Positions 1 through 64,000 of a stretch of DNA of 64,000 nucleotides are shown here, piece by piece (within the stretch, counting starts at the first letter, position 1; every line of letters begins with the position of its first letter). A program made the position numbers and the translations under genes. Location: positions 480,001 to 544,000 of the forward strand of contig CBDAOY010000006.1 in NCBI GenBank assembly GCA_965198225.1. Direction: 5' to 3'. A model generated the notes under the pieces. It did no database searches, was not told where the DNA came from, and saw only the letters and a list, made by a program, of their open reading frames with translations. The stretch is from Terriglobia bacterium (GTDB taxonomy: Bacteria > Acidobacteriota > Terriglobia > 20CM-2-55-15).

Positions 1-1170
1 CTCCGTGACGCGCTGGTCGTTACCGAAGTGGCCCTCTCGCTCGTCCTTCTCGTCGGCGGTGGGCTCATGATTCGCAGCTTCATGGAGTTACAGGCTGCCC
101 AGCTTGGTTTCAGACCGACCTCGGCAATGACCGTGAAGATTGCGTTGCCGCGCGGGCTCTATGACGCGGTCGAGCAACGCGCGAACTACTGGAGAAACCT
201 CCGCAGCGAAGTGATGTTGTTGCCGGGGGTCGAAAGCGTTGCGTCCGCGTGGCCGCTTCCGTTCGCCGAAAGCGGGTCGGAAATACCCTATTCATCGACA
301 GGTGCGACTTCGAGCGATGTCGGTCGTTTCATGACGACGACAACCCTGGTCTCGCCAGGTTACTTCGAGACGATGGGGGCCCGACTCCTGGACGGACGAC
401 CCTTTTTGGAGGAGGATCTGACCCGGAACACGGCCATCGTAGTGGTCGACGACATCGTCGCAGAACGCCTCTATCCGGATCAGTCAGCAGTCGGTCAAAC
501 GTTGTGGCTGGCACCCGAGGGCAGAGCCGAAAAGCTACCCCTGGAGATCATCGGGGTCGTCTCCCACATCCGGCACCAACGGATTGTGGGCGAGGAACGC
601 GAGACGATCTACCGACTCACCGACGGCGCTTTCAGGATGGCTGCCGTTGTTCGGACCAGTGGCGACCCGCGCGCGGCGCTTGGAGGGATTCGCCAGGTCG
701 CGGCCAGGCTCGATCCCGACGTGCCGATATTCGACGCGCGCACGTTTAGAGAGTACATCGACAAGGAAATCGCGCCGACTCGATTTACGATGACCCTGGC
801 CGGCTTCTTCGCCATGGCCGCCCTGGTGCTGGCCGCAGTGGGACTCTACGGGGTCACCTCCTACTCGGTGGCACAACGCGAGTCGGAGCTCGGGGTGCGT
901 GTCGCGCTCGGCGCACACCGCGGCAGGATCATGCGCTTGGTGCTCGGGCATGGTCTGGCCATGACCCTCATCGGGATCGCGATCGGCCTGGTCCTGTCCC
1001 TGGGTCTTTCCCTCGTGATTCAAAGCCTGCTCCTGGGTGTGTCGCCGACCGACCCTCTCACCCTGGTTGGCGTCTCCCTCCTCCTCGCGGCAGTCGCCAT
1101 GATCGCAAGCTACCTTCCGGCGCGTCGGGCCGCACGAGTGGATCCGCTCGTGGCGTTGCGGGGGGAGTAG
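1..1170 (+). CDS. ADOP/MacB-FtsX family ABC permease, C-terminal part (5' truncated by window edge)
   Basis: LRDALVVTEVALSLVLLVGGGL start; LAAVGLYGVTSYSVAQRESELGVRVALGA; ends ASYLPARRAARVDPLVALRGE, the typical acidobacterial duplicated orphan permease C-terminus. Confidence 0.92.
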   Translation, partial: LRDALVVTEVALSLVLLVGGGLMIRSFMELQAAQLGFRPTSAMTVKIALPRGLYDAVEQRANYWRNLRSEVMLLPGVESVASAWPLPFAESGSEIPYSSTGATSSDVGRFMTTTTLVSPGYFETMGARLLDGRPFLEEDLTRNTAIVVVDDIVAERLYPDQSAVGQTLWLAPEGRAEKLPLEIIGVVSHIRHQRIVGEERETIYRLTDGAFRMAAVVRTSGDPRAALGGIRQVAARLDPDVPIFDARTFREYIDKEIAPTRFTMTLAGFFAMAALVLAAVGLYGVTSYSVAQRESELGVRVALGAHRGRIMRLVLGHGLAMTLIGIAIGLVLSLGLSLVIQSLLLGVSPTDPLTLVGVSLLLAAVAMIASYLPARRAARVDPLVALRGE

Positions 1171-1290
1171 GTCCACCCCTTTCGCGGATTTCACCCTTAC
1201 CCCTCGGAGATCTAGAAGCGTACCGGTCCGAAGCTCTGTCGTGGGGCGCTTATCACACACGAGAACTTGCTTCGACTCAATCGCTTGGAT

Positions 1291-1354
1291 GTAGGTGCGC
1301 TCCATGAGAGCACTGCTTCGGTGCGAAGGGAGTGCGGTCATAGACCGCACCTAC
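1291..1354. repeat. GTAG-type REP doublet (inverted pair of palindromes)
   Basis: GTAGGTGCGCTCCATGAGAGCAC at 1291-1313 and inverted GTGCGGTCATAGACCGCACCTAC at 1332-1354; same units recur at 17284-17379. Confidence 0.8.
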
Positions 1355-1494
1355 AAATTCCTGACGCCTCTCGCCTGCGGCCGGAGTAACAAGGGTCGGT
1401 GAGAAAGGCGGGCTAACTAACGGCGTCAATGTCGGAGTTCGAGTGAAGAGTCGTTGCGGCACGAAGCTGAGAGGGTGGCGTGTCGGCGAACTCC

Positions 1495-4206
1495 CTAGAA
1501 ATTGAATCGGACGGAAAGTCGGATGTGTCGGGCGCGACGCGCGCGCGTGGCTTGACCGAAGAGGGGGGAGGTCTGCACCCCGCTGAACCTCTGGAAGTTG
1601 ACCTGGTTCAGGAGGTTCTGGACATTGGCGCTCATCGTCATACGGATGCCTCGACGGCCGCCGTAGTAGCCGCCGCTGGCCGCCGGTCCGCTGCTCGCGG
1701 TCCGTGACTCTCGAAGCTGCACGGACTTGGACAGGTTCATGGAGACTTCAAAGAACCCCGGGCCTGTCAGTGAATTCCGGGGCACGCCGGGAGGGCGGTC
1801 GTTGGTGTTGGTGTCCTGGTTGTCGTCCCTGCCGGTTCGGAGGCTGTAGGGCCTTCCCGTGTTCCAATTGAAGCGGGTATTCGCGTTCACGCTCCAGGGC
1901 ATCCTGAAGTTGACTGAGGTGTTGAAGCGGCGTTTCGCACTCACGGGCGCCCACTCTGCCCCCAGATCATGGTTGTCCGCAGGAAGTCCGAACGGCCCGG
2001 TGGCGTCGGTGTAGTTGGACTCGAGAGTGTAGTTGCCGTTGATGTTGACGAAACTGAACCGCTGCCGGAAGCCCAACCTCAGGTTCTGGTTACGGGAAGT
2101 GCCTGTAGATTCCAGCTGAACGATTCTGCCTCGGGAGGGATCCGGCGGAAGGCAGGTCGCCTCGTTCTGATCCAGTTGGCAGGACCTGGCGATCGTCGAG
2201 GTGACGTCCAGGGGAGAGTTGAGGTTTCGGCCGCGGAAGAGATGGACACCGCGAACGAACCTGTAGGCGCCGGTCAGCACCAGACCCTCGGAGAAGCTGG
2301 TCTCGATCGACACCTCGAAATTCCAGGTATAGGGGGCCGCGAGGTCGTCGGCACGAACCCGGATCGACGAGGGCACGTCTATCGTGGTCTCGCCGTCCTC
2401 ACCGAGGAACGGATCCGGGTACGACGGATTCCGGATCGTCAGAGATCTCTGACGCGTCCCGTCAAACTGGATCAACTGTCCGACCGTTCCACGCCTCAGA
2501 CGCTGATGAAAGATACCGCTCCCGCCACGGATGACCGTGGACGAACCGATCGAGTATGCGAAGCCGAGCCTCGGATCGACGTTATTGAGGTCACCCAGGT
2601 TCGTCTGGGATTCGTAACGCAAGCCAAGGCCGACGGCGAGGCGGGGCGTGATCCTGAAATCGCTCTGAACGAAAGCAGCCGCTTCGAACTGGCTGACCCT
2701 CAGGTTTGGATCACCCTGATTGACGCTGTATTGAATGGGCCTTCCGGCAAGAAAGTCGTCGAGGCTCGAAAAGATGAAGCTCCCGTTGAAATTGCGCCTC
2801 GAAACTGAGTCTTCGCGGCTGTAACCCCCGTCGAACCCCAGTTTAACCGAGAGATTCCGGCCCGTGTACATCAGCAGGTCGCCGAACCCATAGTCGAGGT
2901 TCCGGTTCTCGCCGCTGTTGGGAGAACCTCCGCCCCTGAAGGCGTCGAGGACATTGATCAGAGGTCCGGAGTTCGCCGGGAACGATTCGTTGGAGTTCTT
3001 GCCGAAAAAGAAACGGACCTCGTTGTTGAGGGTACGCGACAGGATCGCCGTTTCCTTGATCTGGAAGCTGAAGTGTCTTCGGTCCCAGCTCGATGCCTGT
3101 TCGGGCAGCCCGAACCCCCCGACGCCGAGGTTCGCCATGTCAAAGGTCTCGAAACTGAAGCTCGTGTTGACCACGTGGCTATCGTTGAGCTGGGCGGTCG
3201 CCCGCGTCGTGAGACCGCGGTTCTTGCGGGGTTGCGTAATGGCATCGTTGATCAGGCCGTCCGGTGTGATCGCCCGGAGCGTTTCTCCTCTTTCATCCGT
3301 CTCGTGTTCGAAGCTGAGCGTCAGTGTCAGCCGTTCCCGGATGACGGGCCCACTGAGGTTGACCTCGAGGTTTCGCTCCTGGTACGGAGGACGGGATAAC
3401 GCGAACGCATTCCGAGCGTCGAGCTTCTCGTCGGCAAAGTCAAACTCGACATCGCCGTTGAAGCGTCCCGTCCCTCCACGGGTCACGATCTGAGTCTGCC
3501 CCCGACCCTGCCGGCTCTGCTCCGCGGTGAAGGAGTTTTCGTTGATCCGGATTTCCTGGATCTCGTCCCGATTCGGCATCCGACCGCCGCCGAACCCGTC
3601 GATGACCAACCCCCCTCCGCGCCCCGCCGGACTCCGAAGATCCCCCAGATACTCGCGCAGCTCGTCCTCGTCTTCGGGCAAGTCGCTGTTCCGCTCGCCC
3701 GCGATGTCTCTGGTCAGGGCGTAGCGCTGAGCGGGGTTGAGGAACTTCACCGCAGCAAGCAGCAACTGCTCCTCAAGGTCGCGGATGTTGTCGGAGAGCG
3801 ACGAACCGGCCACCTCGACGTCGGCTTCGATCACACGCCGTCGTTCCCGGTCATGAGCTTCCCAGACGGACTGGACCTGTGTTTCCTGGTCGAACGTCAG
3901 CGGTGCGACGCTGGCTTCCTCGAGGAGATCCTTCAAACCGGCCACGCCGTCGTTGAGCAACAGACGTCCTGCCTCGGCCCGGAACTGCGCGATCTCTTCC
4001 TCGGAAAGCTCAGTTTGCGCGGAAATCGGGGATGGAGCGGCCGGGCGGTCAGGACCCCTTTCCTGCCCGGCAAAGACCAGCAGAGGAAGGGCCAGTGAGA
4101 AGGCAACTACGCAAACGCTGCGGTGCACCAACGGGTTGCTCCTTCGTGTCTCTTCGATCGGTCCGCACTCGACGTCCTGCTGGCTGACCTCACAGGGGAA
4201 CTCCAA
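1495..4206 (-). CDS. Oar-like TonB-dependent outer-membrane beta-barrel protein with an atypical helical N-terminus
   Basis: IQEIRINENSFTAE, IVTRGGT, LDARNAF, FVQSDFRITPRLAVGLGLRYE, DPRLGFAY, C-terminal IRLSVRFNF; start codon uncertain. Confidence 0.85.
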   Translation of the reverse strand: MEFPCEVSQQDVECGPIEETRRSNPLVHRSVCVVAFSLALPLLVFAGQERGPDRPAAPSPISAQTELSEEEIAQFRAEAGRLLLNDGVAGLKDLLEEASVAPLTFDQETQVQSVWEAHDRERRRVIEADVEVAGSSLSDNIRDLEEQLLLAAVKFLNPAQRYALTRDIAGERNSDLPEDEDELREYLGDLRSPAGRGGGLVIDGFGGGRMPNRDEIQEIRINENSFTAEQSRQGRGQTQIVTRGGTGRFNGDVEFDFADEKLDARNAFALSRPPYQERNLEVNLSGPVIRERLTLTLSFEHETDERGETLRAITPDGLINDAITQPRKNRGLTTRATAQLNDSHVVNTSFSFETFDMANLGVGGFGLPEQASSWDRRHFSFQIKETAILSRTLNNEVRFFFGKNSNESFPANSGPLINVLDAFRGGGSPNSGENRNLDYGFGDLLMYTGRNLSVKLGFDGGYSREDSVSRRNFNGSFIFSSLDDFLAGRPIQYSVNQGDPNLRVSQFEAAAFVQSDFRITPRLAVGLGLRYESQTNLGDLNNVDPRLGFAYSIGSSTVIRGGSGIFHQRLRRGTVGQLIQFDGTRQRSLTIRNPSYPDPFLGEDGETTIDVPSSIRVRADDLAAPYTWNFEVSIETSFSEGLVLTGAYRFVRGVHLFRGRNLNSPLDVTSTIARSCQLDQNEATCLPPDPSRGRIVQLESTGTSRNQNLRLGFRQRFSFVNINGNYTLESNYTDATGPFGLPADNHDLGAEWAPVSAKRRFNTSVNFRMPWSVNANTRFNWNTGRPYSLRTGRDDNQDTNTNDRPPGVPRNSLTGPGFFEVSMNLSKSVQLRESRTASSGPAASGGYYGGRRGIRMTMSANVQNLLNQVNFQRFSGVQTSPLFGQATRARRARHIRLSVRFNF

Positions 4207-4579
4207 TGATAGCGAAAATGCTCAGTCAGGACGGCAATTTCGTTATCGAAAGCGCCGCTATGACGTTCGTTAGCTGCATCCCGTCTCTCTCAACTAGGAC
4301 ACCGCGGAAGCCCCGACAGTTCCCGACATCCATCGAGTGTTCCGATGTCAGACTGGGAGTTCTGCGTTTTGTCACCAAGATCGTCATCAGGATCGGTGAA
4401 CGCTCGAGTGGGGCTTCAGATCACCTGCGGGCGGCACATCCGTTGACTCCTCCGAAACTCCCGAATAACATCGACCCCAATGCTCTCCATGACCTCGGTG
4501 CACCTTCCGGATCACAACGGCGCTCATGGGCGACATATTCGGAGTATCGAACTCGGAATCCTGAGATTCGAAGAGAAGG

Positions 4580-4732
4580 ATGCTGCGAGAGGTGAACCTG
4601 CTCGACGCCCCGGAAGCTGATCTCCGAAGTATGCGGCTGGAGGAGATCTTCCGACAGGAGTGCGACCATGTGGACCAACACCTGGGCGATGTCAAGGCAA
4701 CCTTAAAGACGCATCATCCTCCATCGGCCTGA
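4580..4732 (+). CDS. 50-aa ORF, possible DinB-like C-terminal fragment
   Basis: Read by eye (below ORF-track cutoff): MLREVNLLDAPEADLRSMRLEEIFRQECDHVDQHLGDVKATLK with an HxxxH helix; GA-rich sequence upstream. Confidence 0.3.
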   Translation: MLREVNLLDAPEADLRSMRLEEIFRQECDHVDQHLGDVKATLKTHHPPSA

Positions 4733-4743
4733 CCGTCTAAACC

Positions 4744-4806
4744 CTCATGGGCTCTCCAGCCCCGCCCACCCGGCGTTGGCTCAGTCATCCTCATCCTTTC
4801 GAAGCT
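4744..4806. repeat. Degenerate direct copy of 4979-5053 (junction of NTase stop and small-ORF start)
   Basis: CCGGCGTTGGCTCAGTCATCCxCATCCTTTCGAAGCT and CCAGCCCCGC present at both sites. Confidence 0.85.
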
Positions 4807-4840
4807 TTCGAAGAGGCCCGACGTTGTCCAGCAATGCGGC

Positions 4841-5035
4841 CTATTCGTTCTGATCCCAGTCCCCGGTCGGGTGCGTCGGCCCCCCTCCGCGAACGTGTCG
4901 GACGAATCGATGCGCCTCCTCCAGCCAGGCGAGTTTCTCGGATAGAGGAAGTTGGGCCAGGCGAGCTAGCTGGCGCCGCTCATGGTCTTTCCAGCCCCGC
5001 TCCCAGACCCGCTCATCCGGCGTTGGCTCAGTCAT
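4841..5035 (-). CDS. Small helical protein, probable partner of the upstream nucleotidyltransferase
   Basis: ATG overlaps the NTase end (GATGACTGA); MTEPTPDERVWERGWKDHERRQLARLAQLPLSEKLAWLEEA. Confidence 0.7.
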   Translation of the reverse strand: MTEPTPDERVWERGWKDHERRQLARLAQLPLSEKLAWLEEAHRFVRHVRGGGPTHPTGDWDQNE

Positions 5036-5534
5036 CCACATCCTTTCGAAGCTGAATCAGACTCTGAACATCCTCCCGATCACGAGGTCGGCCGGCCCGT
5101 GTTTTCATCTCGATCAAGTCCTCCAGGCTGCAGAACACCGCCTCCACACCCGGCGCCGCCGGCTGTCTCACAGCTTTCTCATAGGCCTCTCTAAAATCGA
5201 TGGGCGGTTCCAGAAACAGGGCAACCTCGGTGGCTCGATGTGCGTCGGAGAAAAGCGAAAACACGGTCATGTCCTTCTCCTGCGCCCACTGTCGACGCGC
5301 CGAGCGGTCGACGAAGTCGTCGAACTCCACCGGCGCGCGGGGACGGTAACCGAGCCCCTTCAGTGCCGCGACCGCGCGCGTGAGGTTTGCTGTGTCCATC
5401 GACAGCATCAGATCGACGTCGGCGGTGAACCGGACGTATCCGTGCGCAACGACCGCGAGCCCGCCAACGATCAGGTATTGGACCTGGTTCTCGTTCAGCG
5501 CCGCTACAATTGCCGCCAGGCTTCCGCGCTCCAT
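5028..5534 (-). CDS. Nucleotidyltransferase, DUF6036/AbiEii-like
   Basis: YLIVGGLAVVAHGYVRFTADVDL and LEDLIEMKTRAGRPRDREDV motifs. Confidence 0.85.
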   Translation of the reverse strand: MERGSLAAIVAALNENQVQYLIVGGLAVVAHGYVRFTADVDLMLSMDTANLTRAVAALKGLGYRPRAPVEFDDFVDRSARRQWAQEKDMTVFSLFSDAHRATEVALFLEPPIDFREAYEKAVRQPAAPGVEAVFCSLEDLIEMKTRAGRPRDREDVQSLIQLRKDVDD

Positions 5535-5567
5535 GCCGGTGCGATTATAGCGTGAGCGGCACGCGGC

Positions 5568-7655
5568 CTAGCGGAACTGATTCCGCTGCTCACCTCCAGA
5601 GTCGTCCGAAGTTGCGAGCGGTTCGTGGGTGCCCCACTTCTCGAACCACTTCCTCAGGTAGAGCTGGGTCCGGAGGAAGTTCGAAGGCCGGGAAGTCGTG
5701 CCATGCCACTCTTCCTGGAATCGGATCATGACGGTAGGTACGCCTACGTACTGCAGTGCCTGGTAGAACTCTTCGGTCTGGCCCATCGGGGTGCGCAGGT
5801 CGTTCTCACCCGTCATGAGCATGGTCGGCGTCGTAACGTTCTCCACGTAGAAGATCGATGAGCGATCGATCCATTCCGCGGCGTCTTCCCAGAACGGCTT
5901 CTCGAAGGTACGCAGGTAGCTGATGGCGTCGGATGTTCCCATGGCAGACATCCAGTTGACGATGGGGCAGTTCGCCGAGGCGGCCCGGAAGCGATCGGTA
6001 TTGCCGACGATGTAGCTCGTCAGGATGCCGCCACCGGAACATCCGTAAACAAACAGGTTGTCTTCGTCGACGTAGCCGGTCGCGAGTGCCTCGTCGACGC
6101 CGCGCATGAGGTCCTGCATGTCGATACCGGGATAGTCGTGGTTGATAGCGTTTGCAAAGGCCGTCCCGAAGCCGGTGCTCCCCCGGGGATTGGTGTAAAG
6201 GACCACGTAATCGTTGGCGGCATGCTCCTGAAACGCGAAGTTGAAGCCGCCGTTGTACATCCCGTGCGGGCCGCCGTGGATCGCCAGCATCATGGGATAG
6301 GCGCGGTTCGGATCGAAGCTGGGGGGCTTCACGATCCAGCCCTGGACGCGGAAAGGATCCGAGTCATACCAGATTTCTTCCACCTCGCCAAGAGTGACGC
6401 CGTGGAGGACGTCGGCGTTCACCTCGGTCAGGCGGGTGACGTCGCTCGGACTCGCCAGGTCGAACCGGTAGATGTCGCCGGGCTCGTGCGCGCTCGAGAT
6501 CGTGCCGACCGCAATACCGCCGCCGGAAAACGACGATAGCGAAAGGAGCTGCTTACCTTCGGTGAGCTGCGTGACGCCCCCATCGATCGATACGAAGTGA
6601 AGGCCACGATACCCCTCGCGCGAAACACTGAAGTAAAGGCCGCTTCCGTCCGGTGCCCACTCAAGCCCGCGCGACTGGCGGTCGTAGTCGCCGGAGATCG
6701 CACGCGACCCGGACCCGTCGCGGTTCATCACATAGATTTTCTGATTCCGGTAGGTATCCTGGTGGGCCTCGATACCGGTGTAAGCGATCAGGCGCCCGTC
6801 GGCTGACGGCACCGGTCCGTTGTCGGGGCCGCGCCGGTCCGTAAGCTGAGTTACCTCCCCCGAAGCCACCGCGACCGCATAGATCTCCGATTCCTGCCAG
6901 TGGTCCGGTCGGTCCCAGTCCTCGGCGCGATAGGACGTGAAGTAGATCTCGGTTCCGTCGGGGCTCCACGCAATGTTCGAGTGGTTCCAATCGCCGTCGG
7001 TGAGCTGCCGGGCGGTTCCGCCTTCGGCCGGCACCACGAAGACGTGCGTCCATCCCGTATCGATGTAACCCCGGCGGTCGCGCTTGTAGCCGGCCCGTTC
7101 GACGATCTTGGGTTCTTCCACCCATTTCGCCCCGTCCGGTCGCGAGGGAAGTCCGACTCCGGAGAAATCCGCCTTGTCGTTCACTCGAGCGGCGAAAGCC
7201 ACCGAATTACCATCGGGAGACCAGCGCGCCCCCGATGGCCCGTTCTCCAGCCGGGTGATCTGAGTCACGGATCCTTCATCGTCCATCCAACGGACGAAGA
7301 TCTGTGAACCCTCCGGTTCCCCCTCTTTCGTGAAGAGGATTCTAGTACCGTCGGGAGACCAGCGCGCTCCACTACCGTCGATCAGTTGCCGATTCCTGGT
7401 GCCGTCGCCGTTCATGATCCATAGCGACGATTCGCGACGGTCGTTGACCTTGTCCACCCACTGGCGCGTGTAGATGATCCGGGCCCCATCGGGTGAGATC
7501 TGAGGATCTGAAACGGACTCCATGTCCAGGTACTTCTCGAGCGAGAGCCGCTGATCCTGAGCGCTGACTTCCGAGGCCAGGAGAAAAGCGCCGACAGAAA
7601 CCGCAAGCGCAAGGCAACCAAACCGACAGGCTCGGCGACCGTTCGTCCGTTTCAT
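5568..7655 (-). CDS. S9 family peptidase (acylaminoacyl/dipeptidyl aminopeptidase) with PD40 beta-propeller, exported
   Basis: Signal peptide; WSPDG repeats; IHGGPH; GCSGGG nucleophile; GENDLR and EWHG triad residues. Confidence 0.93.
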   Translation of the reverse strand: MKRTNGRRACRFGCLALAVSVGAFLLASEVSAQDQRLSLEKYLDMESVSDPQISPDGARIIYTRQWVDKVNDRRESSLWIMNGDGTRNRQLIDGSGARWSPDGTRILFTKEGEPEGSQIFVRWMDDEGSVTQITRLENGPSGARWSPDGNSVAFAARVNDKADFSGVGLPSRPDGAKWVEEPKIVERAGYKRDRRGYIDTGWTHVFVVPAEGGTARQLTDGDWNHSNIAWSPDGTEIYFTSYRAEDWDRPDHWQESEIYAVAVASGEVTQLTDRRGPDNGPVPSADGRLIAYTGIEAHQDTYRNQKIYVMNRDGSGSRAISGDYDRQSRGLEWAPDGSGLYFSVSREGYRGLHFVSIDGGVTQLTEGKQLLSLSSFSGGGIAVGTISSAHEPGDIYRFDLASPSDVTRLTEVNADVLHGVTLGEVEEIWYDSDPFRVQGWIVKPPSFDPNRAYPMMLAIHGGPHGMYNGGFNFAFQEHAANDYVVLYTNPRGSTGFGTAFANAINHDYPGIDMQDLMRGVDEALATGYVDEDNLFVYGCSGGGILTSYIVGNTDRFRAASANCPIVNWMSAMGTSDAISYLRTFEKPFWEDAAEWIDRSSIFYVENVTTPTMLMTGENDLRTPMGQTEEFYQALQYVGVPTVMIRFQEEWHGTTSRPSNFLRTQLYLRKWFEKWGTHEPLATSDDSGGEQRNQFR

Positions 7656-7913
7656 TTCAAACCCCCTTTCAGCGAATGATGTGTGCCACGCGGCGCGTCT
7701 AGCTCGACGTAGTGCTGGAAGAGCTGGCGCCGGACCCAGCCTCCACGGATTCTACTCTCGCCGGGATGCCGGAGTCACCAAAACCCAGGGGCAGGAAGAA
7801 CCAGAGACCTACTGCCTGAGAGGAATCAGACTTGTTCCTACGTGACAGAGCGGTCGGCAGCAGACGTCAAGCACTCCCGATTCAGACGAGCAGTCTCAGT
7901 TCCATCGAAATCC

Positions 7914-7942
7914 TTGACAGGTCGGCGGTGGAAGGGTAAAAC
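7914..7942 (+). promoter_or_regulatory. Putative sigma-70 promoter for the 7991 ORF
   Basis: TTGACA (7914-7919), 17 bp spacer, TAAAAC (7937-7942). Confidence 0.5.
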
Positions 7943-7990
7943 CGGCTGAACCAGAGGCACGAAGCTGAACCCTCGCAGCCAGTCGATAAG

Positions 7991-8455
7991 ATGGAGCGAT
8001 ATCGATCGATCATCATCAAGAGCGTCACCTGGACATGCGGTGTCGGGTCAGTTTATTTTCTGTACCAGATTGTCGCAGTCGATGTGAGCACGACTCCCGA
8101 ACCCTTCTGGGAGCTTTTCGTCGACAGCGAAGCAGACAACGCGAGAGCCGCATTAACGTACATCCTGGTGGGCATTTTCCTTGGCCTTTTTGCGCTCCTC
8201 ATGGTGGCGCTGGCAGCAAAGTTTGCCTATAACATGGTTCACGGCGCCCTCAGCAAGATCGTCCCGCACGATTGGCGGTCACTCATCCTTCCAGTTGTTC
8301 TCCTGGCCACACTCTTCACTCTCCAGGGCTGGAAGGGGCCCATCAAACACGCGGCGATTTCGGCCTACCTGCAGGTAGACGAGATCATCGCTGTCGCCGG
8401 CGGCTATGACCCCGGGGTGACGGGCGAAGTGCCGGAGACTCCAGATAATCCTTAG
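7991..8455 (+). CDS. Hypothetical membrane protein (about 3 TM segments)
   Basis: 154-aa ORF with hydrophobic stretches and an upstream promoter-like motif. Confidence 0.65.
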   Translation: MERYRSIIIKSVTWTCGVGSVYFLYQIVAVDVSTTPEPFWELFVDSEADNARAALTYILVGIFLGLFALLMVALAAKFAYNMVHGALSKIVPHDWRSLILPVVLLATLFTLQGWKGPIKHAAISAYLQVDEIIAVAGGYDPGVTGEVPETPDNP

Positions 8456-8803
8456 GCGCGAGCGAGGAGTTCGAGCGCCACGATCACACCCGAGTCGACT
8501 TCCGGCGGGTGCGAAAGAGCGCTACGCTCAGTTTTCCTGCGCTTTTCCTGCAAGCTTCTCTGTCAGTGAGGTCCCAAAAGACTCCGCCGACAGCACCGAC
8601 CGCACTCCGTCCGGCGCAACGAGCATTTCGTCGCTCATGTGGCTTCCACACTGGGAGCATTGAGGCCGCCGGAAATGCTAATTCACATGCGATACCGCGG
8701 CTGCATCTCTTCCATAGCACGGTTTTTGAACTGTCAGCCACGCAACACCAGGATCTCGGAATTGAGATTGGTCAGTCCCTGCACTCCCTCGATGGCCCGC
8801 ACT

Positions 8804-9769
8804 TCAAAAGACATGGGTGTAGATCATCGTCGTCCGAACGTCGCGGTGGCCGAGCAGTTCCTGGACCGTTCGTATGTCGTAGCCATCTTCGAGAAGGTGC
8901 GTCGCGAACGAGTGACGGAATGTGTGGCAACTGGCCGGTTTTGTGATTCCTGCCTTCCTCACGGCAGTCTGAACCGCTCGCCCGACAGCGGATTCGTGCA
9001 GGTGATGGCGGCGTTTTCGCCCCGTTTCCTTATGAAAGTAGATTCTGGTGGCAGGGAAAACCCATTGCCATGCCCACTCTGTTCCGGCGTTCGGGTATTT
9101 CCGGGCAAGTGCATAAGGTAATTCGACCCAACCGGCGCCTCTGCGAAGATCCTGTCTGTGCAGGTCCCGTTTCTTCAGCACATGAACCGAAAGAGGAGCA
9201 CGCACGAGGGACGGCAGGACGGTGACTCGATCCTTGTTGCCTTTGCCGCTCCGTACCGTAATCCGGCTGTCGCCGAACTCGATGTCCTTCACTCTCAATC
9301 TCAGGCATTCCAGCAGTCTGAGGCCAGAACCGTACAACAGAGTGGCAACCAGCCAAGGGACTCCGTCCAAAACCGCGAGAATCGATCGGACCTCTTCGCG
9401 TGTGAGAACGACCGGCAACCGCGCGGGACGCTTCGCTCTGGTGATCCGATTCAGCCAGGGCAACTCCATTCGCAAAACGTCGCGATAGAGAAAGAGGATT
9501 GCGGCCAGAGCTTGGTTCTGGGTGGACGCGCTGACCTGATGTCTGACGGCGAGCGATGACAGGAAGGCCGTTGCTTCCTCTTCGCCCATTTCAGAGGGAT
9601 GTCGCTTCCCATGGTAGATGATGAACCGGCGAATCCACCGGAGGTATGCTTTCTCGGTGCTGCGGCTGTAGTGCCGCATGCGGATCGCCGCGCGAACGGC
9701 CTCCATGAGTCTCGGCTTCTTGACGGGCTTGGCGAAATCTTCGCCGTCGCCCGATGGGATGTGACGCAC
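8804..9769 (-). CDS. intI: Integron integrase (tyrosine recombinase), C-terminal tail possibly frameshifted
   Basis: [39 protein letters not shown], IntI-specific insertion [65 protein letters not shown]. Confidence 0.95.
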
Positions 9770-9800
9770 CGGGAGTTTGACCGAACAGGAAGGGCACTAA
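9740..9800. repeat. 61-bp direct repeat, left copy (right copy 11296-11358 has a 2-bp insertion)
   Basis: TTCGCCGTCGCCCGATGGGATG(AC)TGACGCACCGGGAGTTTGACCGAACAGGAAGGGCACTAA on both sides of the IS. Confidence 0.95.
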
Positions 9801-11295
9801 CCCCTATATTTCACGGATAGGACCAGAAAAGGCCGCCCTGTTTGGCATAAAGCGTTTGACGAGAAACGTTTAAAAACCCAAACGGAGACGGCCCTTATGA
9901 GAACAGAGTGTAAGCAAGCCACGTTCGAATTTCACGGACTTTTTCAACGGAAAGTGAAGGCGCGATTCGACGGCGGAAAGATCACCTCCGACGCGGGTGT
10001 TCTGCTGTTGAGGGAAGTCGAGAAGCGGACGGGTTTGATCGCCGGACTGGAGCAGTGTTTTACCGATCACCGGGACCCGAGGTTGATCGAACACAGCGTG
10101 AAGGAGTTGTTGGGCCAGCGGATTTATGGACTGTGCTTGGGCTATGAGGACCTGAACGACCACGACCAGCTACGGACCGATCCGATGCTGGCCGTGGCGG
10201 TGGAGAAGGCCGATCCACTGGGAAAAAACCGGCGGCAGGCCGGAGACCGGGGAAAGGCGTTGGCAGGCAAGTGCACGCTGAACCGGTTGGAACTGACCGC
10301 AGAGCAGGTCGATGGCCAGGAGCGGTACAAGAAGATCGCCATGGATGGCGACAAGATCGACCGGTGGATGGTCGACGCGTTTATCGCGGCCCACGAATCG
10401 GAGCCCTCTGAGATCGTTCTGGACCTGGATGCCACCGACGATACGATCCATGGCAACCAGGAAGGACGGTTCTTTCACGGCTACTACGGCAACTACTGCT
10501 ACCTGCCGTTGTACATCTTCTCGGGAGAACATCTGCTGTGCGCCCGGCTCCGGCGTTCCAACATTGACGGGGCCGACGGAGCGGTGGATGAGTTAGAGCG
10601 CATCGTCGGTCAGATCCGACAGGTGTGGCCCACAGTATCGATCATCATCCGGGCCGACTCGGGCTTTTGCAGGGATGAACTGCTCGCCTGGTGTGAATCC
10701 CATCCGGTCGATTATGTGATCGGGTTGGCCAAGAACAGTCGTCTCAAGCAAGAAATCGCTGAAGAAATGGTTCAGGCGGAAGCGGAGTTTAACGCCACCG
10801 GGAAACCGGCGCGGGTGTTTAAGGATTTCCAGTACCGGACTCTAAACAGCTGGACCCGCGCGCGACGCGTCGTCGGCAAGGCGGAGTTCCTGGACAAGGG
10901 CGCCAATCCCCGATTATCGTGTGCCGCCGGAACGCTTCCAAGCCCGCGCTTTGTATGAGGACTTCTACTGCGCGCGGGGCGACATGGAGAACCGTATCAA
11001 GGAACAGCAGTTGGACCTATTTGCGGACCGGACCAGCGCGGCGACCATGCGCGCCAATCAGCTCCGGCTCTATCTCTCCTCAGCTGCGTACATGCTCATG
11101 CATGCCCTGCGACGCCTCGGGCTCAAACGCGATGGCCCATGCCCAGTGCGGGACCATCCGCTGAAGCTTCTCAAAACGGCCCGAATCCGCCTGACGGTCC
11201 GCAACGTCTGGATCTCGATGTCGGAGGGAAACCTTCGCCCTTATCATGCGGACAGGATTCCGCTTCGTTGCTGACGACACGCGAAAAACTCATCA
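9801..11295 (+). mobile_element. IS1380-family insertion sequence, right end degraded
   Basis: Begins CCCCTATATTTCAC right after the repeat; encodes an IS1380 transposase; no matching right IR seen. Confidence 0.85.
9897..11274 (+). pseudogene. IS1380-family DDE transposase, frameshifted near 10920 and degenerate at the 3' end
   Basis: FDGGKITSDAG, GYEDLNDHD, LDLDATDD..HGNQEGRFFHGYY, IIRADSGF in ORF 9897-10958; YCARGDMENRIKEQQLDLFADRTS continues in ORF 10921-11274. Confidence 0.9.
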
Positions 11296-11525
11296 TTCGC
11301 CGTCGCCCGATGGGATGACTGACGCACCGGGAGTTTGACCGAACAGGAAGGGCACTAAAACGATACTCCGGTCCGATGGACATCCGCAAGGGGACGCGGG
11401 ACCTTGAGAGACGTCATCCCCCATCTAATTCGCTTGAAATCCACTCCCGGCGGCCCTATGGTCGGTTCAATTCACTCACGGCAAAAGCGAGAGACCAGAC
11501 AGTTCACCTCAAGCAGGAGGACATC

Positions 11526-12194
11526 ATGGCCAGCAAGACGGATGGGACAGGACGTGGCGGCGACGAGCGCGGTATTTCACGACGCGAACTGCTGAAGCGT
11601 GCCGGGTTTGTCGGAGCGGCGGTGGCCTTTCCCGTTCCGGCGCTCACCCCGGGAGCAGCATCGGAGCAGGAGCGGGAACCGTTCGAGACGCTTACTGCCG
11701 CTGAGTCCGACACGCTGGAAGCGATGGTGGCGCGACTGATCCCCACAGACGACAATGGACCGGGGGCCGCCGAAGCCCGTGCGGCGCACTACATCGATCG
11801 CGCGCTGACCGGCCCCCTCGCGTCTTCACGCGACGCTTACTCGGCAGGTCTCGAGGCGGTCAACACTTACGCCCGAACCTCGAGGGGCGCTCCGTTCCGA
11901 GAGCTACAGGCCGAGGACCAGGATGCGGTCCTGACCGACATGGAGACCGGCGTCGCCACCGGCTTTAGGCCCGACTCGTCGCAATTCTTCGACCTGCTTC
12001 GGACACACACCATCCAGGGCACGTTCTGCGATCCCTACTATGGGGGAAACGCAAATTTCGTCGGCTGGGATCTCATCGACTACCCGGGCGTGAGAACCGC
12101 AGTATCCGCGGATCAGCAGCGCCTGGATACTGACCTCGAGCCGAACCACAGATCGGCGTACGACTACCGAATGTTTACCAAGAGGGGCAGGTGA
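11526..12194 (+). CDS. Gluconate 2-dehydrogenase subunit 3 (gamma) family protein, Tat-exported
   Basis: AGGAGG RBS; SRRELLK Tat motif; RLIPTDDNGPGA, YIDRAL, FCDPYYGGN..GWDLIDYPG. Confidence 0.9.
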   Translation: MASKTDGTGRGGDERGISRRELLKRAGFVGAAVAFPVPALTPGAASEQEREPFETLTAAESDTLEAMVARLIPTDDNGPGAAEARAAHYIDRALTGPLASSRDAYSAGLEAVNTYARTSRGAPFRELQAEDQDAVLTDMETGVATGFRPDSSQFFDLLRTHTIQGTFCDPYYGGNANFVGWDLIDYPGVRTAVSADQQRLDTDLEPNHRSAYDYRMFTKRGR

Positions 12195-12197
12195 GCC

Positions 12198-13904
12198 ATG
12201 GCCGTCACACAGGAAAAAACAGACGTCGTCATCGTCGGACTCGGGGCCGTCGGAGGTGTGGCAGCCCTTCCGCTCACGCAGGCCGGGCTGGATGTGATCG
12301 GTCTCGAGGCGGGGACCTGGCTCAGCACGCGCGATTTCGCTCCGGACGAACTACGGAACAACGTGCGCGGGTGGCCTCAGTCGGCACAGAAGGCGAATCG
12401 TGAGATACCCACTCACAGGCGGAGCGCCGCGGCGCCGTACTCGCCCCGCCAATCGGTGCATCCGATGATGAACGCAGTCGGTGGCACCTCGCTCCACTAC
12501 TGGGGGCAGAGCTGGCGCCTCAACCCGTGGGACTTCAAGGTCGTCAGCGAAACGACCCGGCGCTACGGGGCTTCGCGAATCCCCGCCGGCTCGACCGTAG
12601 AGGACTGGCCGTTCGGACTGGAGGAGCTCGAGCCCTACTACGACAAGGCGGAGTATGAGGTCGGAGTTTCCGGTCAGGCCGGAAACCTCAACGGGACGAT
12701 CGACCGGCGCGGCAACATTTTCGAGGGGTCGCGCAGCCGTGAATACCCCATGCCTCCCCTCCGGAGTACGGGGTTCACCGAGGGGATGGGGGCGGCGGCC
12801 CGGAGGCTTGGATGGGATCCGTTCCCGGGGCCAGCGGCGATCAACAGTCAGAGATATCAGAACCGATCCGGGTGTGTGTACCACGGGTTCTGTAGCCGCG
12901 GCGGCTGCCACGTGGATGCGAAGAGTTCGACGGCGGTGTCCACGATCCCGAAGGCAATAGAAACAGGGCGTCTGACGGTCGTCACACAGGCGCACACGAC
13001 CACGATCGAGGTCGACGCCGACGGTCGCGCCACCGGTGTGAACTACATCAAGAACGGTGAGGAATACTTCCAGCCGGCGGATGTCGTATTGCTCGCCAGC
13101 TACGTATACGAGAACGTGCGCATGCTCCTGCTCTCGAAGTCGGACCCGTATCCGAACGGCCTGGGCAACAACCGCGGCCAGGTCGGTCGGCACTACCTCA
13201 GCCACAACACCGGCGCAGGCGTAACCGCCCTGTTTCCGTTCGATCTGAACAACTGGTACGGCACTCCCTCACAGGGTGTCGCCATCGACAACTGGGCCGA
13301 CGACAACTTCGACCACGGCGATCTCGACTTCATCGGCGGCGGAAACCTCTGGGTCTACACCGAGCGACGGCCGATAACGGCCGCGAGCATGAGCACGTTC
13401 GGCAGGGCGCCACGGTGGGGCTCCGCCTGGAAGGCCTTCATCAAGGAAAACGCCGACCGTTGGACGCGCACCTATATCCAGAAGACGACGCTGCCGTACG
13501 AAGACAACTACCTGGACCTGGATCCGACGGTGAAGGACCCTCTCGGCTTTCCCGTGTGCCGGATCACAGCAGACTTCAAGGAAAACGAAAAGAAGGTCGC
13601 GGTATTCACTCAGGACAAGATGGTCGAGTGGTTCATGGCGGCAGGCGCGATCGACACGCTGCGAGGCGGGATCGGCACGATGGGGCCGACGACCCACGCT
13701 TACGGCGGTACCCGCATGGGAGACAACCCGGACACGAACGTCGTCGACCGGTGGGGCTTCTCTCACGAGGCGCCGAACCTGGGCGTCCTTGGCGCCTCGC
13801 TCATGGGCACGAGCGGCGCCCGCAACCCCACGCTGACAGCCCAGGCCCTGGCGTGGCGAACGGCCGAGCACCTGGCCGAGAACTGGAAGACCATCGCCGA
13901 ATGA
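12198..13904 (+). CDS. GMC-family FAD oxidoreductase (gluconate 2-dehydrogenase alpha-like)
   Basis: DVVIVGLGAVGG dinucleotide fold; VGGTSLHY; CVYHGFCSRGGC; THAYGGTRMG; NPTLTAQALA. Confidence 0.92.
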   Translation: MAVTQEKTDVVIVGLGAVGGVAALPLTQAGLDVIGLEAGTWLSTRDFAPDELRNNVRGWPQSAQKANREIPTHRRSAAAPYSPRQSVHPMMNAVGGTSLHYWGQSWRLNPWDFKVVSETTRRYGASRIPAGSTVEDWPFGLEELEPYYDKAEYEVGVSGQAGNLNGTIDRRGNIFEGSRSREYPMPPLRSTGFTEGMGAAARRLGWDPFPGPAAINSQRYQNRSGCVYHGFCSRGGCHVDAKSSTAVSTIPKAIETGRLTVVTQAHTTTIEVDADGRATGVNYIKNGEEYFQPADVVLLASYVYENVRMLLLSKSDPYPNGLGNNRGQVGRHYLSHNTGAGVTALFPFDLNNWYGTPSQGVAIDNWADDNFDHGDLDFIGGGNLWVYTERRPITAASMSTFGRAPRWGSAWKAFIKENADRWTRTYIQKTTLPYEDNYLDLDPTVKDPLGFPVCRITADFKENEKKVAVFTQDKMVEWFMAAGAIDTLRGGIGTMGPTTHAYGGTRMGDNPDTNVVDRWGFSHEAPNLGVLGASLMGTSGARNPTLTAQALAWRTAEHLAENWKTIAE

Positions 13905-13966
13905 AGACGGGCGATCGGCTGTTTCCGAAGACCCCGGTCCGTCATTTAGGTTGAACCGTCGGTCTT

Positions 13967-15013
13967 GTGAGGACCATAATTCGCGACATGTTTACGGGTT
14001 CCTCATGCGTCTACCGCCCTGCTCGACTTCCGGTCTGGCTCTTTTTCCTCGCGGCGATGCTTCTGCTCGTCAGTTGCGGAGAGAATTCCTCAGAGAGCGG
14101 CGTCATCGAGCTTCAGATCGGAACCGTCACCGCACCCGGATCGCTGGTTTCCGCAAGTTCCGAGGAGTTTGCCCGGCGGATCAACGAACGCCTCGAGGGC
14201 CGCGTCCGCGTGGAGTTCTTTGGATCCAGCCAACTGGGTAACGACGAAGTTCTGGTCCAGAAACTGAAGCTGGGAACGCTCGACTTCGCCGTCCCGTCGA
14301 CGATCATGTCTTCGCTGGTCGACGAATTCGGGTTGTTCGAGATGCCGTACCTGGTTCGGGATCGGGATCACATGCGACGCATCGGCGAGGAGATCTTCTG
14401 GCCGTCGCTGGCCCCCGCGGCCGAGGTAGCAGGTTACCGGGTCCTCGGGCTATGGGAGAACGGGTTCCGGCATATCACCAACAACACGCGCCCCATCTAC
14501 ACGCCCGAGGATCTCAGCGGGATCAAGCTGCGAACGCCGCGAGGGGAGTGGCGGTTCAAGCTGTTCCGGGTGTTTGGAGCCAACCCGACGCCGATGCCGC
14601 TGGCGGAGGTGTTCGTTGCCCTTCAGACCGGCGTGATCGACGGTCAGGAGAATCCGTTCGCACAGCTGGCAAGCCTCAAGTTCCACGAGGTCCAGGACTA
14701 CCTGTCGCTGACCGGTCATGTCTACAGCCCGTCGTATCTCCTGACAGGGGTGAACCGCTGGAACCGCCTGCCCGTCGATATCCGCGGGGTGATCGAGCAG
14801 ACGGCGAGAGAGATGCAGGATTTCGTCTACTCCGAGGCCGAACGTATGGACCGCGAGCTCCTGGAGGAGCTGCGGGGATCCGGTATCCAGATCAATGAGG
14901 CCGACCGCGACCGATTCCTCGAGGCCAGCGGTCCGATATACGAAGAATTCGGGAACGCGGTGTCGGGCGGGGCCGACTTGATCCAGACGGCGATCCGACT
15001 CACCAACCCGTGA
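13967..15013 (+). CDS. dctP: TRAP transporter substrate-binding protein (DctP family), lipoprotein-like
   Basis: LLVSC lipobox; SSQLG; WENGFRHIT; GIKLR; ALQTGVIDGQENP; start codon uncertain. Confidence 0.9.
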   Translation: MRTIIRDMFTGSSCVYRPARLPVWLFFLAAMLLLVSCGENSSESGVIELQIGTVTAPGSLVSASSEEFARRINERLEGRVRVEFFGSSQLGNDEVLVQKLKLGTLDFAVPSTIMSSLVDEFGLFEMPYLVRDRDHMRRIGEEIFWPSLAPAAEVAGYRVLGLWENGFRHITNNTRPIYTPEDLSGIKLRTPRGEWRFKLFRVFGANPTPMPLAEVFVALQTGVIDGQENPFAQLASLKFHEVQDYLSLTGHVYSPSYLLTGVNRWNRLPVDIRGVIEQTAREMQDFVYSEAERMDRELLEELRGSGIQINEADRDRFLEASGPIYEEFGNAVSGGADLIQTAIRLTNP

Positions 15014-15088
15014 GAGCCACGGCTGCCAGGCCGCATCGGACACCGCACCGAGGTGGTATACTGACCGCCAAAGAGGAGAATTCCGCCA

Positions 15089-15937
15089 GTGCAGATCGAC
15101 CACAAAAAATGTGTGGCCTGTGCCAACTGCGTCCCCGTGTGCCCGATGGGTGCGATCCATGTGGACGCCACGATCAACCGCGCCACCATCGACTATGACG
15201 AGTGCGTCGAGTGTGGGACCTGCTACCGCGGGATGAGCCAGGAACACCTGAACCCGACCATGGTTCGGGCCGTTCGGGGACTGGCCAAGATGTTCCGATT
15301 CCGTTTCGATCCGGAGCCCGACGTTTGCCCGACCGGCGCGTTCGTGATGGAAGATCTGGAATGGCCCCGTATCGCCCGTCGGGTGTTCAGCGATCCTCTC
15401 GTCGAACACAAGTCCACGGGAATCACGGGCCGCGGCACGGAAGAGGTCAAGACGAACGACGTGGCCCACCGCGTCGGTGTCGGCGAAGTGGGATACGTGA
15501 TCGAGTTTGGGCGGCCCGGAACCGGCGTCCGATTCCACCAGATACAGTCGATGACGATGGCGCTCGCCGGCATCAGAGTCACCTTCGAACCGAACAACCC
15601 GATCACGCATCTGATGACCGACAAAGGCGTCGGCACGCTCAAGGAAGATCTGCTGAACGAAAAGATCCTGTCGGCGATCGTCGAAATCAAGACGCCGCTG
15701 GCGGAGGTGAAGAGAGTGCTCGACACCGTCATGGACGTGTCGAAGCAGATCGATACCGTCATCGCGATCGGAGTCTCGACGCGCTGTGACGATGCGGGAG
15801 AGGATCCGCTGCTGGCATCGTTGCTCGACGAGCTGGGCTACTCGTTCGAGCGCTCCAAGACCAACATGGGCCTGGGCCGCGTCACGAATGTCGCCGAGGA
15901 GGGCACGGGTGACGAACACCTTGCATCGGTACGGTAA
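15089..15937 (+). CDS. 2x[4Fe-4S] ferredoxin-domain protein with an uncharacterised C-terminal domain
   Basis: GAGGAG RBS; CVACANCVPVCP and CVECGTC...VCPTGA; GRGTEEVKTNDV motif. Confidence 0.85.
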   Translation: MQIDHKKCVACANCVPVCPMGAIHVDATINRATIDYDECVECGTCYRGMSQEHLNPTMVRAVRGLAKMFRFRFDPEPDVCPTGAFVMEDLEWPRIARRVFSDPLVEHKSTGITGRGTEEVKTNDVAHRVGVGEVGYVIEFGRPGTGVRFHQIQSMTMALAGIRVTFEPNNPITHLMTDKGVGTLKEDLLNEKILSAIVEIKTPLAEVKRVLDTVMDVSKQIDTVIAIGVSTRCDDAGEDPLLASLLDELGYSFERSKTNMGLGRVTNVAEEGTGDEHLASVR

Positions 15938-16580
15938 GGCCGAGGCTTTCCGCGACGACTACATCATCTTCGCCATACCATCGAAGGGCAAGAATGATCA
16001 GGGCGCGCTCGATAAGCTCAGGACCTTCCTCAGGATCTGTGTCCGGCATCAGCCTTCCAACATCGGCGCCTCGGGGAAGAGCAGCTTTCGCCCCTCGCCC
16101 AACCTCAACCCTTCCGTCCACTGGAAGCGGGACCTGCAGCCGGATTTCGACGTTGTCATCGACGGCGTGAAACGGGCCGGAACCGTAGGAGCCGTGTTTG
16201 ATTCGCGCGACAAGGCCGTGGCCTGTCTCCGCGAGGTCATTGACGCCGACCTTGGCTTGTCAGTCAACATCAGCACGTCAGTGGAAGGCGCGAAGGATGT
16301 CGGCCAGGCATGCGGGGTCCCGCGGCACAGCGTCGAGTACTCGCTGGGTTTCACCGATCCGCACGACCACCTGCCCCGAAGCCGGATTCTCGAACTCGCC
16401 ACGATGTGCGGCCATGGCATGATCTCGTTCCACCTGGTCCAGAAGATGGTCGACATGGTTCGGGAGGGCCGTCGTACACCGGCGCAGGCCGTGGCGACGC
16501 TGACCCGCTTCTGCCCTTGCGGCGTCTACAATCCGTCCCGCGCTTTGCGGCTTTTGGAAGAGAGTCATACGCAGCAGTAG
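15909..16580 (+). CDS. Uncharacterised Cys/His-motif protein, coupled to the ferredoxin
   Basis: GAGGAGGG RBS then GTG inside the upstream gene; HSVEYSLG, TMCGHG, RFCPCGVYNP motifs. Confidence 0.8.
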   Translation: MTNTLHRYGKAEAFRDDYIIFAIPSKGKNDQGALDKLRTFLRICVRHQPSNIGASGKSSFRPSPNLNPSVHWKRDLQPDFDVVIDGVKRAGTVGAVFDSRDKAVACLREVIDADLGLSVNISTSVEGAKDVGQACGVPRHSVEYSLGFTDPHDHLPRSRILELATMCGHGMISFHLVQKMVDMVREGRRTPAQAVATLTRFCPCGVYNPSRALRLLEESHTQQ

Positions 16581-16645
16581 GCCGCTGTCATTGGTTTATA
16601 GTCCGTCAAGTAATCGTCCCTGTCACTTTCGAGTTGTCGCTCGTC

Positions 16646-17239
16646 TACACGACGACTGAAGCTGAAAACGTGGTCAACCATCCTGTCCGGCGTCGGATCG
16701 TGATGCTTCTCATGATGGTAGGCAACGTCGGAATCGTCACAACGGTTGCTTCACTTCTGATGTCCTCCACCGGAGCTGCGGGGCCGGCTGCGTGGTTCCC
16801 GCGCTTGACGACGTTGTTGGCGGGACTCGGGACGCTCTACCTCGCAACGAAGATCCCGGTGGTCGACCGGGGCATCCATCGTTTCATCGAGTTCCTGCTC
16901 CGGAGGTTCAATTCGCTCCATCCCCGAGACTATGCTCGGCTGGTTTCATTGCCCGGCGATTACGGGGTAACGGAACTGCAAGTTCAGGCAGAGGATTGGC
17001 TGGCAAAACGAACGCTGGGTGACGCCGATCTCCACCGAGAAGGACTTCTCGTGCTGGGCACACCGGGTTGGCGGTGACTACGAGGGATTGCCCAGGCTGC
17101 CACGCGGATCTTTCCACACGATCGCTTGATCATCTACGGCCGCTCCGGCCAGCTGGGAGACTTGGATTGCCGATGCGCAGGAGAGGAGGGCGACAGGCGA
17201 CATGCGGTGGCCTGCGGCCGGACCGGAGAATCAAGTTGA
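16646..17239 (+). pseudogene. TrkA-C (RCK_C) domain membrane protein remnant
   Basis: TTTEAENVVNHPVRRRIVMLLMMVGNVG without a 5' end; WLAKRTLGDADLHREGLLVLG; stop at 17075-17077 within a frameshifted patch, then DRLIIYGR. Confidence 0.75.
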
Positions 17240-17283
17240 TTGGTGGATTCGATCACGAGAGCACATGGGTCTTCGACGAAAGC

Positions 17284-17421
17284 GTGCGGTCATAGACCGC
17301 ACCTACACTTCCCCTCAGATCTCAACTCAACCCTGCCGCCACATCTTCCGTCTTGTGTAGGTGCGCTCTATGAGCGCACGACGCTTCGGCTCGAGGAATG
17401 TCCGGTCACAGAACCGCACCC
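17284..17421. repeat. GTAG-type REP cluster
   Basis: GTGCGGTCATAGACCGCACCTAC (17284-17306, identical to 1332-1354), GTAGGTGCGCTCTATGAGCGCAC (17357-17379), plus a degenerate partner near 17400-17421. Confidence 0.8.
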
Positions 17422-17510
17422 CATTCCTGATTGCTTTGCCCCATCGCGTTAGGTAGTCTGTCTCCAAATTCTTTCCACCCGGTGACAGGGCGGTTTCTCC
17501 TGAGGAGGTA

Positions 17511-19460
17511 GTGACTATGAAACGCCACTCCAGAGCAGGCTACGGCCGGTCTGTGACGCTGTGCGGCGTCTGGCTGCTGGTGTCCGCCTCCATGCTCGTC
17601 GGCTTCCAGGCTTCAGCGCCGAAACAAGCTGATTCCTCTTACGACGTCATTCTGTTTGCGAAAGATGTCATGGTCCCGATGCGGGACGGTGTCCGACTGG
17701 CGACCGACGTCTATCGTCCTGCCCGCAACGGTGAGCCGGTTGAAGAAAAACTCCCAATCCTCCTGCAGCGGACGCCGTACAACAAGGAAGGCCGCGGGCT
17801 CGTCGAGAGTGCCCGATACTTCGTCCACCAGGGCTACGTGGTCGCGCTGCAGGACATCCGCGGTCGGTACAAATCCGAGGGGAGCTTCAGCAAGTACGCC
17901 TACGTCACCGCGCCCGACGGGTACGACACTCTAGGGTGGCTGGGAGCGCTTGCCTACGCCGATGGCCAGGTCGGCATGTGGGGCACATCCTACGGCGCAC
18001 ACACCCAGGCCGATGCCGCCAAGACGAATCCACCCAACCTCCGGACCGTCCTGCTCAACTTCGGAGGCCTCCACAACGGATGGGAGATCAAGGTCCGCAA
18101 CCACGGTGCCTTCGAGCTGGGACAGCAACTCGGCTGGGCTTTCGGCCAGGTCGCGGCGGGATCAGAGGATCCAGTGGTCCTCGAGATGATGGAAGCCGAG
18201 CCAGTAGAGAAATGGTTTGCCGCTATGCCGCTCCGCAAAGGGCTCAATCCGCTTTCGGTGGCGCCCGAGTTCGAGAGCTACGTCCTGGAGATGCTGACGC
18301 ACGGGGACTATGACGAATACTGGCGGGGTTTAGGTGTCAACTGGAGCGAGCACTATGCCGGAACTGCCGACATCCCGATGCTGCACGTCGGCGGCTGGTA
18401 CGACACCTATGCCGGGAGCACGTTCAAGAATTACGCGGGCCTCGCAAAGGCCAAGCAATCCCCGATACGACTGCTCGTAGGCCCCTGGGTCCACGGCGGC
18501 AATGCTCGCTCTAACGCGGGCGACGTCGAGTTCGGACCCGAAGCGGCAATCAACGATTTCGCCCGCGAGTTTCATTTGCGCTGGTTCGACCACTACTTGA
18601 AAGCCGCCCCGACAGGTGTCGGCGAGTGGCCGGCGATCAAGCTCTTCGTTATGGGAACAGGGGACGGCCACAAGGACGCGAACGGCAGGCTCTACCACGG
18701 TGGGTACTGGCGCGAGGAAACCTCATGGCCCCTGCCCGATACCGAGTTCGTAAAGTATTACTTCCACGCCGACGGAAGCCTGAATGCGGCGGGGCCGGTC
18801 GCGGATGTTTCGCCGACAACGTATCCTTACGATCCCGACGACCCCGTGCCGACAATCGGCGGGTCGTTTTCCGGCGCCCTGAAGAGGGGCGCCTACGACC
18901 AGCGCGAAAGAGAATTCAAGAGCCTCGGAGGTGGATCCGAGAACGGGTTCTACGGATCGAAACCGCCGTATTTACCGCTCAAGACCCGGTCCGATGTCGT
19001 GGTCTTTCAGACCGAACCGCTGGCAGAGGACGTCGAAGTGGTCGGCCCGATCCGCGTGACACTTTTCGCCGCGTCGACCGCGCTGGACACGGATTTCACG
19101 GCCAAGCTGATCGATGTCTACCCACCCAGCCGGGACTTCCCGTCCGGATTCGACATGAACCTCACCGACGGCATCGTTCGGGCCCGTTACCGGAATTCTC
19201 CCGAACGCCAGGAGCTCATGACGCCCGGTCAGATCTACGAGTTCGTTATCGAGCCGTTCCCGACAGGGAACGTCTTCAAGAAAGGACACCGGATCAGGAT
19301 CGACATCTCGAGCAGCAACTTTCCCCGCTTCGACGTGAACCCGAATACCGGGGAGCCGCTGGGCAAGCACAGGCGCATGATTGTGGCCGACAACTCGATC
19401 TATCACGATGCCGCTCACCCTTCCCACATCGTGCTTCCGATCGTGCCGGCTGGACGGTGA
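17511..19460 (+). CDS. CocE/NonD family hydrolase (S15-like)
   Basis: VPMRDGVRLATDVYRP, RTPY, QDIRGRYKSEG, GTSYGA nucleophile, GGWYD, GPWVH, SSSNFPRFDVNPNTG. Confidence 0.93.
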   Translation: MTMKRHSRAGYGRSVTLCGVWLLVSASMLVGFQASAPKQADSSYDVILFAKDVMVPMRDGVRLATDVYRPARNGEPVEEKLPILLQRTPYNKEGRGLVESARYFVHQGYVVALQDIRGRYKSEGSFSKYAYVTAPDGYDTLGWLGALAYADGQVGMWGTSYGAHTQADAAKTNPPNLRTVLLNFGGLHNGWEIKVRNHGAFELGQQLGWAFGQVAAGSEDPVVLEMMEAEPVEKWFAAMPLRKGLNPLSVAPEFESYVLEMLTHGDYDEYWRGLGVNWSEHYAGTADIPMLHVGGWYDTYAGSTFKNYAGLAKAKQSPIRLLVGPWVHGGNARSNAGDVEFGPEAAINDFAREFHLRWFDHYLKAAPTGVGEWPAIKLFVMGTGDGHKDANGRLYHGGYWREETSWPLPDTEFVKYYFHADGSLNAAGPVADVSPTTYPYDPDDPVPTIGGSFSGALKRGAYDQREREFKSLGGGSENGFYGSKPPYLPLKTRSDVVVFQTEPLAEDVEVVGPIRVTLFAASTALDTDFTAKLIDVYPPSRDFPSGFDMNLTDGIVRARYRNSPERQELMTPGQIYEFVIEPFPTGNVFKKGHRIRIDISSSNFPRFDVNPNTGEPLGKHRRMIVADNSIYHDAAHPSHIVLPIVPAGR

Positions 19461-19535
19461 ACTGACGGTTGGGACGAATTCCAAGGGTGGTCCGACCGCG
19501 ACCCGGGGGAGTCCGGGAGCAATCAGGAGTCTTCT

Positions 19536-21017
19536 ATGATTTTACGTATCGTTTCGGTGATCCTTCTCCTGTCGTTGACGGGAACGCTGTCCGCCCAGCA
19601 GGCGGAACGCTACGACTACCTGGAGCCGACCGACCGACTCATCACGGCCGGAGTACAGGCGCTGATGATCTGCAACGGTCTTTTCGTTTCCAACCGCACG
19701 CTGGACCAGATCTATGAACAGGAGCTGAAACTGGACCGGATGCCCATCCTGCCTCCGCGACAGGTCCGGATTGATCGAGAAAGAAAGGCCGTGGTCGTGG
19801 GCGGCAAGGGCAGCAACGCGCTACCTGCGATGCGCGCCGCCTACCGAACCGGATTGGGTTGCATCGTCATGGCGCCCGACCAGACGCTCGAGGACATCGA
19901 CACGTTGCCGAAGCTCGAAATGCCTCCGCTGGCCGGGGACCCGACGACGATTCCATGGCCGGACGGGGACCTCGTAGAAGAAAAGCCGTTGCCGGCTACC
20001 ATCGACCGACGCGCGATCGAAGCGGCCGCGGACTGGGCCTTCGAGCGTCCCCGGTCGCAGATCACGTTGAGCCTCCTCATCGTGCACAAGGGTGACGTCA
20101 TCCTCGAGCGATATGCGTCGGGCGTCGATATGACGACTCGAACCCGAACCTGGTCGACGGCGAAGAGCATCGCCAGCACGCTCATCGGCATGATGGTCGG
20201 GCGAGGCGAGCTGACGCTCGACGGCCCCCTCCCGTACTCGGACTGGGGATCGTCACTCAACGATCGCGAAACCGCGGGCAACGATCCTCGGAGGAAGATC
20301 ACGCTGCGGGATGTTCTCCACATGTCCAGTGGCCTGTACCCGGTCGACAACAGCAGCTGGAAGGTTCCCTCCCACGTCAGCTATTTCGGCGGCGCGAGCT
20401 CGGTTCGAGGAGCGTTGGACCGCGGAGTAGTGCGAGAACCCGGAACGGTGTGGGACTACGAGAACTACGACACCCTCCTGGCGATCTACGCGCTCAAGAC
20501 CGCCATCGGGGATCCGCAGAAGTACCTCGAGTTCCCACGAAACGAGTTGTTCGACAAGATCGGCATGCGCAACACCCTGCCCGGGGTCGACCGCTTCGGG
20601 GATTTCATCCTCAGCAGCCAGGTGTACACGAATGCCAGGGATCTGGCGCGTCTGGGCCTGCTGTACCTGAACGAAGGGGTTTGGAACGGCGAACGGATTC
20701 TGCCCGAAAGCTGGATCCGGTTCGTCCGCACGCCGGCACCTTCGACCGCGACCAGCGGCCGGTTCTACGGCGGACAGTGGTGGCTCGTTCCCGATAACCG
20801 GACCGAAGTTCCTCAGGACGCATACACCACTTCGGGCAACAGGGGCCAGTACACGATCGTCATCCCGTCCTACGACCTGGTCATCGTCCGGCGAGGGTTG
20901 GACTGGGGTTCACCCGGATTCCCTCGATGGGACCTGGTTGTCGAAGTGTTGAAGGCGTTCCCAGAGCGTGAAGGCGGAGACAAACTGAGCGTCCCATCGC
21001 GCAATCGTCGCCAATAG
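19536..21017 (+). CDS. Serine hydrolase, beta-lactamase class C/AmpC fold, exported
   Basis: WSTAKS (SxxK), LHMSSG, YEN, ARDLARLG, GNRGQ. Confidence 0.88.
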   Translation: MILRIVSVILLLSLTGTLSAQQAERYDYLEPTDRLITAGVQALMICNGLFVSNRTLDQIYEQELKLDRMPILPPRQVRIDRERKAVVVGGKGSNALPAMRAAYRTGLGCIVMAPDQTLEDIDTLPKLEMPPLAGDPTTIPWPDGDLVEEKPLPATIDRRAIEAAADWAFERPRSQITLSLLIVHKGDVILERYASGVDMTTRTRTWSTAKSIASTLIGMMVGRGELTLDGPLPYSDWGSSLNDRETAGNDPRRKITLRDVLHMSSGLYPVDNSSWKVPSHVSYFGGASSVRGALDRGVVREPGTVWDYENYDTLLAIYALKTAIGDPQKYLEFPRNELFDKIGMRNTLPGVDRFGDFILSSQVYTNARDLARLGLLYLNEGVWNGERILPESWIRFVRTPAPSTATSGRFYGGQWWLVPDNRTEVPQDAYTTSGNRGQYTIVIPSYDLVIVRRGLDWGSPGFPRWDLVVEVLKAFPEREGGDKLSVPSRNRRQ

Positions 21018-21121
21018 CGGAAACGGCGCTAATAGCGGAATCGTCGCCAATCGCGCAATCGCCGGTAAGGGGGCCCGATAGTCTGCGAGGACACGAAGGC
21101 CCACGGATAAGTTGGGGCGAT

Positions 21122-21550
21122 TTGGATCTAGTCACACTACGATCGACAACGGACGACAAGCTCGCGGGAGGCATCCGTCTGATGCTGGCCGTGATCTTCC
21201 TGATGAGCGGTCCGATGAAGGTGCTCGTGCCCAGCCTGGCCGAGGCGTGGGCCGGCCAACTCGTCGCCGCCCAGATTCCGTTTGCCGTGTTGTCGCGGGT
21301 GACCGTGCCCTACCTTGAATTGTTTCTGGGTATCGTGCTTGCCGTCGGAGTCTTCGTACGTCCCGCGGCGTTCGTCGTCATCAACATCATGATCGTCGCG
21401 ACCTACGTGCACCTGGTCGTAGACGATCCGTCCCTGTTCCCGCTACAACCCACCGAACCCATCATCCCGGTCTTGGTGATAATCGGTAGCATCTATCTGC
21501 TCTGGCGCGGAGGCGGTGCCTGGAGCCGGGACTTGAAAGCGACACCGTAG
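21122..21550 (+). CDS. DoxX family membrane protein
   Basis: IRLMLAVIFLMSGPMK, ELFLGIVLAVG..RPAA, GGGAWSRD. Confidence 0.85.
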   Translation: MDLVTLRSTTDDKLAGGIRLMLAVIFLMSGPMKVLVPSLAEAWAGQLVAAQIPFAVLSRVTVPYLELFLGIVLAVGVFVRPAAFVVINIMIVATYVHLVVDDPSLFPLQPTEPIIPVLVIIGSIYLLWRGGGAWSRDLKATP

Positions 21551-21634
21551 ATTTCGGGACTTCCTATCGAAGAGTCGTCGGCCTTTAGTCAACAAGCACG
21601 GGATACAAGGAAGCGGTCGTTTGTTCGACACATC

Positions 21635-24578
21635 CTAGGGAAGGGGCGTAACAGGGAGTGTTGTGAATTGACCTGCCGAAGAGCCGATCTCCAGAGCAGT
21701 GCCGACGATCTGGCCGCTGCCTGCAGTAATCTCCGCTGTCATCGTGCCGCGGAAAGCCTCCGTCTGAGCGCTCGGGAACAGTTCGGCGATAAAGCGCGCC
21801 AGGTGACCTCGAGCGACCAGGTCTGCTGTGGTCTCGCCGCCCTCCACGAGAACCCCGGCTTCGTTACGGATTCGCAGCCTCACCGTCAGTGCCGTTAGGC
21901 TGGTGTTGGCGATCGCGATGCCGGTATCAATACCGGAGGCGGAGTTGCGGAGAGCCGGAACGATAAAACCGCTGCTCGTCGGAACGCTCTGACCGACACC
22001 GACCACGCCGATACCGGGCAGCGTGAATCGGACCACGCCGCCCAGGGCGCCACCAGAGTCGACGGAGGCCGAGCCGGCGACGAGATCGCCCTGACCATCC
22101 GACGGCACCGCTGCTCGTCGGAACGCTCTGACCGACACCGACCACGCCGATACCGGGCAGCGTGAATCGGACCACGCCGCCCAGGGCGCCACCAGAGTCG
22201 ACGGAGGCCGAGCCGGCGACGAGATCGCCCTGACCATCCGACGGCAGCGTCACCGACCCCAGCGCAGGAACCGAAAAACTGGTCGGGCCTCCCAGTCCCA
22301 GAGGCTGGGTGCTCAGCGGGGATCCGTTGTCGTCGAAGAGGCTCACGGTTCCGGTCACCGACGCGCCCGCCACGGGGTTCGTCAGCACCACATCCGACTT
22401 CACCCCGAGCCCATCTGCGTAATGGGCAAAGAACAGGTCGCCGGCAGGAGTGGCGTTCAGCTGGGTCACGGGCATCGTGGTGAACTGCCCCGGAATCGTT
22501 CCCAACTCCATTACGATACCGGCCAGCTGAGTGGAACCGCCGGCTGCGGTCAGCGTACCGCTAAAATCGACAGGATCCAGGTTGAACAGCTCGCCCACGA
22601 ATGCCGATAGATGGCCGGATGGCTGCAGGGTACGCGAGGTCGAACCGACTGAGAGGCCGTTGGCGTCACGCAACGTCAGAGCTAGAGTCGCGGCGTCGCT
22701 GCCAAGATTCAATATCGCAACACCGGTGTCCAGGTTGGTGGACGCTACCCTCCGTACCGGTGAGATAAAATCTGTCACGGGTGCACTCGCGCCAACCCCT
22801 GCGACCCCGATTCCCGGAATACTGAACTTGACCACGCCACCGACTGGATGTGTGGAGCTGACCTTCACCGATCCCGCAACTAGGTCTCCCTGGCCGTCCG
22901 TGTGGACCGTGAAGGAGCCGAGCGGGGCGATGGTGAAGGTGGTTTCGTCCCGCTCCAGGCGATCGAGCAGGCCAGTCTCCAGGGCCTGGCCGCTGTCGTT
23001 CACGAAGGCAATCTGTCCGGTTACAAACGCCGCCGGCGAAGGGTTCGTCAGGACAACCGTCGAGACGATGCCAGCGCCGTTGGCGAACTGTGCCAGAAAC
23101 GTCGGTTCGGGCACCACGATCACAGCACCGTTGAGGATGGACCGACCCCCAGGAGTCGTTGCGGTAAGCGTGCGCGGTCCCGGAGTCGCATCGGCCGCCA
23201 CCGCGAGCTGCAGCAAAAAGTCGCTGCTTCTGACTTGCTGTGATTCGATGGTCACGCCGTCGCCACTGATCTCGAACATCGTCCCGGAGAGGAACGCCGA
23301 CTCTCCGACCAGATTTTCCCCGAAAAACAGCGCAAGAAAAGGCGAAGTTCCGACGGTTACGACGGCAGGAGCCTCGAAACTCCCGCCGGCTAGAGCCGCA
23401 TACGAGACCGTGTCGAGGTTGGGAGAAGTCTCGGAGCGTGGTTCGACTTCGACCGGCCCCAGGGCGACGGTCGCGCCGGCGATAACGGAAACCGGACCTG
23501 CAGGCGCCGAGGCCGTGACGTCGTTCTCGACCAACAGGCCGGTTCCTCCATCGCCAAAGGGCGCACGCATCTGAATATCCGCGGGGCCATCCAGTGGCTC
23601 CACAACTATCGAATAGGTTCCGGGAAGCAGTCCGGCGATACGAAAATCTCCGCTGGATGACGCGTAGCCGTTCGGCACGGCGTTGGCGTCGTAACTGGAC
23701 GCTCCCGATATCGAGCTCCCCACCACGATGCCGGCTTCGTTGAGCGCCGATACCTGCAAGCCGAAGGCAGGACTGCCGGACTTCGTCACGGAACCTGAAA
23801 TGGAACCCCGCTGCTCGAGGAAGGCATCGGTAGGGTAGCTGGCCGAGGCGCCGATGATGTCCACGTCATGGAGGGCCCGGCCAATGAACGTTCCGCCCAA
23901 TGAGAAGTACCCGTACATTATCGATCCAATGATCGCATTGTGCCCCAGACCGATAAAGTGTCCGACTTCGTGAGTCACGGTTCTCCAAATATCCTTACCC
24001 TCCAGGGACCGGTCGAGGCTGAACTCCGTCGTCGGATTGACCACTATGTCCACATCGAAGATCTCGCCGGCAGTGGCTTCCAGAACGGCACCGTTCGGAA
24101 GGTTCACGGGGCCATCCTCCAGGGCGTAGCGCATTCGTGCGGATGCCGAGGCCTCGTCGGGCCCGCTGAAGTCCGTGGGTGAGAACGTCACGACGTTGTT
24201 CCCATCGGCTTCGTTTGTGAGGGTAGTCGTTCCCTCATAGCTGAATCGAATTCTGGAGGTGGGAACATCCTGCCAGGTCAGAAACGCCGCGCGCACGACA
24301 CGAACCAGATCGTCGGCCGTGGTCCCGGCCGGCTGGAGCGCGGTGGCATCTTCCGGCCGAGTCGGATTGATCAGGTAAGGTATGCTCCCGCCCTGTCGTG
24401 ACAGATTCCATCTGTTCACCACGCCCTCGGAGTCCCCCCTGGAAACGGTGAGGGGAATGTAGGCCGATCCTGAGACAGCAAAGGGGGCTAGCGCCAGGCC
24501 GCCGAGCATCAGTCGGAGAAGAAGAGTAAATAGATCGGTACCGCTGCGAGTCGGTCTCTTGGACAGTGACATCCACAC
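21635..24578 (-). pseudogene. Secreted matrixin (M10-like) metalloprotease with repeated C-terminal domains, frameshifted by a 139-bp tandem duplication
   Basis: HEVGHFIGLGH zinc motif, SIMY Met-turn; removing one 139-bp copy gives 2805 bp (935 codons) ending at TAG 21635. Confidence 0.85.
21968..22245. repeat. Exact 139-bp tandem duplication
   Basis: 21968-22106 equals 22107-22245 (ACCGCTGCTCGTCGG...CCATCCGACGGC). Confidence 0.95.
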
Positions 24579-24615
24579 TCCGGGCAGGAGAGCCGCGTGA
24601 CTCTGGGGCTCCGTC

Positions 24616-25122
24616 CTAGGGTCGCGTCGAAACGACCCGCTCGATGTCCTCGATGACGCGCCGGAGAGGTCTGCGACCGATCGTTTTCGTGCCCGTTTCG
24701 GGTCGCACCCGAATCAGATACTTGCCCTGGGCCCCGCCGACAACACGGACTGCGCCGGCGACGAGCCTCGCAAACAGAATCACTTCCTCATCCTCACGGA
24801 ACTGGGCCATCCCGGGTGCGACCATGCCGAAGTTTCGTTCCGGCAGTTCACCTCCCGGGACGATGAGGGTCAAACGTGATCCTCCACTTCCTTTCAGATA
24901 GCGCGCGACCTCCAGCGTCACGTCGGTAAGGATCATTCGGGCTTCGTTGTCCCACCGACTCCGGGTCGACACACATGTTCCGACCAGGACCATGTCCGCG
25001 CGGGCAACCAGCGAACGAATCTCCGAAGGCGCTGTTCCTTGTGTGAGAACGGTCGCAACGCTTGCTCCAGACAGCAGAGCGGCCAGACTCACCTTCCGAA
25101 GCAGGGATTTGCGCCACGCCAT
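24616..25122 (-). CDS. Exported hypothetical protein co-oriented upstream of the matrixin gene
   Basis: GAGGAGG RBS; signal peptide; ADMVLVGT..LEVARYLKG..PGG..F..EEVILF..VVGGAQGKY pattern. Confidence 0.75.
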   Translation of the reverse strand: MAWRKSLLRKVSLAALLSGASVATVLTQGTAPSEIRSLVARADMVLVGTCVSTRSRWDNEARMILTDVTLEVARYLKGSGGSRLTLIVPGGELPERNFGMVAPGMAQFREDEEVILFARLVAGAVRVVGGAQGKYLIRVRPETGTKTIGRRPLRRVIEDIERVVSTRP

Positions 25123-25338
25123 GCGGCCTCCTCAGGCTGTTCACGTTCAGGGTTGGCGAAAGTGTGGCATAGCGCCGTCCGAGCACAAAACGATATTGCG
25201 GTCCGACACTTGTTCAGGATCGGACCAAACGAACCCCAGAACGGCTATTTTCGGCCCTCGAAACATGTTCTGATTCCATCTTCTTTGCGGCATTATGAAT
25301 TTAATCGCCACAACGTAGATCTTCCGGGAGGTGTCTCG

Positions 25339-28176
25339 ATGAAAGTCGCCCGCACCTCGACTATGGTTCTCGTGATGATGGCCCTGGGGGCCTGCGGAAC
25401 GACGGACCCCGAGCCGACCGATGCCACAGGGTTGCGGACCGACTTCGAGAAGTACGAACTCGACAACGGCCTCGACGTGGTGCTCCACCACGACGACTCG
25501 GACCCGATCGTCGCGGTCGCTCTCCTCTACCATGTGGGCTCGGCGCGGGAAAAGCCCGGTCGCACGGGTTTCGCGCACCTGTTCGAGCATCTGCTTTTCC
25601 AGAACTCTGAAAACGTCGGAGAGGGCGGCTTCATCAACGGCATCCCGGCGCTGGGCGGCACGTTCAACGGTGGTACTTCGAACGATTCGACCATCTACTT
25701 TGAAGTCGTCCCCAACGATGCGCTGGAACGGGTTCTCTGGATGGAATCGGACCGGCTCGGGTTCTTCATCAACACGGTCAACGAGCCGAATCTCGAGAAA
25801 GAAAAGCAGGTCGTTAAGAACGAGAAGCGACAGGGGGTGGACAACAACCCGTACGGACACACCAACTCGGTTCTCGACTCCAACCTCTACCCGCCCGATC
25901 ACCCATACCATTGGCAGGTCATCGGTTCGCTCGAAGATCTTCAAGCCGCGACGCTCACCGATGCCCGGGAGTTCTATGACAGGTTCTACGGCCCTCAGAA
26001 CTGCACCCTCGTGCTTGCCGGCGACTTCGACGCGGCGGAGGCGAAGAGGCTGGTCGAGATGTACTTCGGCGAGATCCCCGCAGGCGATGAAGTCGGGCCG
26101 GTCGAAGTGCCCCCCGTCGTACTCGAATCAACCAGCAAGCTCTATCACGAAGACAATTTCGCGAGTATGCCGGCCCTGACACTCGCGTGGCCCACGGTGG
26201 AGCAGTACCACCCCGATTCCTACCCCCTAAACGCCCTCGGCCGACTCCTGACCGACGGGAAGAGCTCGCCCTTCTACGACGTTGTGGTGGAGGAAGCCAA
26301 ACTGGCACCGTCGGTGTCCGGCTTCAATCAGGCTGCCGAGCTTGCAGGCAAATTCCGGCTGCAGGCGAGGGCCTTTCCGGGCACGGACCTGAACCACCTG
26401 ATGGGCGCCTTCGACGACGCTTTCGCCCGTTTCGAGTCCGAGGGGATCACCGAGGAGGATCTCGATCGGATCAAGGCCGGACTGGAGACGGGCTTCTACA
26501 ACGGCATCTCCAGCGTGCTCGGCAAGTCATTCCAGCTCGCCTGGTACAACGTCTTCACCGGCGATCCCGGGTTCGTCGGCGAGGACCTGGACAACATCAT
26601 GGCAGTCACTATCGACGACGTCCGGCGTGTCTACGAAACCTACGTCCAGGGCAAGCCGTACGTGGCCACGAGCTTCGTTCCCAAGGGCCAGGCCGACCTC
26701 GTGTTGGCGGATTCCGAGAGAGCTGAAGTCTATGTGGAAGAGATCGTGCGAGGAGCCGAAGCCCCCGTCGCGGAGACAGGAGTGACGGCCGTCGAGCTGA
26801 CCCCCTCGGCTATCGATCGATCGACGGCCCCGCCGCTGGGCGAAACGCCGACGTTAGCCATCCCGCAGATCTGGAACGCGGAACTCGCCAACGGCATGAG
26901 GGTTTACGGCATCGAACACCGGGAGCTGCCGCTGATCCGATTCAGCATCCGGCTGGACGGCGGGCATCTGCTGGACGACCCCAATAAGGTTGGTGTCGCC
27001 AACCTTGTGACCGACATCCTCATGGAAGGCACGGCCAATCGGACACCCGAGGAGCTCGAGCAGGCGATCGACGATCTGGGTGCCTCGATCAACATGTCCA
27101 CCTCGAGCCAGGCGATTACCATCACCGGCAACTCTCTGTCACGGAACTACGATGCGACGCTGGCGCTGGTCGAGGAGATACTTCTCGAACCCCGGTGGGA
27201 CGAGGAGGCGTTCGAACTCGTCAAACAGAGGACCCTCAGCGGGATCCGACAGCGGTCGTCGTCACCGCAGGCGATCGCGACCCGCGTGTTCAACAAGCTC
27301 GTCTACGGAAGCGATCATATTCTCTCCAGCAGCGTGCCCGGTACGGAGGACGAGGTCGAGTCCATCACGATCGACGATCTCAGGAGCTACTACGCCTCGA
27401 ACTTCTCTCCTTCAGTCGCTGCGATCCACATCGCGGGGGCCATCTCCGAGGAGCGCGCCGTGGGGTCGCTTGCGAGTCTGACCTCCAGATGGGAGGCAGA
27501 GCCGGTGGCGTTCCCGGACTACGAGCTGCCGCCACCGACGAACGAAGCGGCAGTCTACTTCGTCGACGTCCCCAACGCACCACAGTCGGTCATCATGGTC
27601 GGAAGGCTGACGCTTGCGCAAACCGATCCGGACTACTATCCGGCGGTTGTGATGAACCATCAGTTGGGCGGCGGTATCACGGGTCGCCTATTTCAGATCC
27701 TCCGGCTCGAGAAGGGCTACACCTACGGCGCCGGGGCCGGCTTCGCCGGCACGACCATCCCCGGTCCCTTCAGAGCGTCCACAAGCGTCCGGGCCAATGT
27801 GACGTACGAGTCGGCTGCATTGATCAAGGAGATCATGGAATCGTACGGTCCTGAGTTCTCCGAGGAGGACCTGACGGCCACGAAGGACGCCCTGGTTCGC
27901 AACAACTACCGGTCGTTTGAAACCCTTGCCGCCCTTATACGGGTGTTGCAGAACATCAGCCGCTACGACCTTCCGTTCGACTATATCCGGCAGCGAGAAC
28001 ATGTCGTCAGCGGAATGACGATTCCTCGCGTCCGAGATCTGGCGGACCGGTTCATCGATCCCGACGCGATGATTTACGTCGTGGTGGGTGATGCGACGTC
28101 CCAGCTTGCCAGGCTTTCGGGGCTGGGGTATGGAGAACCGATCCTCCTCGACCGCGACGCGAATCCGCCGGAATAG
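25339..28176 (+). CDS. M16 (pitrilysin/insulinase) family zinc protease, lipoprotein
   Basis: GGAGG RBS; LGAC lipobox; YHVGS..EKPGRTGFAHLFEH; LRLEKGYTYG. Confidence 0.94.
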   Translation: MKVARTSTMVLVMMALGACGTTDPEPTDATGLRTDFEKYELDNGLDVVLHHDDSDPIVAVALLYHVGSAREKPGRTGFAHLFEHLLFQNSENVGEGGFINGIPALGGTFNGGTSNDSTIYFEVVPNDALERVLWMESDRLGFFINTVNEPNLEKEKQVVKNEKRQGVDNNPYGHTNSVLDSNLYPPDHPYHWQVIGSLEDLQAATLTDAREFYDRFYGPQNCTLVLAGDFDAAEAKRLVEMYFGEIPAGDEVGPVEVPPVVLESTSKLYHEDNFASMPALTLAWPTVEQYHPDSYPLNALGRLLTDGKSSPFYDVVVEEAKLAPSVSGFNQAAELAGKFRLQARAFPGTDLNHLMGAFDDAFARFESEGITEEDLDRIKAGLETGFYNGISSVLGKSFQLAWYNVFTGDPGFVGEDLDNIMAVTIDDVRRVYETYVQGKPYVATSFVPKGQADLVLADSERAEVYVEEIVRGAEAPVAETGVTAVELTPSAIDRSTAPPLGETPTLAIPQIWNAELANGMRVYGIEHRELPLIRFSIRLDGGHLLDDPNKVGVANLVTDILMEGTANRTPEELEQAIDDLGASINMSTSSQAITITGNSLSRNYDATLALVEEILLEPRWDEEAFELVKQRTLSGIRQRSSSPQAIATRVFNKLVYGSDHILSSSVPGTEDEVESITIDDLRSYYASNFSPSVAAIHIAGAISEERAVGSLASLTSRWEAEPVAFPDYELPPPTNEAAVYFVDVPNAPQSVIMVGRLTLAQTDPDYYPAVVMNHQLGGGITGRLFQILRLEKGYTYGAGAGFAGTTIPGPFRASTSVRANVTYESAALIKEIMESYGPEFSEEDLTATKDALVRNNYRSFETLAALIRVLQNISRYDLPFDYIRQREHVVSGMTIPRVRDLADRFIDPDAMIYVVVGDATSQLARLSGLGYGEPILLDRDANPPE

Positions 28177-28361
28177 ATCTGGGCCTGGCTCTCCTGCCGC
28201 CGCGGTGGGCTGCTTCGTTGTTCGGCGGCGTCAGTACTGGAGCCATCCAACACCGTGCTCAACGAAGTCGAGTTGCGCCCGCGCGGGCCTGGATATGTTT
28301 GACGGAGTGTTGCAAGATGAATCTGCCGTCGAAAAACTTCTCAACCTCAGGGGCCGACCTT

Positions 28362-29198
28362 ATGACCTGCAATCGACCGATTCTCACACTGATCGCCATC
28401 CTCCTGACTGCAGGTTGCTTCACGCCGACCTATGCCCAGGACGACGTGAGGGAGCATCCCGTGATCAAGCCCATGACCGGAGCGACACTGGGTCCGGGCT
28501 CCACCTTCGTGGAGTTCGGCCGGCTGCCGCTGAATTTCCGGGAGGGAGGCCGGTCGGTGCGGATGGAGGCGGAAGGCAATCACTGGCGCCTGGAGTATCA
28601 GCTCGATGACACGACGAAGAGCCGAGACGAGGTCATGGCCAACTACGAGTCGGAAGCCCGTCGGATCGGGGGTGACGTCCTCAACAGAACGGGGACGCGG
28701 CTGCTCTTCCGGCTGCCGCGTCCGGGCGGCGGGTTCACCTGGTGTCGGCTCGATACGCGGTCGGGCGGCCGATATGTTCTCGAGATCATCGACGAGGCCG
28801 GGCTGGACCTGAGCGTCGAGTTCGATGCAGACGCGTTGCTCGAGGCCCTGGACCGCGACGGCCAGGTGGCCATCTACGGAATCCTGTTCGACGTCGACCG
28901 GGCCGACCTGAGGCCCGGCAGCGGGCAGGTGCTCGACACGATCGCGACGATTCTGAAGGCGGATTCCGGGCTCCGCATCGAAGTGGCCGGCCACACCGAC
29001 GCGACCGGTTCGGCCGAACGCAACCGTGAGCTGTCGCTCGAGCGTGCGCGCGCCGTCGTCAACGCGCTGGCGCTGTATGGTATCGACCGGGCTCGACTCA
29101 TCCCACGCGGTTACGGCCCGGATCAGCCCGTCGCGGACAACGCCACAGAGGAAGGGCGCCAGCAAAATCGAAGAGTGGAGCTGACCAAGCAGCCCTAG
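28362..29198 (+). CDS. OmpA-family peptidoglycan-binding protein
   Basis: Signal peptide; YGILFDVDRA, IEVAGHTD, NRELSLERARAV, GRQQNRRVEL. Confidence 0.92.
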   Translation: MTCNRPILTLIAILLTAGCFTPTYAQDDVREHPVIKPMTGATLGPGSTFVEFGRLPLNFREGGRSVRMEAEGNHWRLEYQLDDTTKSRDEVMANYESEARRIGGDVLNRTGTRLLFRLPRPGGGFTWCRLDTRSGGRYVLEIIDEAGLDLSVEFDADALLEALDRDGQVAIYGILFDVDRADLRPGSGQVLDTIATILKADSGLRIEVAGHTDATGSAERNRELSLERARAVVNALALYGIDRARLIPRGYGPDQPVADNATEEGRQQNRRVELTKQP

Positions 29199-29469
29199 TG
29201 ACCTGTAGCGGTGCTATCGGTACCAGCGTTCGGCGGAACGGCGTCGTATTCTAGGAGTGACGCTCGAGCCAATGCTGTTTCATTGCGAGGGCGTTACGAC
29301 AGCGAAGACGGCGCCGTTGGGCCGAACCCTTCGGGCCGATGGGGGTTGCGGGCGATCTCTTTGTCGGAAGCCGTCACCGATGGAAGAGCATCGCTTTCCG
29401 TCTCCCTCCTCGACCTCGCCCGCAAGACCTATCGGCGATGGTGCCGATAGCACTGTTACAGGCCACCAG
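29195..29469. mobile_element. MITE-like element (275 bp) with 31-bp imperfect terminal inverted repeats
   Basis: CTAGTGACCTGTAGCGGTGCTATCGGTACCA ... TGGTGCCGATAGCACTGTTACAGGCCACCAG; the left CTAG contains the ompA TAG stop. Confidence 0.75.
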
Positions 29470-29650
29470 ACCGGCCCGAGGAGATCGACGACCGCGGTAC
29501 CGTCGGGCACCTCTTCATTCCGCGCTCCCATTGCCCCACGGCCTGCGCAAGAGCAAGCAGCGTTTAACCCTACGTGAGCGTAGGAAATGGCGTGGCCACG
29601 GTTGGCCATCGGTTATACACTTCCGTGAAAACTTCCAGTCAGGAGGTTCC

Positions 29651-30679
29651 ATGAAATCAGTCACCGTGTGCATGATGCTTCTGCTGTTTGCGATCCCGGC
29701 CCTCGCACAGGAAGCTGCCCGGCCCTACGATTTCGATGATGCCGAGACGTGGTACGCCACGTTCTCGATCGTTGCGTTCGATCCGGAGACCGACGACCTG
29801 GGCGTTGCCGTGGCATCACGGCCGGTTGGGGCGGGGGCCGCCGTCCTGTGGGCCGAAGCGGGTGTCGGCGCAATCGCGACGCAGGCGGGTGCGAACAGAA
29901 CCTACGGGCCCAAGTCGATCGCCTTGCTCATGGAAGGGCTGAACCCCGCGGAAGTCGTTAAGAAGATCACGGACGAAGATCCCGGTCGTGATCGCCGGCA
30001 GGTTGCCGTGATCGACATGAAGGGACGGACGGGAGTGTTTACGTCGGACAGGATACTGAACCGCGGCGGCGGAAGGTATGCCGGATCGATCGAAGGAACG
30101 AATTACTCGGTTCAGGGCAACACGCTGGCTGGCGCCAGTGTCCTGACAGCCATGGCCGCAGCGTATGAAGACGGTGAAGGCAGGCCGATCGAGGAACGAC
30201 TGATGGACGCCCTGGACGCCGGAAACGCCGAGGGAGGCGACGCGCGCGGCATGGGATCGGCCGGGATGCTGGTCGTCCGTCCGGTGCCGCCGGATTCGAC
30301 ATCGATCGGCCGTCGCGTCGACCTGCGGGTCGATCACAGCCTCGACAATCCGTTCGTCGAATTGCGTCGCATTCTGAATCTGCGCTATCTGTCGCGCTAT
30401 TATGCCGGTCGGGCGACAGAACTGGCGGAGCAGGGTGACCCTCGCGAGGCGCTTGAAACACAAAAAAAAGCTGTCGAGATGAACCCGACGAGCGGAGGGC
30501 TCCGTTACACTCTTGCGGAGCGGTATGCACAGGTTGGAGAACTCCTGAATGCGTTGCTGGCTCTACGCGAAGCTGTCGAGCTGCAGGGAGGTCTCAGGGA
30601 GCAGGCGGCGGCGAACCCGGCCTTCGCCGAGATCAAGGAGACGGTCGAGTTCAAGCGCGTGGTTGGCCAGCAGGATTGA
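29651..30679 (+). CDS. DUF1028 (Ntn-hydrolase-like) protein with a C-terminal TPR
   Basis: AGGAGG RBS; signal peptide; TFSIVAFD, GVGAIATQA, QGNTLAG, GGDARG, DLRVDH. Confidence 0.9.
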   Translation: MKSVTVCMMLLLFAIPALAQEAARPYDFDDAETWYATFSIVAFDPETDDLGVAVASRPVGAGAAVLWAEAGVGAIATQAGANRTYGPKSIALLMEGLNPAEVVKKITDEDPGRDRRQVAVIDMKGRTGVFTSDRILNRGGGRYAGSIEGTNYSVQGNTLAGASVLTAMAAAYEDGEGRPIEERLMDALDAGNAEGGDARGMGSAGMLVVRPVPPDSTSIGRRVDLRVDHSLDNPFVELRRILNLRYLSRYYAGRATELAEQGDPREALETQKKAVEMNPTSGGLRYTLAERYAQVGELLNALLALREAVELQGGLREQAAANPAFAEIKETVEFKRVVGQQD

Positions 30680-30780
30680 AGCTCCAGGCGGAGGTGCCTC
30701 CTGACCGGCGAAATATTTCCCTGGATGGACGTCGTGGTTTCGCCTCGATTTGTCCGTCACTAGTCCGAATTGCGGACCCG

Positions 30781-31443
30781 ATGGCCACATCAGCTCAGCG
30801 TGTGCGTGCGGTAGGGGACTCGGCGACTGTTCGTATCGCCGACATGGCGTCGTCTTTGCGCAGAGAGGGCCTCGACGTTCTCGACTTTTCGGCCGGTCGG
30901 GCGGCGGAACATACGCCGGCTTACATCTCGGAAGCGGCCATTCAAGCCATACGGGATGGGGATACACACCAGACAGTCGCGCGGGGGACACTCGCCTTCC
31001 GCAAGGCCTGCGCCCGCAAGCTGGACCGCGAGAACGGCCTCGTTGTCGACCCGGATTCGGGGATCGTCGCGACGATGGGGTGCAAGCAGGGCCTTCTCCT
31101 GACCCTGATGGCAACCCTTGACCCGGGGGATGAGGTTGTCGTCGAAGATCCCTGTTTCGTAAGCTACCAGCCGACGATTCGTTTATGTGGTGGTGAACCC
31201 GTTGCGGTGCCGCTGAGCGCCGATAAGGGCTTCCGGTGGCAGGTCGACGACCTCGAAAAGGCCCGCACCGATCGGACCCGCGCTATTCTCTTCTGCTCCC
31301 CTCACAACCCAGCCGGCGCCGTGCACACTCCCGACGATCTCGACGTGATTGGCGACTTCGCCAAACGGCACGATCTCATCGTGATTGCAGACGAAACCTA
31401 CGAAAGGTTGACCTGGGGAGCTGATCGCCGCCGACACGGATGA
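30781..31443 (+). pseudogene. Class I/II PLP aminotransferase, 3' half missing
   Basis: GCKQGL, DPCFVSY, SPHNPAG, DETYE then abrupt end; the PLP-lysine SKxxxMTGWR region is absent. Confidence 0.85.
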
Positions 31444-32794
31444 GAAACTGTTCTATGCGCTGGTCAAGATCGGTAACGCGCGCAAGGACAGACACCTGAC
31501 CCTGAACCCGATCGAGGGTGGAATCCTTCTGGACCACTGGGGGCCGCTGGAGAACCTCGAGGTGTTCATGCAGGCGCCCATCCGGTTCGCGACCGACTAC
31601 GGTACATCGGGCGATTTCTTCGTCTTCGTCGCTGACCTTGCGGAAGACATCGAAGATTACATTGGGTCGGAGAGGGTCAATCCGGGCGATCGACTGCTGG
31701 CGGTCAACGACCAGCCCTTCGCCGACTACGTCACGGCGATCGAACCTTACATCCGGTACTCCACGGTGGATGGTTTCTGGTGGAAGATGGCCGAGGGGAT
31801 ACCCGAGAAGCACTACGACGTCTCGCCGGAGTTTTACCGCGACGACATCACGTTCCGCCTCCAGCGCGCCGACGGGTCGCAGTATGCCCTGACGTTGCCG
31901 TATCTCGGTCCGGAATCGATAACCTGGTCCGGACACGGGGCGCGGCGGTACCCTGGCTTCAACCTCGTCTCGGATCGGCACACGTTCGACCTGTGGGTCC
32001 ATGACACGAAACCCGTCATCCTCCTCGACTGGTACGGTTTTCGCGAGCTGCTGGTCGAGGACATGGACTGGCTCGTGGCGTATGGCGAGGAAAACAGGAT
32101 TCTCGATCATGCCGTCATCTTCGACGCCACCCACAGCCGCGGGGGATCTCGCGGAGCCTACGCCATCCAGCGTCTTTCCCCGAAGTCTTTCAGGACGACC
32201 TTCGGCAACTTGCGTCTGAGCGACATCACGGAGGATTTCGTCAGGGAAAAACGCGCCGACTATGACGCAAGCCGTATCACGGATTCCGGAGTCGCCGAGA
32301 CCGTGGACGATGGCTCCTGGCTTATCGACTGGCTGGAAAACGACGTGATGGCCGGCTTACGTGCCGGGCAGGAATACTCCAACAATGTACCCTTCAAGCT
32401 GGCTCACGCGCCCAAGTACTCCGACGGCGTGATCCATCCGGCTCCCGTGCACTTTCGCGGACCGCTCGTTTGCCTCTTCGGGCCCTACGGCGGCTCCCAC
32501 CTGGACCAGTTTGCGGCGATCGTGGTCGACAACGAGCTTGGTCATACGATCGGCATGCCGACCGGCGGCTACAGCAACACCTGGGAATGGGAGGAAGAGC
32601 TCGTGTTTCCGATCAGCGGGAAGCCGATCGCCGGCTACATGTGGTCCATCGGACACACCGTTCGGCCGAACGGCCAGATCGTCGAGGGCCTCGCCGCCGA
32701 TGTGGATGACTACCTGCCCCTGACGCGGGAGAACTACCTGGAATACCACAGCCTGCTGCTCGAGAGGGCCTTCCGCTACCTGGGACTCGATTGA
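31418..32794 (+). pseudogene. Divergent S41-like (tail-specific) peptidase, 5' truncated
   Basis: Frame is open from ELIAADTDEKLFYALVKIGNARKDRH with no signal peptide; PDZ-like GDRLLAVND; DATHSRGG, GSHLDQF, GMPTGG resemble S41 motifs. Confidence 0.6.
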
Positions 32795-34020
32795 GTTCCG
32801 CGTTCCAGCGTTATCGCGAGCTGTCGCTCGGCGTCAAGATTCTCCTGTTCATGGGAATCGGCCTGGCCGCCGGACTCCTCCTCGGAGACCGAGCCCAGGC
32901 GGCCGAACCCCTGGGAGACCTCTTCATCAGGCTGCTCGTGATGGCAGCCATTCCCCTGATCTTTTTCAATCTTCTCGCCGGTTTGACCTCGCTCGACGAT
33001 ATCCGCGTCCTCGGCCGACTTGGAACCAAGACTTTCGTCTTCTACCTGGCGACAACGGTTCTCGCCTTCGTGCTTGGCCTGGCTACGATCGAGCTGCTGC
33101 AGCCGGGTGTCGGCATGTCCCTGACCGAGGAGCCTGATGAAGCCATCGGGGCGGTGCCCGGCGTCGGGGACCTGCTGCTCGACCTGGTTCCGGAAAACGC
33201 TTTCGAAGCCTTCCGCGCCGGCAACGTCTCCCAGATCCTCGTCTTCGCGCTGTTACTCGGTGTGGCTACCTTATTGTTGCCGGAAGAGAAACGCCAGGCG
33301 CTCCGCGCAGCCTTCGAGCTGCTGGCCGACCTGCTCCGGAGCCTGGTGGACCTGATCCTCGAATTCTTCGGACCGATCGGCATCGGAGCGCTGGCTGCGG
33401 CGACCGTCGGCCAGTACGGAGCCGCGATCTTCGGGCCGCTGGCCGTGTTCATCGGCGGCATCTGGGGTGCGCATGTCGTGATGGTCGGGGTCTACCTGGC
33501 CGTGCTCTATGGCTTCACGGGTTACTCGCCGGTCACCTTCCTGAAGAAGACCGGTCCGCTCTACGCCACGACGGCCGCCACCTGCAGCAGCCTTGCGAGC
33601 CTGACCGTCTCTTTCGAGATGGCTCGCGAACGGTTACGGCTACCCGAACACATTTACTCATTCACGCTGCCGATGGGAGCGCAATTTCACAAAGACGGCA
33701 CTTCGATCACGCTGGGGGGCGTGCTTCTCTTCACCTCCCAGGCCGCCGGATTCAGGTTCGACCTCGCGACGCTGCCCGCGGTCATTCTGGTGGGAGTCAT
33801 TCTCTCGGCGGGATCCGGGGGCATTCCAGCGGGCGGGCTGGTGATCGCGCTGATCTACGTGCAGGCGTTCAACCTGCCCATAGAGATGGCCGCCATCGTC
33901 GGCGGAGTCTACCGGTTGCTCGACATGGGAAACACGACCGTCAACATGATGGGGGATGTCGTCGGTACGGCGATAATCGCGAAAACGGAAGGCTACGCGC
34001 CGGGAGACGCGACCCTATAG
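32791..34020 (+). CDS. Dicarboxylate/amino acid:cation symporter (DAACS/GltP family)
   Basis: LGDLFIRLL, TCSSLASL, FHKDGT, GIPAGG, LDMGNTTVNMMGD. Confidence 0.92.
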   Translation: MSSAFQRYRELSLGVKILLFMGIGLAAGLLLGDRAQAAEPLGDLFIRLLVMAAIPLIFFNLLAGLTSLDDIRVLGRLGTKTFVFYLATTVLAFVLGLATIELLQPGVGMSLTEEPDEAIGAVPGVGDLLLDLVPENAFEAFRAGNVSQILVFALLLGVATLLLPEEKRQALRAAFELLADLLRSLVDLILEFFGPIGIGALAAATVGQYGAAIFGPLAVFIGGIWGAHVVMVGVYLAVLYGFTGYSPVTFLKKTGPLYATTAATCSSLASLTVSFEMARERLRLPEHIYSFTLPMGAQFHKDGTSITLGGVLLFTSQAAGFRFDLATLPAVILVGVILSAGSGGIPAGGLVIALIYVQAFNLPIEMAAIVGGVYRLLDMGNTTVNMMGDVVGTAIIAKTEGYAPGDATL

Positions 34021-34328
34021 AAATCTGCGATCGTCCTCGAACGACGGCCGCCAAACCTAAATCAGGGTCGCGCTGCCGTGTGCAAGACGCACTATAGAAC
34101 AGGTCCCCTCGCCGCTCCCGGACTGATCCATGATACTCGCTGAAGCCGCGGACGGTTGTTCAACCTCCCGAGGCTGCCGAGGGCGGTCGCACCGTATACA
34201 GACTCGCGAAACTGCGGTAGGCTGCCGAGGTTATCCGGTTCGCCGCACCGCCCTGTTTTCCAAAGGAACCGCGGTCCGGGACTGCGTCGTTTGAACACTA
34301 ACGCGCGACGAGCCAAGGCTCGACTCCA

Positions 34329-34862
34329 ATGACAGAGACCACGACTACAGCGAACAACAGCGGCCAGCAACCGGTCCGAGTTCCGGGACGGGTCGTGGCC
34401 TACACGTTGACCTTTGCCGGTCTGGCGGGCGTGGCGTTCGCGATCCTGCTGGCGCGACTGCCGAACCTGTCCGGCGAAGCGCCGGGTACGGACCTGACGC
34501 GAGTGTTCGTCATGACGATGGCCGCGATGTTCGCCGCCGGGGCGCTGGGAGGGAGTCTTTACAATTTGCGCGGATTGATCAAGCACTCGGCCGAGGAAGA
34601 CTACCTGGAAGCGTACAACCTCTCCTACTACCTGCGGCCTGTTTCGGGCGGGATCAGCGGACTGCTGGTTTTCTTCCTTCTCATGGGCGGGATCATGTCG
34701 TTCACAGCCGGGACTTCTCAAACGATCCCCAGTTGGATCACATTCCAGGGGCGGATGCCTTACCTGGCGTTCGGCATTCTGGCGGGATACGGTTCTCACG
34801 AATTCATGCTCAAGCTGAAGGACGTGGCGGAGTCGCTGTTTACGATCAGGAAACCAAAGTGA
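34329..34862 (+). CDS. Hypothetical 4-TM membrane protein
   Basis: AAGALGGSL, YYLRPVSGG, GILAGY motifs in hydrophobic helices. Confidence 0.75.
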   Translation: MTETTTTANNSGQQPVRVPGRVVAYTLTFAGLAGVAFAILLARLPNLSGEAPGTDLTRVFVMTMAAMFAAGALGGSLYNLRGLIKHSAEEDYLEAYNLSYYLRPVSGGISGLLVFFLLMGGIMSFTAGTSQTIPSWITFQGRMPYLAFGILAGYGSHEFMLKLKDVAESLFTIRKPK

Positions 34863-34888
34863 ACGCTGAATGATGAGCGAGAAAGACC

Positions 34889-37197
34889 TTACTGAACCGG
34901 TCCTAGTGCTCGGAGTTGCTCGAACCAGTTCGTTACGACGTGGATCTGCTGCTCCGTGCCGTCGGCGTCGCTAAAATCGACCAGCTTGAGCATCAGGAAT
35001 CGTCCGTCGGCCGAGACGTCAAAACTCCTGAAACCCGGAAACGAGGTGAAGCTGAACAGCGCCTGAGGTATGCCGGCCTCGAAGGTCTCACCCGTTTGGA
35101 TGGGAACCGCCATCATCTGCGTCGTTTCCCGGTAGAAGAGCTCCGCGCCATCCCTTGACCAGACGGGCCGGCTTCCGCCTGCCGTCGACACCTTCCACCT
35201 GCCGGCCTCGACATCGGGAAACGGGCTCACGTAGATTTCGGAGCCGCCCGACTCTTCCAGCTCGTACGCCACCCATTTACCATCCGGGGAGATCCTGGTC
35301 CAGAAAGCTCGCGTTAGAAGCAGTTCCGAAGCGCCCGTCGCGATCGACAGCGCATGGATGGCAAAATCCCTGGTGTTGGTTTCAGCAAAGAGTAAGGTTG
35401 TGCCGTCTGCGGACATGGCCATGGGGACCTGGCCCCGGGAACTGGCGGCAGTCGGAGCCGGAAAAGGGCTCTCTCTCAACAGCGGCTCCGCCGAACCGAC
35501 ACCATCGGATCGCTTGGAAAACAGGGTACGAACACGCCCGTCACGGTGCGAGTTGAATATGATTCGCGCGTCATCGGGCGTCCACACAGCGTAAGCGTCG
35601 GCGGCCGGATCGGAGATCAACCGCGTAAGCGTATCGCGTTCGAGGTCTAATATTGCGACGTCCGAGTTACCCCTTTCGTCGAATAGGTCGAAGGCAACGC
35701 GTTCCCCGCCGTGCGAGATAACGGGGTTGAGGTAGGCGCCGTCCGGTAGGGTCAGGTCTTCTTCCCGCCCCTGCCGATCCACCCAGACCAGGGACGAACG
35801 GAACCGGAACCTGCCCGGCGGACCGCCTGGCACCCAGACCAGGGCGCCGTCTTCGGAGAAATCGAAGTGCGCCGCGCCGCCGTCGTTCACTGCGATCCCA
35901 TCCCGGACCGGTTCCGGTGGCCCCGTCAGGTCGAGCCGGTCGAGATCGAACGGCGCCGCCATCATCACGTCTCCCCGCATGTAGACGATGTGATCCGTCG
36001 GTGCGTAGCGCGCGTAATGGCCGGTTTCTTCAATCAAGACGCGCCACTCGTTCGTTTCCAAAGAAAGCAGCGCGACGCGATTGCTCTCCAACCCTCCCCT
36101 GAAGATCGTAAACAATAGGGCCCGGCCGCCAGGCAGCGCAGCCGGCCACCGATGTCCCCCGACACCGCCGTCTTGATCGACGGAAGTAAGCAGCTCCGGA
36201 GAACCCTCTGAAACCGCGATGCGAGATATACCTGCCGAGCCGCCGAAGTAAATGTATCCGTCCGGTGTCCAGGCCGCTCCGCGAGCCGTGGAATCCACCG
36301 GTCCCACTTCGATCGGACGGCCACCGGCGACCGGGACTCGCCAGAGCCTGTCGGAAGCGAAGAACCCGAGCTGCCGGCTGTCCGGTGAAAAGAACGGGTG
36401 GTACGCGCCGTCGCTATCGGGCACCCTTCGGCTTTCAAGCTCATTCATGGGTCTGAGATACAAGCGGCGGGTTCCTTCCCCGTCCGCGGCCAGAAAGGCT
36501 GCGCTTTGCCCATCCGGAGAGATGGCTACACCCGTTCCGTTTTGCGAAGTCCAGCGTTCGTCCGACGGCTGGTCGATCGTGAAACGGAGTTCGTTGACGC
36601 CCGATGCGGCCGGGGGCCGCGTTCGTTGAGCGATCCCCACCGCGACGGCGACCAGCAGGGTCGTCGCGAGGGCCCATGAGACAGCAAAGCGAAGGGTCAT
36701 CCCGCGACCGAATCTCTCGGAAGCGCCCGGACTCTTTTTACTCGAGTCGGCAGGCAGGCTCTCGAGTTCGACTCGCACGTCGGCGATGTCGTGCCAGCGA
36801 TTCCGGGTTCGAACCGCGCCAGCCGTTCTTCGTCCCTGGCGAACTCCTCAGGCAGTGACTTGATGGCCACCTCACGACCCAGCTTGGTGTCACGCGCCTT
36901 CCACACTTCACCCATACCACCTTTGCCGAGCCCGGAAAGGATCCGGAACGAACCGATCTCACGTCCGATCAAAGAGGGCGCCTCATCCCGGGCGATGTCG
37001 GCGGCCGCTATTTCGACGGCTGTTTTTCCGATGAACCCCTTTGCCCTCCGCTCGTAACCGAGAAGCGATTCGATTTCGTCGCGCAGCTCCGAGTCCCCAC
37101 CGCACTGTTCGTCCACAAACGCGTCGCGGTCGTTTTCCTCGAGTTCGAGAGCGGCGTGGTAGATGCGCTCGATCTGCTGCCAGCGGCTAGAGCCCAT
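34889..37197 (-). pseudogene. Ser/Thr protein kinase + TM + PD40/TolB beta-propeller, kinase core deleted
   Basis: GKGGMGEVWKARDTKLGREVAIK..LARFE joins out of frame near 36806 to RNRWHDIADVRVELE (kinase end); HRD and DFG are absent; ORF 34889-36778 holds the TM and SPDG repeats. Confidence 0.88.
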
Positions 37198-37774
37198 CGA
37201 GCCCCTCCTGGTCCAACTCGCGCAACAACCAGACCTTGGCGAGTTTCCAGTCTCGCTGGACGGTATCGAGCGAGACGTCGAGCACCTCGGCTGTTTCCCT
37301 CTCCGTGAGCCCACCGAAAAAACGCAACTCGATCACCTGACTCTTCCTGGAATCCACCGACTCGAGCGCTTTTAGGGCGGAATCCATTGCGATCATGTCC
37401 TCAATCCGCTCAACAGAGGCAGGTCCTATCTCTTCATTAAGAGGGACGGGCCGCTCTCCACCGCCTCGTTTTTGCGAGCGGCGGGCACGAGCCAGGTCCA
37501 CCAGGACCCGCCGCATCAGCCGAGCCGAAACCGCGAAGAAGTGGTTGCGGTCCTGCAACTGCAATTGTTTGGAGTCCACGAGGCGGAGATACGCCTCGTG
37601 CACCAGCGCGGTGGTCTGCAGTGTGTGGTCGTCGCGCTCGCCCTTCATGTACCGATGAGCGAGCCGCCTCAATTCGTCGTACACGAGAGGCATCAGTCGC
37701 TCCGGCGCGGCCTCGTCTCCCTGTCTCCAGGCCAACAGCAGGCGCGTCACTTCCGGGTTGTCCGTCGTCATCAT
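37187..37774 (-). CDS. ECF sigma-70 factor (TIGR02999-like, kinase-associated)
   Basis: VTRLLLAW, VYDELRRLA, HTLQTTALVHEAYLRL, ELRFFGGL, RDWKLAKVWL. Confidence 0.93.
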   Translation of the reverse strand: MMTTDNPEVTRLLLAWRQGDEAAPERLMPLVYDELRRLAHRYMKGERDDHTLQTTALVHEAYLRLVDSKQLQLQDRNHFFAVSARLMRRVLVDLARARRSQKRGGGERPVPLNEEIGPASVERIEDMIAMDSALKALESVDSRKSQVIELRFFGGLTERETAEVLDVSLDTVQRDWKLAKVWLLRELDQEGLDGL

Positions 37775-37936
37775 CTAACATGCTCAATTGTTGGCAGTTA
37801 CGGGATTTAAAGATTATACTACCGCAGTCTGAATTTATTTTTTACCTATCGTGTTTCGGTTCTTCGGGTTCGATTTCCGCTTTCCTGGTTGAGGGCCGGA
37901 AATTCTCCATTTTTCGGCTCCGGGAGGTTGGACACC

Positions 37937-40501
37937 ATGAGAACAGTGAATTTACGCACGACCCTTCTCAGATGGCAGCATCGAATGGGTATTGGCGCCG
38001 CCGGATGCCTGGTTGCAATTGGTATGGGGTCTTCCCCTTACGCGGCGACCGCCCAGACGATCAACAAGACCGGATCGCTGATCCACCCGCGCGCCGGTCA
38101 CACGGCGACACTGGTTGACGGAAATGTCCTCATCACGGGAGGAACGGAGATCGCCGAACTGTACGACCCGGCCACGGGCACCTTCAGTCCGGTTGGGAGC
38201 ATGCGTGAGGCCCGGGCCGGGCACACCGCAACGCGAATGGCGAACGGTCAGGTTGTCCTCATCGGCGGGGGGCCGCTGTTCGGCTCCAGGACGGCCGAAA
38301 TTTACAGTCCCGCAGCAGGCACCTTCAGCGAGACGGGCAGCATGCGCGTGGCGCGGAGCGCGCACACGGCGACGCTGCTGCCGAACGGTAAGGTCCTTGT
38401 CGTCGGCGGAGGCTTGTTCTCCGGCGTCGGAACGGCCGAACTCTATGACCCGGAAACAGGTACTTTCAGCGCGACCGCAAATTTGCCGGACGCCCGACTG
38501 AACCACACGGCGACGCTGTTGCCGAGCGGAAAAGTTCTGATTGCCGGGGGACGACTGAGCAGTCTTCCGACGGCGGAGCTGTATGATCCGGACACGAACC
38601 TCTTCAGGCCGACGGGGAGTCCGAACGAGCAGCGAAACGATCACACCGCTACGCTGCTGCAGGATGGCCGCGTGCTCGTCACCGGGACCTTGGGAGGTAC
38701 GAAGACTGCTGAAGTCTACGATCCAATCACAGGAAGGTTCACTCCTACGGGTCACCTGATCGAGGCGCGGAGCGATCACACTGCTGTGCTGCTGTCGACC
38801 GGAAAAGCTCTAATCGTTGGAGGAGGATCCGGGTCGGGGTTGACGGAGCTGTACGACCCTCGCACCGGCACGTTCAGCCGAGCTGGAAACCTGGCAGACC
38901 CGCGGAGTGAAACGACCGCAACCTTGCTGCCGAACGGAGACGTGCTTATCGTCGGAGGTTTGCCGCTCGGGTCTTTCGCAGCTTATAGAAGTGCCGAGAT
39001 CTACGATCCGGGCCTCGGCATTTCGTCTCGAGGCATCTACGTGGATGGCCGTCGCGGGGTATCGTGGACAACGTCGGGCAGCGGCGGACCGGCGCAGGTC
39101 GGCTACGGCCGGATCGACGTGAACCCGGGGAGTCCGGCTCCAGGCGGCGTGGCGATTTTCGGTTCCGTCACAGACGGAGTACTGGTTGCCGAGGCTGGCG
39201 TTCCGGCATCAGCACCGGTTCGCGGTGGCCGCATCCATGCCGAGATCGGAGGCCTGGTAAACACGGGTCTGGCCCTCGTCAATCCGAACGAACAAGTTGC
39301 TTCGGTTTCCTACTATTTCACCGACGCCGACGGACTCAATTTCGGTCATGGTGTGTTCGTTCTCGGAGCGGGACAACAGATCGCACGCTTCCTCGATCAG
39401 GAACCGTTCAACGGCGCTTCGAGCACACGAGGCACGTTTACTTTCAACTCTTCAGTTCCGGTAGCTGTGACTGCGCTTCGTGGTTTCACGAACCAACGTT
39501 CCGAATTCCTCATCACTGCGCTCCCCGTCGCTTCCCTTGTGCCGGCGGGTGAGCAAACCACCGTCATTCCGCACTACGCGGACGGAGGTGGGTGGACGAC
39601 GCTGGTTACGCTCGTCAATCCAACCGACACCGCCATAGCTGGAACCGTCCAGTTCCTGGATCAGGGGTCGCAAACCGCCCGTGCAGAACCGATCGTCCTC
39701 ACCGTCAATGAAACGACCGGCTCCACGTTCGATTACGCGATACACCCGAGAAGCAGCGTGTCGTTGGAGACATCGAACCCTCCGGACGGCGTCCGCGTTG
39801 GAACGGTCCGGATCAACCCGAGGGCCCAGAGTGGGGCTCCGTCGGCCCAGGCGATCTTCTCGTTCGAGAATGCTCAGGGCGTGACGGTTTCCCAGGCTGG
39901 AGTGGAATCAGTGACTCCGGGCGCCGCCTTCCGACTGTACGCTGAGGCGTCGGGCGAGCCCGGCAAGATCGGCTCGATCGAAACCGGCGTCGCCATCCAC
40001 AACACATCCACCGAAGCCGCCATCGTGGAGCTCGAACTGATCGGCTTCGACGGATCGATGGAGCAGGTGCCGACAGCGATGGTCATTCCTGCCTACGGAC
40101 ATGTTTCAGGATTCATGAGCGAGGTTCTTCCGTCTCTGCGCGACTTCGAGGGCGTGCTCCGCATCACATCGAGTTCGGCCCCGATTTCTGTCGTTGGCCT
40201 GCGGGGGCGGTACAACTCGCGGACGGATTTCCTGCTGACCACCACCCCTGCCTTACTCGAAGGGAGCGATCCGGTGGTCTCTCAGGTCGTGTTCCCGCAC
40301 ATCGTGGACGCGGGTGGCTGGACGACGCAGTTTGTTCTCTTCGGCCGAACGGCCGGCCGGACCTCGACTGGAACTCTGCGGTTTCTTTCGGCGGCGGGAC
40401 AGACGCTCAACCTGCAATTAGCCTTCGCAGCTCCGGCAAGCCGTCAACCGATCTCGATGTTGAACTCGGCGCGAATGTCAGCAAGCGGGACATCGAGGTA
40501 G
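37937..40501 (+). CDS. Secreted Kelch/galactose-oxidase-repeat protein with repeated C-terminal domains
   Basis: GGAGG RBS; seven R..HTATLL..G.VL..GG...AE.YDP.TG.F-type repeats; PHYADGGGWTT and FPHIVDAGGWTT motifs. Confidence 0.88.
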   Translation: MRTVNLRTTLLRWQHRMGIGAAGCLVAIGMGSSPYAATAQTINKTGSLIHPRAGHTATLVDGNVLITGGTEIAELYDPATGTFSPVGSMREARAGHTATRMANGQVVLIGGGPLFGSRTAEIYSPAAGTFSETGSMRVARSAHTATLLPNGKVLVVGGGLFSGVGTAELYDPETGTFSATANLPDARLNHTATLLPSGKVLIAGGRLSSLPTAELYDPDTNLFRPTGSPNEQRNDHTATLLQDGRVLVTGTLGGTKTAEVYDPITGRFTPTGHLIEARSDHTAVLLSTGKALIVGGGSGSGLTELYDPRTGTFSRAGNLADPRSETTATLLPNGDVLIVGGLPLGSFAAYRSAEIYDPGLGISSRGIYVDGRRGVSWTTSGSGGPAQVGYGRIDVNPGSPAPGGVAIFGSVTDGVLVAEAGVPASAPVRGGRIHAEIGGLVNTGLALVNPNEQVASVSYYFTDADGLNFGHGVFVLGAGQQIARFLDQEPFNGASSTRGTFTFNSSVPVAVTALRGFTNQRSEFLITALPVASLVPAGEQTTVIPHYADGGGWTTLVTLVNPTDTAIAGTVQFLDQGSQTARAEPIVLTVNETTGSTFDYAIHPRSSVSLETSNPPDGVRVGTVRINPRAQSGAPSAQAIFSFENAQGVTVSQAGVESVTPGAAFRLYAEASGEPGKIGSIETGVAIHNTSTEAAIVELELIGFDGSMEQVPTAMVIPAYGHVSGFMSEVLPSLRDFEGVLRITSSSAPISVVGLRGRYNSRTDFLLTTTPALLEGSDPVVSQVVFPHIVDAGGWTTQFVLFGRTAGRTSTGTLRFLSAAGQTLNLQLAFAAPASRQPISMLNSARMSASGTSR

Positions 40502-40977
40502 GCATCGTTGCCGGTCCAGGGCCACTTCCGGCTCATCCGGCGAGCGCGGCGCCAGACCGCCACGATTTTTGGAATCGCTTTCACCGTCTCCCGGATCGAC
40601 CGCATGCAGCCGATTTCTCGAAGGATGTTGACGGTCTCGGGGAGCTTCAGGTAACTCAGATAATCCCTCAACGAAATGTCGACGCCAAGGACGGTCCAGG
40701 TGTCGGCCAGAATCTCCTGTTCGAGGCTCGTATCAAGACCGAAGACCACATGGCAGCGATCATGGGAATGAAAGAAACGCGCGCTCGCAGGCGCGACCTC
40801 ATTCTCCTTAAAGAGGTTGGGGTTGGCGGCGAGATACTCTTCCAGGCCTTCGCGCAAAGTTATCCGGGAATCCGATTCCTGATACCTGCGCCTGCGCCCG
40901 AGAGATCCGTCGCTCGTCACCCCGGCTGAATTCACATCTATGGATGGGCTGATTTCCTTCGTCATGGATATCTCCAA
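40444..40977 (-). CDS. Coq4-like protein
   Basis: HDRCH-x11-E (HDRCHVVFGLDTSLEQE) metal motif; C-terminal YLDVPLADIRAEFNI as in the Coq4 family. Confidence 0.65.
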   Translation of the reverse strand: MEISMTKEISPSIDVNSAGVTSDGSLGRRRRYQESDSRITLREGLEEYLAANPNLFKENEVAPASARFFHSHDRCHVVFGLDTSLEQEILADTWTVLGVDISLRDYLSYLKLPETVNILREIGCMRSIRETVKAIPKIVAVWRRARRMSRKWPWTGNDAYLDVPLADIRAEFNIEIG

Positions 40978-40982
40978 GCGGC

Positions 40983-41822
40983 TCAGGGGCCCGCCGATTC
41001 GGAATCCGCGGCCTCGACGGCTTTGAAGTCACTCCAGCGCAAGCTCTCTCGGGAGTGGAGGTTGCTCAGGAAGATCCGACCTTTAATGTAAAGATCGACG
41101 CTCGCAGGAAACCAGATGCCGTCTGCGACCCGCGCTCTTTCCATTCGACCACGGACCGCGGACATCGACCCCAGCAGTCCCCACCAAATCCGGACTTTCT
41201 TCGTCAATTCGAATTCGACCCGAGATATTTCGAAAAGGTCGGTGTCGACCCAGATCTTGCCCTCGGCCTTGTTCAAGGCTCGATCGATTCGGCGTTTGAC
41301 GGGTAGATCATCGCTCTTCGGTCGGAACGAGATGACGTAGGCGGGGCGTCCCCTGACGTCTTCGATGCCGTCCAGTTCAACATCGTACCGACCGATCAGC
41401 TCTTCGTTGAAGACGATCCTGTCTTCGTCCTCGTTCCGCGGATCCTCTCCTCTGGCGAGCGCCTGACGAAACTTCCGTTCGCGCTTTCCCTCTTCCTCCA
41501 ATTCGGAATCTTCCAGCGGTTTCCGGTCTTTCTCGACCAGGCGTTGGAACGACACTCCGTCGATCGGGATGCTAAGAAACGCGTGCTGTTCCCGTTTCTT
41601 GACCTGTCCGTTGCGGTCGAGCCTTTCGGTGGTAGCCCGGAACGTAAACGTGTGATTCGATTCCGGCTGAAGCGTCTCAACCCACGAGGCTCGTTCCAGA
41701 GCCCGGTCTATGATCTCGTCGGCCGAAAGGCTCGCTCGACCGGGGTGTGCCTGCTCGGAAACCGCCATCGACCCGGCGAAGAGTGTCGTTGCGGTCATTA
41801 ATGAGAATCGTGTGAAGCGCAT
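40983..41822 (-). CDS. Exported hypothetical protein (LolA/outer-membrane lipoprotein-sorting-like beta fold)
   Basis: Signal peptide; GRPAYVISFRPK and GKIWVD patterns. Confidence 0.65.
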   Translation of the reverse strand: MRFTRFSLMTATTLFAGSMAVSEQAHPGRASLSADEIIDRALERASWVETLQPESNHTFTFRATTERLDRNGQVKKREQHAFLSIPIDGVSFQRLVEKDRKPLEDSELEEEGKRERKFRQALARGEDPRNEDEDRIVFNEELIGRYDVELDGIEDVRGRPAYVISFRPKSDDLPVKRRIDRALNKAEGKIWVDTDLFEISRVEFELTKKVRIWWGLLGSMSAVRGRMERARVADGIWFPASVDLYIKGRIFLSNLHSRESLRWSDFKAVEAADSESAGP

Positions 41823-41853
41823 GTGTGTTATTTACCCCTTTACATGCCACTAG

Positions 41854-42126
41854 TTACGCCGCGGGTCTGTTCAGTGCACCCCGGTCTCGTCCACGAGCCA
41901 CAAGATAGATCTTCCGCCCGGGCTCATAGACGTGCAGGTAGTACCAGTGCTCCCCGCAGTCCAATTCGTAGAAGCCCTCCCGTTTTCGATCCGGCGTTGG
42001 GCTGCCAGTTTCCCGAAGTGCATTCGTAAGCGCTGCGACATGTGCTGCCAGCCCAGGCTTGAATGCACAGATTTCATAGAGCTCCACAGGAAATTCCGTT
42101 CGATATCGTTCCAGCTTGGATCGCAC
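41854..42126 (-). CDS. Small hypothetical protein
   Basis: AAGGAG RBS before GTG; 90 aa. Confidence 0.55.
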   Translation of the reverse strand: MRSKLERYRTEFPVELYEICAFKPGLAAHVAALTNALRETGSPTPDRKREGFYELDCGEHWYYLHVYEPGRKIYLVARGRDRGALNRPAA

Positions 42127-42185
42127 CTTTAGATCTCCTTTCTCAGGAAACTGTCACCCTTTCCGGGGCAGCAGACGCAGATTCC

Positions 42186-42293
42186 TCAGCTGAGCTGCGG
42201 GACGGCAGGGGCGCTCCCGACTGGTTTGGAGGATCTTCCCCGCCTGGCCGAGCCGGCCGGATCAGCTGAACCACGCCGTTTGTCGCTTGGCAT
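42186..42293 (-). CDS. 35-aa basic small ORF
   Basis: AAGGAGAACA-ATG directly after the ABC1 kinase stop; MPSDKRRGSADPAGSARRGRSSKPVGSAPAVPQLS. Confidence 0.3.
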   Translation of the reverse strand: MPSDKRRGSADPAGSARRGRSSKPVGSAPAVPQLS

Positions 42294-42309
42294 TGTTCTC
42301 CTTCGTCGC

Positions 42310-43731
42310 TCAGTCCGTCTCCCGACGTTCTCTTTCCTGCCTCAGGATTGCACCTACGTCCACTCGGGCCCCGAGCTGCGTCAGCATCGCTCGCAGTCCG
42401 ATGAAGAGTTTTCCGAACCAGGTATTGATCGGTAGAGATCGTATGTATCGCCTGCGGATTAGCTCGCCGTAAATTTCCAGTCCCCGTCGGAAGTAGTCGG
42501 CGTTCCCGAAGTCGAAGGGCCCCTCTTCGAAAACCGGTTCCCAGAGCCAGTCGATGTAACGTTCCAGAAGCTGCATGTGATCGGGCTCGATCTGGCGATC
42601 GTCGGACACATCCACCGCCCGCGCCAATGCCTGGCGCACCGCTGCGGGCGACGTGAAGACCGACCGTTCCATTTCGTTCGAATAATCGACGTCCTCATCG
42701 GAAAACTGGCGGCAGCAGCCGAAGTCGACCAGACCGAGTCGACCATCGGGCATGAAGAAGTAGTTGCCAGGATGGGGATCCGCATACAGTATCCGTTTTT
42801 GATAGCACAGCCGGTAGACAGCCTGCGTTATCCGGAAACCGTAGCTGTCGCGGCTGTCCTGGGATGGACCTGTCGCCAGAAAAGCCTTTAGGTGGATTCC
42901 ATCGATGTGTTCCATCGCGAGCACCCGGCGGGTCGATAACTCCGGGTAGACTTCGGGTACGACTATTCCGTCTTCATCGCCAAACGCGGTGCGCGCGACG
43001 CGCAGGCTGTGGGCTTCCTGCAGGTAGTCGGTTTCCATCTCGACCATGTGCCGGATCTCGTCCATCTGGGCCACCAGGTTGTCCCAATCTGGAGAGAGAC
43101 GCATCGGGCTCATCAACGCCTTCAGATTTCGGAAGTCGTCACTTATGGTTCGCCCGATGTTCGGGTACTGGATCTTGATGGCTACTTTCTTCTGAGAGCC
43201 TTTCAACCGTGCACGATGGACTTGACCCAGCGAAGCTGCGGCGAACGCCTGGGTTTCAAAGTCGTCGAAGAGGCGCCCGGGATCGGCTCCGAGTTCGCCA
43301 CGCACGAACTCACCGAGCAGCGCGAAGTGCATCGGTGGCGCTTCAAAGTGGAGGCGGCCGAGAAGGCTGGCAAACTCGACGGGCACCACATTGGGATAAT
43401 GGGCCAGGACCTGGCCGACCTTCATGATCGCTCCTCTCAGGTAGCCCATGCTTTCAAGCAGTCGGAGCGCCGCCTTCAAGCGGGTTTCGTTCAGACTCGC
43501 CTGTCGGGCCTCGGCGTCGCCATAGCCCCCGCGGATCCAGTGAGCAAGGTATCCCACGGCGATCCTGGCCTGAAGACTGCCGAGTGCGCGGAACCGGCCC
43601 AACCGTCCGACCGGCACGGGTCCAGCGGAGAGTCCCGTGAGAAGCCGCTCGAGCGTCGCGTCCGGCGCGGATCCGGACTCGTCCAGTTCGTTCGATATCT
43701 GCTCGGCCAGTTCAGTAAGCCGGCGGTCCAT
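42310..43731 (-). CDS. AarF/ABC1/UbiB (Coq8-like) atypical kinase
   Basis: GAIMKVGQ (KxGQ), FAAASLGQVHRA, VAIKIQYP, ETDY, ADPHPGN, DFG; GGAGG RBS inside the tetR end. Confidence 0.93.
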   Translation of the reverse strand: MDRRLTELAEQISNELDESGSAPDATLERLLTGLSAGPVPVGRLGRFRALGSLQARIAVGYLAHWIRGGYGDAEARQASLNETRLKAALRLLESMGYLRGAIMKVGQVLAHYPNVVPVEFASLLGRLHFEAPPMHFALLGEFVRGELGADPGRLFDDFETQAFAAASLGQVHRARLKGSQKKVAIKIQYPNIGRTISDDFRNLKALMSPMRLSPDWDNLVAQMDEIRHMVEMETDYLQEAHSLRVARTAFGDEDGIVVPEVYPELSTRRVLAMEHIDGIHLKAFLATGPSQDSRDSYGFRITQAVYRLCYQKRILYADPHPGNYFFMPDGRLGLVDFGCCRQFSDEDVDYSNEMERSVFTSPAAVRQALARAVDVSDDRQIEPDHMQLLERYIDWLWEPVFEEGPFDFGNADYFRRGLEIYGELIRRRYIRSLPINTWFGKLFIGLRAMLTQLGARVDVGAILRQERERRETD

Positions 43732-44353
43732 CGGATACCTCCACCTCGTCACTACCCTCAGTAAAGACGGCGTTGACGAACATCTGCATTGACTGATCCA
43801 GGAGGACCAACGTGTCTTCCTGATTCGGGGAGTCGTCACCGACCCAATAGCCCAGCACTCCCAGGAAGAGGGTCCAGTAGAGATGCAGGGTCACCAGCGC
43901 CGGCGGCGAGGCGTCGGCCGGACCGTGAGAAACCATCAGGGTCCGAACGGTTTCAAGGTGCGCGCGCCGAAATGTGTCCGTTTCTCGCGGAGCCGCGGAT
44001 TTCCTGAAAGGGCTCAGCGTGCTTTCCATCAGACCCCCGACGAAACCGCGATAAGGACCGAGGTGACGAAGTCCGGTGGCGACGTGCGCAAACAGTGCCT
44101 CTTCGAGCGATTCGCCGCCCAGAAGGCGTGCTTTGAACTCTTCGTTGGCGGCATCCAGGGATGCCGAAACGATCGTCATGGCAAGCGCCTCTTTGGTCGG
44201 GAAGTAGTTGAATAGGGTGCCGGCGGCGATCTTTGAAGTCCCGGCGATGTCGCGGGTTGTCGTCTCCATAAAACCCTTTTCTATGAATAACCTACGAGCC
44301 GAAACGAGAATGCGTTTCCGAGTTCTCTCTTTAGTTTTAGCCGTGACTCGCAT
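43712..44353 (-). CDS. TetR/AcrR family transcriptional regulator
   Basis: ARRLFIEKGFMETTTRDIA..IAAGTLFNYFPTKEAL. Confidence 0.93.
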   Translation of the reverse strand: MRVTAKTKERTRKRILVSARRLFIEKGFMETTTRDIAGTSKIAAGTLFNYFPTKEALAMTIVSASLDAANEEFKARLLGGESLEEALFAHVATGLRHLGPYRGFVGGLMESTLSPFRKSAAPRETDTFRRAHLETVRTLMVSHGPADASPPALVTLHLYWTLFLGVLGYWVGDDSPNQEDTLVLLDQSMQMFVNAVFTEGSDEVEVSDGPPAY

Positions 44354-44420
44354 TTTATGATCACGCTCATAATAAAATAAACGAAGTTCCTAAGCAACTA
44401 AAATGAGCGTGATCACAAAA
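44353..44420 (-). promoter_or_regulatory. tetR promoter flanked by an inverted operator pair
   Basis: Minus-strand TTGCTT-17bp-TATTAT; TGATCACGCTCAT (44358-44370) and ATGAGCGTGATCA (44403-44415) form a perfect 13-bp inverted pair. Confidence 0.75.
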
Positions 44421-44588
44421 AATCTAAAGACGGGGGTGGCAATACCTCGAATTGCTAAGACAGGAGGGGTACGGGTTTGACTTCTTTCTCCCTAGACTGG
44501 TGAGGCGACCAACGCGCTTTGCCAATCACTCGTGACTTGGATTAGCTGGCTCGCAGGAACACGATTCGGTGCCGCGCTTTTTGCGGAG

Positions 44589-45461
44589 TTAACCTTCAGG
44601 CGACCAGGCGGCTTCGAAATCCATCCGCGGGCTGCCGGAATCCTTCCAGATGTCATAGCGCATACGGAGGGTCTTTACGGGGTTCGCATTCTCCCACGGT
44701 TGGATGTTCTCGTCGGTGACGCTGATGTAGGCGAAGTACATGCCGCCGTTGAAGTCGGCGCCGTTAGTGTCTTCGTTGTTGGCGATCAGGATGTACGCGA
44801 CATGGGCCGTCTTGCCGTCGCAGGGGGCCATCGGATATGGCGCTTCCTCGCAGGTGCAGCGCCCGTCGCCACCCTTGTCGTCGGCGCCCTCCATCGCGGC
44901 CATGACGCGGTCCGCCAGCGTGCCTTTCGCCTTCGTGAAGGCCACTTCGGCGTTCAGCATCACATCGTCGCTGAGCAGAGAGTTCCCCTGAAACTGATAA
45001 AAGATGTAATCGCCGACATTGCCGGAAACGTCCAGTGACGCGTGGCCATTGCGCGAACCGCTGTGGCCGGCGCGGCGTCCCTGCATGTCGACGATTCCGA
45101 ACTGCCGGCGCTCCATGCGGTCCTCTTCCGGTCCTTTCGCCTTTTCGAATTCCCTGAGCAACTCGATGATCTGCTCCGGTGCAGTTCCCTTCTTCAGCTC
45201 CTCGAAGACCAGTTGCTGATTCTGGCCGGAGTTGTCCACGTTCGCCTGACAGGCCGCCACGGCAACTCCGGGAACGATGACAGCCTGGATGTCCATCAGA
45301 TCTCTCGACGGCCTCGGGGGAAAGCGCGCCTGGCGCACGCATGTAGCGGACGCGATGATCACCTGGCCTGTCCTCGTATCGAGGGCCAGGAGAGACCACG
45401 TGGCGAAGGCGTTGGACTGCATTGAGAGGCCAAGGACGATTACGAAAGCTGCGCGTTTCAT
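44589..45461 (-). CDS. DUF1028 (Ntn-hydrolase-like) exported protein
   Basis: GAGGAG RBS; signal peptide then TWSLLALD; RQFGIVD; QGNSL; GGDGRC. Confidence 0.85.
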   Translation of the reverse strand: MKRAAFVIVLGLSMQSNAFATWSLLALDTRTGQVIIASATCVRQARFPPRPSRDLMDIQAVIVPGVAVAACQANVDNSGQNQQLVFEELKKGTAPEQIIELLREFEKAKGPEEDRMERRQFGIVDMQGRRAGHSGSRNGHASLDVSGNVGDYIFYQFQGNSLLSDDVMLNAEVAFTKAKGTLADRVMAAMEGADDKGGDGRCTCEEAPYPMAPCDGKTAHVAYILIANNEDTNGADFNGGMYFAYISVTDENIQPWENANPVKTLRMRYDIWKDSGSPRMDFEAAWSPEG

Positions 45462-45755
45462 AGCGGTTCTCCTCTGCAACGGGGCTGGCGATCGCACGCT
45501 CAAAGCCGCGTGCGGTAGTTGTGACCGGGTTCCATCTCACGCAAGACTAGGAGCGTCCTGGTGACAAAGCAACGGTAATCTGTGAGAGGCTTCGTGCAGT
45601 CCTACTGCGCGGCCTTGTCTTTGAAAACGAACTTCTGCGCGCGCCTTCCCGGCCCCGCCTCGGCGACGTACATGTTTCGACCGACAGGAGATCGACGTGT
45701 CGAAGAAATGTTCTGGAAGTGCGGATCGATTGTATGGTGAATTATCAACCAGACA

Positions 45756-47702
45756 ATGTGGCTCCTGATCCTGCCGATAGCCCTGAGCATGTCCGGTGCG
45801 GTCCACCTGGTTTCGGGTGCAAGCGGCGAGCCCCGTCCTTCAGTACCTCGTTCGATCCAGTACGACGATCCGTCGTTGGTGCCCGAGGAACTGGAAGCCT
45901 TTCTGGACGCATTCCTTCCCCTGCAAATGGACAGGCTGCACATCCCGGGTCTCGTTGTTGTCGTTGTAAAGTCCGGACAGATCGTGTTCCGGAAGGGTTA
46001 TGGCTTCGGAAACCTGGAGGGTCGGACGTCGATAGATCCCGACAAGACACTGTTTCGTGTCGCTTCGGTGTCGAAGCTGGTCACGTCGACGGCCGTGATG
46101 CAGCTCGTCGAACGGGGGTTCGTCCAACTCGATGAAGACGTCAACACCTACCTCGATCTGTTCCAGATACCGTCTACCCATGACAGTTCCGTTACGCTCG
46201 CGAACCTGCTGACCCATACCGGGGGTTTTGACGAACGCTACATCGGCATGGCGGCCCGGCGGGAATCCGAGGTCCTGGGACTGGGGCCGTATCTTGCGGC
46301 CCGGATGCCTCCTCGCGTGCGTCCCCCCGGTGACGTAGTCAGTTACTCCAATCATGGGATGGCGCTGGCCGGCTACGTGGTTGAAGCCGTCTCGGGGCTG
46401 GGGTTTGCCGACTACGTGGAGTTGAACATTCTGCGCCCCCTCGGCATGGACGACAGCACTTTCAGGCTGCAGCCCGAGCAGGCTTCGAACCTGGCCGCAG
46501 GCTACGCGTACCGCAACGGAGAGTATCGATCCTTGCCATTCGACTACAGCCACATCCCGCCGGCTGGCTCACTCGTTGCGACGGCAACCGATATGGCGTG
46601 CTTCATGATGGCCCATCTCGAAAGCGGCGGGTGCGGCGACGGCCGTATTCTCGGACCGGACACGATGCGGGAGATGCACGCGCCACAATGGACCCACCAC
46701 CCAGGTCTCCCGGGTTTCGCTTACGGGTTCTATGAGCACTTCGAGAACGGCCGACGCCTTCTGGCGCATGGTGGAAACCTAGGCGGATTCGCCAGCGGCC
46801 TGTACCTGATGCCTGAGGAGGATCTCGGGATATTCGTGACCTACAACGCGGACCGCTCCGAGCTCCGAGAAGACCTGATCGAACGATTCGTCGATCGGTA
46901 CTATCCGGACTGGTCCACGGCGGAAGCTCGGCCTGATCCGTCCACCGAAGCTGCGTTCTCGGCCGGCGCTTTCGACGGCACATACCGACTCCATCGTTAT
47001 CCCCGCCACACTCTCGACAAGTGGAGCGTGCTGTCGCAAGCACGCCTGGAGTTCCATGTTTCAACCAGCGAAAGGGGGACGTTGATACTCCGCTATCCCG
47101 GAGAGTCGATGGAACCTGCGGAGTACGTTCAGACAGAGCCGTTGCTATTTGAAAACGTGGACGGTGAGGATCGTGTCGCCTTCCGCCAGGATTCCCGAGG
47201 ACGCGTCACGGACATGTTTCTGCAGTTCTCCGGGCCTGCAGCTCTGGAAAAGCTGCCATGGTATGCAACTTCGTCGTTTCACTCCATGCTGCATGGGTTC
47301 CTGGCGCTGGTATTTCTCTCCGTCGGTGCGGTCTGGCTGCGTGGTCGTGTGGATGGCCGATCGAAGGCCCATCGCTCGGAGAAACGGTTGGACTGGGCGT
47401 CGCGAGTAGCTGTTCGTCTTGTGAGTGGCCTGAACATGGTTTTCCTTCTCGGTTTGCCGACGGTTCTGGCCCTCGATCCGCAAGGTTTGACTTACGGCGC
47501 ATCCCTCGGTGTCATTCTCTTGCTCGCGATCCCGCTGTTGACGACGGCCATGACCCCGGGGTTGGTCTTCTTGAACGTGCTCGTCTGGAAACGTGGGCGT
47601 ACGACCAACATCCATCGATTGCATCATTCCCTGGTAACGCTCGCGGCGGTGGCTGTCATTCCCTACTTGATGTACTGGAACCTGCTTGGGTTCAGGTACT
47701 GA
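45756..47702 (+). CDS. Serine hydrolase (beta-lactamase class C fold) with a C-terminal membrane anchor
   Basis: FRVASVSK, LLTHTGG, YSN, HGG; about 4 C-terminal TM helices. Confidence 0.9.
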   Translation: MWLLILPIALSMSGAVHLVSGASGEPRPSVPRSIQYDDPSLVPEELEAFLDAFLPLQMDRLHIPGLVVVVVKSGQIVFRKGYGFGNLEGRTSIDPDKTLFRVASVSKLVTSTAVMQLVERGFVQLDEDVNTYLDLFQIPSTHDSSVTLANLLTHTGGFDERYIGMAARRESEVLGLGPYLAARMPPRVRPPGDVVSYSNHGMALAGYVVEAVSGLGFADYVELNILRPLGMDDSTFRLQPEQASNLAAGYAYRNGEYRSLPFDYSHIPPAGSLVATATDMACFMMAHLESGGCGDGRILGPDTMREMHAPQWTHHPGLPGFAYGFYEHFENGRRLLAHGGNLGGFASGLYLMPEEDLGIFVTYNADRSELREDLIERFVDRYYPDWSTAEARPDPSTEAAFSAGAFDGTYRLHRYPRHTLDKWSVLSQARLEFHVSTSERGTLILRYPGESMEPAEYVQTEPLLFENVDGEDRVAFRQDSRGRVTDMFLQFSGPAALEKLPWYATSSFHSMLHGFLALVFLSVGAVWLRGRVDGRSKAHRSEKRLDWASRVAVRLVSGLNMVFLLGLPTVLALDPQGLTYGASLGVILLLAIPLLTTAMTPGLVFLNVLVWKRGRTTNIHRLHHSLVTLAAVAVIPYLMYWNLLGFRY

Positions 47703-47789
47703 CTGACGAACTCTAGGGATTCGCGTATAGTCTATGGCACTGTCCAGGCCTACAGTGTTGACCGGCACTGCCGCGACTCCGGAGGGAGC

Positions 47790-49188
47790 ATGCGTCTATC
47801 TCGACGACAATTCTTGCAGGGCGTCGCAGCCGTCCCGTTTCTGAATCAGGTAACCAGAGACGCGGGGAACTGGCCCGCGTTTCGCGGACCGGACGGACGC
47901 GGTGTTGCGGAGGGGTATCCGGTCCGCACGTCCTGGAATGCCGACGAGACCGCCGGCAGGATTGTCGGTCGTCGGTGGCGATCGGACGTCCCGGGACTTG
48001 GCCACTCCAGCCCGGTTCTGTGGGGCGATCGGATATTCGTGCCGACCGCAATCGCCGAGGAGGGCCGTGTCCCGTTGACACTCGGCGGGGACGCCTTTGT
48101 CGATCGGAGCACTTGGACCGGCAGCACCGCCGCAGCCGCTGACAAGGGCCAGCAGAGCTGGGTGGTGATCTCTTACGACAAGAACTCCGGTGAGGAAGTG
48201 TGGCGCAGGACCGCGCGGACGGGAAGACCCCGCTCGACGCGGCACGCGAAAGCAACGCACGCCAACACGAGCCTGACGACCGACGGGCGCCACCTGGTCG
48301 GCTTCTTCGGGTCGGAAGGATTGTATTGCTATGACCTGGACGGCCGCCTGCTGTGGAGCCGCGATCTCGGGATCGTCAACGTTTCCAAGTATGGAATAGG
48401 GTGGGGATACGGCAGTTCGCCCGCGATCCACCAGGACCGGCTTGCGCTGCAATGCGATGATCCCGATAATCCGTACCTCGCCGTACTGCGCCTGTCCGAC
48501 GGGGAAGAGCTTTGGAGGGTGTCCCGAAAGGGGGTGTGCGAGCGAAGTTGGAGCTCACCGATGATTCACGCCGGCCCGAACAGGACCCAGGTGGTCGCCA
48601 ACGGCTGGCCGTGGATCGTGTCCTACGACCTGGAAACGGGCGACGAGCTGTGGCGCCTCAGTGGCGGAGGGGACAACCCGATACCGACCCCGTTCGTTGC
48701 GAACGGCTGGATCTATATCACGAGCTCCCACGGGCCGGCGTCGCCCATCTTCGTGGTTCGTCCCGACGCGCGCGGTGACATCACGCCCCCCCGACGTGCT
48801 TCGTCCACCGACGCACTCGTCTGGAGCACCTACCGGGGCGGATCCTACCTGTCGACGCCCGTCGTCTACCGCGGTTACATCTACTTCGGCTACGAACAAG
48901 GCGTCGTCCGCTGCTTTGACGCGAACACAGGGAAGAGGATGTACGAGAAGCGACTCGATCCGGGCGCGGCGATCGTCTCGTCCCTGGTGGCCGCGGACGG
49001 CAAAGTGTTCTGCCCTTCCGAGAACGGTATCGTCTATGTGCTCGAGGCCGGCCCGGACTACAACCTGCTGGCGCGTAATCAAATGGGCGAGCCCTGCTTC
49101 GCAACGCCATCTCGCAGGGAGGCCCCCCGCCATCTCGCAGGGAATTCTCTATTTCCGGACAACCGGGAGCCTGATCGCTGTCGGATAG
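47790..49188 (+). CDS. PQQ-binding-like beta-propeller protein (Tat signal); last codons frameshifted by a short duplication
   Basis: SRRQFL; NWPAFRGP; GLGHSSPV; CGCCATCTCGCAGGGA duplicated near 49105-49143; native-looking end PAISQGILYFRTTGSLIAVG stops at 49188. Confidence 0.85.
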
Positions 49189-49321
49189 GAACAGAACGCT
49201 TGATCCCCAGGCCTGAGGATTATTCGTTGAGAATGGGGACGATAGTCCCATCCGATCGAGCTGATGGCTGATCGCCTACCCAAACATTTCATTTTTGGGT
49301 AGATCTAGAGCTTGGGTTCTT

Positions 49322-50320
49322 TCAGTTTAGGCGTTCCCACGTGAGGGCCGTCTGCAGCTCGCGGCCATCGACCATCCTCGCCGGAGGCTTGAGTGTCAGC
49401 GCGGTGTCGGTGAACTCGAAGAAGCGCTGCGCGTCGGTGCCGGCCTGCCCCGGGTTGAGATTGCCGGCGCGGTGGTGCACGATGAAGCCCTCGTCCTCGT
49501 CCACGGAGAACGGACCGAAGTAGCTGAGGTAGGTCCGAAGTGCACCGAGCGTCTGCTCCGGAGTCGGCGCGCCTGTGTAAGCGGGCCGGTTCGGCCTCAT
49601 CAGGTGCACCGCCATGTGCCCGGACGGCATGTAGATGATGAACCCGTCCTCGTACTGGTCGATCGGCACCGATTCGCCATCCATCGTCCGTCGCTCGATC
49701 TTGCCGATCCGGTAGAACCCGAACAGTCGCCGATGGGTGTCCGTGAGCTCCGTATCCGCCAGGTCCGGGACGCGTTGCCACACGATACGGGTCTGCACGC
49801 CCGAGTTGCCGACGGGCGGCATCAGGATGAGCTGGTTGCCCGAGAACTCGTAGGAGCGTTTGTTGTCGTTCGATGCGTCCGGAGGTCTGACGTTCCCTTG
49901 CAGGTGGTGTGTCAGGTACCCCTCTGCCTCGTTGACCGTATAAGTGCCGAAGTAGGAAACGTAGCTCCTCAAGGTCGTTACCGCCTCGTCCGCGCTTGGC
50001 CCGCCGCCGGAGTATGGCTTGCGGCCAGGCTGCATGATGGTAACCCCCATGTAGCCACCCTGGTCGTACATGATGAAGCCGATCGCGCCCTCGCTGCCGA
50101 ACGACGGCGGTTCCGGCGTCGGCAGGAGCTCGCCGTCGGCGCCAATGCGCTCGACTCGGACAAGCTCCCAGTTACCCACGAACGGAGCCTTCGGATCCGC
50201 CGTCGACGCTTCGGCGGTTGGCAGGTCGGAGGCGTCGTCCATGGGTGGCGCCGTGTCCGCGCAACCGGACCAGACGACGACTCCGACCGACGCCAGCAAA
50301 ACAAGCAATTTCCTCGGCAT
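49322..50320 (-). CDS. Tandem lipocalin-like domain lipoprotein
   Basis: GAGGAGG RBS; WSGC lipobox; two repeats with G.IMY...GYM and Y.SYFG motifs (Lipocalin_5-like). Confidence 0.82.
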   Translation of the reverse strand: MPRKLLVLLASVGVVVWSGCADTAPPMDDASDLPTAEASTADPKAPFVGNWELVRVERIGADGELLPTPEPPSFGSEGAIGFIMYDQGGYMGVTIMQPGRKPYSGGGPSADEAVTTLRSYVSYFGTYTVNEAEGYLTHHLQGNVRPPDASNDNKRSYEFSGNQLILMPPVGNSGVQTRIVWQRVPDLADTELTDTHRRLFGFYRIGKIERRTMDGESVPIDQYEDGFIIYMPSGHMAVHLMRPNRPAYTGAPTPEQTLGALRTYLSYFGPFSVDEDEGFIVHHRAGNLNPGQAGTDAQRFFEFTDTALTLKPPARMVDGRELQTALTWERLN

Positions 50321-50546
50321 ATGTGCCTCCTCCCCGCTCGGGTCGCGGGCGAATCTGTCGGACGGGATTCTGCCCGTCATGATGCCAGATGTCGCACCCC
50401 GACGCGACGTGAATACATTATCGAGTGACAAGAAGTTACCCCCGAGTACCTGCAAGCACGAAGTGGGGAAAGCGGATCTCGAGCAGCTAAGGCTGGTAGT
50501 TTGGCTTCTGCGACGCAATTTCCCGTAACGGCGTTTCTGGGGGTGG

Positions 50547-51896
50547 CTATCGGGATCTTCGCTCCACGCCGAGAGCCTTCATTCGTTTGTGCAGGTTCGT
50601 CCGTCCGATTCCGAGTGATCGGGCCGCTCCGGCCACACTCCAGTTGGAGGCTTCGAGTGCCTCCATGATGCGGAGCCGCTCCGCCGATTCGCGCGTCTCC
50701 TTCAGTCCGGATCGGTCGTCCACCGAGTTGGCCTGGCGGATTTCGACTGGGATCGAATCGACTGTGATGCGGTCTCCCGGCGCGAGGATGGCCATGCGCT
50801 CGACTGTGTTGCGCAGCTCCCGGACGTTGCCCGGCCACCGGTAGCCTTCGAGCGCGTTCAGCGTGTCCTCCTCCAGCGTCCGAGTGTGGAAGTTGTTTCG
50901 CGAGCAGAAATCCGCGAGAAAATACTCGGACAGGGGACCGATATCCTCCCGCCGCTCCCTCAATGGGGGAACACGGATGGGAACGACGCTCAGGCGGTAG
51001 TAGAGATCCTCGCGGAACTCGTCGCGTGCGATCAGCTGCTCGAGATTCCGGTTCGTCGCGGCGATCACCCGAACCGACGTCCGCACGGTTCGCTCCCCCC
51101 CGACCCGCTCGAACTCGCCCTCCTGGAGCACGCGCAGCAACTTGGCCTGCGAAGACGCGTGCAGGTCGCCGACCTCGTCGAGGAATATGGTGCCCCCGTC
51201 GGCCCGCTCGAACTTTCCGCGACGCCGCGATGTGGCTCCCGTGAACGCACCTTTCTCGTGTCCGAAAAGCTCGCTCTCGATCAGTTCCGTCGGGATGGCG
51301 GCGCAGTTGACCTTCACGAAAGGGCCACCGGACAAGGGGCTTTCCTGGTGAATGTGAGCGGCGATCAGCTCTTTACCGGTCCCGGACTCGCCGGTCAGCA
51401 AGACGCGGGCGTCCGAACGGGCGACCCGGCCCGCCTGATCGACAGCCTGCCGGAACGCGCGGCTGTCACCGACCATTCGGGTACTGTCGCCGACGATCGC
51501 CCGGAATTCCGCGTTCTCCTGTTCGAGCTTCGCCTGGCCGAGAGCGTTCTTGACAGCTAGCAGCACGCGTTCCCGCGCCAGTGGTTTTTCCAGGAAATCG
51601 AATGCACCCGCGCGCGTGGCTTCGACGGCATCAGCGATCGTTCCGTGCCCGGAAATCATGATAATCGGCGCCAGGTCATCCTCGCTGCGCAACCACCGAA
51701 GCAGCTCGATGCCGCTGCCATCCGGGAGGCACACGTCGAGAAGGTAGACATCCTCCCGGCGGATGCCGACCCGAGCCCGAAAAGCCTCGGCGGACCGGGC
51801 GACGTCGACCGCGTAGCCCTCTCGTTCCAGGATGAGACGCAGGGATCGTCCGATGTTTTCTTCGTCGTCGACGATGAGAATTCGTTTGGCGGTCAT
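50547..51896 (-). CDS. Sigma-54-dependent response regulator (NtrX/NtrC-like)
   Basis: ILIVDDE, MISGHG, GESGTGKE, ESELFGHEKGAFTGA, WPGNVREL, Fis HTH. Confidence 0.95.
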   Translation of the reverse strand: MTAKRILIVDDEENIGRSLRLILEREGYAVDVARSAEAFRARVGIRREDVYLLDVCLPDGSGIELLRWLRSEDDLAPIIMISGHGTIADAVEATRAGAFDFLEKPLARERVLLAVKNALGQAKLEQENAEFRAIVGDSTRMVGDSRAFRQAVDQAGRVARSDARVLLTGESGTGKELIAAHIHQESPLSGGPFVKVNCAAIPTELIESELFGHEKGAFTGATSRRRGKFERADGGTIFLDEVGDLHASSQAKLLRVLQEGEFERVGGERTVRTSVRVIAATNRNLEQLIARDEFREDLYYRLSVVPIRVPPLRERREDIGPLSEYFLADFCSRNNFHTRTLEEDTLNALEGYRWPGNVRELRNTVERMAILAPGDRITVDSIPVEIRQANSVDDRSGLKETRESAERLRIMEALEASNWSVAGAARSLGIGRTNLHKRMKALGVERRSR

Positions 51897-51899
51897 GGT

Positions 51900-53291
51900 T
51901 CAGGATGAGGACGTTCCCGGAAGCGACACGCGAAACCCGGCTCCGCCGAGTTGCCCGTCGATGAGTATGACATCCCCTCCCGCGAGCAAAGCACTCTTGC
52001 GCGCTATCGACAGTCCCAGACCCATGCCCTTCTTTTTGAACGTGATCGTCGGTTGAAACAATGAGGCCCGAGCTTCGGGCGTCAAGCCGGGACCGGAATC
52101 GTGGACTTCGACGAAGACACCGTCGCCATCGCACCCGGTAGCGGTGCGGACCCTGCCCTCCGGGCCCGCGGCTTCCGCCGCGTTTTCGAGAAGGTTGGTG
52201 AGGATCCCCCTCGTCTGGTCCGCATCGGCCCACGCCGTCGGCTTCCCCTCATCCAGGCTCAATTCGTATGTCACATCGCGGTGCCCCGGACTGAGGAACG
52301 CCACCCGCTCTTCGATCAGCGCGTTGACGTCCAGCGTTTCCGGGTTCACGGAAGGTTCGCTCGAGAATTCCGAAAACGCGCGGACGCGTCGCTCGAGCGT
52401 TTCCACCTCGTTGACGACGATGCCGGCCGCCTGTTCCATGAACTGGCGATCCTCGCGGTTGCTTCGGGTGAGCATTTCCTCGACCGTCAGCCGGATGGGC
52501 GTCAGCGAGTTCTTGAGTTCATGCGCCATCTTGCGCGCGAGGGCCTGCCAGCTGGCAACCTGCGTGAGGTAGATGAGGCGTTCGCGGCTCTGTTCGAGCC
52601 GGTCGGCCATGTAGTTGAATGCTCGAATCGCCTGTCCGGTTTCGTCGTGACGGTCGGTGTCCAGGCGGACTCCGAGATCGCCTCCGGCCAGCTGCCCCAA
52701 GCCTCCCGTCAGTTGCTGTATCGGCCGGCTGATACGGTACGCCAGGTAGATCAGAGACAGCAGCGACGTAATCCAAACCGCCACCACAAGCGTCACCAGC
52801 GTCAGGATGAACCCGCGTCTGAGGTCGCGGGACAGGGCGACCTCGACCGTCTGCCGCGCCTGGCTGTACTGAGTAGCGAGCTCGTCCATGCGGATGTCGC
52901 CCAGGCTCTTCGAATAGGCGTAAACGGCGCCCTCGTCACGAACGAGGTAATCCAGAACGTTCCCCCCGGGGCCGGAGACATCGAAACGGGCGGCCTCTTC
53001 GCTCTCCCAGAATGCGGCGATAGTTTCGGGCCAGGCTCCACGGTTGGCAGCCAGGTATACCTCATCCGGGGTTCGACCTAGAGTCACCTCCGTTTCAAGC
53101 TCGTGACGAGCCTGTTGGTAGAACTCCCGGGCCGTCTCTTCCAGGGCGAGCGATAGCGCGTCCAGCTCCGTGGTCGTTGCAAGATCCAGGCTGCGATCCA
53201 GCAACGCGGTCGTAATCCATACCGTCGCGATGAGGGGGACGACAGTCGCGGCGACAAAAGCTGCGATCAACCGGTTACGCACCCTGTTCAT
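51900..53291 (-). CDS. HAMP sensor histidine kinase (NtrY-like)
   Basis: 2 TM, HAMP, WQALARKMAHELKNSLTPI, NLLENA, DSGPG, GMGLGL. Confidence 0.93.
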   Translation of the reverse strand: MNRVRNRLIAAFVAATVVPLIATVWITTALLDRSLDLATTTELDALSLALEETAREFYQQARHELETEVTLGRTPDEVYLAANRGAWPETIAAFWESEEAARFDVSGPGGNVLDYLVRDEGAVYAYSKSLGDIRMDELATQYSQARQTVEVALSRDLRRGFILTLVTLVVAVWITSLLSLIYLAYRISRPIQQLTGGLGQLAGGDLGVRLDTDRHDETGQAIRAFNYMADRLEQSRERLIYLTQVASWQALARKMAHELKNSLTPIRLTVEEMLTRSNREDRQFMEQAAGIVVNEVETLERRVRAFSEFSSEPSVNPETLDVNALIEERVAFLSPGHRDVTYELSLDEGKPTAWADADQTRGILTNLLENAAEAAGPEGRVRTATGCDGDGVFVEVHDSGPGLTPEARASLFQPTITFKKKGMGLGLSIARKSALLAGGDVILIDGQLGGAGFRVSLPGTSSS

Positions 53292-53303
53292 CGGAGTGTC
53301 GTC

Positions 53304-53580
53304 CTAGTGTCCTGTAACAGAAATAACATCACTATCGCTGACGAGTGTTGCTCGCCCAATCGGACAGTAGTGGGAACGTCATGACGGTCAGCAACCCTGG
53401 AGTTTCATTGGCCGAAGCATGGGCAACACCCGCCAGCCCAAAGGGTTCGGGCGGAACGGGGCCGTCTTCGTTGTCGTCGACTCCTACCAATGAAAGAGCA
53501 TTGCGTTGTCGTCGACTCCTAGAATCCGACCCCGTTGCGCTCCGAACGATAGCGACGTTACTTCTGTTACAGAACACTAG
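53304..53580. mobile_element. MITE-like element (277 bp), CTAG-bounded, 34-bp terminal inverted repeats
   Basis: CTAGTGTCCTGTAACAGAAATAACATCACTATCG ... CGATAGCGACGTTACTTCTGTTACAGAACACTAG (30/34 match); the right CTAG contains the stop of the upstream gene. Confidence 0.85.
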
Positions 53581-54146
53581 CGCAAGTCCCTCAGCTGTAC
53601 GGGACCCACTTCCTCCCGGCCCTGGAGCAATTGCTCGCGATCCCGACGGCTGAATATATCGATCAGGTTGCCCAAAGCGACGCCGAATGGTCCCGAGCCG
53701 TCATTCTGGTCTTCCCGGCTCTCCTCGATGAACTGCAACCTTAGCCAGAACGACTGATCTTCATCGAGCCCCGAGATGGGCAAAGAAAGCTTGTCCACGC
53801 ACCACGCTTCGGCATCCCCGGCCGAGAGGTGGGAAACCGAGCTCGGTGTCGGGGCCAGGTGGGTGACGGCAAACTTTTCTTCCCATAGATCGTAACTCAC
53901 CACGCATCGCTGTGTGTCGACCTCGGCGACGGAGAAGTCGATCCGCTTCCGAAGGTCGAGCGTCAGCTTGAACGTGACCGATGCCCCGTTTTGGAGGTGA
54001 TCGAGTGGCGCTTCCACGAGAAAGCGGAGCGAGGGCGCAGAGACCTTCAGGCGGTCACCCTCGAGACGGGCCTTCATGGGCTCGGCAGCCAGCGTGCTGC
54101 CGATCACGGCCAGCGCGAGCACTCCCACCGATGTCGCCCGACGCAT
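53577..54146 (-). CDS. DUF4390-like periplasmic protein
   Basis: Signal peptide; LQNGASVTF..L and SYDLWEEKF pattern; position directly before an NtrY-like kinase. Confidence 0.6.
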   Translation of the reverse strand: MRRATSVGVLALAVIGSTLAAEPMKARLEGDRLKVSAPSLRFLVEAPLDHLQNGASVTFKLTLDLRKRIDFSVAEVDTQRCVVSYDLWEEKFAVTHLAPTPSSVSHLSAGDAEAWCVDKLSLPISGLDEDQSFWLRLQFIEESREDQNDGSGPFGVALGNLIDIFSRRDREQLLQGREEVGPVQLRDLR

Positions 54147-54163
54147 GGAGATTCCTCGGCGCC

Positions 54164-55714
54164 TCAAAACCCGACCCCTATCCGGATCCCGACGGTGAAG
54201 ACCGGTTTGAACTCCGACGACTTCAGTGGAAACGCCAGCGAAAGGAACCAGTCGTCATCCGGGTCGTCGCCGTGGAACCCGAATCCCACCGAGTGTCGGA
54301 CGCGGGTTTCCTCACCGCTGTTCCAGGCGGCGCCCGCATCGTAGAACATCTGGAACACGGAGTAGCCATACTCCAGGGAACCATCGACGACCCGATCGGC
54401 TCCATACGGAGTGAGATCGAACTTATTCCAGCCACGCAGAGTCTTCGAGTTTCCGAGCGCAAAGCGTTCGAACAGCGGCGGGGTTCCCTCGATCCGTCCC
54501 GCCTGGAAACGTCCCAGGAAGCGGTTCCGGCCGCGCCTGAACGAGTAGTCGGCGCGGCCCAAGTGGCGGGAGTACACAAAGTCACTGGCGATGTTTCCGG
54601 CTCCCGCCCGGGCCTGGTATTCACCCCTGAACAAGTGCCGGTCCTCGTCCTCGCCCTCACCCCAACGGCGTTCGAAGCGGAGCGAAGCCACCCCTGCATT
54701 GGCGCTCTCGAAGGCCGGTTCTCCCGGCGCCGCGGGCAGCGTCTCCACGTCGAGTTCGGAGATGCTGGTTCCGACGCTGAAGTTGAGTTCGGGTGTGATC
54801 GCGACGGTGATCGACGCGTCGAAGCTCAGGCGTGAGCGGTAGGTGCCCGGCACACCCGGTGCGTCCTGGAGGGCGAGACGAGTAGCCGGCTCCCATTTTT
54901 GTCGGTAGCCGGCGAAAGCCAACCGGACTCCCAGCCGATCCGTCCCAACCCGCACGTTCTGGTAGGAAAGACCAAAACCGGAGAAGCGCTCGATCAGGTC
55001 GTCGGCGTTATAGACCCCATGCAGCGAAACCCGATTGTGACCCACCTCTATGGGCGCTTCCACCGCAAAGCTGAAGTTGTGCTTCGAGTGGTACAGGAAG
55101 AAGGAGGGCAGTTCCCGGAACGGAATCCAGGGTTCCCGCTCCACTTCGAAGATTACCCGTATCTGATCGCGAATCGTGCCTCGCTTGATTCGCCGGGAGA
55201 CCCTCTGACGCGGCCCGAGTTCTTCGGCGATCTTCCTGCGGACACGAGCGGCTTCCTCCTGGTCGAGCCGTTCACCGACCAGATCCTGCATTGCCCGCCG
55301 AACCTCCTCGCTGAGGGTCGATTCGTCCACACCGTCGATCTCGACGCTTTCGATCGTGTAGCGGGAATTGATGTTCGTTCGCAGAGCCTCGTCGTCGCCG
55401 ATCCGCGCGATGAGGAAGATCAGCCGAATTCGGCCCGCCGCGTCGGTGGTCGCGATCTCACGCGTAGCCGCGATGTATTCGGGGAGTTCGAGCCCGACGC
55501 GGTCGGTCAACTCCCGGACGGCGTCCGCGTCGAGCGGCATGCCTTCCAGAGCGCGGATGTCTCTGCGGAGTCCCGGGCTAAGCCGGTCGTCGTCGATCCC
55601 CGTTACCTCGACCGAGTCGATGATCGGTGGCTGACCGGCCGGCGGCACCTGGGCCACCGCCGTTGCGTTCGCCAAGACTGTCGTGATCAACAACGCACGG
55701 ATTAGTCGCTTCAT
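54164..55714 (-). CDS. Omp85/BamA-TamA superfamily outer-membrane protein with two POTRA-like domains
   Basis: Signal peptide; IDSVEVTG and IESVEIDG repeats; ERFALGNSKTLRGW (L6 xRGx motif); FYDAG; terminal GVGF. Confidence 0.8.
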   Translation of the reverse strand: MKRLIRALLITTVLANATAVAQVPPAGQPPIIDSVEVTGIDDDRLSPGLRRDIRALEGMPLDADAVRELTDRVGLELPEYIAATREIATTDAAGRIRLIFLIARIGDDEALRTNINSRYTIESVEIDGVDESTLSEEVRRAMQDLVGERLDQEEAARVRRKIAEELGPRQRVSRRIKRGTIRDQIRVIFEVEREPWIPFRELPSFFLYHSKHNFSFAVEAPIEVGHNRVSLHGVYNADDLIERFSGFGLSYQNVRVGTDRLGVRLAFAGYRQKWEPATRLALQDAPGVPGTYRSRLSFDASITVAITPELNFSVGTSISELDVETLPAAPGEPAFESANAGVASLRFERRWGEGEDEDRHLFRGEYQARAGAGNIASDFVYSRHLGRADYSFRRGRNRFLGRFQAGRIEGTPPLFERFALGNSKTLRGWNKFDLTPYGADRVVDGSLEYGYSVFQMFYDAGAAWNSGEETRVRHSVGFGFHGDDPDDDWFLSLAFPLKSSEFKPVFTVGIRIGVGF

Positions 55715-56031
55715 GCGCGTCGTCACAGCACATCCTCGTCCATTGTCTAAGCCTTTGAGGATACTGGAAAATGGACGCTGTCGACCGTGAAAGGGAAGCA
55801 CGGGTGGGGCGCAATCCGCACGCTTCGGTGATTTCTCGCGAGCTCTGTCGAACTTAAACGACTCAAATCTGCATGCGGGTGAACCCAGTCACCCGGCGGG
55901 CCGCGCCGTCAACACGTTAGAGCGGCCGTGTTCAGTTGCAAACACCCGTCTTAGCGGCTTTGTTTCTGGGAAGTGACTTGCCTCGAGTAATACCACAGAG
56001 GCTCAGACAGCCCGGCGTATGATGGAGGGAC

Positions 56032-57081
56032 ATGACAAGCAGGGGAAAAAATTTTCTGATCGGCGGTTTGATCGCGTTCGGAGCCCTGGCGGTGTTGGTC
56101 ATTGCCGTTGCGATAGGTTTCGGAGTCTGGTTGAACCAGCCTGGAGAGTTGCTGGATCCGGCCCGCTTGCTCAGCAGTGACGCGACCGGATACGCCGAGT
56201 GGACCCTGCGTCTGGACGATCCAGGAACCGAGGGTTTCGTCGAGTTGCTGATCGAGGCGATTCAGGAAATGCCACGCGAGGTCGAGGACTCCCTGCCGTC
56301 GTTCCTGCAAGTGTGGGTTACAGATGCCCGAAACGACCAGGTCCGCGGAGACATCGAGGAAGCGCTCCCAACGGTGGTCGCGTGGACACTCCATCCCGCG
56401 CAGTCGACCGACGAAGATCTGCACCTGTTGAGCGTCAGCGTGCAACCCATGGCCAACCGCGTGCGGTTCGCCGACTGGATGGCTGGATTCGTTCTGGACC
56501 GATCAGATCGGTCGATGGTCCACAGGTACGAGGGGGAGAAGATCTACCAGTTCAAAGTCGGCGAGCGCGAACTCGAGCTGACCCTTTTTGGATGGAGAGG
56601 AGCCCTTTTCGCCACGACGGACTTGGCGATGGCCCGACAGGCGGTGGATCTGCTGCGCCAGGACGGGCGTCAGGACCAGGATCGGACCGAGTTGGAGCGA
56701 CTGTTTGCCAGGACACGCGACACTGACCCGCTCCGGGCCGCGATCACCAACCAGCACGGCGAGGTCTATCGGTTGTTGGAAACCGCCCGTGGCAGACCCA
56801 TCGACTACCAGGAAGAATGGCAGGCCTTACAGGGCGGCGATCTGACGGGTGGTCTGCGAGCCGATGGGACGTTCGAGGCGATGATCGAGTTGATCGCCCC
56901 GGATATCGAGTGGTCCGAGGCTCAGGTGCAGGGGATGGAGGAGGCATTCCGACTTGGCCTGGAACGGATCCCTTTGGAATTCGCAGTCCAGGCAACCGTC
57001 ATGGACGACGGACTACGGCTGGACATCCGGGTTCCGAACCTGGTGGTGTCGCTGAGCCACTTGGTGGAACGGGTCCGCTAG
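56032..57081 (+). CDS. Hypothetical membrane-anchored protein
   Basis: GGAGGG RBS; N-terminal TM; 349-aa ORF. Confidence 0.7.
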   Translation: MTSRGKNFLIGGLIAFGALAVLVIAVAIGFGVWLNQPGELLDPARLLSSDATGYAEWTLRLDDPGTEGFVELLIEAIQEMPREVEDSLPSFLQVWVTDARNDQVRGDIEEALPTVVAWTLHPAQSTDEDLHLLSVSVQPMANRVRFADWMAGFVLDRSDRSMVHRYEGEKIYQFKVGERELELTLFGWRGALFATTDLAMARQAVDLLRQDGRQDQDRTELERLFARTRDTDPLRAAITNQHGEVYRLLETARGRPIDYQEEWQALQGGDLTGGLRADGTFEAMIELIAPDIEWSEAQVQGMEEAFRLGLERIPLEFAVQATVMDDGLRLDIRVPNLVVSLSHLVERVR

Positions 57082-57211
57082 GTCTAGCCACCCGGTCATC
57101 TATCGGGAGACACGTCGATCGGCGCACCTGGACGGTCTGCCGACTGATCAGCCAGGCCTACTCCCGCTTCTTCTTCTCAAAACGAACAGCCAATCTGCCG
57201 GAGTACCAATA

Positions 57212-57676
57212 ATGTTGAAGAATGCCGGATACGTGTTCCTCTTTGCCTTACCCGTTGCCTTGCTCGCCGTGATCGCCCTTCAGCGCGGGCTGCCCGTCGG
57301 GCCGGTTGTGTTTGGACTCGGGTTCATCCCGATGATCGGACTGCTGATCCGACTCCGGGATTTCACGGGCAGCCTCCCCGACATGGTGTTCGGCGCACTG
57401 GACACGGGACTTCTCGTTGTACCTGCACTCTGGGGAGGGATGGCTTTCGGAGTGGCGGGTGCGGTCGCAGGTGGTGTTGTTGGAGATGCTCTGACAGACG
57501 CCATTGCCGGATTCTTCGAGGGCAGCATCGACGAGTCCTTGCGGAGGAAAGGCATTACCGCATCCCGGGAAGCCGTGACCACTGCCCTGGGTAAGATGAC
57601 CGGGTGCCTTCTTGGAGCAGGAACTGTCTTGACGGTGGCTTGGCTGGTCGGAATTCAACCTGAGTTCGGCGGATAG
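57212..57676 (+). CDS. Gly-rich membrane protein, TMEM65/VIT1-like motifs
   Basis: FGALDTG, GGVVGDALTDAIAG, GKMTGCLLG. Confidence 0.6.
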   Translation: MLKNAGYVFLFALPVALLAVIALQRGLPVGPVVFGLGFIPMIGLLIRLRDFTGSLPDMVFGALDTGLLVVPALWGGMAFGVAGAVAGGVVGDALTDAIAGFFEGSIDESLRRKGITASREAVTTALGKMTGCLLGAGTVLTVAWLVGIQPEFGG

Positions 57677-57747
57677 TGATCAGCACGAAACCGTGGTACC
57701 TTGCCGCGGGCTGCATCCGAGCGCGACTATCTTCGATGGGCCTCAGC

Positions 57748-58143
57748 TCAAGTCTGCGCGAATTGCTCCGTCGTATAGTCCCGCGTCAGGAGCTCGAGGA
57801 GATGGCCGTTCGGATCACGGAAGTAGACCCCCCGTCCACCGTTCCAGTGGTTGATCGCCATGTTCTCGGGAGTCCCCGGACCACTTCCGTAGACGAGGCC
57901 CGCGTCGACGATCCGGCCGAAGATCTCGTCGAACTCGACTTCGCTCACCTTGAACGCGAAGTGCCGGGGCTTGAACGAGGTGCGGTTTTCGAAATCCAGC
58001 GTCAGTGACTGGCTGGGGATCTTGATGGGCGCGAAGTGACCCATGGGTCCTTCATACTCGAATCCGAACATGTGTGTGTAAAAGCGCACGGATTCTTCCT
58101 TGTCGCTGGCGGGAACGATCGTGTGATTCAGTTCGATGGTTAT
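57748..58143 (-). CDS. VOC/glyoxalase family protein (ATA at the expected start)
   Basis: TIELNHTIVPA, HFAF, GGRGVYFRDPNGHLLELLT; GGGAGG RBS 8 nt before ATA. Confidence 0.85.
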   Translation of the reverse strand: MTIELNHTIVPASDKEESVRFYTHMFGFEYEGPMGHFAPIKIPSQSLTLDFENRTSFKPRHFAFKVSEVEFDEIFGRIVDAGLVYGSGPGTPENMAINHWNGGRGVYFRDPNGHLLELLTRDYTTEQFAQT

Positions 58144-58397
58144 GAGACCGGCCTCCCTTTCACTCGGCTGTGACCCCGATTCTTCAGACTTGAGTATAAC
58201 CGCCGCCCCGAACATCTTCACTCGCTCATGAGGGCCGAGCGGACCGGCCGCCGAAGGGTGTTCCGGGACTCGAACGAGATCGATGTCCAACTGGATCGAG
58301 TGGAGTCGCAGCTGAGCTTAATCCGTGCGCGGAGCCGAGGATGCGCCCGATTCCCCCAGTCTGCCCAAATGTCAGCTGTGCGTACTAATTAGGGCTC

Positions 58398-59588
58398 CTA
58401 TACCTTCGATTTCCGGCCGTCGGAGGTCGATCTTTCTTGTTCGAGAACCTTGCGCTTCAAAGTTGCCCCCCAGCGATACTCGCCGGTATCGCCGTCCTTC
58501 CGAACCACGCGGTGGCACGGAATGACCAACGCGGCGGGGTTGGATGCGCACGCCCTGGCAACGGCTCTAACTGCCTTCGGTTTGCCGATCTGCTGCGCGA
58601 TCTCGCTGTAGGACCGGCGATCCCCGTAGGGAACCGTTCGAAGCTCCTGCCACACGCGCCACTGGAAGGCTGTGGCTCGGATGTCGAGCGGTAGATCCAG
58701 ATGGGGGTGTTCTCCTTTCAGATGATCGAGGAGGATGCGGACAAAGATTTCCAGGTCCTGGTCGTCGCGACGGACATCGGCGCCGGAGTACTCCTGAAGG
58801 AACGACGTCCGGAGCTTTCGCTCAGATTGGCCCAGCTGAACGGCGCAGACGCCCCGGTCCGTCGTGGCGACCAGCATGTAGCTGAACGGACATGGGGCAA
58901 CCGTGTAACGCAAGGAAGCTCCCCGACCCGCCCGCCCGTAAGTCGCCGGCGTCATTCCAAGCTGCGACGACGCCCGTTCATAGAGGCCCCTGCTGGACCC
59001 GTACCCTGCCTGGTAGAGGGCGGCCGTCAGAGATTCACCTTCCCGAACGAGGCTCTTGAACCGGCTTAAACGACAGGCATCGGCATACTGCCGCGGGGTG
59101 ACACCAAGCAGCCGTTTGAAGGTCCGCTGAAGGTGGTACGAGCTGACTCCCACTTTTTCCGCGAGTTCGTCCAGCGTCAAACTGTCCGCCGCGCCGTCCT
59201 CGACGAGACGACAGATGCGCTGTGCCATCTCCAGGTGACGATCCTCTATGGCAGCTTCCCGTGGCCGACACCGACGACAAGATCGAAACCCCGCGCCTTC
59301 CGCGGCCTCCGGAATCGCGAAGAACAATACCTGGTTTCGACGGGGACGGCGGGCCGGACAGGATGGGTGGCAGTATATTCCAGTGGACCGGACTGCGAAC
59401 ACAAACGTTCCGTCACGGCTGGCGTCTCTGGAACAGACGGCTTCCCAAAGGCCTGCTTCACCGGCAACGTCTGGTCCAGGGCCTCGTTTCTTCAAGATTC
59501 GATCTTCGCTCTGAATTGCGGTTGAGATCACTGCTGAATCCTCCTCTTGCTGCAAACAAGATAGAGGATCTGCGTTCAGGGAATCCAT
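58398..59588 (-). CDS. ada: Bifunctional Ada transcriptional activator / O6-methylguanine-DNA methyltransferase
   Basis: STGIYCHPSCPAR, GFRSCRRC, AraC HTH, IPCHRVV active site; start uncertain. Confidence 0.93.
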   Translation of the reverse strand: MDSLNADPLSCLQQEEDSAVISTAIQSEDRILKKRGPGPDVAGEAGLWEAVCSRDASRDGTFVFAVRSTGIYCHPSCPARRPRRNQVLFFAIPEAAEGAGFRSCRRCRPREAAIEDRHLEMAQRICRLVEDGAADSLTLDELAEKVGVSSYHLQRTFKRLLGVTPRQYADACRLSRFKSLVREGESLTAALYQAGYGSSRGLYERASSQLGMTPATYGRAGRGASLRYTVAPCPFSYMLVATTDRGVCAVQLGQSERKLRTSFLQEYSGADVRRDDQDLEIFVRILLDHLKGEHPHLDLPLDIRATAFQWRVWQELRTVPYGDRRSYSEIAQQIGKPKAVRAVARACASNPAALVIPCHRVVRKDGDTGEYRWGATLKRKVLEQERSTSDGRKSKV

Positions 59589-59749
59589 CCGGTTCTTGCT
59601 TTCAAACCAGCTTTGGAGCACGGCCCTGTGCGGCTTCCAGATCGGTGAGTCCGGAAAAGATGCAGTTTGTTGGCTGAATCATGGGAATTTGGTGGCCAGG
59701 TTCTGCCGACGTCAAGCAGTTTTGGTACATTGTTCGGTTGAGGCTACTC

Positions 59750-60694
59750 ATGTCCAAGGCACTATCGTGCAGACGACTCTTCAAGCGCTATGAGAGCGGG
59801 AAGAAAGCCGTCGATGCCGTTCGCGGACTGGACCTGGAAGTCGAGCAGGGAGAGTGCTTCGGGTTGCTGGGCCCGAACGGCGCCGGCAAGACGACCACTG
59901 TAGAAATCCTGGAGGGTCTGCTTGAACCGACATCGGGAGAGGTCGAGATACTCGGCCGGCGATGGGGCGTGGGCCGCGATCACCAACTGCGACAGCGGTT
60001 GGGAATTACTCTCCAGGAAACGAAGCTGGTCGAGAAGCTGAGCGTCCTGGAAACCCTCCGGCTCTTCCGGAGTTTCTACGACGAAGGGAGCGATCCGGAG
60101 GAGACCCTGGCGCGGGTTGGCCTCGAGGAAAAGTCCGCAACGTGGATCCGAAAGCTGTCAGGAGGACAGAGGCAACGAGTGGCGGTCGCCTGCGCGCTGG
60201 TCGGCAGACCCGAACTGCTTTTCCTCGACGAGCCGACGACGGGACTCGATCCGCAGGCGCGCCGGCAGCTCTGGGAAGTGGTCACGAGCTTGAAGCGGGA
60301 AGGCAGGACGATTCTCCTCACGACCCACTACATGGACGAGGCCGAGAGGCTTTGTGACCGCGTGGCAGTCATCGATCACGGAAAAGTTATCGCCCTGGGT
60401 TCTCCCAGAGAGCTGATCTCCGGTCTGGGCGGCGAGCACGTCATCGAGTTCAGCCTGGAACCTGACGGGCGGACGGTCGACGCGGCGCTGTTCTCCCGAA
60501 TCGAGGACGTCAGCAAGGCCGTGGAGGAGGCCGAGAGTTACCTGCTCACCGTGTCGGAGCCCCATCGCACGATCCCCGCATTTCTGGAGCTGCTTCGGCG
60601 CGAGAAGCTCGAGTTGAAGAGCCTCACCACACGCCATGTCAACCTGGAGGACGTCTTTGTGACCTTGACCGGGAGGCATCTTCGTGACGATTGA
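59750..60694 (+). CDS. ABC-2 exporter ATP-binding protein
   Basis: GPNGAGKTT, LSGGQ, LFLDEPTTGLDP, TTHYMDEAE. Confidence 0.95.
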   Translation: MSKALSCRRLFKRYESGKKAVDAVRGLDLEVEQGECFGLLGPNGAGKTTTVEILEGLLEPTSGEVEILGRRWGVGRDHQLRQRLGITLQETKLVEKLSVLETLRLFRSFYDEGSDPEETLARVGLEEKSATWIRKLSGGQRQRVAVACALVGRPELLFLDEPTTGLDPQARRQLWEVVTSLKREGRTILLTTHYMDEAERLCDRVAVIDHGKVIALGSPRELISGLGGEHVIEFSLEPDGRTVDAALFSRIEDVSKAVEEAESYLLTVSEPHRTIPAFLELLRREKLELKSLTTRHVNLEDVFVTLTGRHLRDD

Positions 60695-61727
60695 CCGCAG
60701 GCCGTTCTTTCAGCTCATCCTGACTCACCTGCGGGGGTATCTCCGGGAGCCGGGGGCCATATTCTGGACCTACGGCTTTCCTTTGATCATGGTGATCGGG
60801 CTCGGGCTGGCGTTCAACGACGAGACGGAAGTTCGGACACCATTTACGGTGTCCGAACAAGCAGCGTCCCACCCGTTCATCAAAGCGCTGGAAGAGGACA
60901 CGAGGTTCGAAATTGATGTTCACCCCATCGATACAGCGCTCGCCCGCTTGCGCAGGAACCAGACCCCCCTGGTCGTGTCGTTTGACGAGACCGACGGCTT
61001 CGAATACTTCTTCGATCCAACCAACCCGGAAGGAAACGCCACCCGTTCCAGGGTCGACGACGCACTGCAAAGGGAGGGCGGAAGAACCGATGCCTTCGAA
61101 TCGAGGTCTCGGGAAACGGACGCTCCAGGTTCCCGCTATGTCGATTTCCTGGTTCCCGGCCTGATCGGGATGAACATCATGGGTGCGGGGCTCTGGGGTG
61201 TCGGATTCAGCACCGTGGACCTCAGGATCAAGAACCTGCTGAAGCGTCTCGTGGCGACCCCCATGAAGCGAAGCCACTTTCTGCTTTCCCTTGTCGGCAG
61301 TCGGATCGTTTTCTTCATACCCGAAATGCTCTTCCTTCTGGCAGCGTCCCATCTCATATTCGGAGTGCCTATCGCGGGCGACTACTTCAGCGTTCTCTTC
61401 ATCGCCTTTCTTGGCTCCCTGACGTTTGCCGGGCTGGGCTTGCTGACCGCGTCCCGTGCCCGGAGAATCGAGAGCATCAGCGGTCTGATGAACCTGGTGA
61501 TGGTCCCGATGTGGCTCTGCTCGGGGGTCTTCTTCTCGGCGGAGCGGTTCCCTGATTTCATGCAACCGTTCGTCCAGGCACTGCCGCTGACACAGTTGAT
61601 CAACGCACTTCGCGCTGTGATTCTCGTCGGCGAGCCGCTGGCCTCACAGGGCCTTGCGATCGGGATATTAAGCGCATGGTGTGCCATTGCCTACCTGCTG
61701 GCAATCAAGTTGTTCCGATGGGTCTGA
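60684..61727 (+). CDS. ABC-2 type permease
   Basis: REPGAIFW, YVDFLVPG, LKRLVATP, SGVFF, LPLT. Confidence 0.92.
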   Translation: MTIDRRPFFQLILTHLRGYLREPGAIFWTYGFPLIMVIGLGLAFNDETEVRTPFTVSEQAASHPFIKALEEDTRFEIDVHPIDTALARLRRNQTPLVVSFDETDGFEYFFDPTNPEGNATRSRVDDALQREGGRTDAFESRSRETDAPGSRYVDFLVPGLIGMNIMGAGLWGVGFSTVDLRIKNLLKRLVATPMKRSHFLLSLVGSRIVFFIPEMLFLLAASHLIFGVPIAGDYFSVLFIAFLGSLTFAGLGLLTASRARRIESISGLMNLVMVPMWLCSGVFFSAERFPDFMQPFVQALPLTQLINALRAVILVGEPLASQGLAIGILSAWCAIAYLLAIKLFRWV

Positions 61728-61829
61728 ACTCTTGCCAGTTCACGCGTGTTCCTCAAGAGCACCAGTTGGAATTCGGCGACATCGACAAGTACTGGAAACC
61801 GAACGAGGGATAGACACAGGAGAAGACAC

Positions 61830-63231
61830 ATGCCAAACGACAACTTTTCGACGGTGCTGGAGATTCGCTCATGAGTATCAAAGACTGGGGCCCCATTGGC
61901 CCCGTGACGCTGTGGTCGGAACCGGAGAATAACGGACAGATCATTCACGACGCCATCGTCGGTGCGCAGCGTGGACATCCCGATCTGGGAGATCGGTGGT
62001 CCGCAGATCATGAAAGCACTGACCGCGGCGAAGAAAAACGGCGTCGCGACCCGCATCATGTTCAACGGAAATTTCGGATTCGGGCCGGACAAGAACAATT
62101 TTCGTTTCGACCAGGTCTACTCGGTAATCGACACCCTGACGGCCAACGGACGGCGACGGTAAGCTCGCCTTCCATTGGGCTTCCAACAACTTCAGCATCA
62201 CCCATCAGAAGACCGTCATCATCGATGCCTTCAAGGATGGCCGGCGATTGCCGGCGGAAGACCTGCCGGATACCGCGAAGGCGCTGGTGCTGACCCTGAA
62301 CATCTGTCCATATGCCTGGATGGTGTCCCAATCCGGCGATCGCGCGCGCATGCCCTGGGTATTCTGGGGTAAAGACCAGCCCGACATCGGTTTCCCGATC
62401 CGCGATTTCGGAGCCGTTGTGACAAAGCCCGAGCTCGTTGCCTTGATCGCAGCGGTCTTCGAAACCGACTTCAACGTCGCACCGCCCGATTTCATCATTG
62501 ATTTGAAGAGCATGCAGAACGGACTGGTCTGGAGCAACGGCACAACCGGGATCACGCCCAACAAGGTCGGCGAATATCCGCATGACAAGAATGTCTACCC
62601 AGCCTTCAACCCCCAATCGCTCGGCGCGATGAAGACCGCCCTCGATCAAGGGAATTCCGTGCAAGCCCACCTCGATATCATCAACGCCGCACAGAAGACA
62701 CTGATCATCTACAACGAAGAAATGGCCGACGAACAACTGGTCGACGCCGTTGCGACCCGGGCAAAGGCCAACGTCGATGTGCGTGTCATCCTGACCGGGA
62801 ACGTACGCAGTTCACAAAAGGACGGGCTGTATTACGCCTACTACTGGAACTACGACACGCTGGCGAAGGCCGGCGTCAAAATTCGACTCTATCCGGCGGA
62901 GGGTCAGTGGATGTATATCCACGCCAAGGTCCTGCTCGCCGATGCCCGTGCGTCAAACGCCATCGCGTTCATGGGATCGGAAAACATCGGCGGCAATTCA
63001 TTGCACTTCAATCGTGAGCTCGGCCTCATCCTGCAGGGCGAGAATGACACCAGCCTCTTTGTCGAGACCTTCGAAAAGGACTGGCAAAAAGAGGACCTGA
63101 TCGATTGGCCGAGCGACGGCAGTGCACCCACTCCAAACCCGGTTTCCGAGAAGGGCGTCCCGGTTTTTGAGGCCACAGCTCAGGAGTACATCCCGATAAA
63201 GGCGGGACCCGTTCAGCCGCGTGATTCGTGA
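61830..63231 (+). pseudogene. Phospholipase D / cardiolipin-synthase-like protein with two HKD motifs, frameshifted in the 5' part
   Basis: THQKTVIID (~62200) and IHAKVLLAD..GSEN; fragments in ORFs 61871, 61962 and 62248; AGGAGA RBS before ATG 61830. Confidence 0.8.
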
Positions 63232-63400
63232 CTGGGCCGCAAACGGTGTCAGGAATCCGTAGATCTTGCAATGCCTGCTCACTCAGGCGTTCCCACGTAG
63301 GGATCGGCGCGTTCGAGCCTTCTTTCAGATTTGCTCGCCCAGGGTCGAACGGAGTCAAAGTCGCACAGCAGTTACGGACTGTGATAAGGCCCCGTGGACC

Positions 63401-63754
63401 TTAGTAGGGCCCGGCAACGACCGAGCCGGTACTGCCTCGACCGTCCTGACAACGGGATCCGACCGGAAGAGGATCCATGGGGGCATAGTCCTGTGTTTCA
63501 CCGGCCCGTGGGCCCGAGTTAAAGCGGCAGAGGGTGCTCAACTTCTGGAGGCCAGGTTTCGTGGTGTTCTCGGTAGGGGCGGCACTGGCTTCCATGACAA
63601 GATCAACAGCGAGAGCCGCATTCGACGCAGGCCGATCTGTAAAGACACCTAGCCATGCAGAAACACCACCACCGGCAGCCAGCAGTCCCACAAACGTACC
63701 GACAAGAAGCTTCGTCCACGGGAGCCAATTCGTATTGTTGTTGTCTCTGGTCAT
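63401..63754 (-). CDS. Small single-TM protein with a Cys-containing extracellular module
   Basis: AAGGAG RBS; TM; STLCRFNSGPRAG...PVGSRCQDGRGSTG. Confidence 0.65.
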   Translation of the reverse strand: MTRDNNNTNWLPWTKLLVGTFVGLLAAGGGVSAWLGVFTDRPASNAALAVDLVMEASAAPTENTTKPGLQKLSTLCRFNSGPRAGETQDYAPMDPLPVGSRCQDGRGSTGSVVAGPY

Positions 63755-64000
63755 TTCAGCGCTCCTTTAGCCATTCACCCGAAATAGTCTGTTTAGCTTC
63801 TGCTCATCAACCTGAAGGCAAGCGCGCGACCATGGTTTTCCGAATAGCCAGGCAGCAGCCTAATCTGATGAATGTAATCGGCTTATTTGCCCATTCACCT
63901 TCGCTAACCATCTGGGCTACAACCCTGACGGCCAATCTCTTCCGATAGGCCAACTATCAAGCTGGAATTTCCGATTTGGACCTCCGGCCGCCAAACGGTA

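Follow-up and report, generated by a model that had tools for sequence, protein, structure and literature searches.

A widespread two-gene pair that probably encodes a redox enzyme of no described family

Two overlapping genes, here called A and B, in a 64,000-nucleotide stretch of DNA from a Terriglobia bacterium (hereafter the window) form a widespread and strongly conserved pair that probably encodes one redox enzyme, matching no described family. The reading that we favour, with a probability of roughly 0.55, is that A and B make up an obligate heterodimer working as an iron-sulfur oxidoreductase. The pair is taken to be a redox protein because A contains a 2x[4Fe-4S] domain and can have an NAD(P)H flavoprotein module within it or encoded next to it, in agreement with the redox nature proposed in a preliminary description of the window. 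That description had recognised the two genes and their motifs, and had suggested a two-subunit enzyme for an organic or sugar acid delivered by the adjacent TRAP protein. What it observed was confirmed, while its interpretation is partly supported.

Table 1. Positions of the A-B pair, its motifs and the genes upstream of it in the window.
Feature	Position	Strand	Remarks
Gluconate 2-dehydrogenase subunit 3-like protein	11376..12194	+	Pfam Gluconate_2-dh3, 9.3e-32
GMC oxidoreductase	12198..13904	+	Directly 5' of the DctP gene; Pfam GMC_oxred_C, 6e-14
DctP-family TRAP solute-binding protein	13967..15013	+	75 nt 5' of gene A; Pfam DctP, 6.4e-83
Shine-Dalgarno-like GAGGAG	15073..15078	+	10 nt 5' of the GTG of gene A; sequence reading
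Gene A, Fe-S subunit	15089..15937	+	282 aa; ferredoxin domain and a domain of no assigned family
Split 2x[4Fe-4S] ferredoxin domain of A	15089..15343	+	A residues 1-85
C-terminal domain of A	15344..15934	+	A residues 86-282, about 200 aa; without Pfam or NCBIfam family
Shine-Dalgarno-like GAGGAGGG	15896..15903	+	5 nt 5' of the GTG of gene B, within the end of gene A; sequence reading
Gene B, partner subunit	15909..16580	+	223 aa; no known family
HSVEYSLG	16326..16349	+	B residues 140-147; H140 nearly invariant
TMCGHG	16401..16418	+	B residues 165-170; C167, G168 and H169 invariant superfamily-wide
CPCGVYNP	16512..16535	+	B residues 202-209; C202, C204 and N208 invariant

As read from the sequence, gene A starts with the GTG codon at position 15089 and ends with a TAA stop codon at 15935-15937, while gene B starts with the GTG codon at 15909, ends with a TAG stop codon at 16578-16580 and overlaps gene A by 29 nt. 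Each gene is preceded by a Shine-Dalgarno-like motif, in agreement with the ribosome-binding sites previously noted. The start of B is supported by its N-terminus, TNTLHR, which is invariant in 46 homologues. A 489-aa open reading frame on the minus strand, at 14450-15919, is a shadow frame in this G+C-rich DNA.

The N-terminal part of A belongs to the bacterial 2x[4Fe-4S] ferredoxin domains (Pfam Fer4 clan), with residues 1-47 matching Fer4 (2.6e-10, 40.1 bits against a cut-off of 21.1), Fer4_7 (33.8 bits, cut-off 27) and Fer4_10 (32.3 bits, cut-off 25.5). The first cluster motif is C8-x2-C11-x2-C14-x3-C18-P, and the second is C39-x2-C42-x2-C45 followed by the fourth cysteine (C80-P) after an insert of 34 residues, which is the split arrangement that had been described. 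The eight cluster cysteines are kept in all 56 sequences compared, including homologues at 35-48% identity, and a PDB sequence search with A gave matches to ferredoxin domains only. In two homologues, P0126 and P0127, a GltD-like Pyr_redox_2/Fer4_20 module, binding NAD(P)H and FAD, sits in the loop of the second motif.

The C-terminal domain of A contains the stretch GRGTEEVKTNDV at residues 114-125 (15428-15463) and is strongly conserved, with R94, R97, S101, G141-R142-P143, N170-P171, E191, S195, E199, K257 and G261-L-G263 being invariant. Residues 85-282 have 5558 homologues, which are named only “ferredoxin”, “4Fe-4S binding protein” or “hypothetical”. The structure model of A alone is poor, with a mean pLDDT of 68.

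The structure model of B alone has a mean pLDDT of 81.5 and consists of an alpha/beta sandwich in the N-terminal half and a helical C-terminal part that bears the Cys/His motifs. All three motifs previously pointed out in B are present, and their metal-ligand candidates are conserved: H6, R7, D17, C167, G168, H169, C202, C204 and N208 are invariant in 35 homologues at 27-47% identity, so that the TMCGHG loop and the cysteines of CPCGVYNP are candidate ligands of a metal or a cluster. With such conservation, the motifs of A and B are not coincidental. Within Acidobacteriota, Bacteroidota and Gemmatimonadota, the identity of B is 61-91%. A collection clustered at 90% contains 2788 homologues of B, and at 50% identity the protein forms 764 clusters (E ≤ 1e-3). 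B has no match in Pfam (E ≤ 1) or NCBIfam, its PDB sequence search gave nothing below E = 1.9, and fold searches, with ACT, PII and MTH1187-like folds among those compared, returned generic alpha/beta sandwiches only, in line with the earlier statement that neither protein can be assigned to a characterised enzyme. An origin of A and B by internal duplication was rejected, as hhalign gave a probability of 0.9% for A against B.

Several observations support A and B as an obligate pair, as the preliminary description had supposed. Gene A lies directly 5' of gene B on the same strand in 79/80 genome loci, the remaining locus being without upstream DNA. Among distant metagenome loci, which were gathered by a scan with the single protein P0269, an A-like gene precedes B in 68 of the 71 that have at least 350 nt of upstream sequence; L118 and L157 have B without A upstream, and in L127 only a short ferredoxin is found. 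Two proteins, P0123 and P0124, are fusions of A and B. Finally, all three runs of the A-B complex prediction gave a score of 0.89, and no control exceeded 0.00; this score of 0.89, which expresses the confidence of the model and is not a measurement, was reached by 58/80 solved complexes and 2/110 mismatched pairs, a calibration that is only rough here because the job used custom alignments and included two 4Fe-4S ligands.

At least 96% of the contacts are shared between the three runs, with a pLDDT of at least 88 for the partner. The predicted interface is formed by residues 15-19, 42-54, 73-79, 118-126, 142-145, 222-233 and 251-268 of A and residues 2-7, 137-152, 168-176 and 200-204 of B, and in the model it contains nearly all invariant residues of both proteins. 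The contacts with the lowest error include A259-B140 and A228/229-B144. The HSVEYSLG region, which is disordered when B is modelled by itself (pLDDT below 50 at residues 142-153), is predicted to form a strand paired against residues 227-231 of A. Residues 168-176 of B are modelled in contact with residues 15-19 of A, between the cluster ligands C14 and C18. The metal site shared by the two subunits that was earlier envisaged is putative and deduced from the modelled interface.

Under the favoured reading of A and B as an iron-sulfur oxidoreductase, electrons would enter or leave through the two clusters of A, with an NAD(P)H flavoprotein, a ferredoxin or a dehydrogenase such as aldehyde:ferredoxin oxidoreductase (AOR) as the outside partner. 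They would pass on to a third, putative metal or Fe-S site held by C167, H169, C202 and C204 of B, which would be positioned against the ligand loop of the clusters in A. A small carboxylic acid, imported by a TRAP, TTT or GntP transporter, might then be reduced, or oxidised in the reverse direction, in a pocket lined by the GRGTEEVKTND and GRPG motifs of A and by the N-terminus (H6, R7, D17) and the RHSxE loop of B. A ligand set of three cysteines and one histidine is that of Cys3His clusters or of clusters in which one iron is special, and for this reason a two-electron reduction at the third site is favoured. The third site could instead hold zinc or be purely structural.

The three invariant cysteines of B would also suit a non-redox Fe-S hydro-lyase, that is, a dehydratase for a hydroxy acid, in which they would hold an aconitase-type cluster with a free iron, with a structural or regulatory role for the ferredoxin domain of A. 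Some neighbours are of the kind found in sugar-acid routes, including MR_MLE proteins in 7/80 loci, FAH in 6, a KGSA-dehydrogenase-like Aldedh in 5, an HpcH aldolase in 4 and the GntP transporter in 6/80 genome loci, which would be in keeping with such an activity. However, both ferredoxin clusters are fully kept, a dehydratase would have no need for the fused or adjacent NAD(P)H flavoprotein modules, and neither A nor B has a Pfam or NCBIfam match at E ≤ 1 to the Fe-S hydro-lyases (aconitase, serine dehydratase, IlvD/Edd and tartrate dehydratase) or a Pfam match to any other Fe-S dehydratase family, which makes a hydro-lyase very unlikely.

A more far-reaching and rather doubtful proposal is that the pair represents a new class of metalloenzyme, with an active site at the interface that contains a cofactor undescribed for this fold, held by the C-G-H and C-x-C-G-x-[FY]-N motifs of B and fed by the two [4Fe-4S] clusters for the low-potential reduction of carboxylic acids. 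A Cys3His Fe-S cluster whose iron is reactive, or a site containing nickel, might serve as this cofactor. The CPCGVYNP stretch is reminiscent of the nickel hook of Ni-superoxide dismutase, and nickel is bound by C-x-C motifs in acetyl-CoA synthase. In some anaerobes, an AcsV-like ATP-dependent reductive activase is encoded beside the pair and CODH-like genes are among the neighbours, an arrangement that would be compatible with a site activated by reduction.

The gene for the TRAP solute-binding protein DctP upstream of gene A has its best PDB sequence match in 4nq8 (1e-52), with SiaP and other DctP chains as the next matches. It is an orphan: neither DctQ nor DctM is encoded next to it in the window, and DctM genes are located elsewhere in the genome. 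The order of the genes for the subunit 3-like protein, the GMC oxidoreductase and DctP is repeated in the two nearest relatives, L002 and L003. There is neither an amidohydrolase nor a flavoprotein partner beside the A-B pair of the window. Across the 80 genome loci, a DctP homologue is located at most 8 kb away in 20 and some part of a TRAP system is found in 23, while TctC of the TTT transporters occurs in 7/44 and a GntR-FCD regulator in 12/44 of the longer metagenome loci. The recurrence of carboxylate transporters and of GntR-FCD regulators favours the proposal that an organic or sugar acid is the substrate, but the DctP of the window is an orphan, and the case for an imported carboxylic acid is circumstantial.

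The other neighbours differ. An amidohydrolase is present in 36/80 loci, FMN_dh in 12/80, sulfatases in 11/80 and a HIBADH-like gene in 9/80, and the Bacteroidota loci contain DctMQP, the amidohydrolase and the HIBADH-like gene, divergent from A-B. A PadH/AorC-like flavoprotein gene is located directly 5' of A in 16/80 metagenome loci (13/44 of those of at least 4 kb), an AOR gene is located directly 3' of B in seven loci, and CODH-like or AOR genes occur in loci of the anaerobe type. Further partners are a YdiJ-like FAD oxidase that bears a CCG domain, FMN_dh together with a c-type cytochrome, and CODH-like together with CooF-like proteins. The neighbours vary by lineage, and no single pathway emerges. 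This variety is what would be expected if the pair were an electron hub without substrate conversion of its own, connecting dehydrogenases (AOR, FMN- or FAD-dependent hydroxy-acid or CODH-like enzymes) with either NAD(P)H flavoproteins or the respiratory chain, and the fusion of B to a Fer4_11 domain in P0268 points in the same direction. This fusion and the PadH/AorC-like and AOR neighbours equally support the redox role of the pair under the favoured reading. Yet in the buried interface about 30 polar positions (R, E, K, N, S, T, H and D) are invariant, which is rare for simple carriers, and many loci have no dehydrogenase partner but only transporters and hydrolases, so that a mere hub appears unlikely.

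In scans around the genes, terminators and promoters were no more numerous than in shuffled sequence. Seven short contigs from RNA libraries, from four runs of one study (X1-X4), match the window at an identity of at least 99% and map to the DctP gene, gene A, the A/B overlap (15841-16090) and gene B, which provides a weak hint of expression, with DNA carry-over as a possible source and the uncovered parts being uninformative. According to record titles and automatic cluster labels, the pair occurs in Acidobacteriota, Bacteroidota, Gemmatimonadota, Thermodesulfobacteriota, Bacillota and others. The ESM Atlas contains only unnamed or ferredoxin-labelled clusters, no source searched names A or B beyond “ferredoxin” or “hypothetical” or holds a solved relative, and no description of such a pair was found in the open-access literature and bioRxiv. 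If A and B are an enzyme, its reaction, once identified, would annotate thousands of genes and would probably close a gap in how some imported carboxylic acid is degraded, both by aerobes from soil and hosts and by anaerobes. A concrete and testable picture of where this chemistry would take place is offered by the predicted interface.

Among the known systems, the 6-hydroxynicotinate reductase (EC 1.3.7.1) of Eubacterium barkeri invites comparison. This enzyme reportedly contains two [4Fe-4S] clusters, one [2Fe-2S] cluster and a covalent flavin, and the next enzymes of its pathway are said to be enamidase, an amidohydrolase, and a dehydrogenase of the HIBADH family. By these properties, it shares with A-B two ferredoxin-type [4Fe-4S] clusters and a further Fe-S site, putative in B, as well as amidohydrolase and HIBADH-family neighbours, and the 505 aa of A and B combined are roughly in its size range. 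The pair could thus be a split and distant relative, or a functional counterpart, of the reductase, in which an unsaturated cyclic amide carboxylate would have its C=C bond reduced with electrons at the level of ferredoxin. Ring opening by the amidohydrolase would then yield an aldehyde, to be reduced by the HIBADH-like dehydrogenase. The frequencies of the two neighbouring genes and their order in Bacteroidota agree with this, and a reductive route of the nicotinate type is present in aerobes too, according to one paper (PMC3511419). However, A and B are encoded by two genes, and the neighbouring amidohydrolase is not enamidase-like: it is closest to the L-arginine carboxypeptidase Cc2672 (3mtw, 1.6e-26) and to prolidases, whereas the match to the enamidase 2vun is only 5.3e-6 over about 100 residues. 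Similarly, the best PDB match of the HIBADH-like protein is 3w6u (1.9e-28), with the 2-(hydroxymethyl)glutarate dehydrogenase 3cky in 13th place out of 14. These matches weaken an assignment of the pair as a 6-hydroxynicotinate reductase acting with an enamidase. Furthermore, the recurrent neighbour clusters scanned contain no molybdenum hydroxylase match and no grouping with nicotinate hydroxylase and enamidase genes, just five proteins of 495-2000 aa match A, neither these nor any listed homologue of A or B are named 6-hydroxynicotinate reductase, and tblastn searches of 72,556 plasmids gave no match to the C-terminal domain of A or to B. We consider a relationship to this reductase to be of low probability.

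BFD-like [2Fe-2S] proteins (Pfam Fer2_BFD) carry the motif C-x-C ... C-x2-C within a small helical domain, whereas the order in B is C-G-H ... C-x-C, and B has no Pfam match at E ≤ 1. Neither A nor B has a Pfam match to the LUD or CCG domains of LutABC and CCG-domain Fe-S proteins, the CCG domain being found only in the neighbouring YdiJ-like gene of four metagenome loci. IspH, IspG and 4-hydroxybutyryl-CoA dehydratase perform reductive or dehydrating chemistry with a [4Fe-4S] cluster bound by three cysteines or in Cys3His fashion. The three invariant cysteines and one histidine of B, whose cluster is putative, and the dedicated electron-transfer domain are reminiscent of these enzymes, although B shows no sequence or fold similarity to them.

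The tungsten aldehyde oxidoreductase AorABC and the phenylglyoxylate dehydrogenase PadEFGHI are modular Fe-S electron chains that act on carboxylic acids and aldehydes, and AOR, Fer4_11 and PadH/AorC-like genes adjoin A-B in loci of the anaerobe type. However, A and B are homologous to the subunits of these systems in the ferredoxin domain only, and the lineage of the window has no such genes nearby. The GltD-coupled enzymes, such as the dihydropyrimidine dehydrogenase PreT/PreA, the glutamate synthase small subunit and NfnB, differ from the pair in that neither A nor B contains a TIM-barrel flavin domain or another known catalytic domain, or has a DHO_dh, Glu_synthase or Pyr_redox_2 match at E ≤ 1, and the flavoprotein module is absent from the window. 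Only in the rare fusions P0126 and P0127 does a GltD-like module precede the C-terminal domain of A, which implies that electrons could pass from NAD(P)H through FAD and the [4Fe-4S] clusters to the active site, as in the GltD-coupled enzymes.

Genes A and B, which encode an Fe-S subunit and its partner subunit, overlap by 29 nt, with a GAGGAG-type ribosome-binding site ahead of each start codon. The first cluster motif of A is C8-x2-C11-x2-C14-x3-C18-P, while the second, C39-x2-C42-x2-C45, is closed by C80-P 34 residues further on, and both are followed by the motif GRGTEEVKTNDV at residues 114-125. Gene B contains the motifs HSVEYSLG (residues 140-147), TMCGHG (165-170) and CPCGVYNP (202-209). 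On this re-reading of the sequence, the preliminary description of the genes, ribosome-binding sites and motifs was correct in all points. A 489-aa ORF on the minus strand (14450-15919), antisense to the DctP gene and gene A, was rejected as a shadow frame; a naive longest-ORF caller prefers it to the real genes, as is the case in 15 loci.

Features in and around the A-B gene pair (positions within the window; L002 and L003 are the genome loci nearest to it)
Feature	Coordinates	Strand	Remarks
Phage-type integrase	8804-9769	minus	
DDE transposase	9897-10958	plus	ORF 10921-11274 may be its shifted end
Gluconate 2-dehydrogenase subunit 3-like protein and GMC oxidoreductase pair	11376-13904		before orphan DctP and A-B
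DctP TRAP solute-binding protein	13967-15013		75 nt upstream of gene A
Gene A	15089-15937	plus	282 aa; GTG to TAA; read from sequence
Gene B	15909-16580	plus	223 aa; GTG to TAG; read from sequence
Small ORF	16694-17077	plus	127 aa as translated; hydrophobic start; no Pfam match; may be a fragment
S15 X-Pro dipeptidyl-peptidase family hydrolase	17511-19460		downstream of A-B; also in L002, L003
Beta-lactamase-family serine hydrolase	19536-21017		downstream of A-B; also in L002, L003

The two genes behave as one unit. In 79 of the 80 genome loci, gene A is co-directional with B and located immediately 5' of it; the remaining locus begins 6 nt before B. Among 80 metagenome loci found with the distant homolog P0269 as query, an A-like gene precedes B in 68, and nine others have less than 300 nt upstream; the exceptions are L118 and L157, where no A was found, and L127, which has only a short ferredoxin before B. 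The co-occurrence proposed earlier as a check is thus seen in both sets, and A and B are fused in the proteins P0123 and P0124. Modelled as a complex that includes two 4Fe-4S ligands, A and B scored 0.89 in 3/3 runs, and the best of three controls scored 0.00; contact agreement between the runs was at least 96% and the partner pLDDT at least 88. The score mark was met by 58/80 solved complexes versus 2/110 mismatched pairs, a calibration that is only rough because the prediction was run with custom alignments and with ligands. The predicted interface of about 305 contacts involves A residues 15-19 (between the ligands C14 and C18), 42-54, 73-79, 118-126, 142-145, 222-233 and 251-268, and B residues 2-7, 137-152, 168-176 and 200-204, and therefore nearly all invariant residues of both proteins would lie in or beside it. 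The B loop 142-153, disordered in the monomer model, forms a strand paired with A 227-231 in the complex model. The cysteine motifs, residue conservation, gene coupling and fusions are direct observations, and it is the model that predicts a heterodimer with the invariant residues converging at its interface; A-B is very probably an obligate heterodimeric Fe-S redox protein. Homology between A and B was rejected on direct comparison. In three loci (L133, L150 and L152, at about 4785-8615 in each), two differing A-B pairs flank a GntR-FCD regulator in a back-to-back arrangement; identity to A/B of the window is no more than 32-48% for either pair, so paralogous pairs share one genome.

Pfam and NCBIfam matched only the ferredoxin domain of A (residues 1-47) and no family in B; among PDB sequences, A matched ferredoxin domains, and the best match to B had E = 1.9. 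Consistent with the earlier failure to assign either protein, these profile searches yielded no characterised enzyme. The AlphaFold2 models (mean pLDDT 81.5 for B and 68.4 for A) were compared with about 48,000 PDB representatives by Foldseek and VIA-align, and the weak fold matches of both include thiamine-binding MTH1187-like proteins. Thiamine salvage genes (ThiM-like hydroxyethylthiazole kinase and ThiE) and a gene for an unassigned 285-aa protein follow A-B in five loci (L129, L132, L138, L148 and L158), which may be a coincidence. Clusters in the ESM Atlas were unnamed or labelled "ferredoxin", and the hundreds of homolog names listed went no further than "hypothetical protein", "ferredoxin" and "4Fe-4S binding protein".

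In a 90%-clustered collection, B has 2788 homologs (E <= 1e-3) and the C-terminal domain of A has 5558. The B profile yielded 764 clusters at 50% identity, 490 of them with E <= 1e-10, mostly 200-230 aa long. All eight cluster cysteines are invariant in 56 A sequences, some only 35-48% identical, and H6, R7, D17, C167, G168, H169, C202, C204 and N208 are invariant in 35 B sequences (27-47% identity); the Cys/His motifs suspected to be metal ligands are thus conserved, C167, H169, C202 and C204 included. The same 56 A sequences share R94, R97, S101, G114-R-G-T117, E119, K121, N123, G141-R-P143, N170-P171, E191, S195, E199, K257 and G261-L-G263, and contain no conserved cysteine in the C-terminal domain. 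Judged from sequence, its polar and charged conserved residues are as would be expected for anionic-ligand binding.

Several homologs and neighbors suggest redox partners. In P0126 and P0127 (707-708 aa), a GltD-like NAD(P)H/FAD module (Pyr_redox_2, Fer4_20) is placed exactly in the loop that splits the second cluster motif of A, followed by the A C-terminal domain, and P0268 joins B to a Fer4_11 domain. In the metagenome loci, a PadH/AorC-like flavoprotein gene is located immediately 5' of A in 16/80 (NCBIfam PadH 2.2e-74, under its cut-off) and a tungsten-type aldehyde:ferredoxin oxidoreductase immediately 3' of B in seven; other neighbors are a CODH-like protein (10), Fer4_11 proteins (9), a YdiJ-like FAD oxidase with a CCG domain (4) and an AcsV-like reductive activase (3). 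The fusions and the flavoprotein and oxidoreductase neighbors make sense if A-B trades low-potential electrons with such partners. That A-B is an electron hub and nothing more seems improbable, and a non-redox Fe-S dehydratase very unlikely. Four loci (L094, L105, L112 and L123) have a fixed order of Fer4_11 protein, CODH-like protein, PadH-like flavoprotein, A and B, with an AcsV-like corrinoid/Fe-S reductive activase next in order in the first three; their CODH-like protein matches the CO dehydrogenase catalytic subunit only over the N-terminal 65 residues.

The neighbors point to small carboxylic acids as the substrate class, with no single acid named. In the 80 genome loci they comprise an Amidohydro_1 protein, mostly adjacent and divergent (36/80), at least one TRAP component (23), FMN-dependent 2-hydroxy-acid dehydrogenase (12), HIBADH-like dehydrogenase (9), MR_MLE (7), GntP (6), FAH (6), KGSA-dehydrogenase-like Aldedh (5) and HpcH aldolase (4). 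Anaerobe-type loci of at least 4 kb contain GntR-FCD regulators (12/44) and TctC (7/44). The amidohydrolase is nearest to the L-arginine carboxypeptidase Cc2672 (3mtw, 1.6e-26) and also resembles prolidases, and a precursor of N-acyl or peptide-like type could possibly release the acids. Because an Fe-S reductase occurs here together with an amidohydrolase and an HIBADH-like dehydrogenase, a distant or analogous 6-hydroxynicotinate-reductase-type system is attractive, but by best match these neighbors are neither enamidase-like nor Hgd-like, and we consider such a system unlikely. Three recurrent neighbors without a Pfam or NCBIfam family (L078:2417-3601, 394 aa; L041:10063-10902, 279 aa; L064:10152-12089, 645 aa) could be further parts of the pathway.

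The DctP of the window is an orphan; the DctM genes of the genome (C7, C9, C5 and C6:55010) are either on different contigs or separated from it by about 425 kb. The closest PDB chain to this DctP is 4nq8 (1e-52), followed by 4p47 and sialic-acid-binding SiaP chains, and several of these chains bind hydroxy-monocarboxylates. The N-terminus of the gluconate 2-dehydrogenase subunit 3-like protein is rich in arginine and Tat-like (GISRRELLKRAGF...); together with the GMC oxidoreductase it may therefore form a periplasmic dehydrogenase for sugars or sugar acids, and the gene order of this pair recurs in L002 and L003. The integrase and transposase just upstream of this block fit an accessory, possibly transferred region. 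The MAGs that supplied the genome loci carry the labels Terriglobia or Bryobacterales, Bacteroidota (Cyclobacteriaceae and others) and Gemmatimonadota (B identity 61-89%), and distant B relatives are labelled e.g. Desulfobacterales and Oscillospiraceae. B was found in 19/23 other genomes of the window's family versus 1/16 from other families of the class, and in 1/300 other genomes of a phylum-wide sample (E <= 1e-10). This distribution, patchy overall but retained within the lineage, marks A-B as an accessory function. Expression is weakly hinted at by seven short contigs, obtained in a single study from four RNA libraries, that align with >=99% identity to DctP, A, B and the A/B overlap.

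Taken together, we favor, with a probability of about 0.55, a heterodimeric Fe-S oxidoreductase that reduces a carboxylate. Electrons from an outside partner would pass through the two [4Fe-4S] clusters of A to a third, candidate site held by C167, H169, C202 and C204 of B. The carboxylate would be bound at the interface, between the GRGTEEVKTND and GRPG motifs of A and H6, R7, D17 and R139-H140-S141-x-E143 of B, and then be reduced. That the interface site represents a new type of metallocofactor site is a minor but real possibility. No description of such a pair was found in open-access papers and bioRxiv. Modular Fe-S oxidoreductases that have a ferredoxin-type entry domain are a known kind of enzyme, and the searches placed the catalytic parts of A-B in no described family or solved fold.
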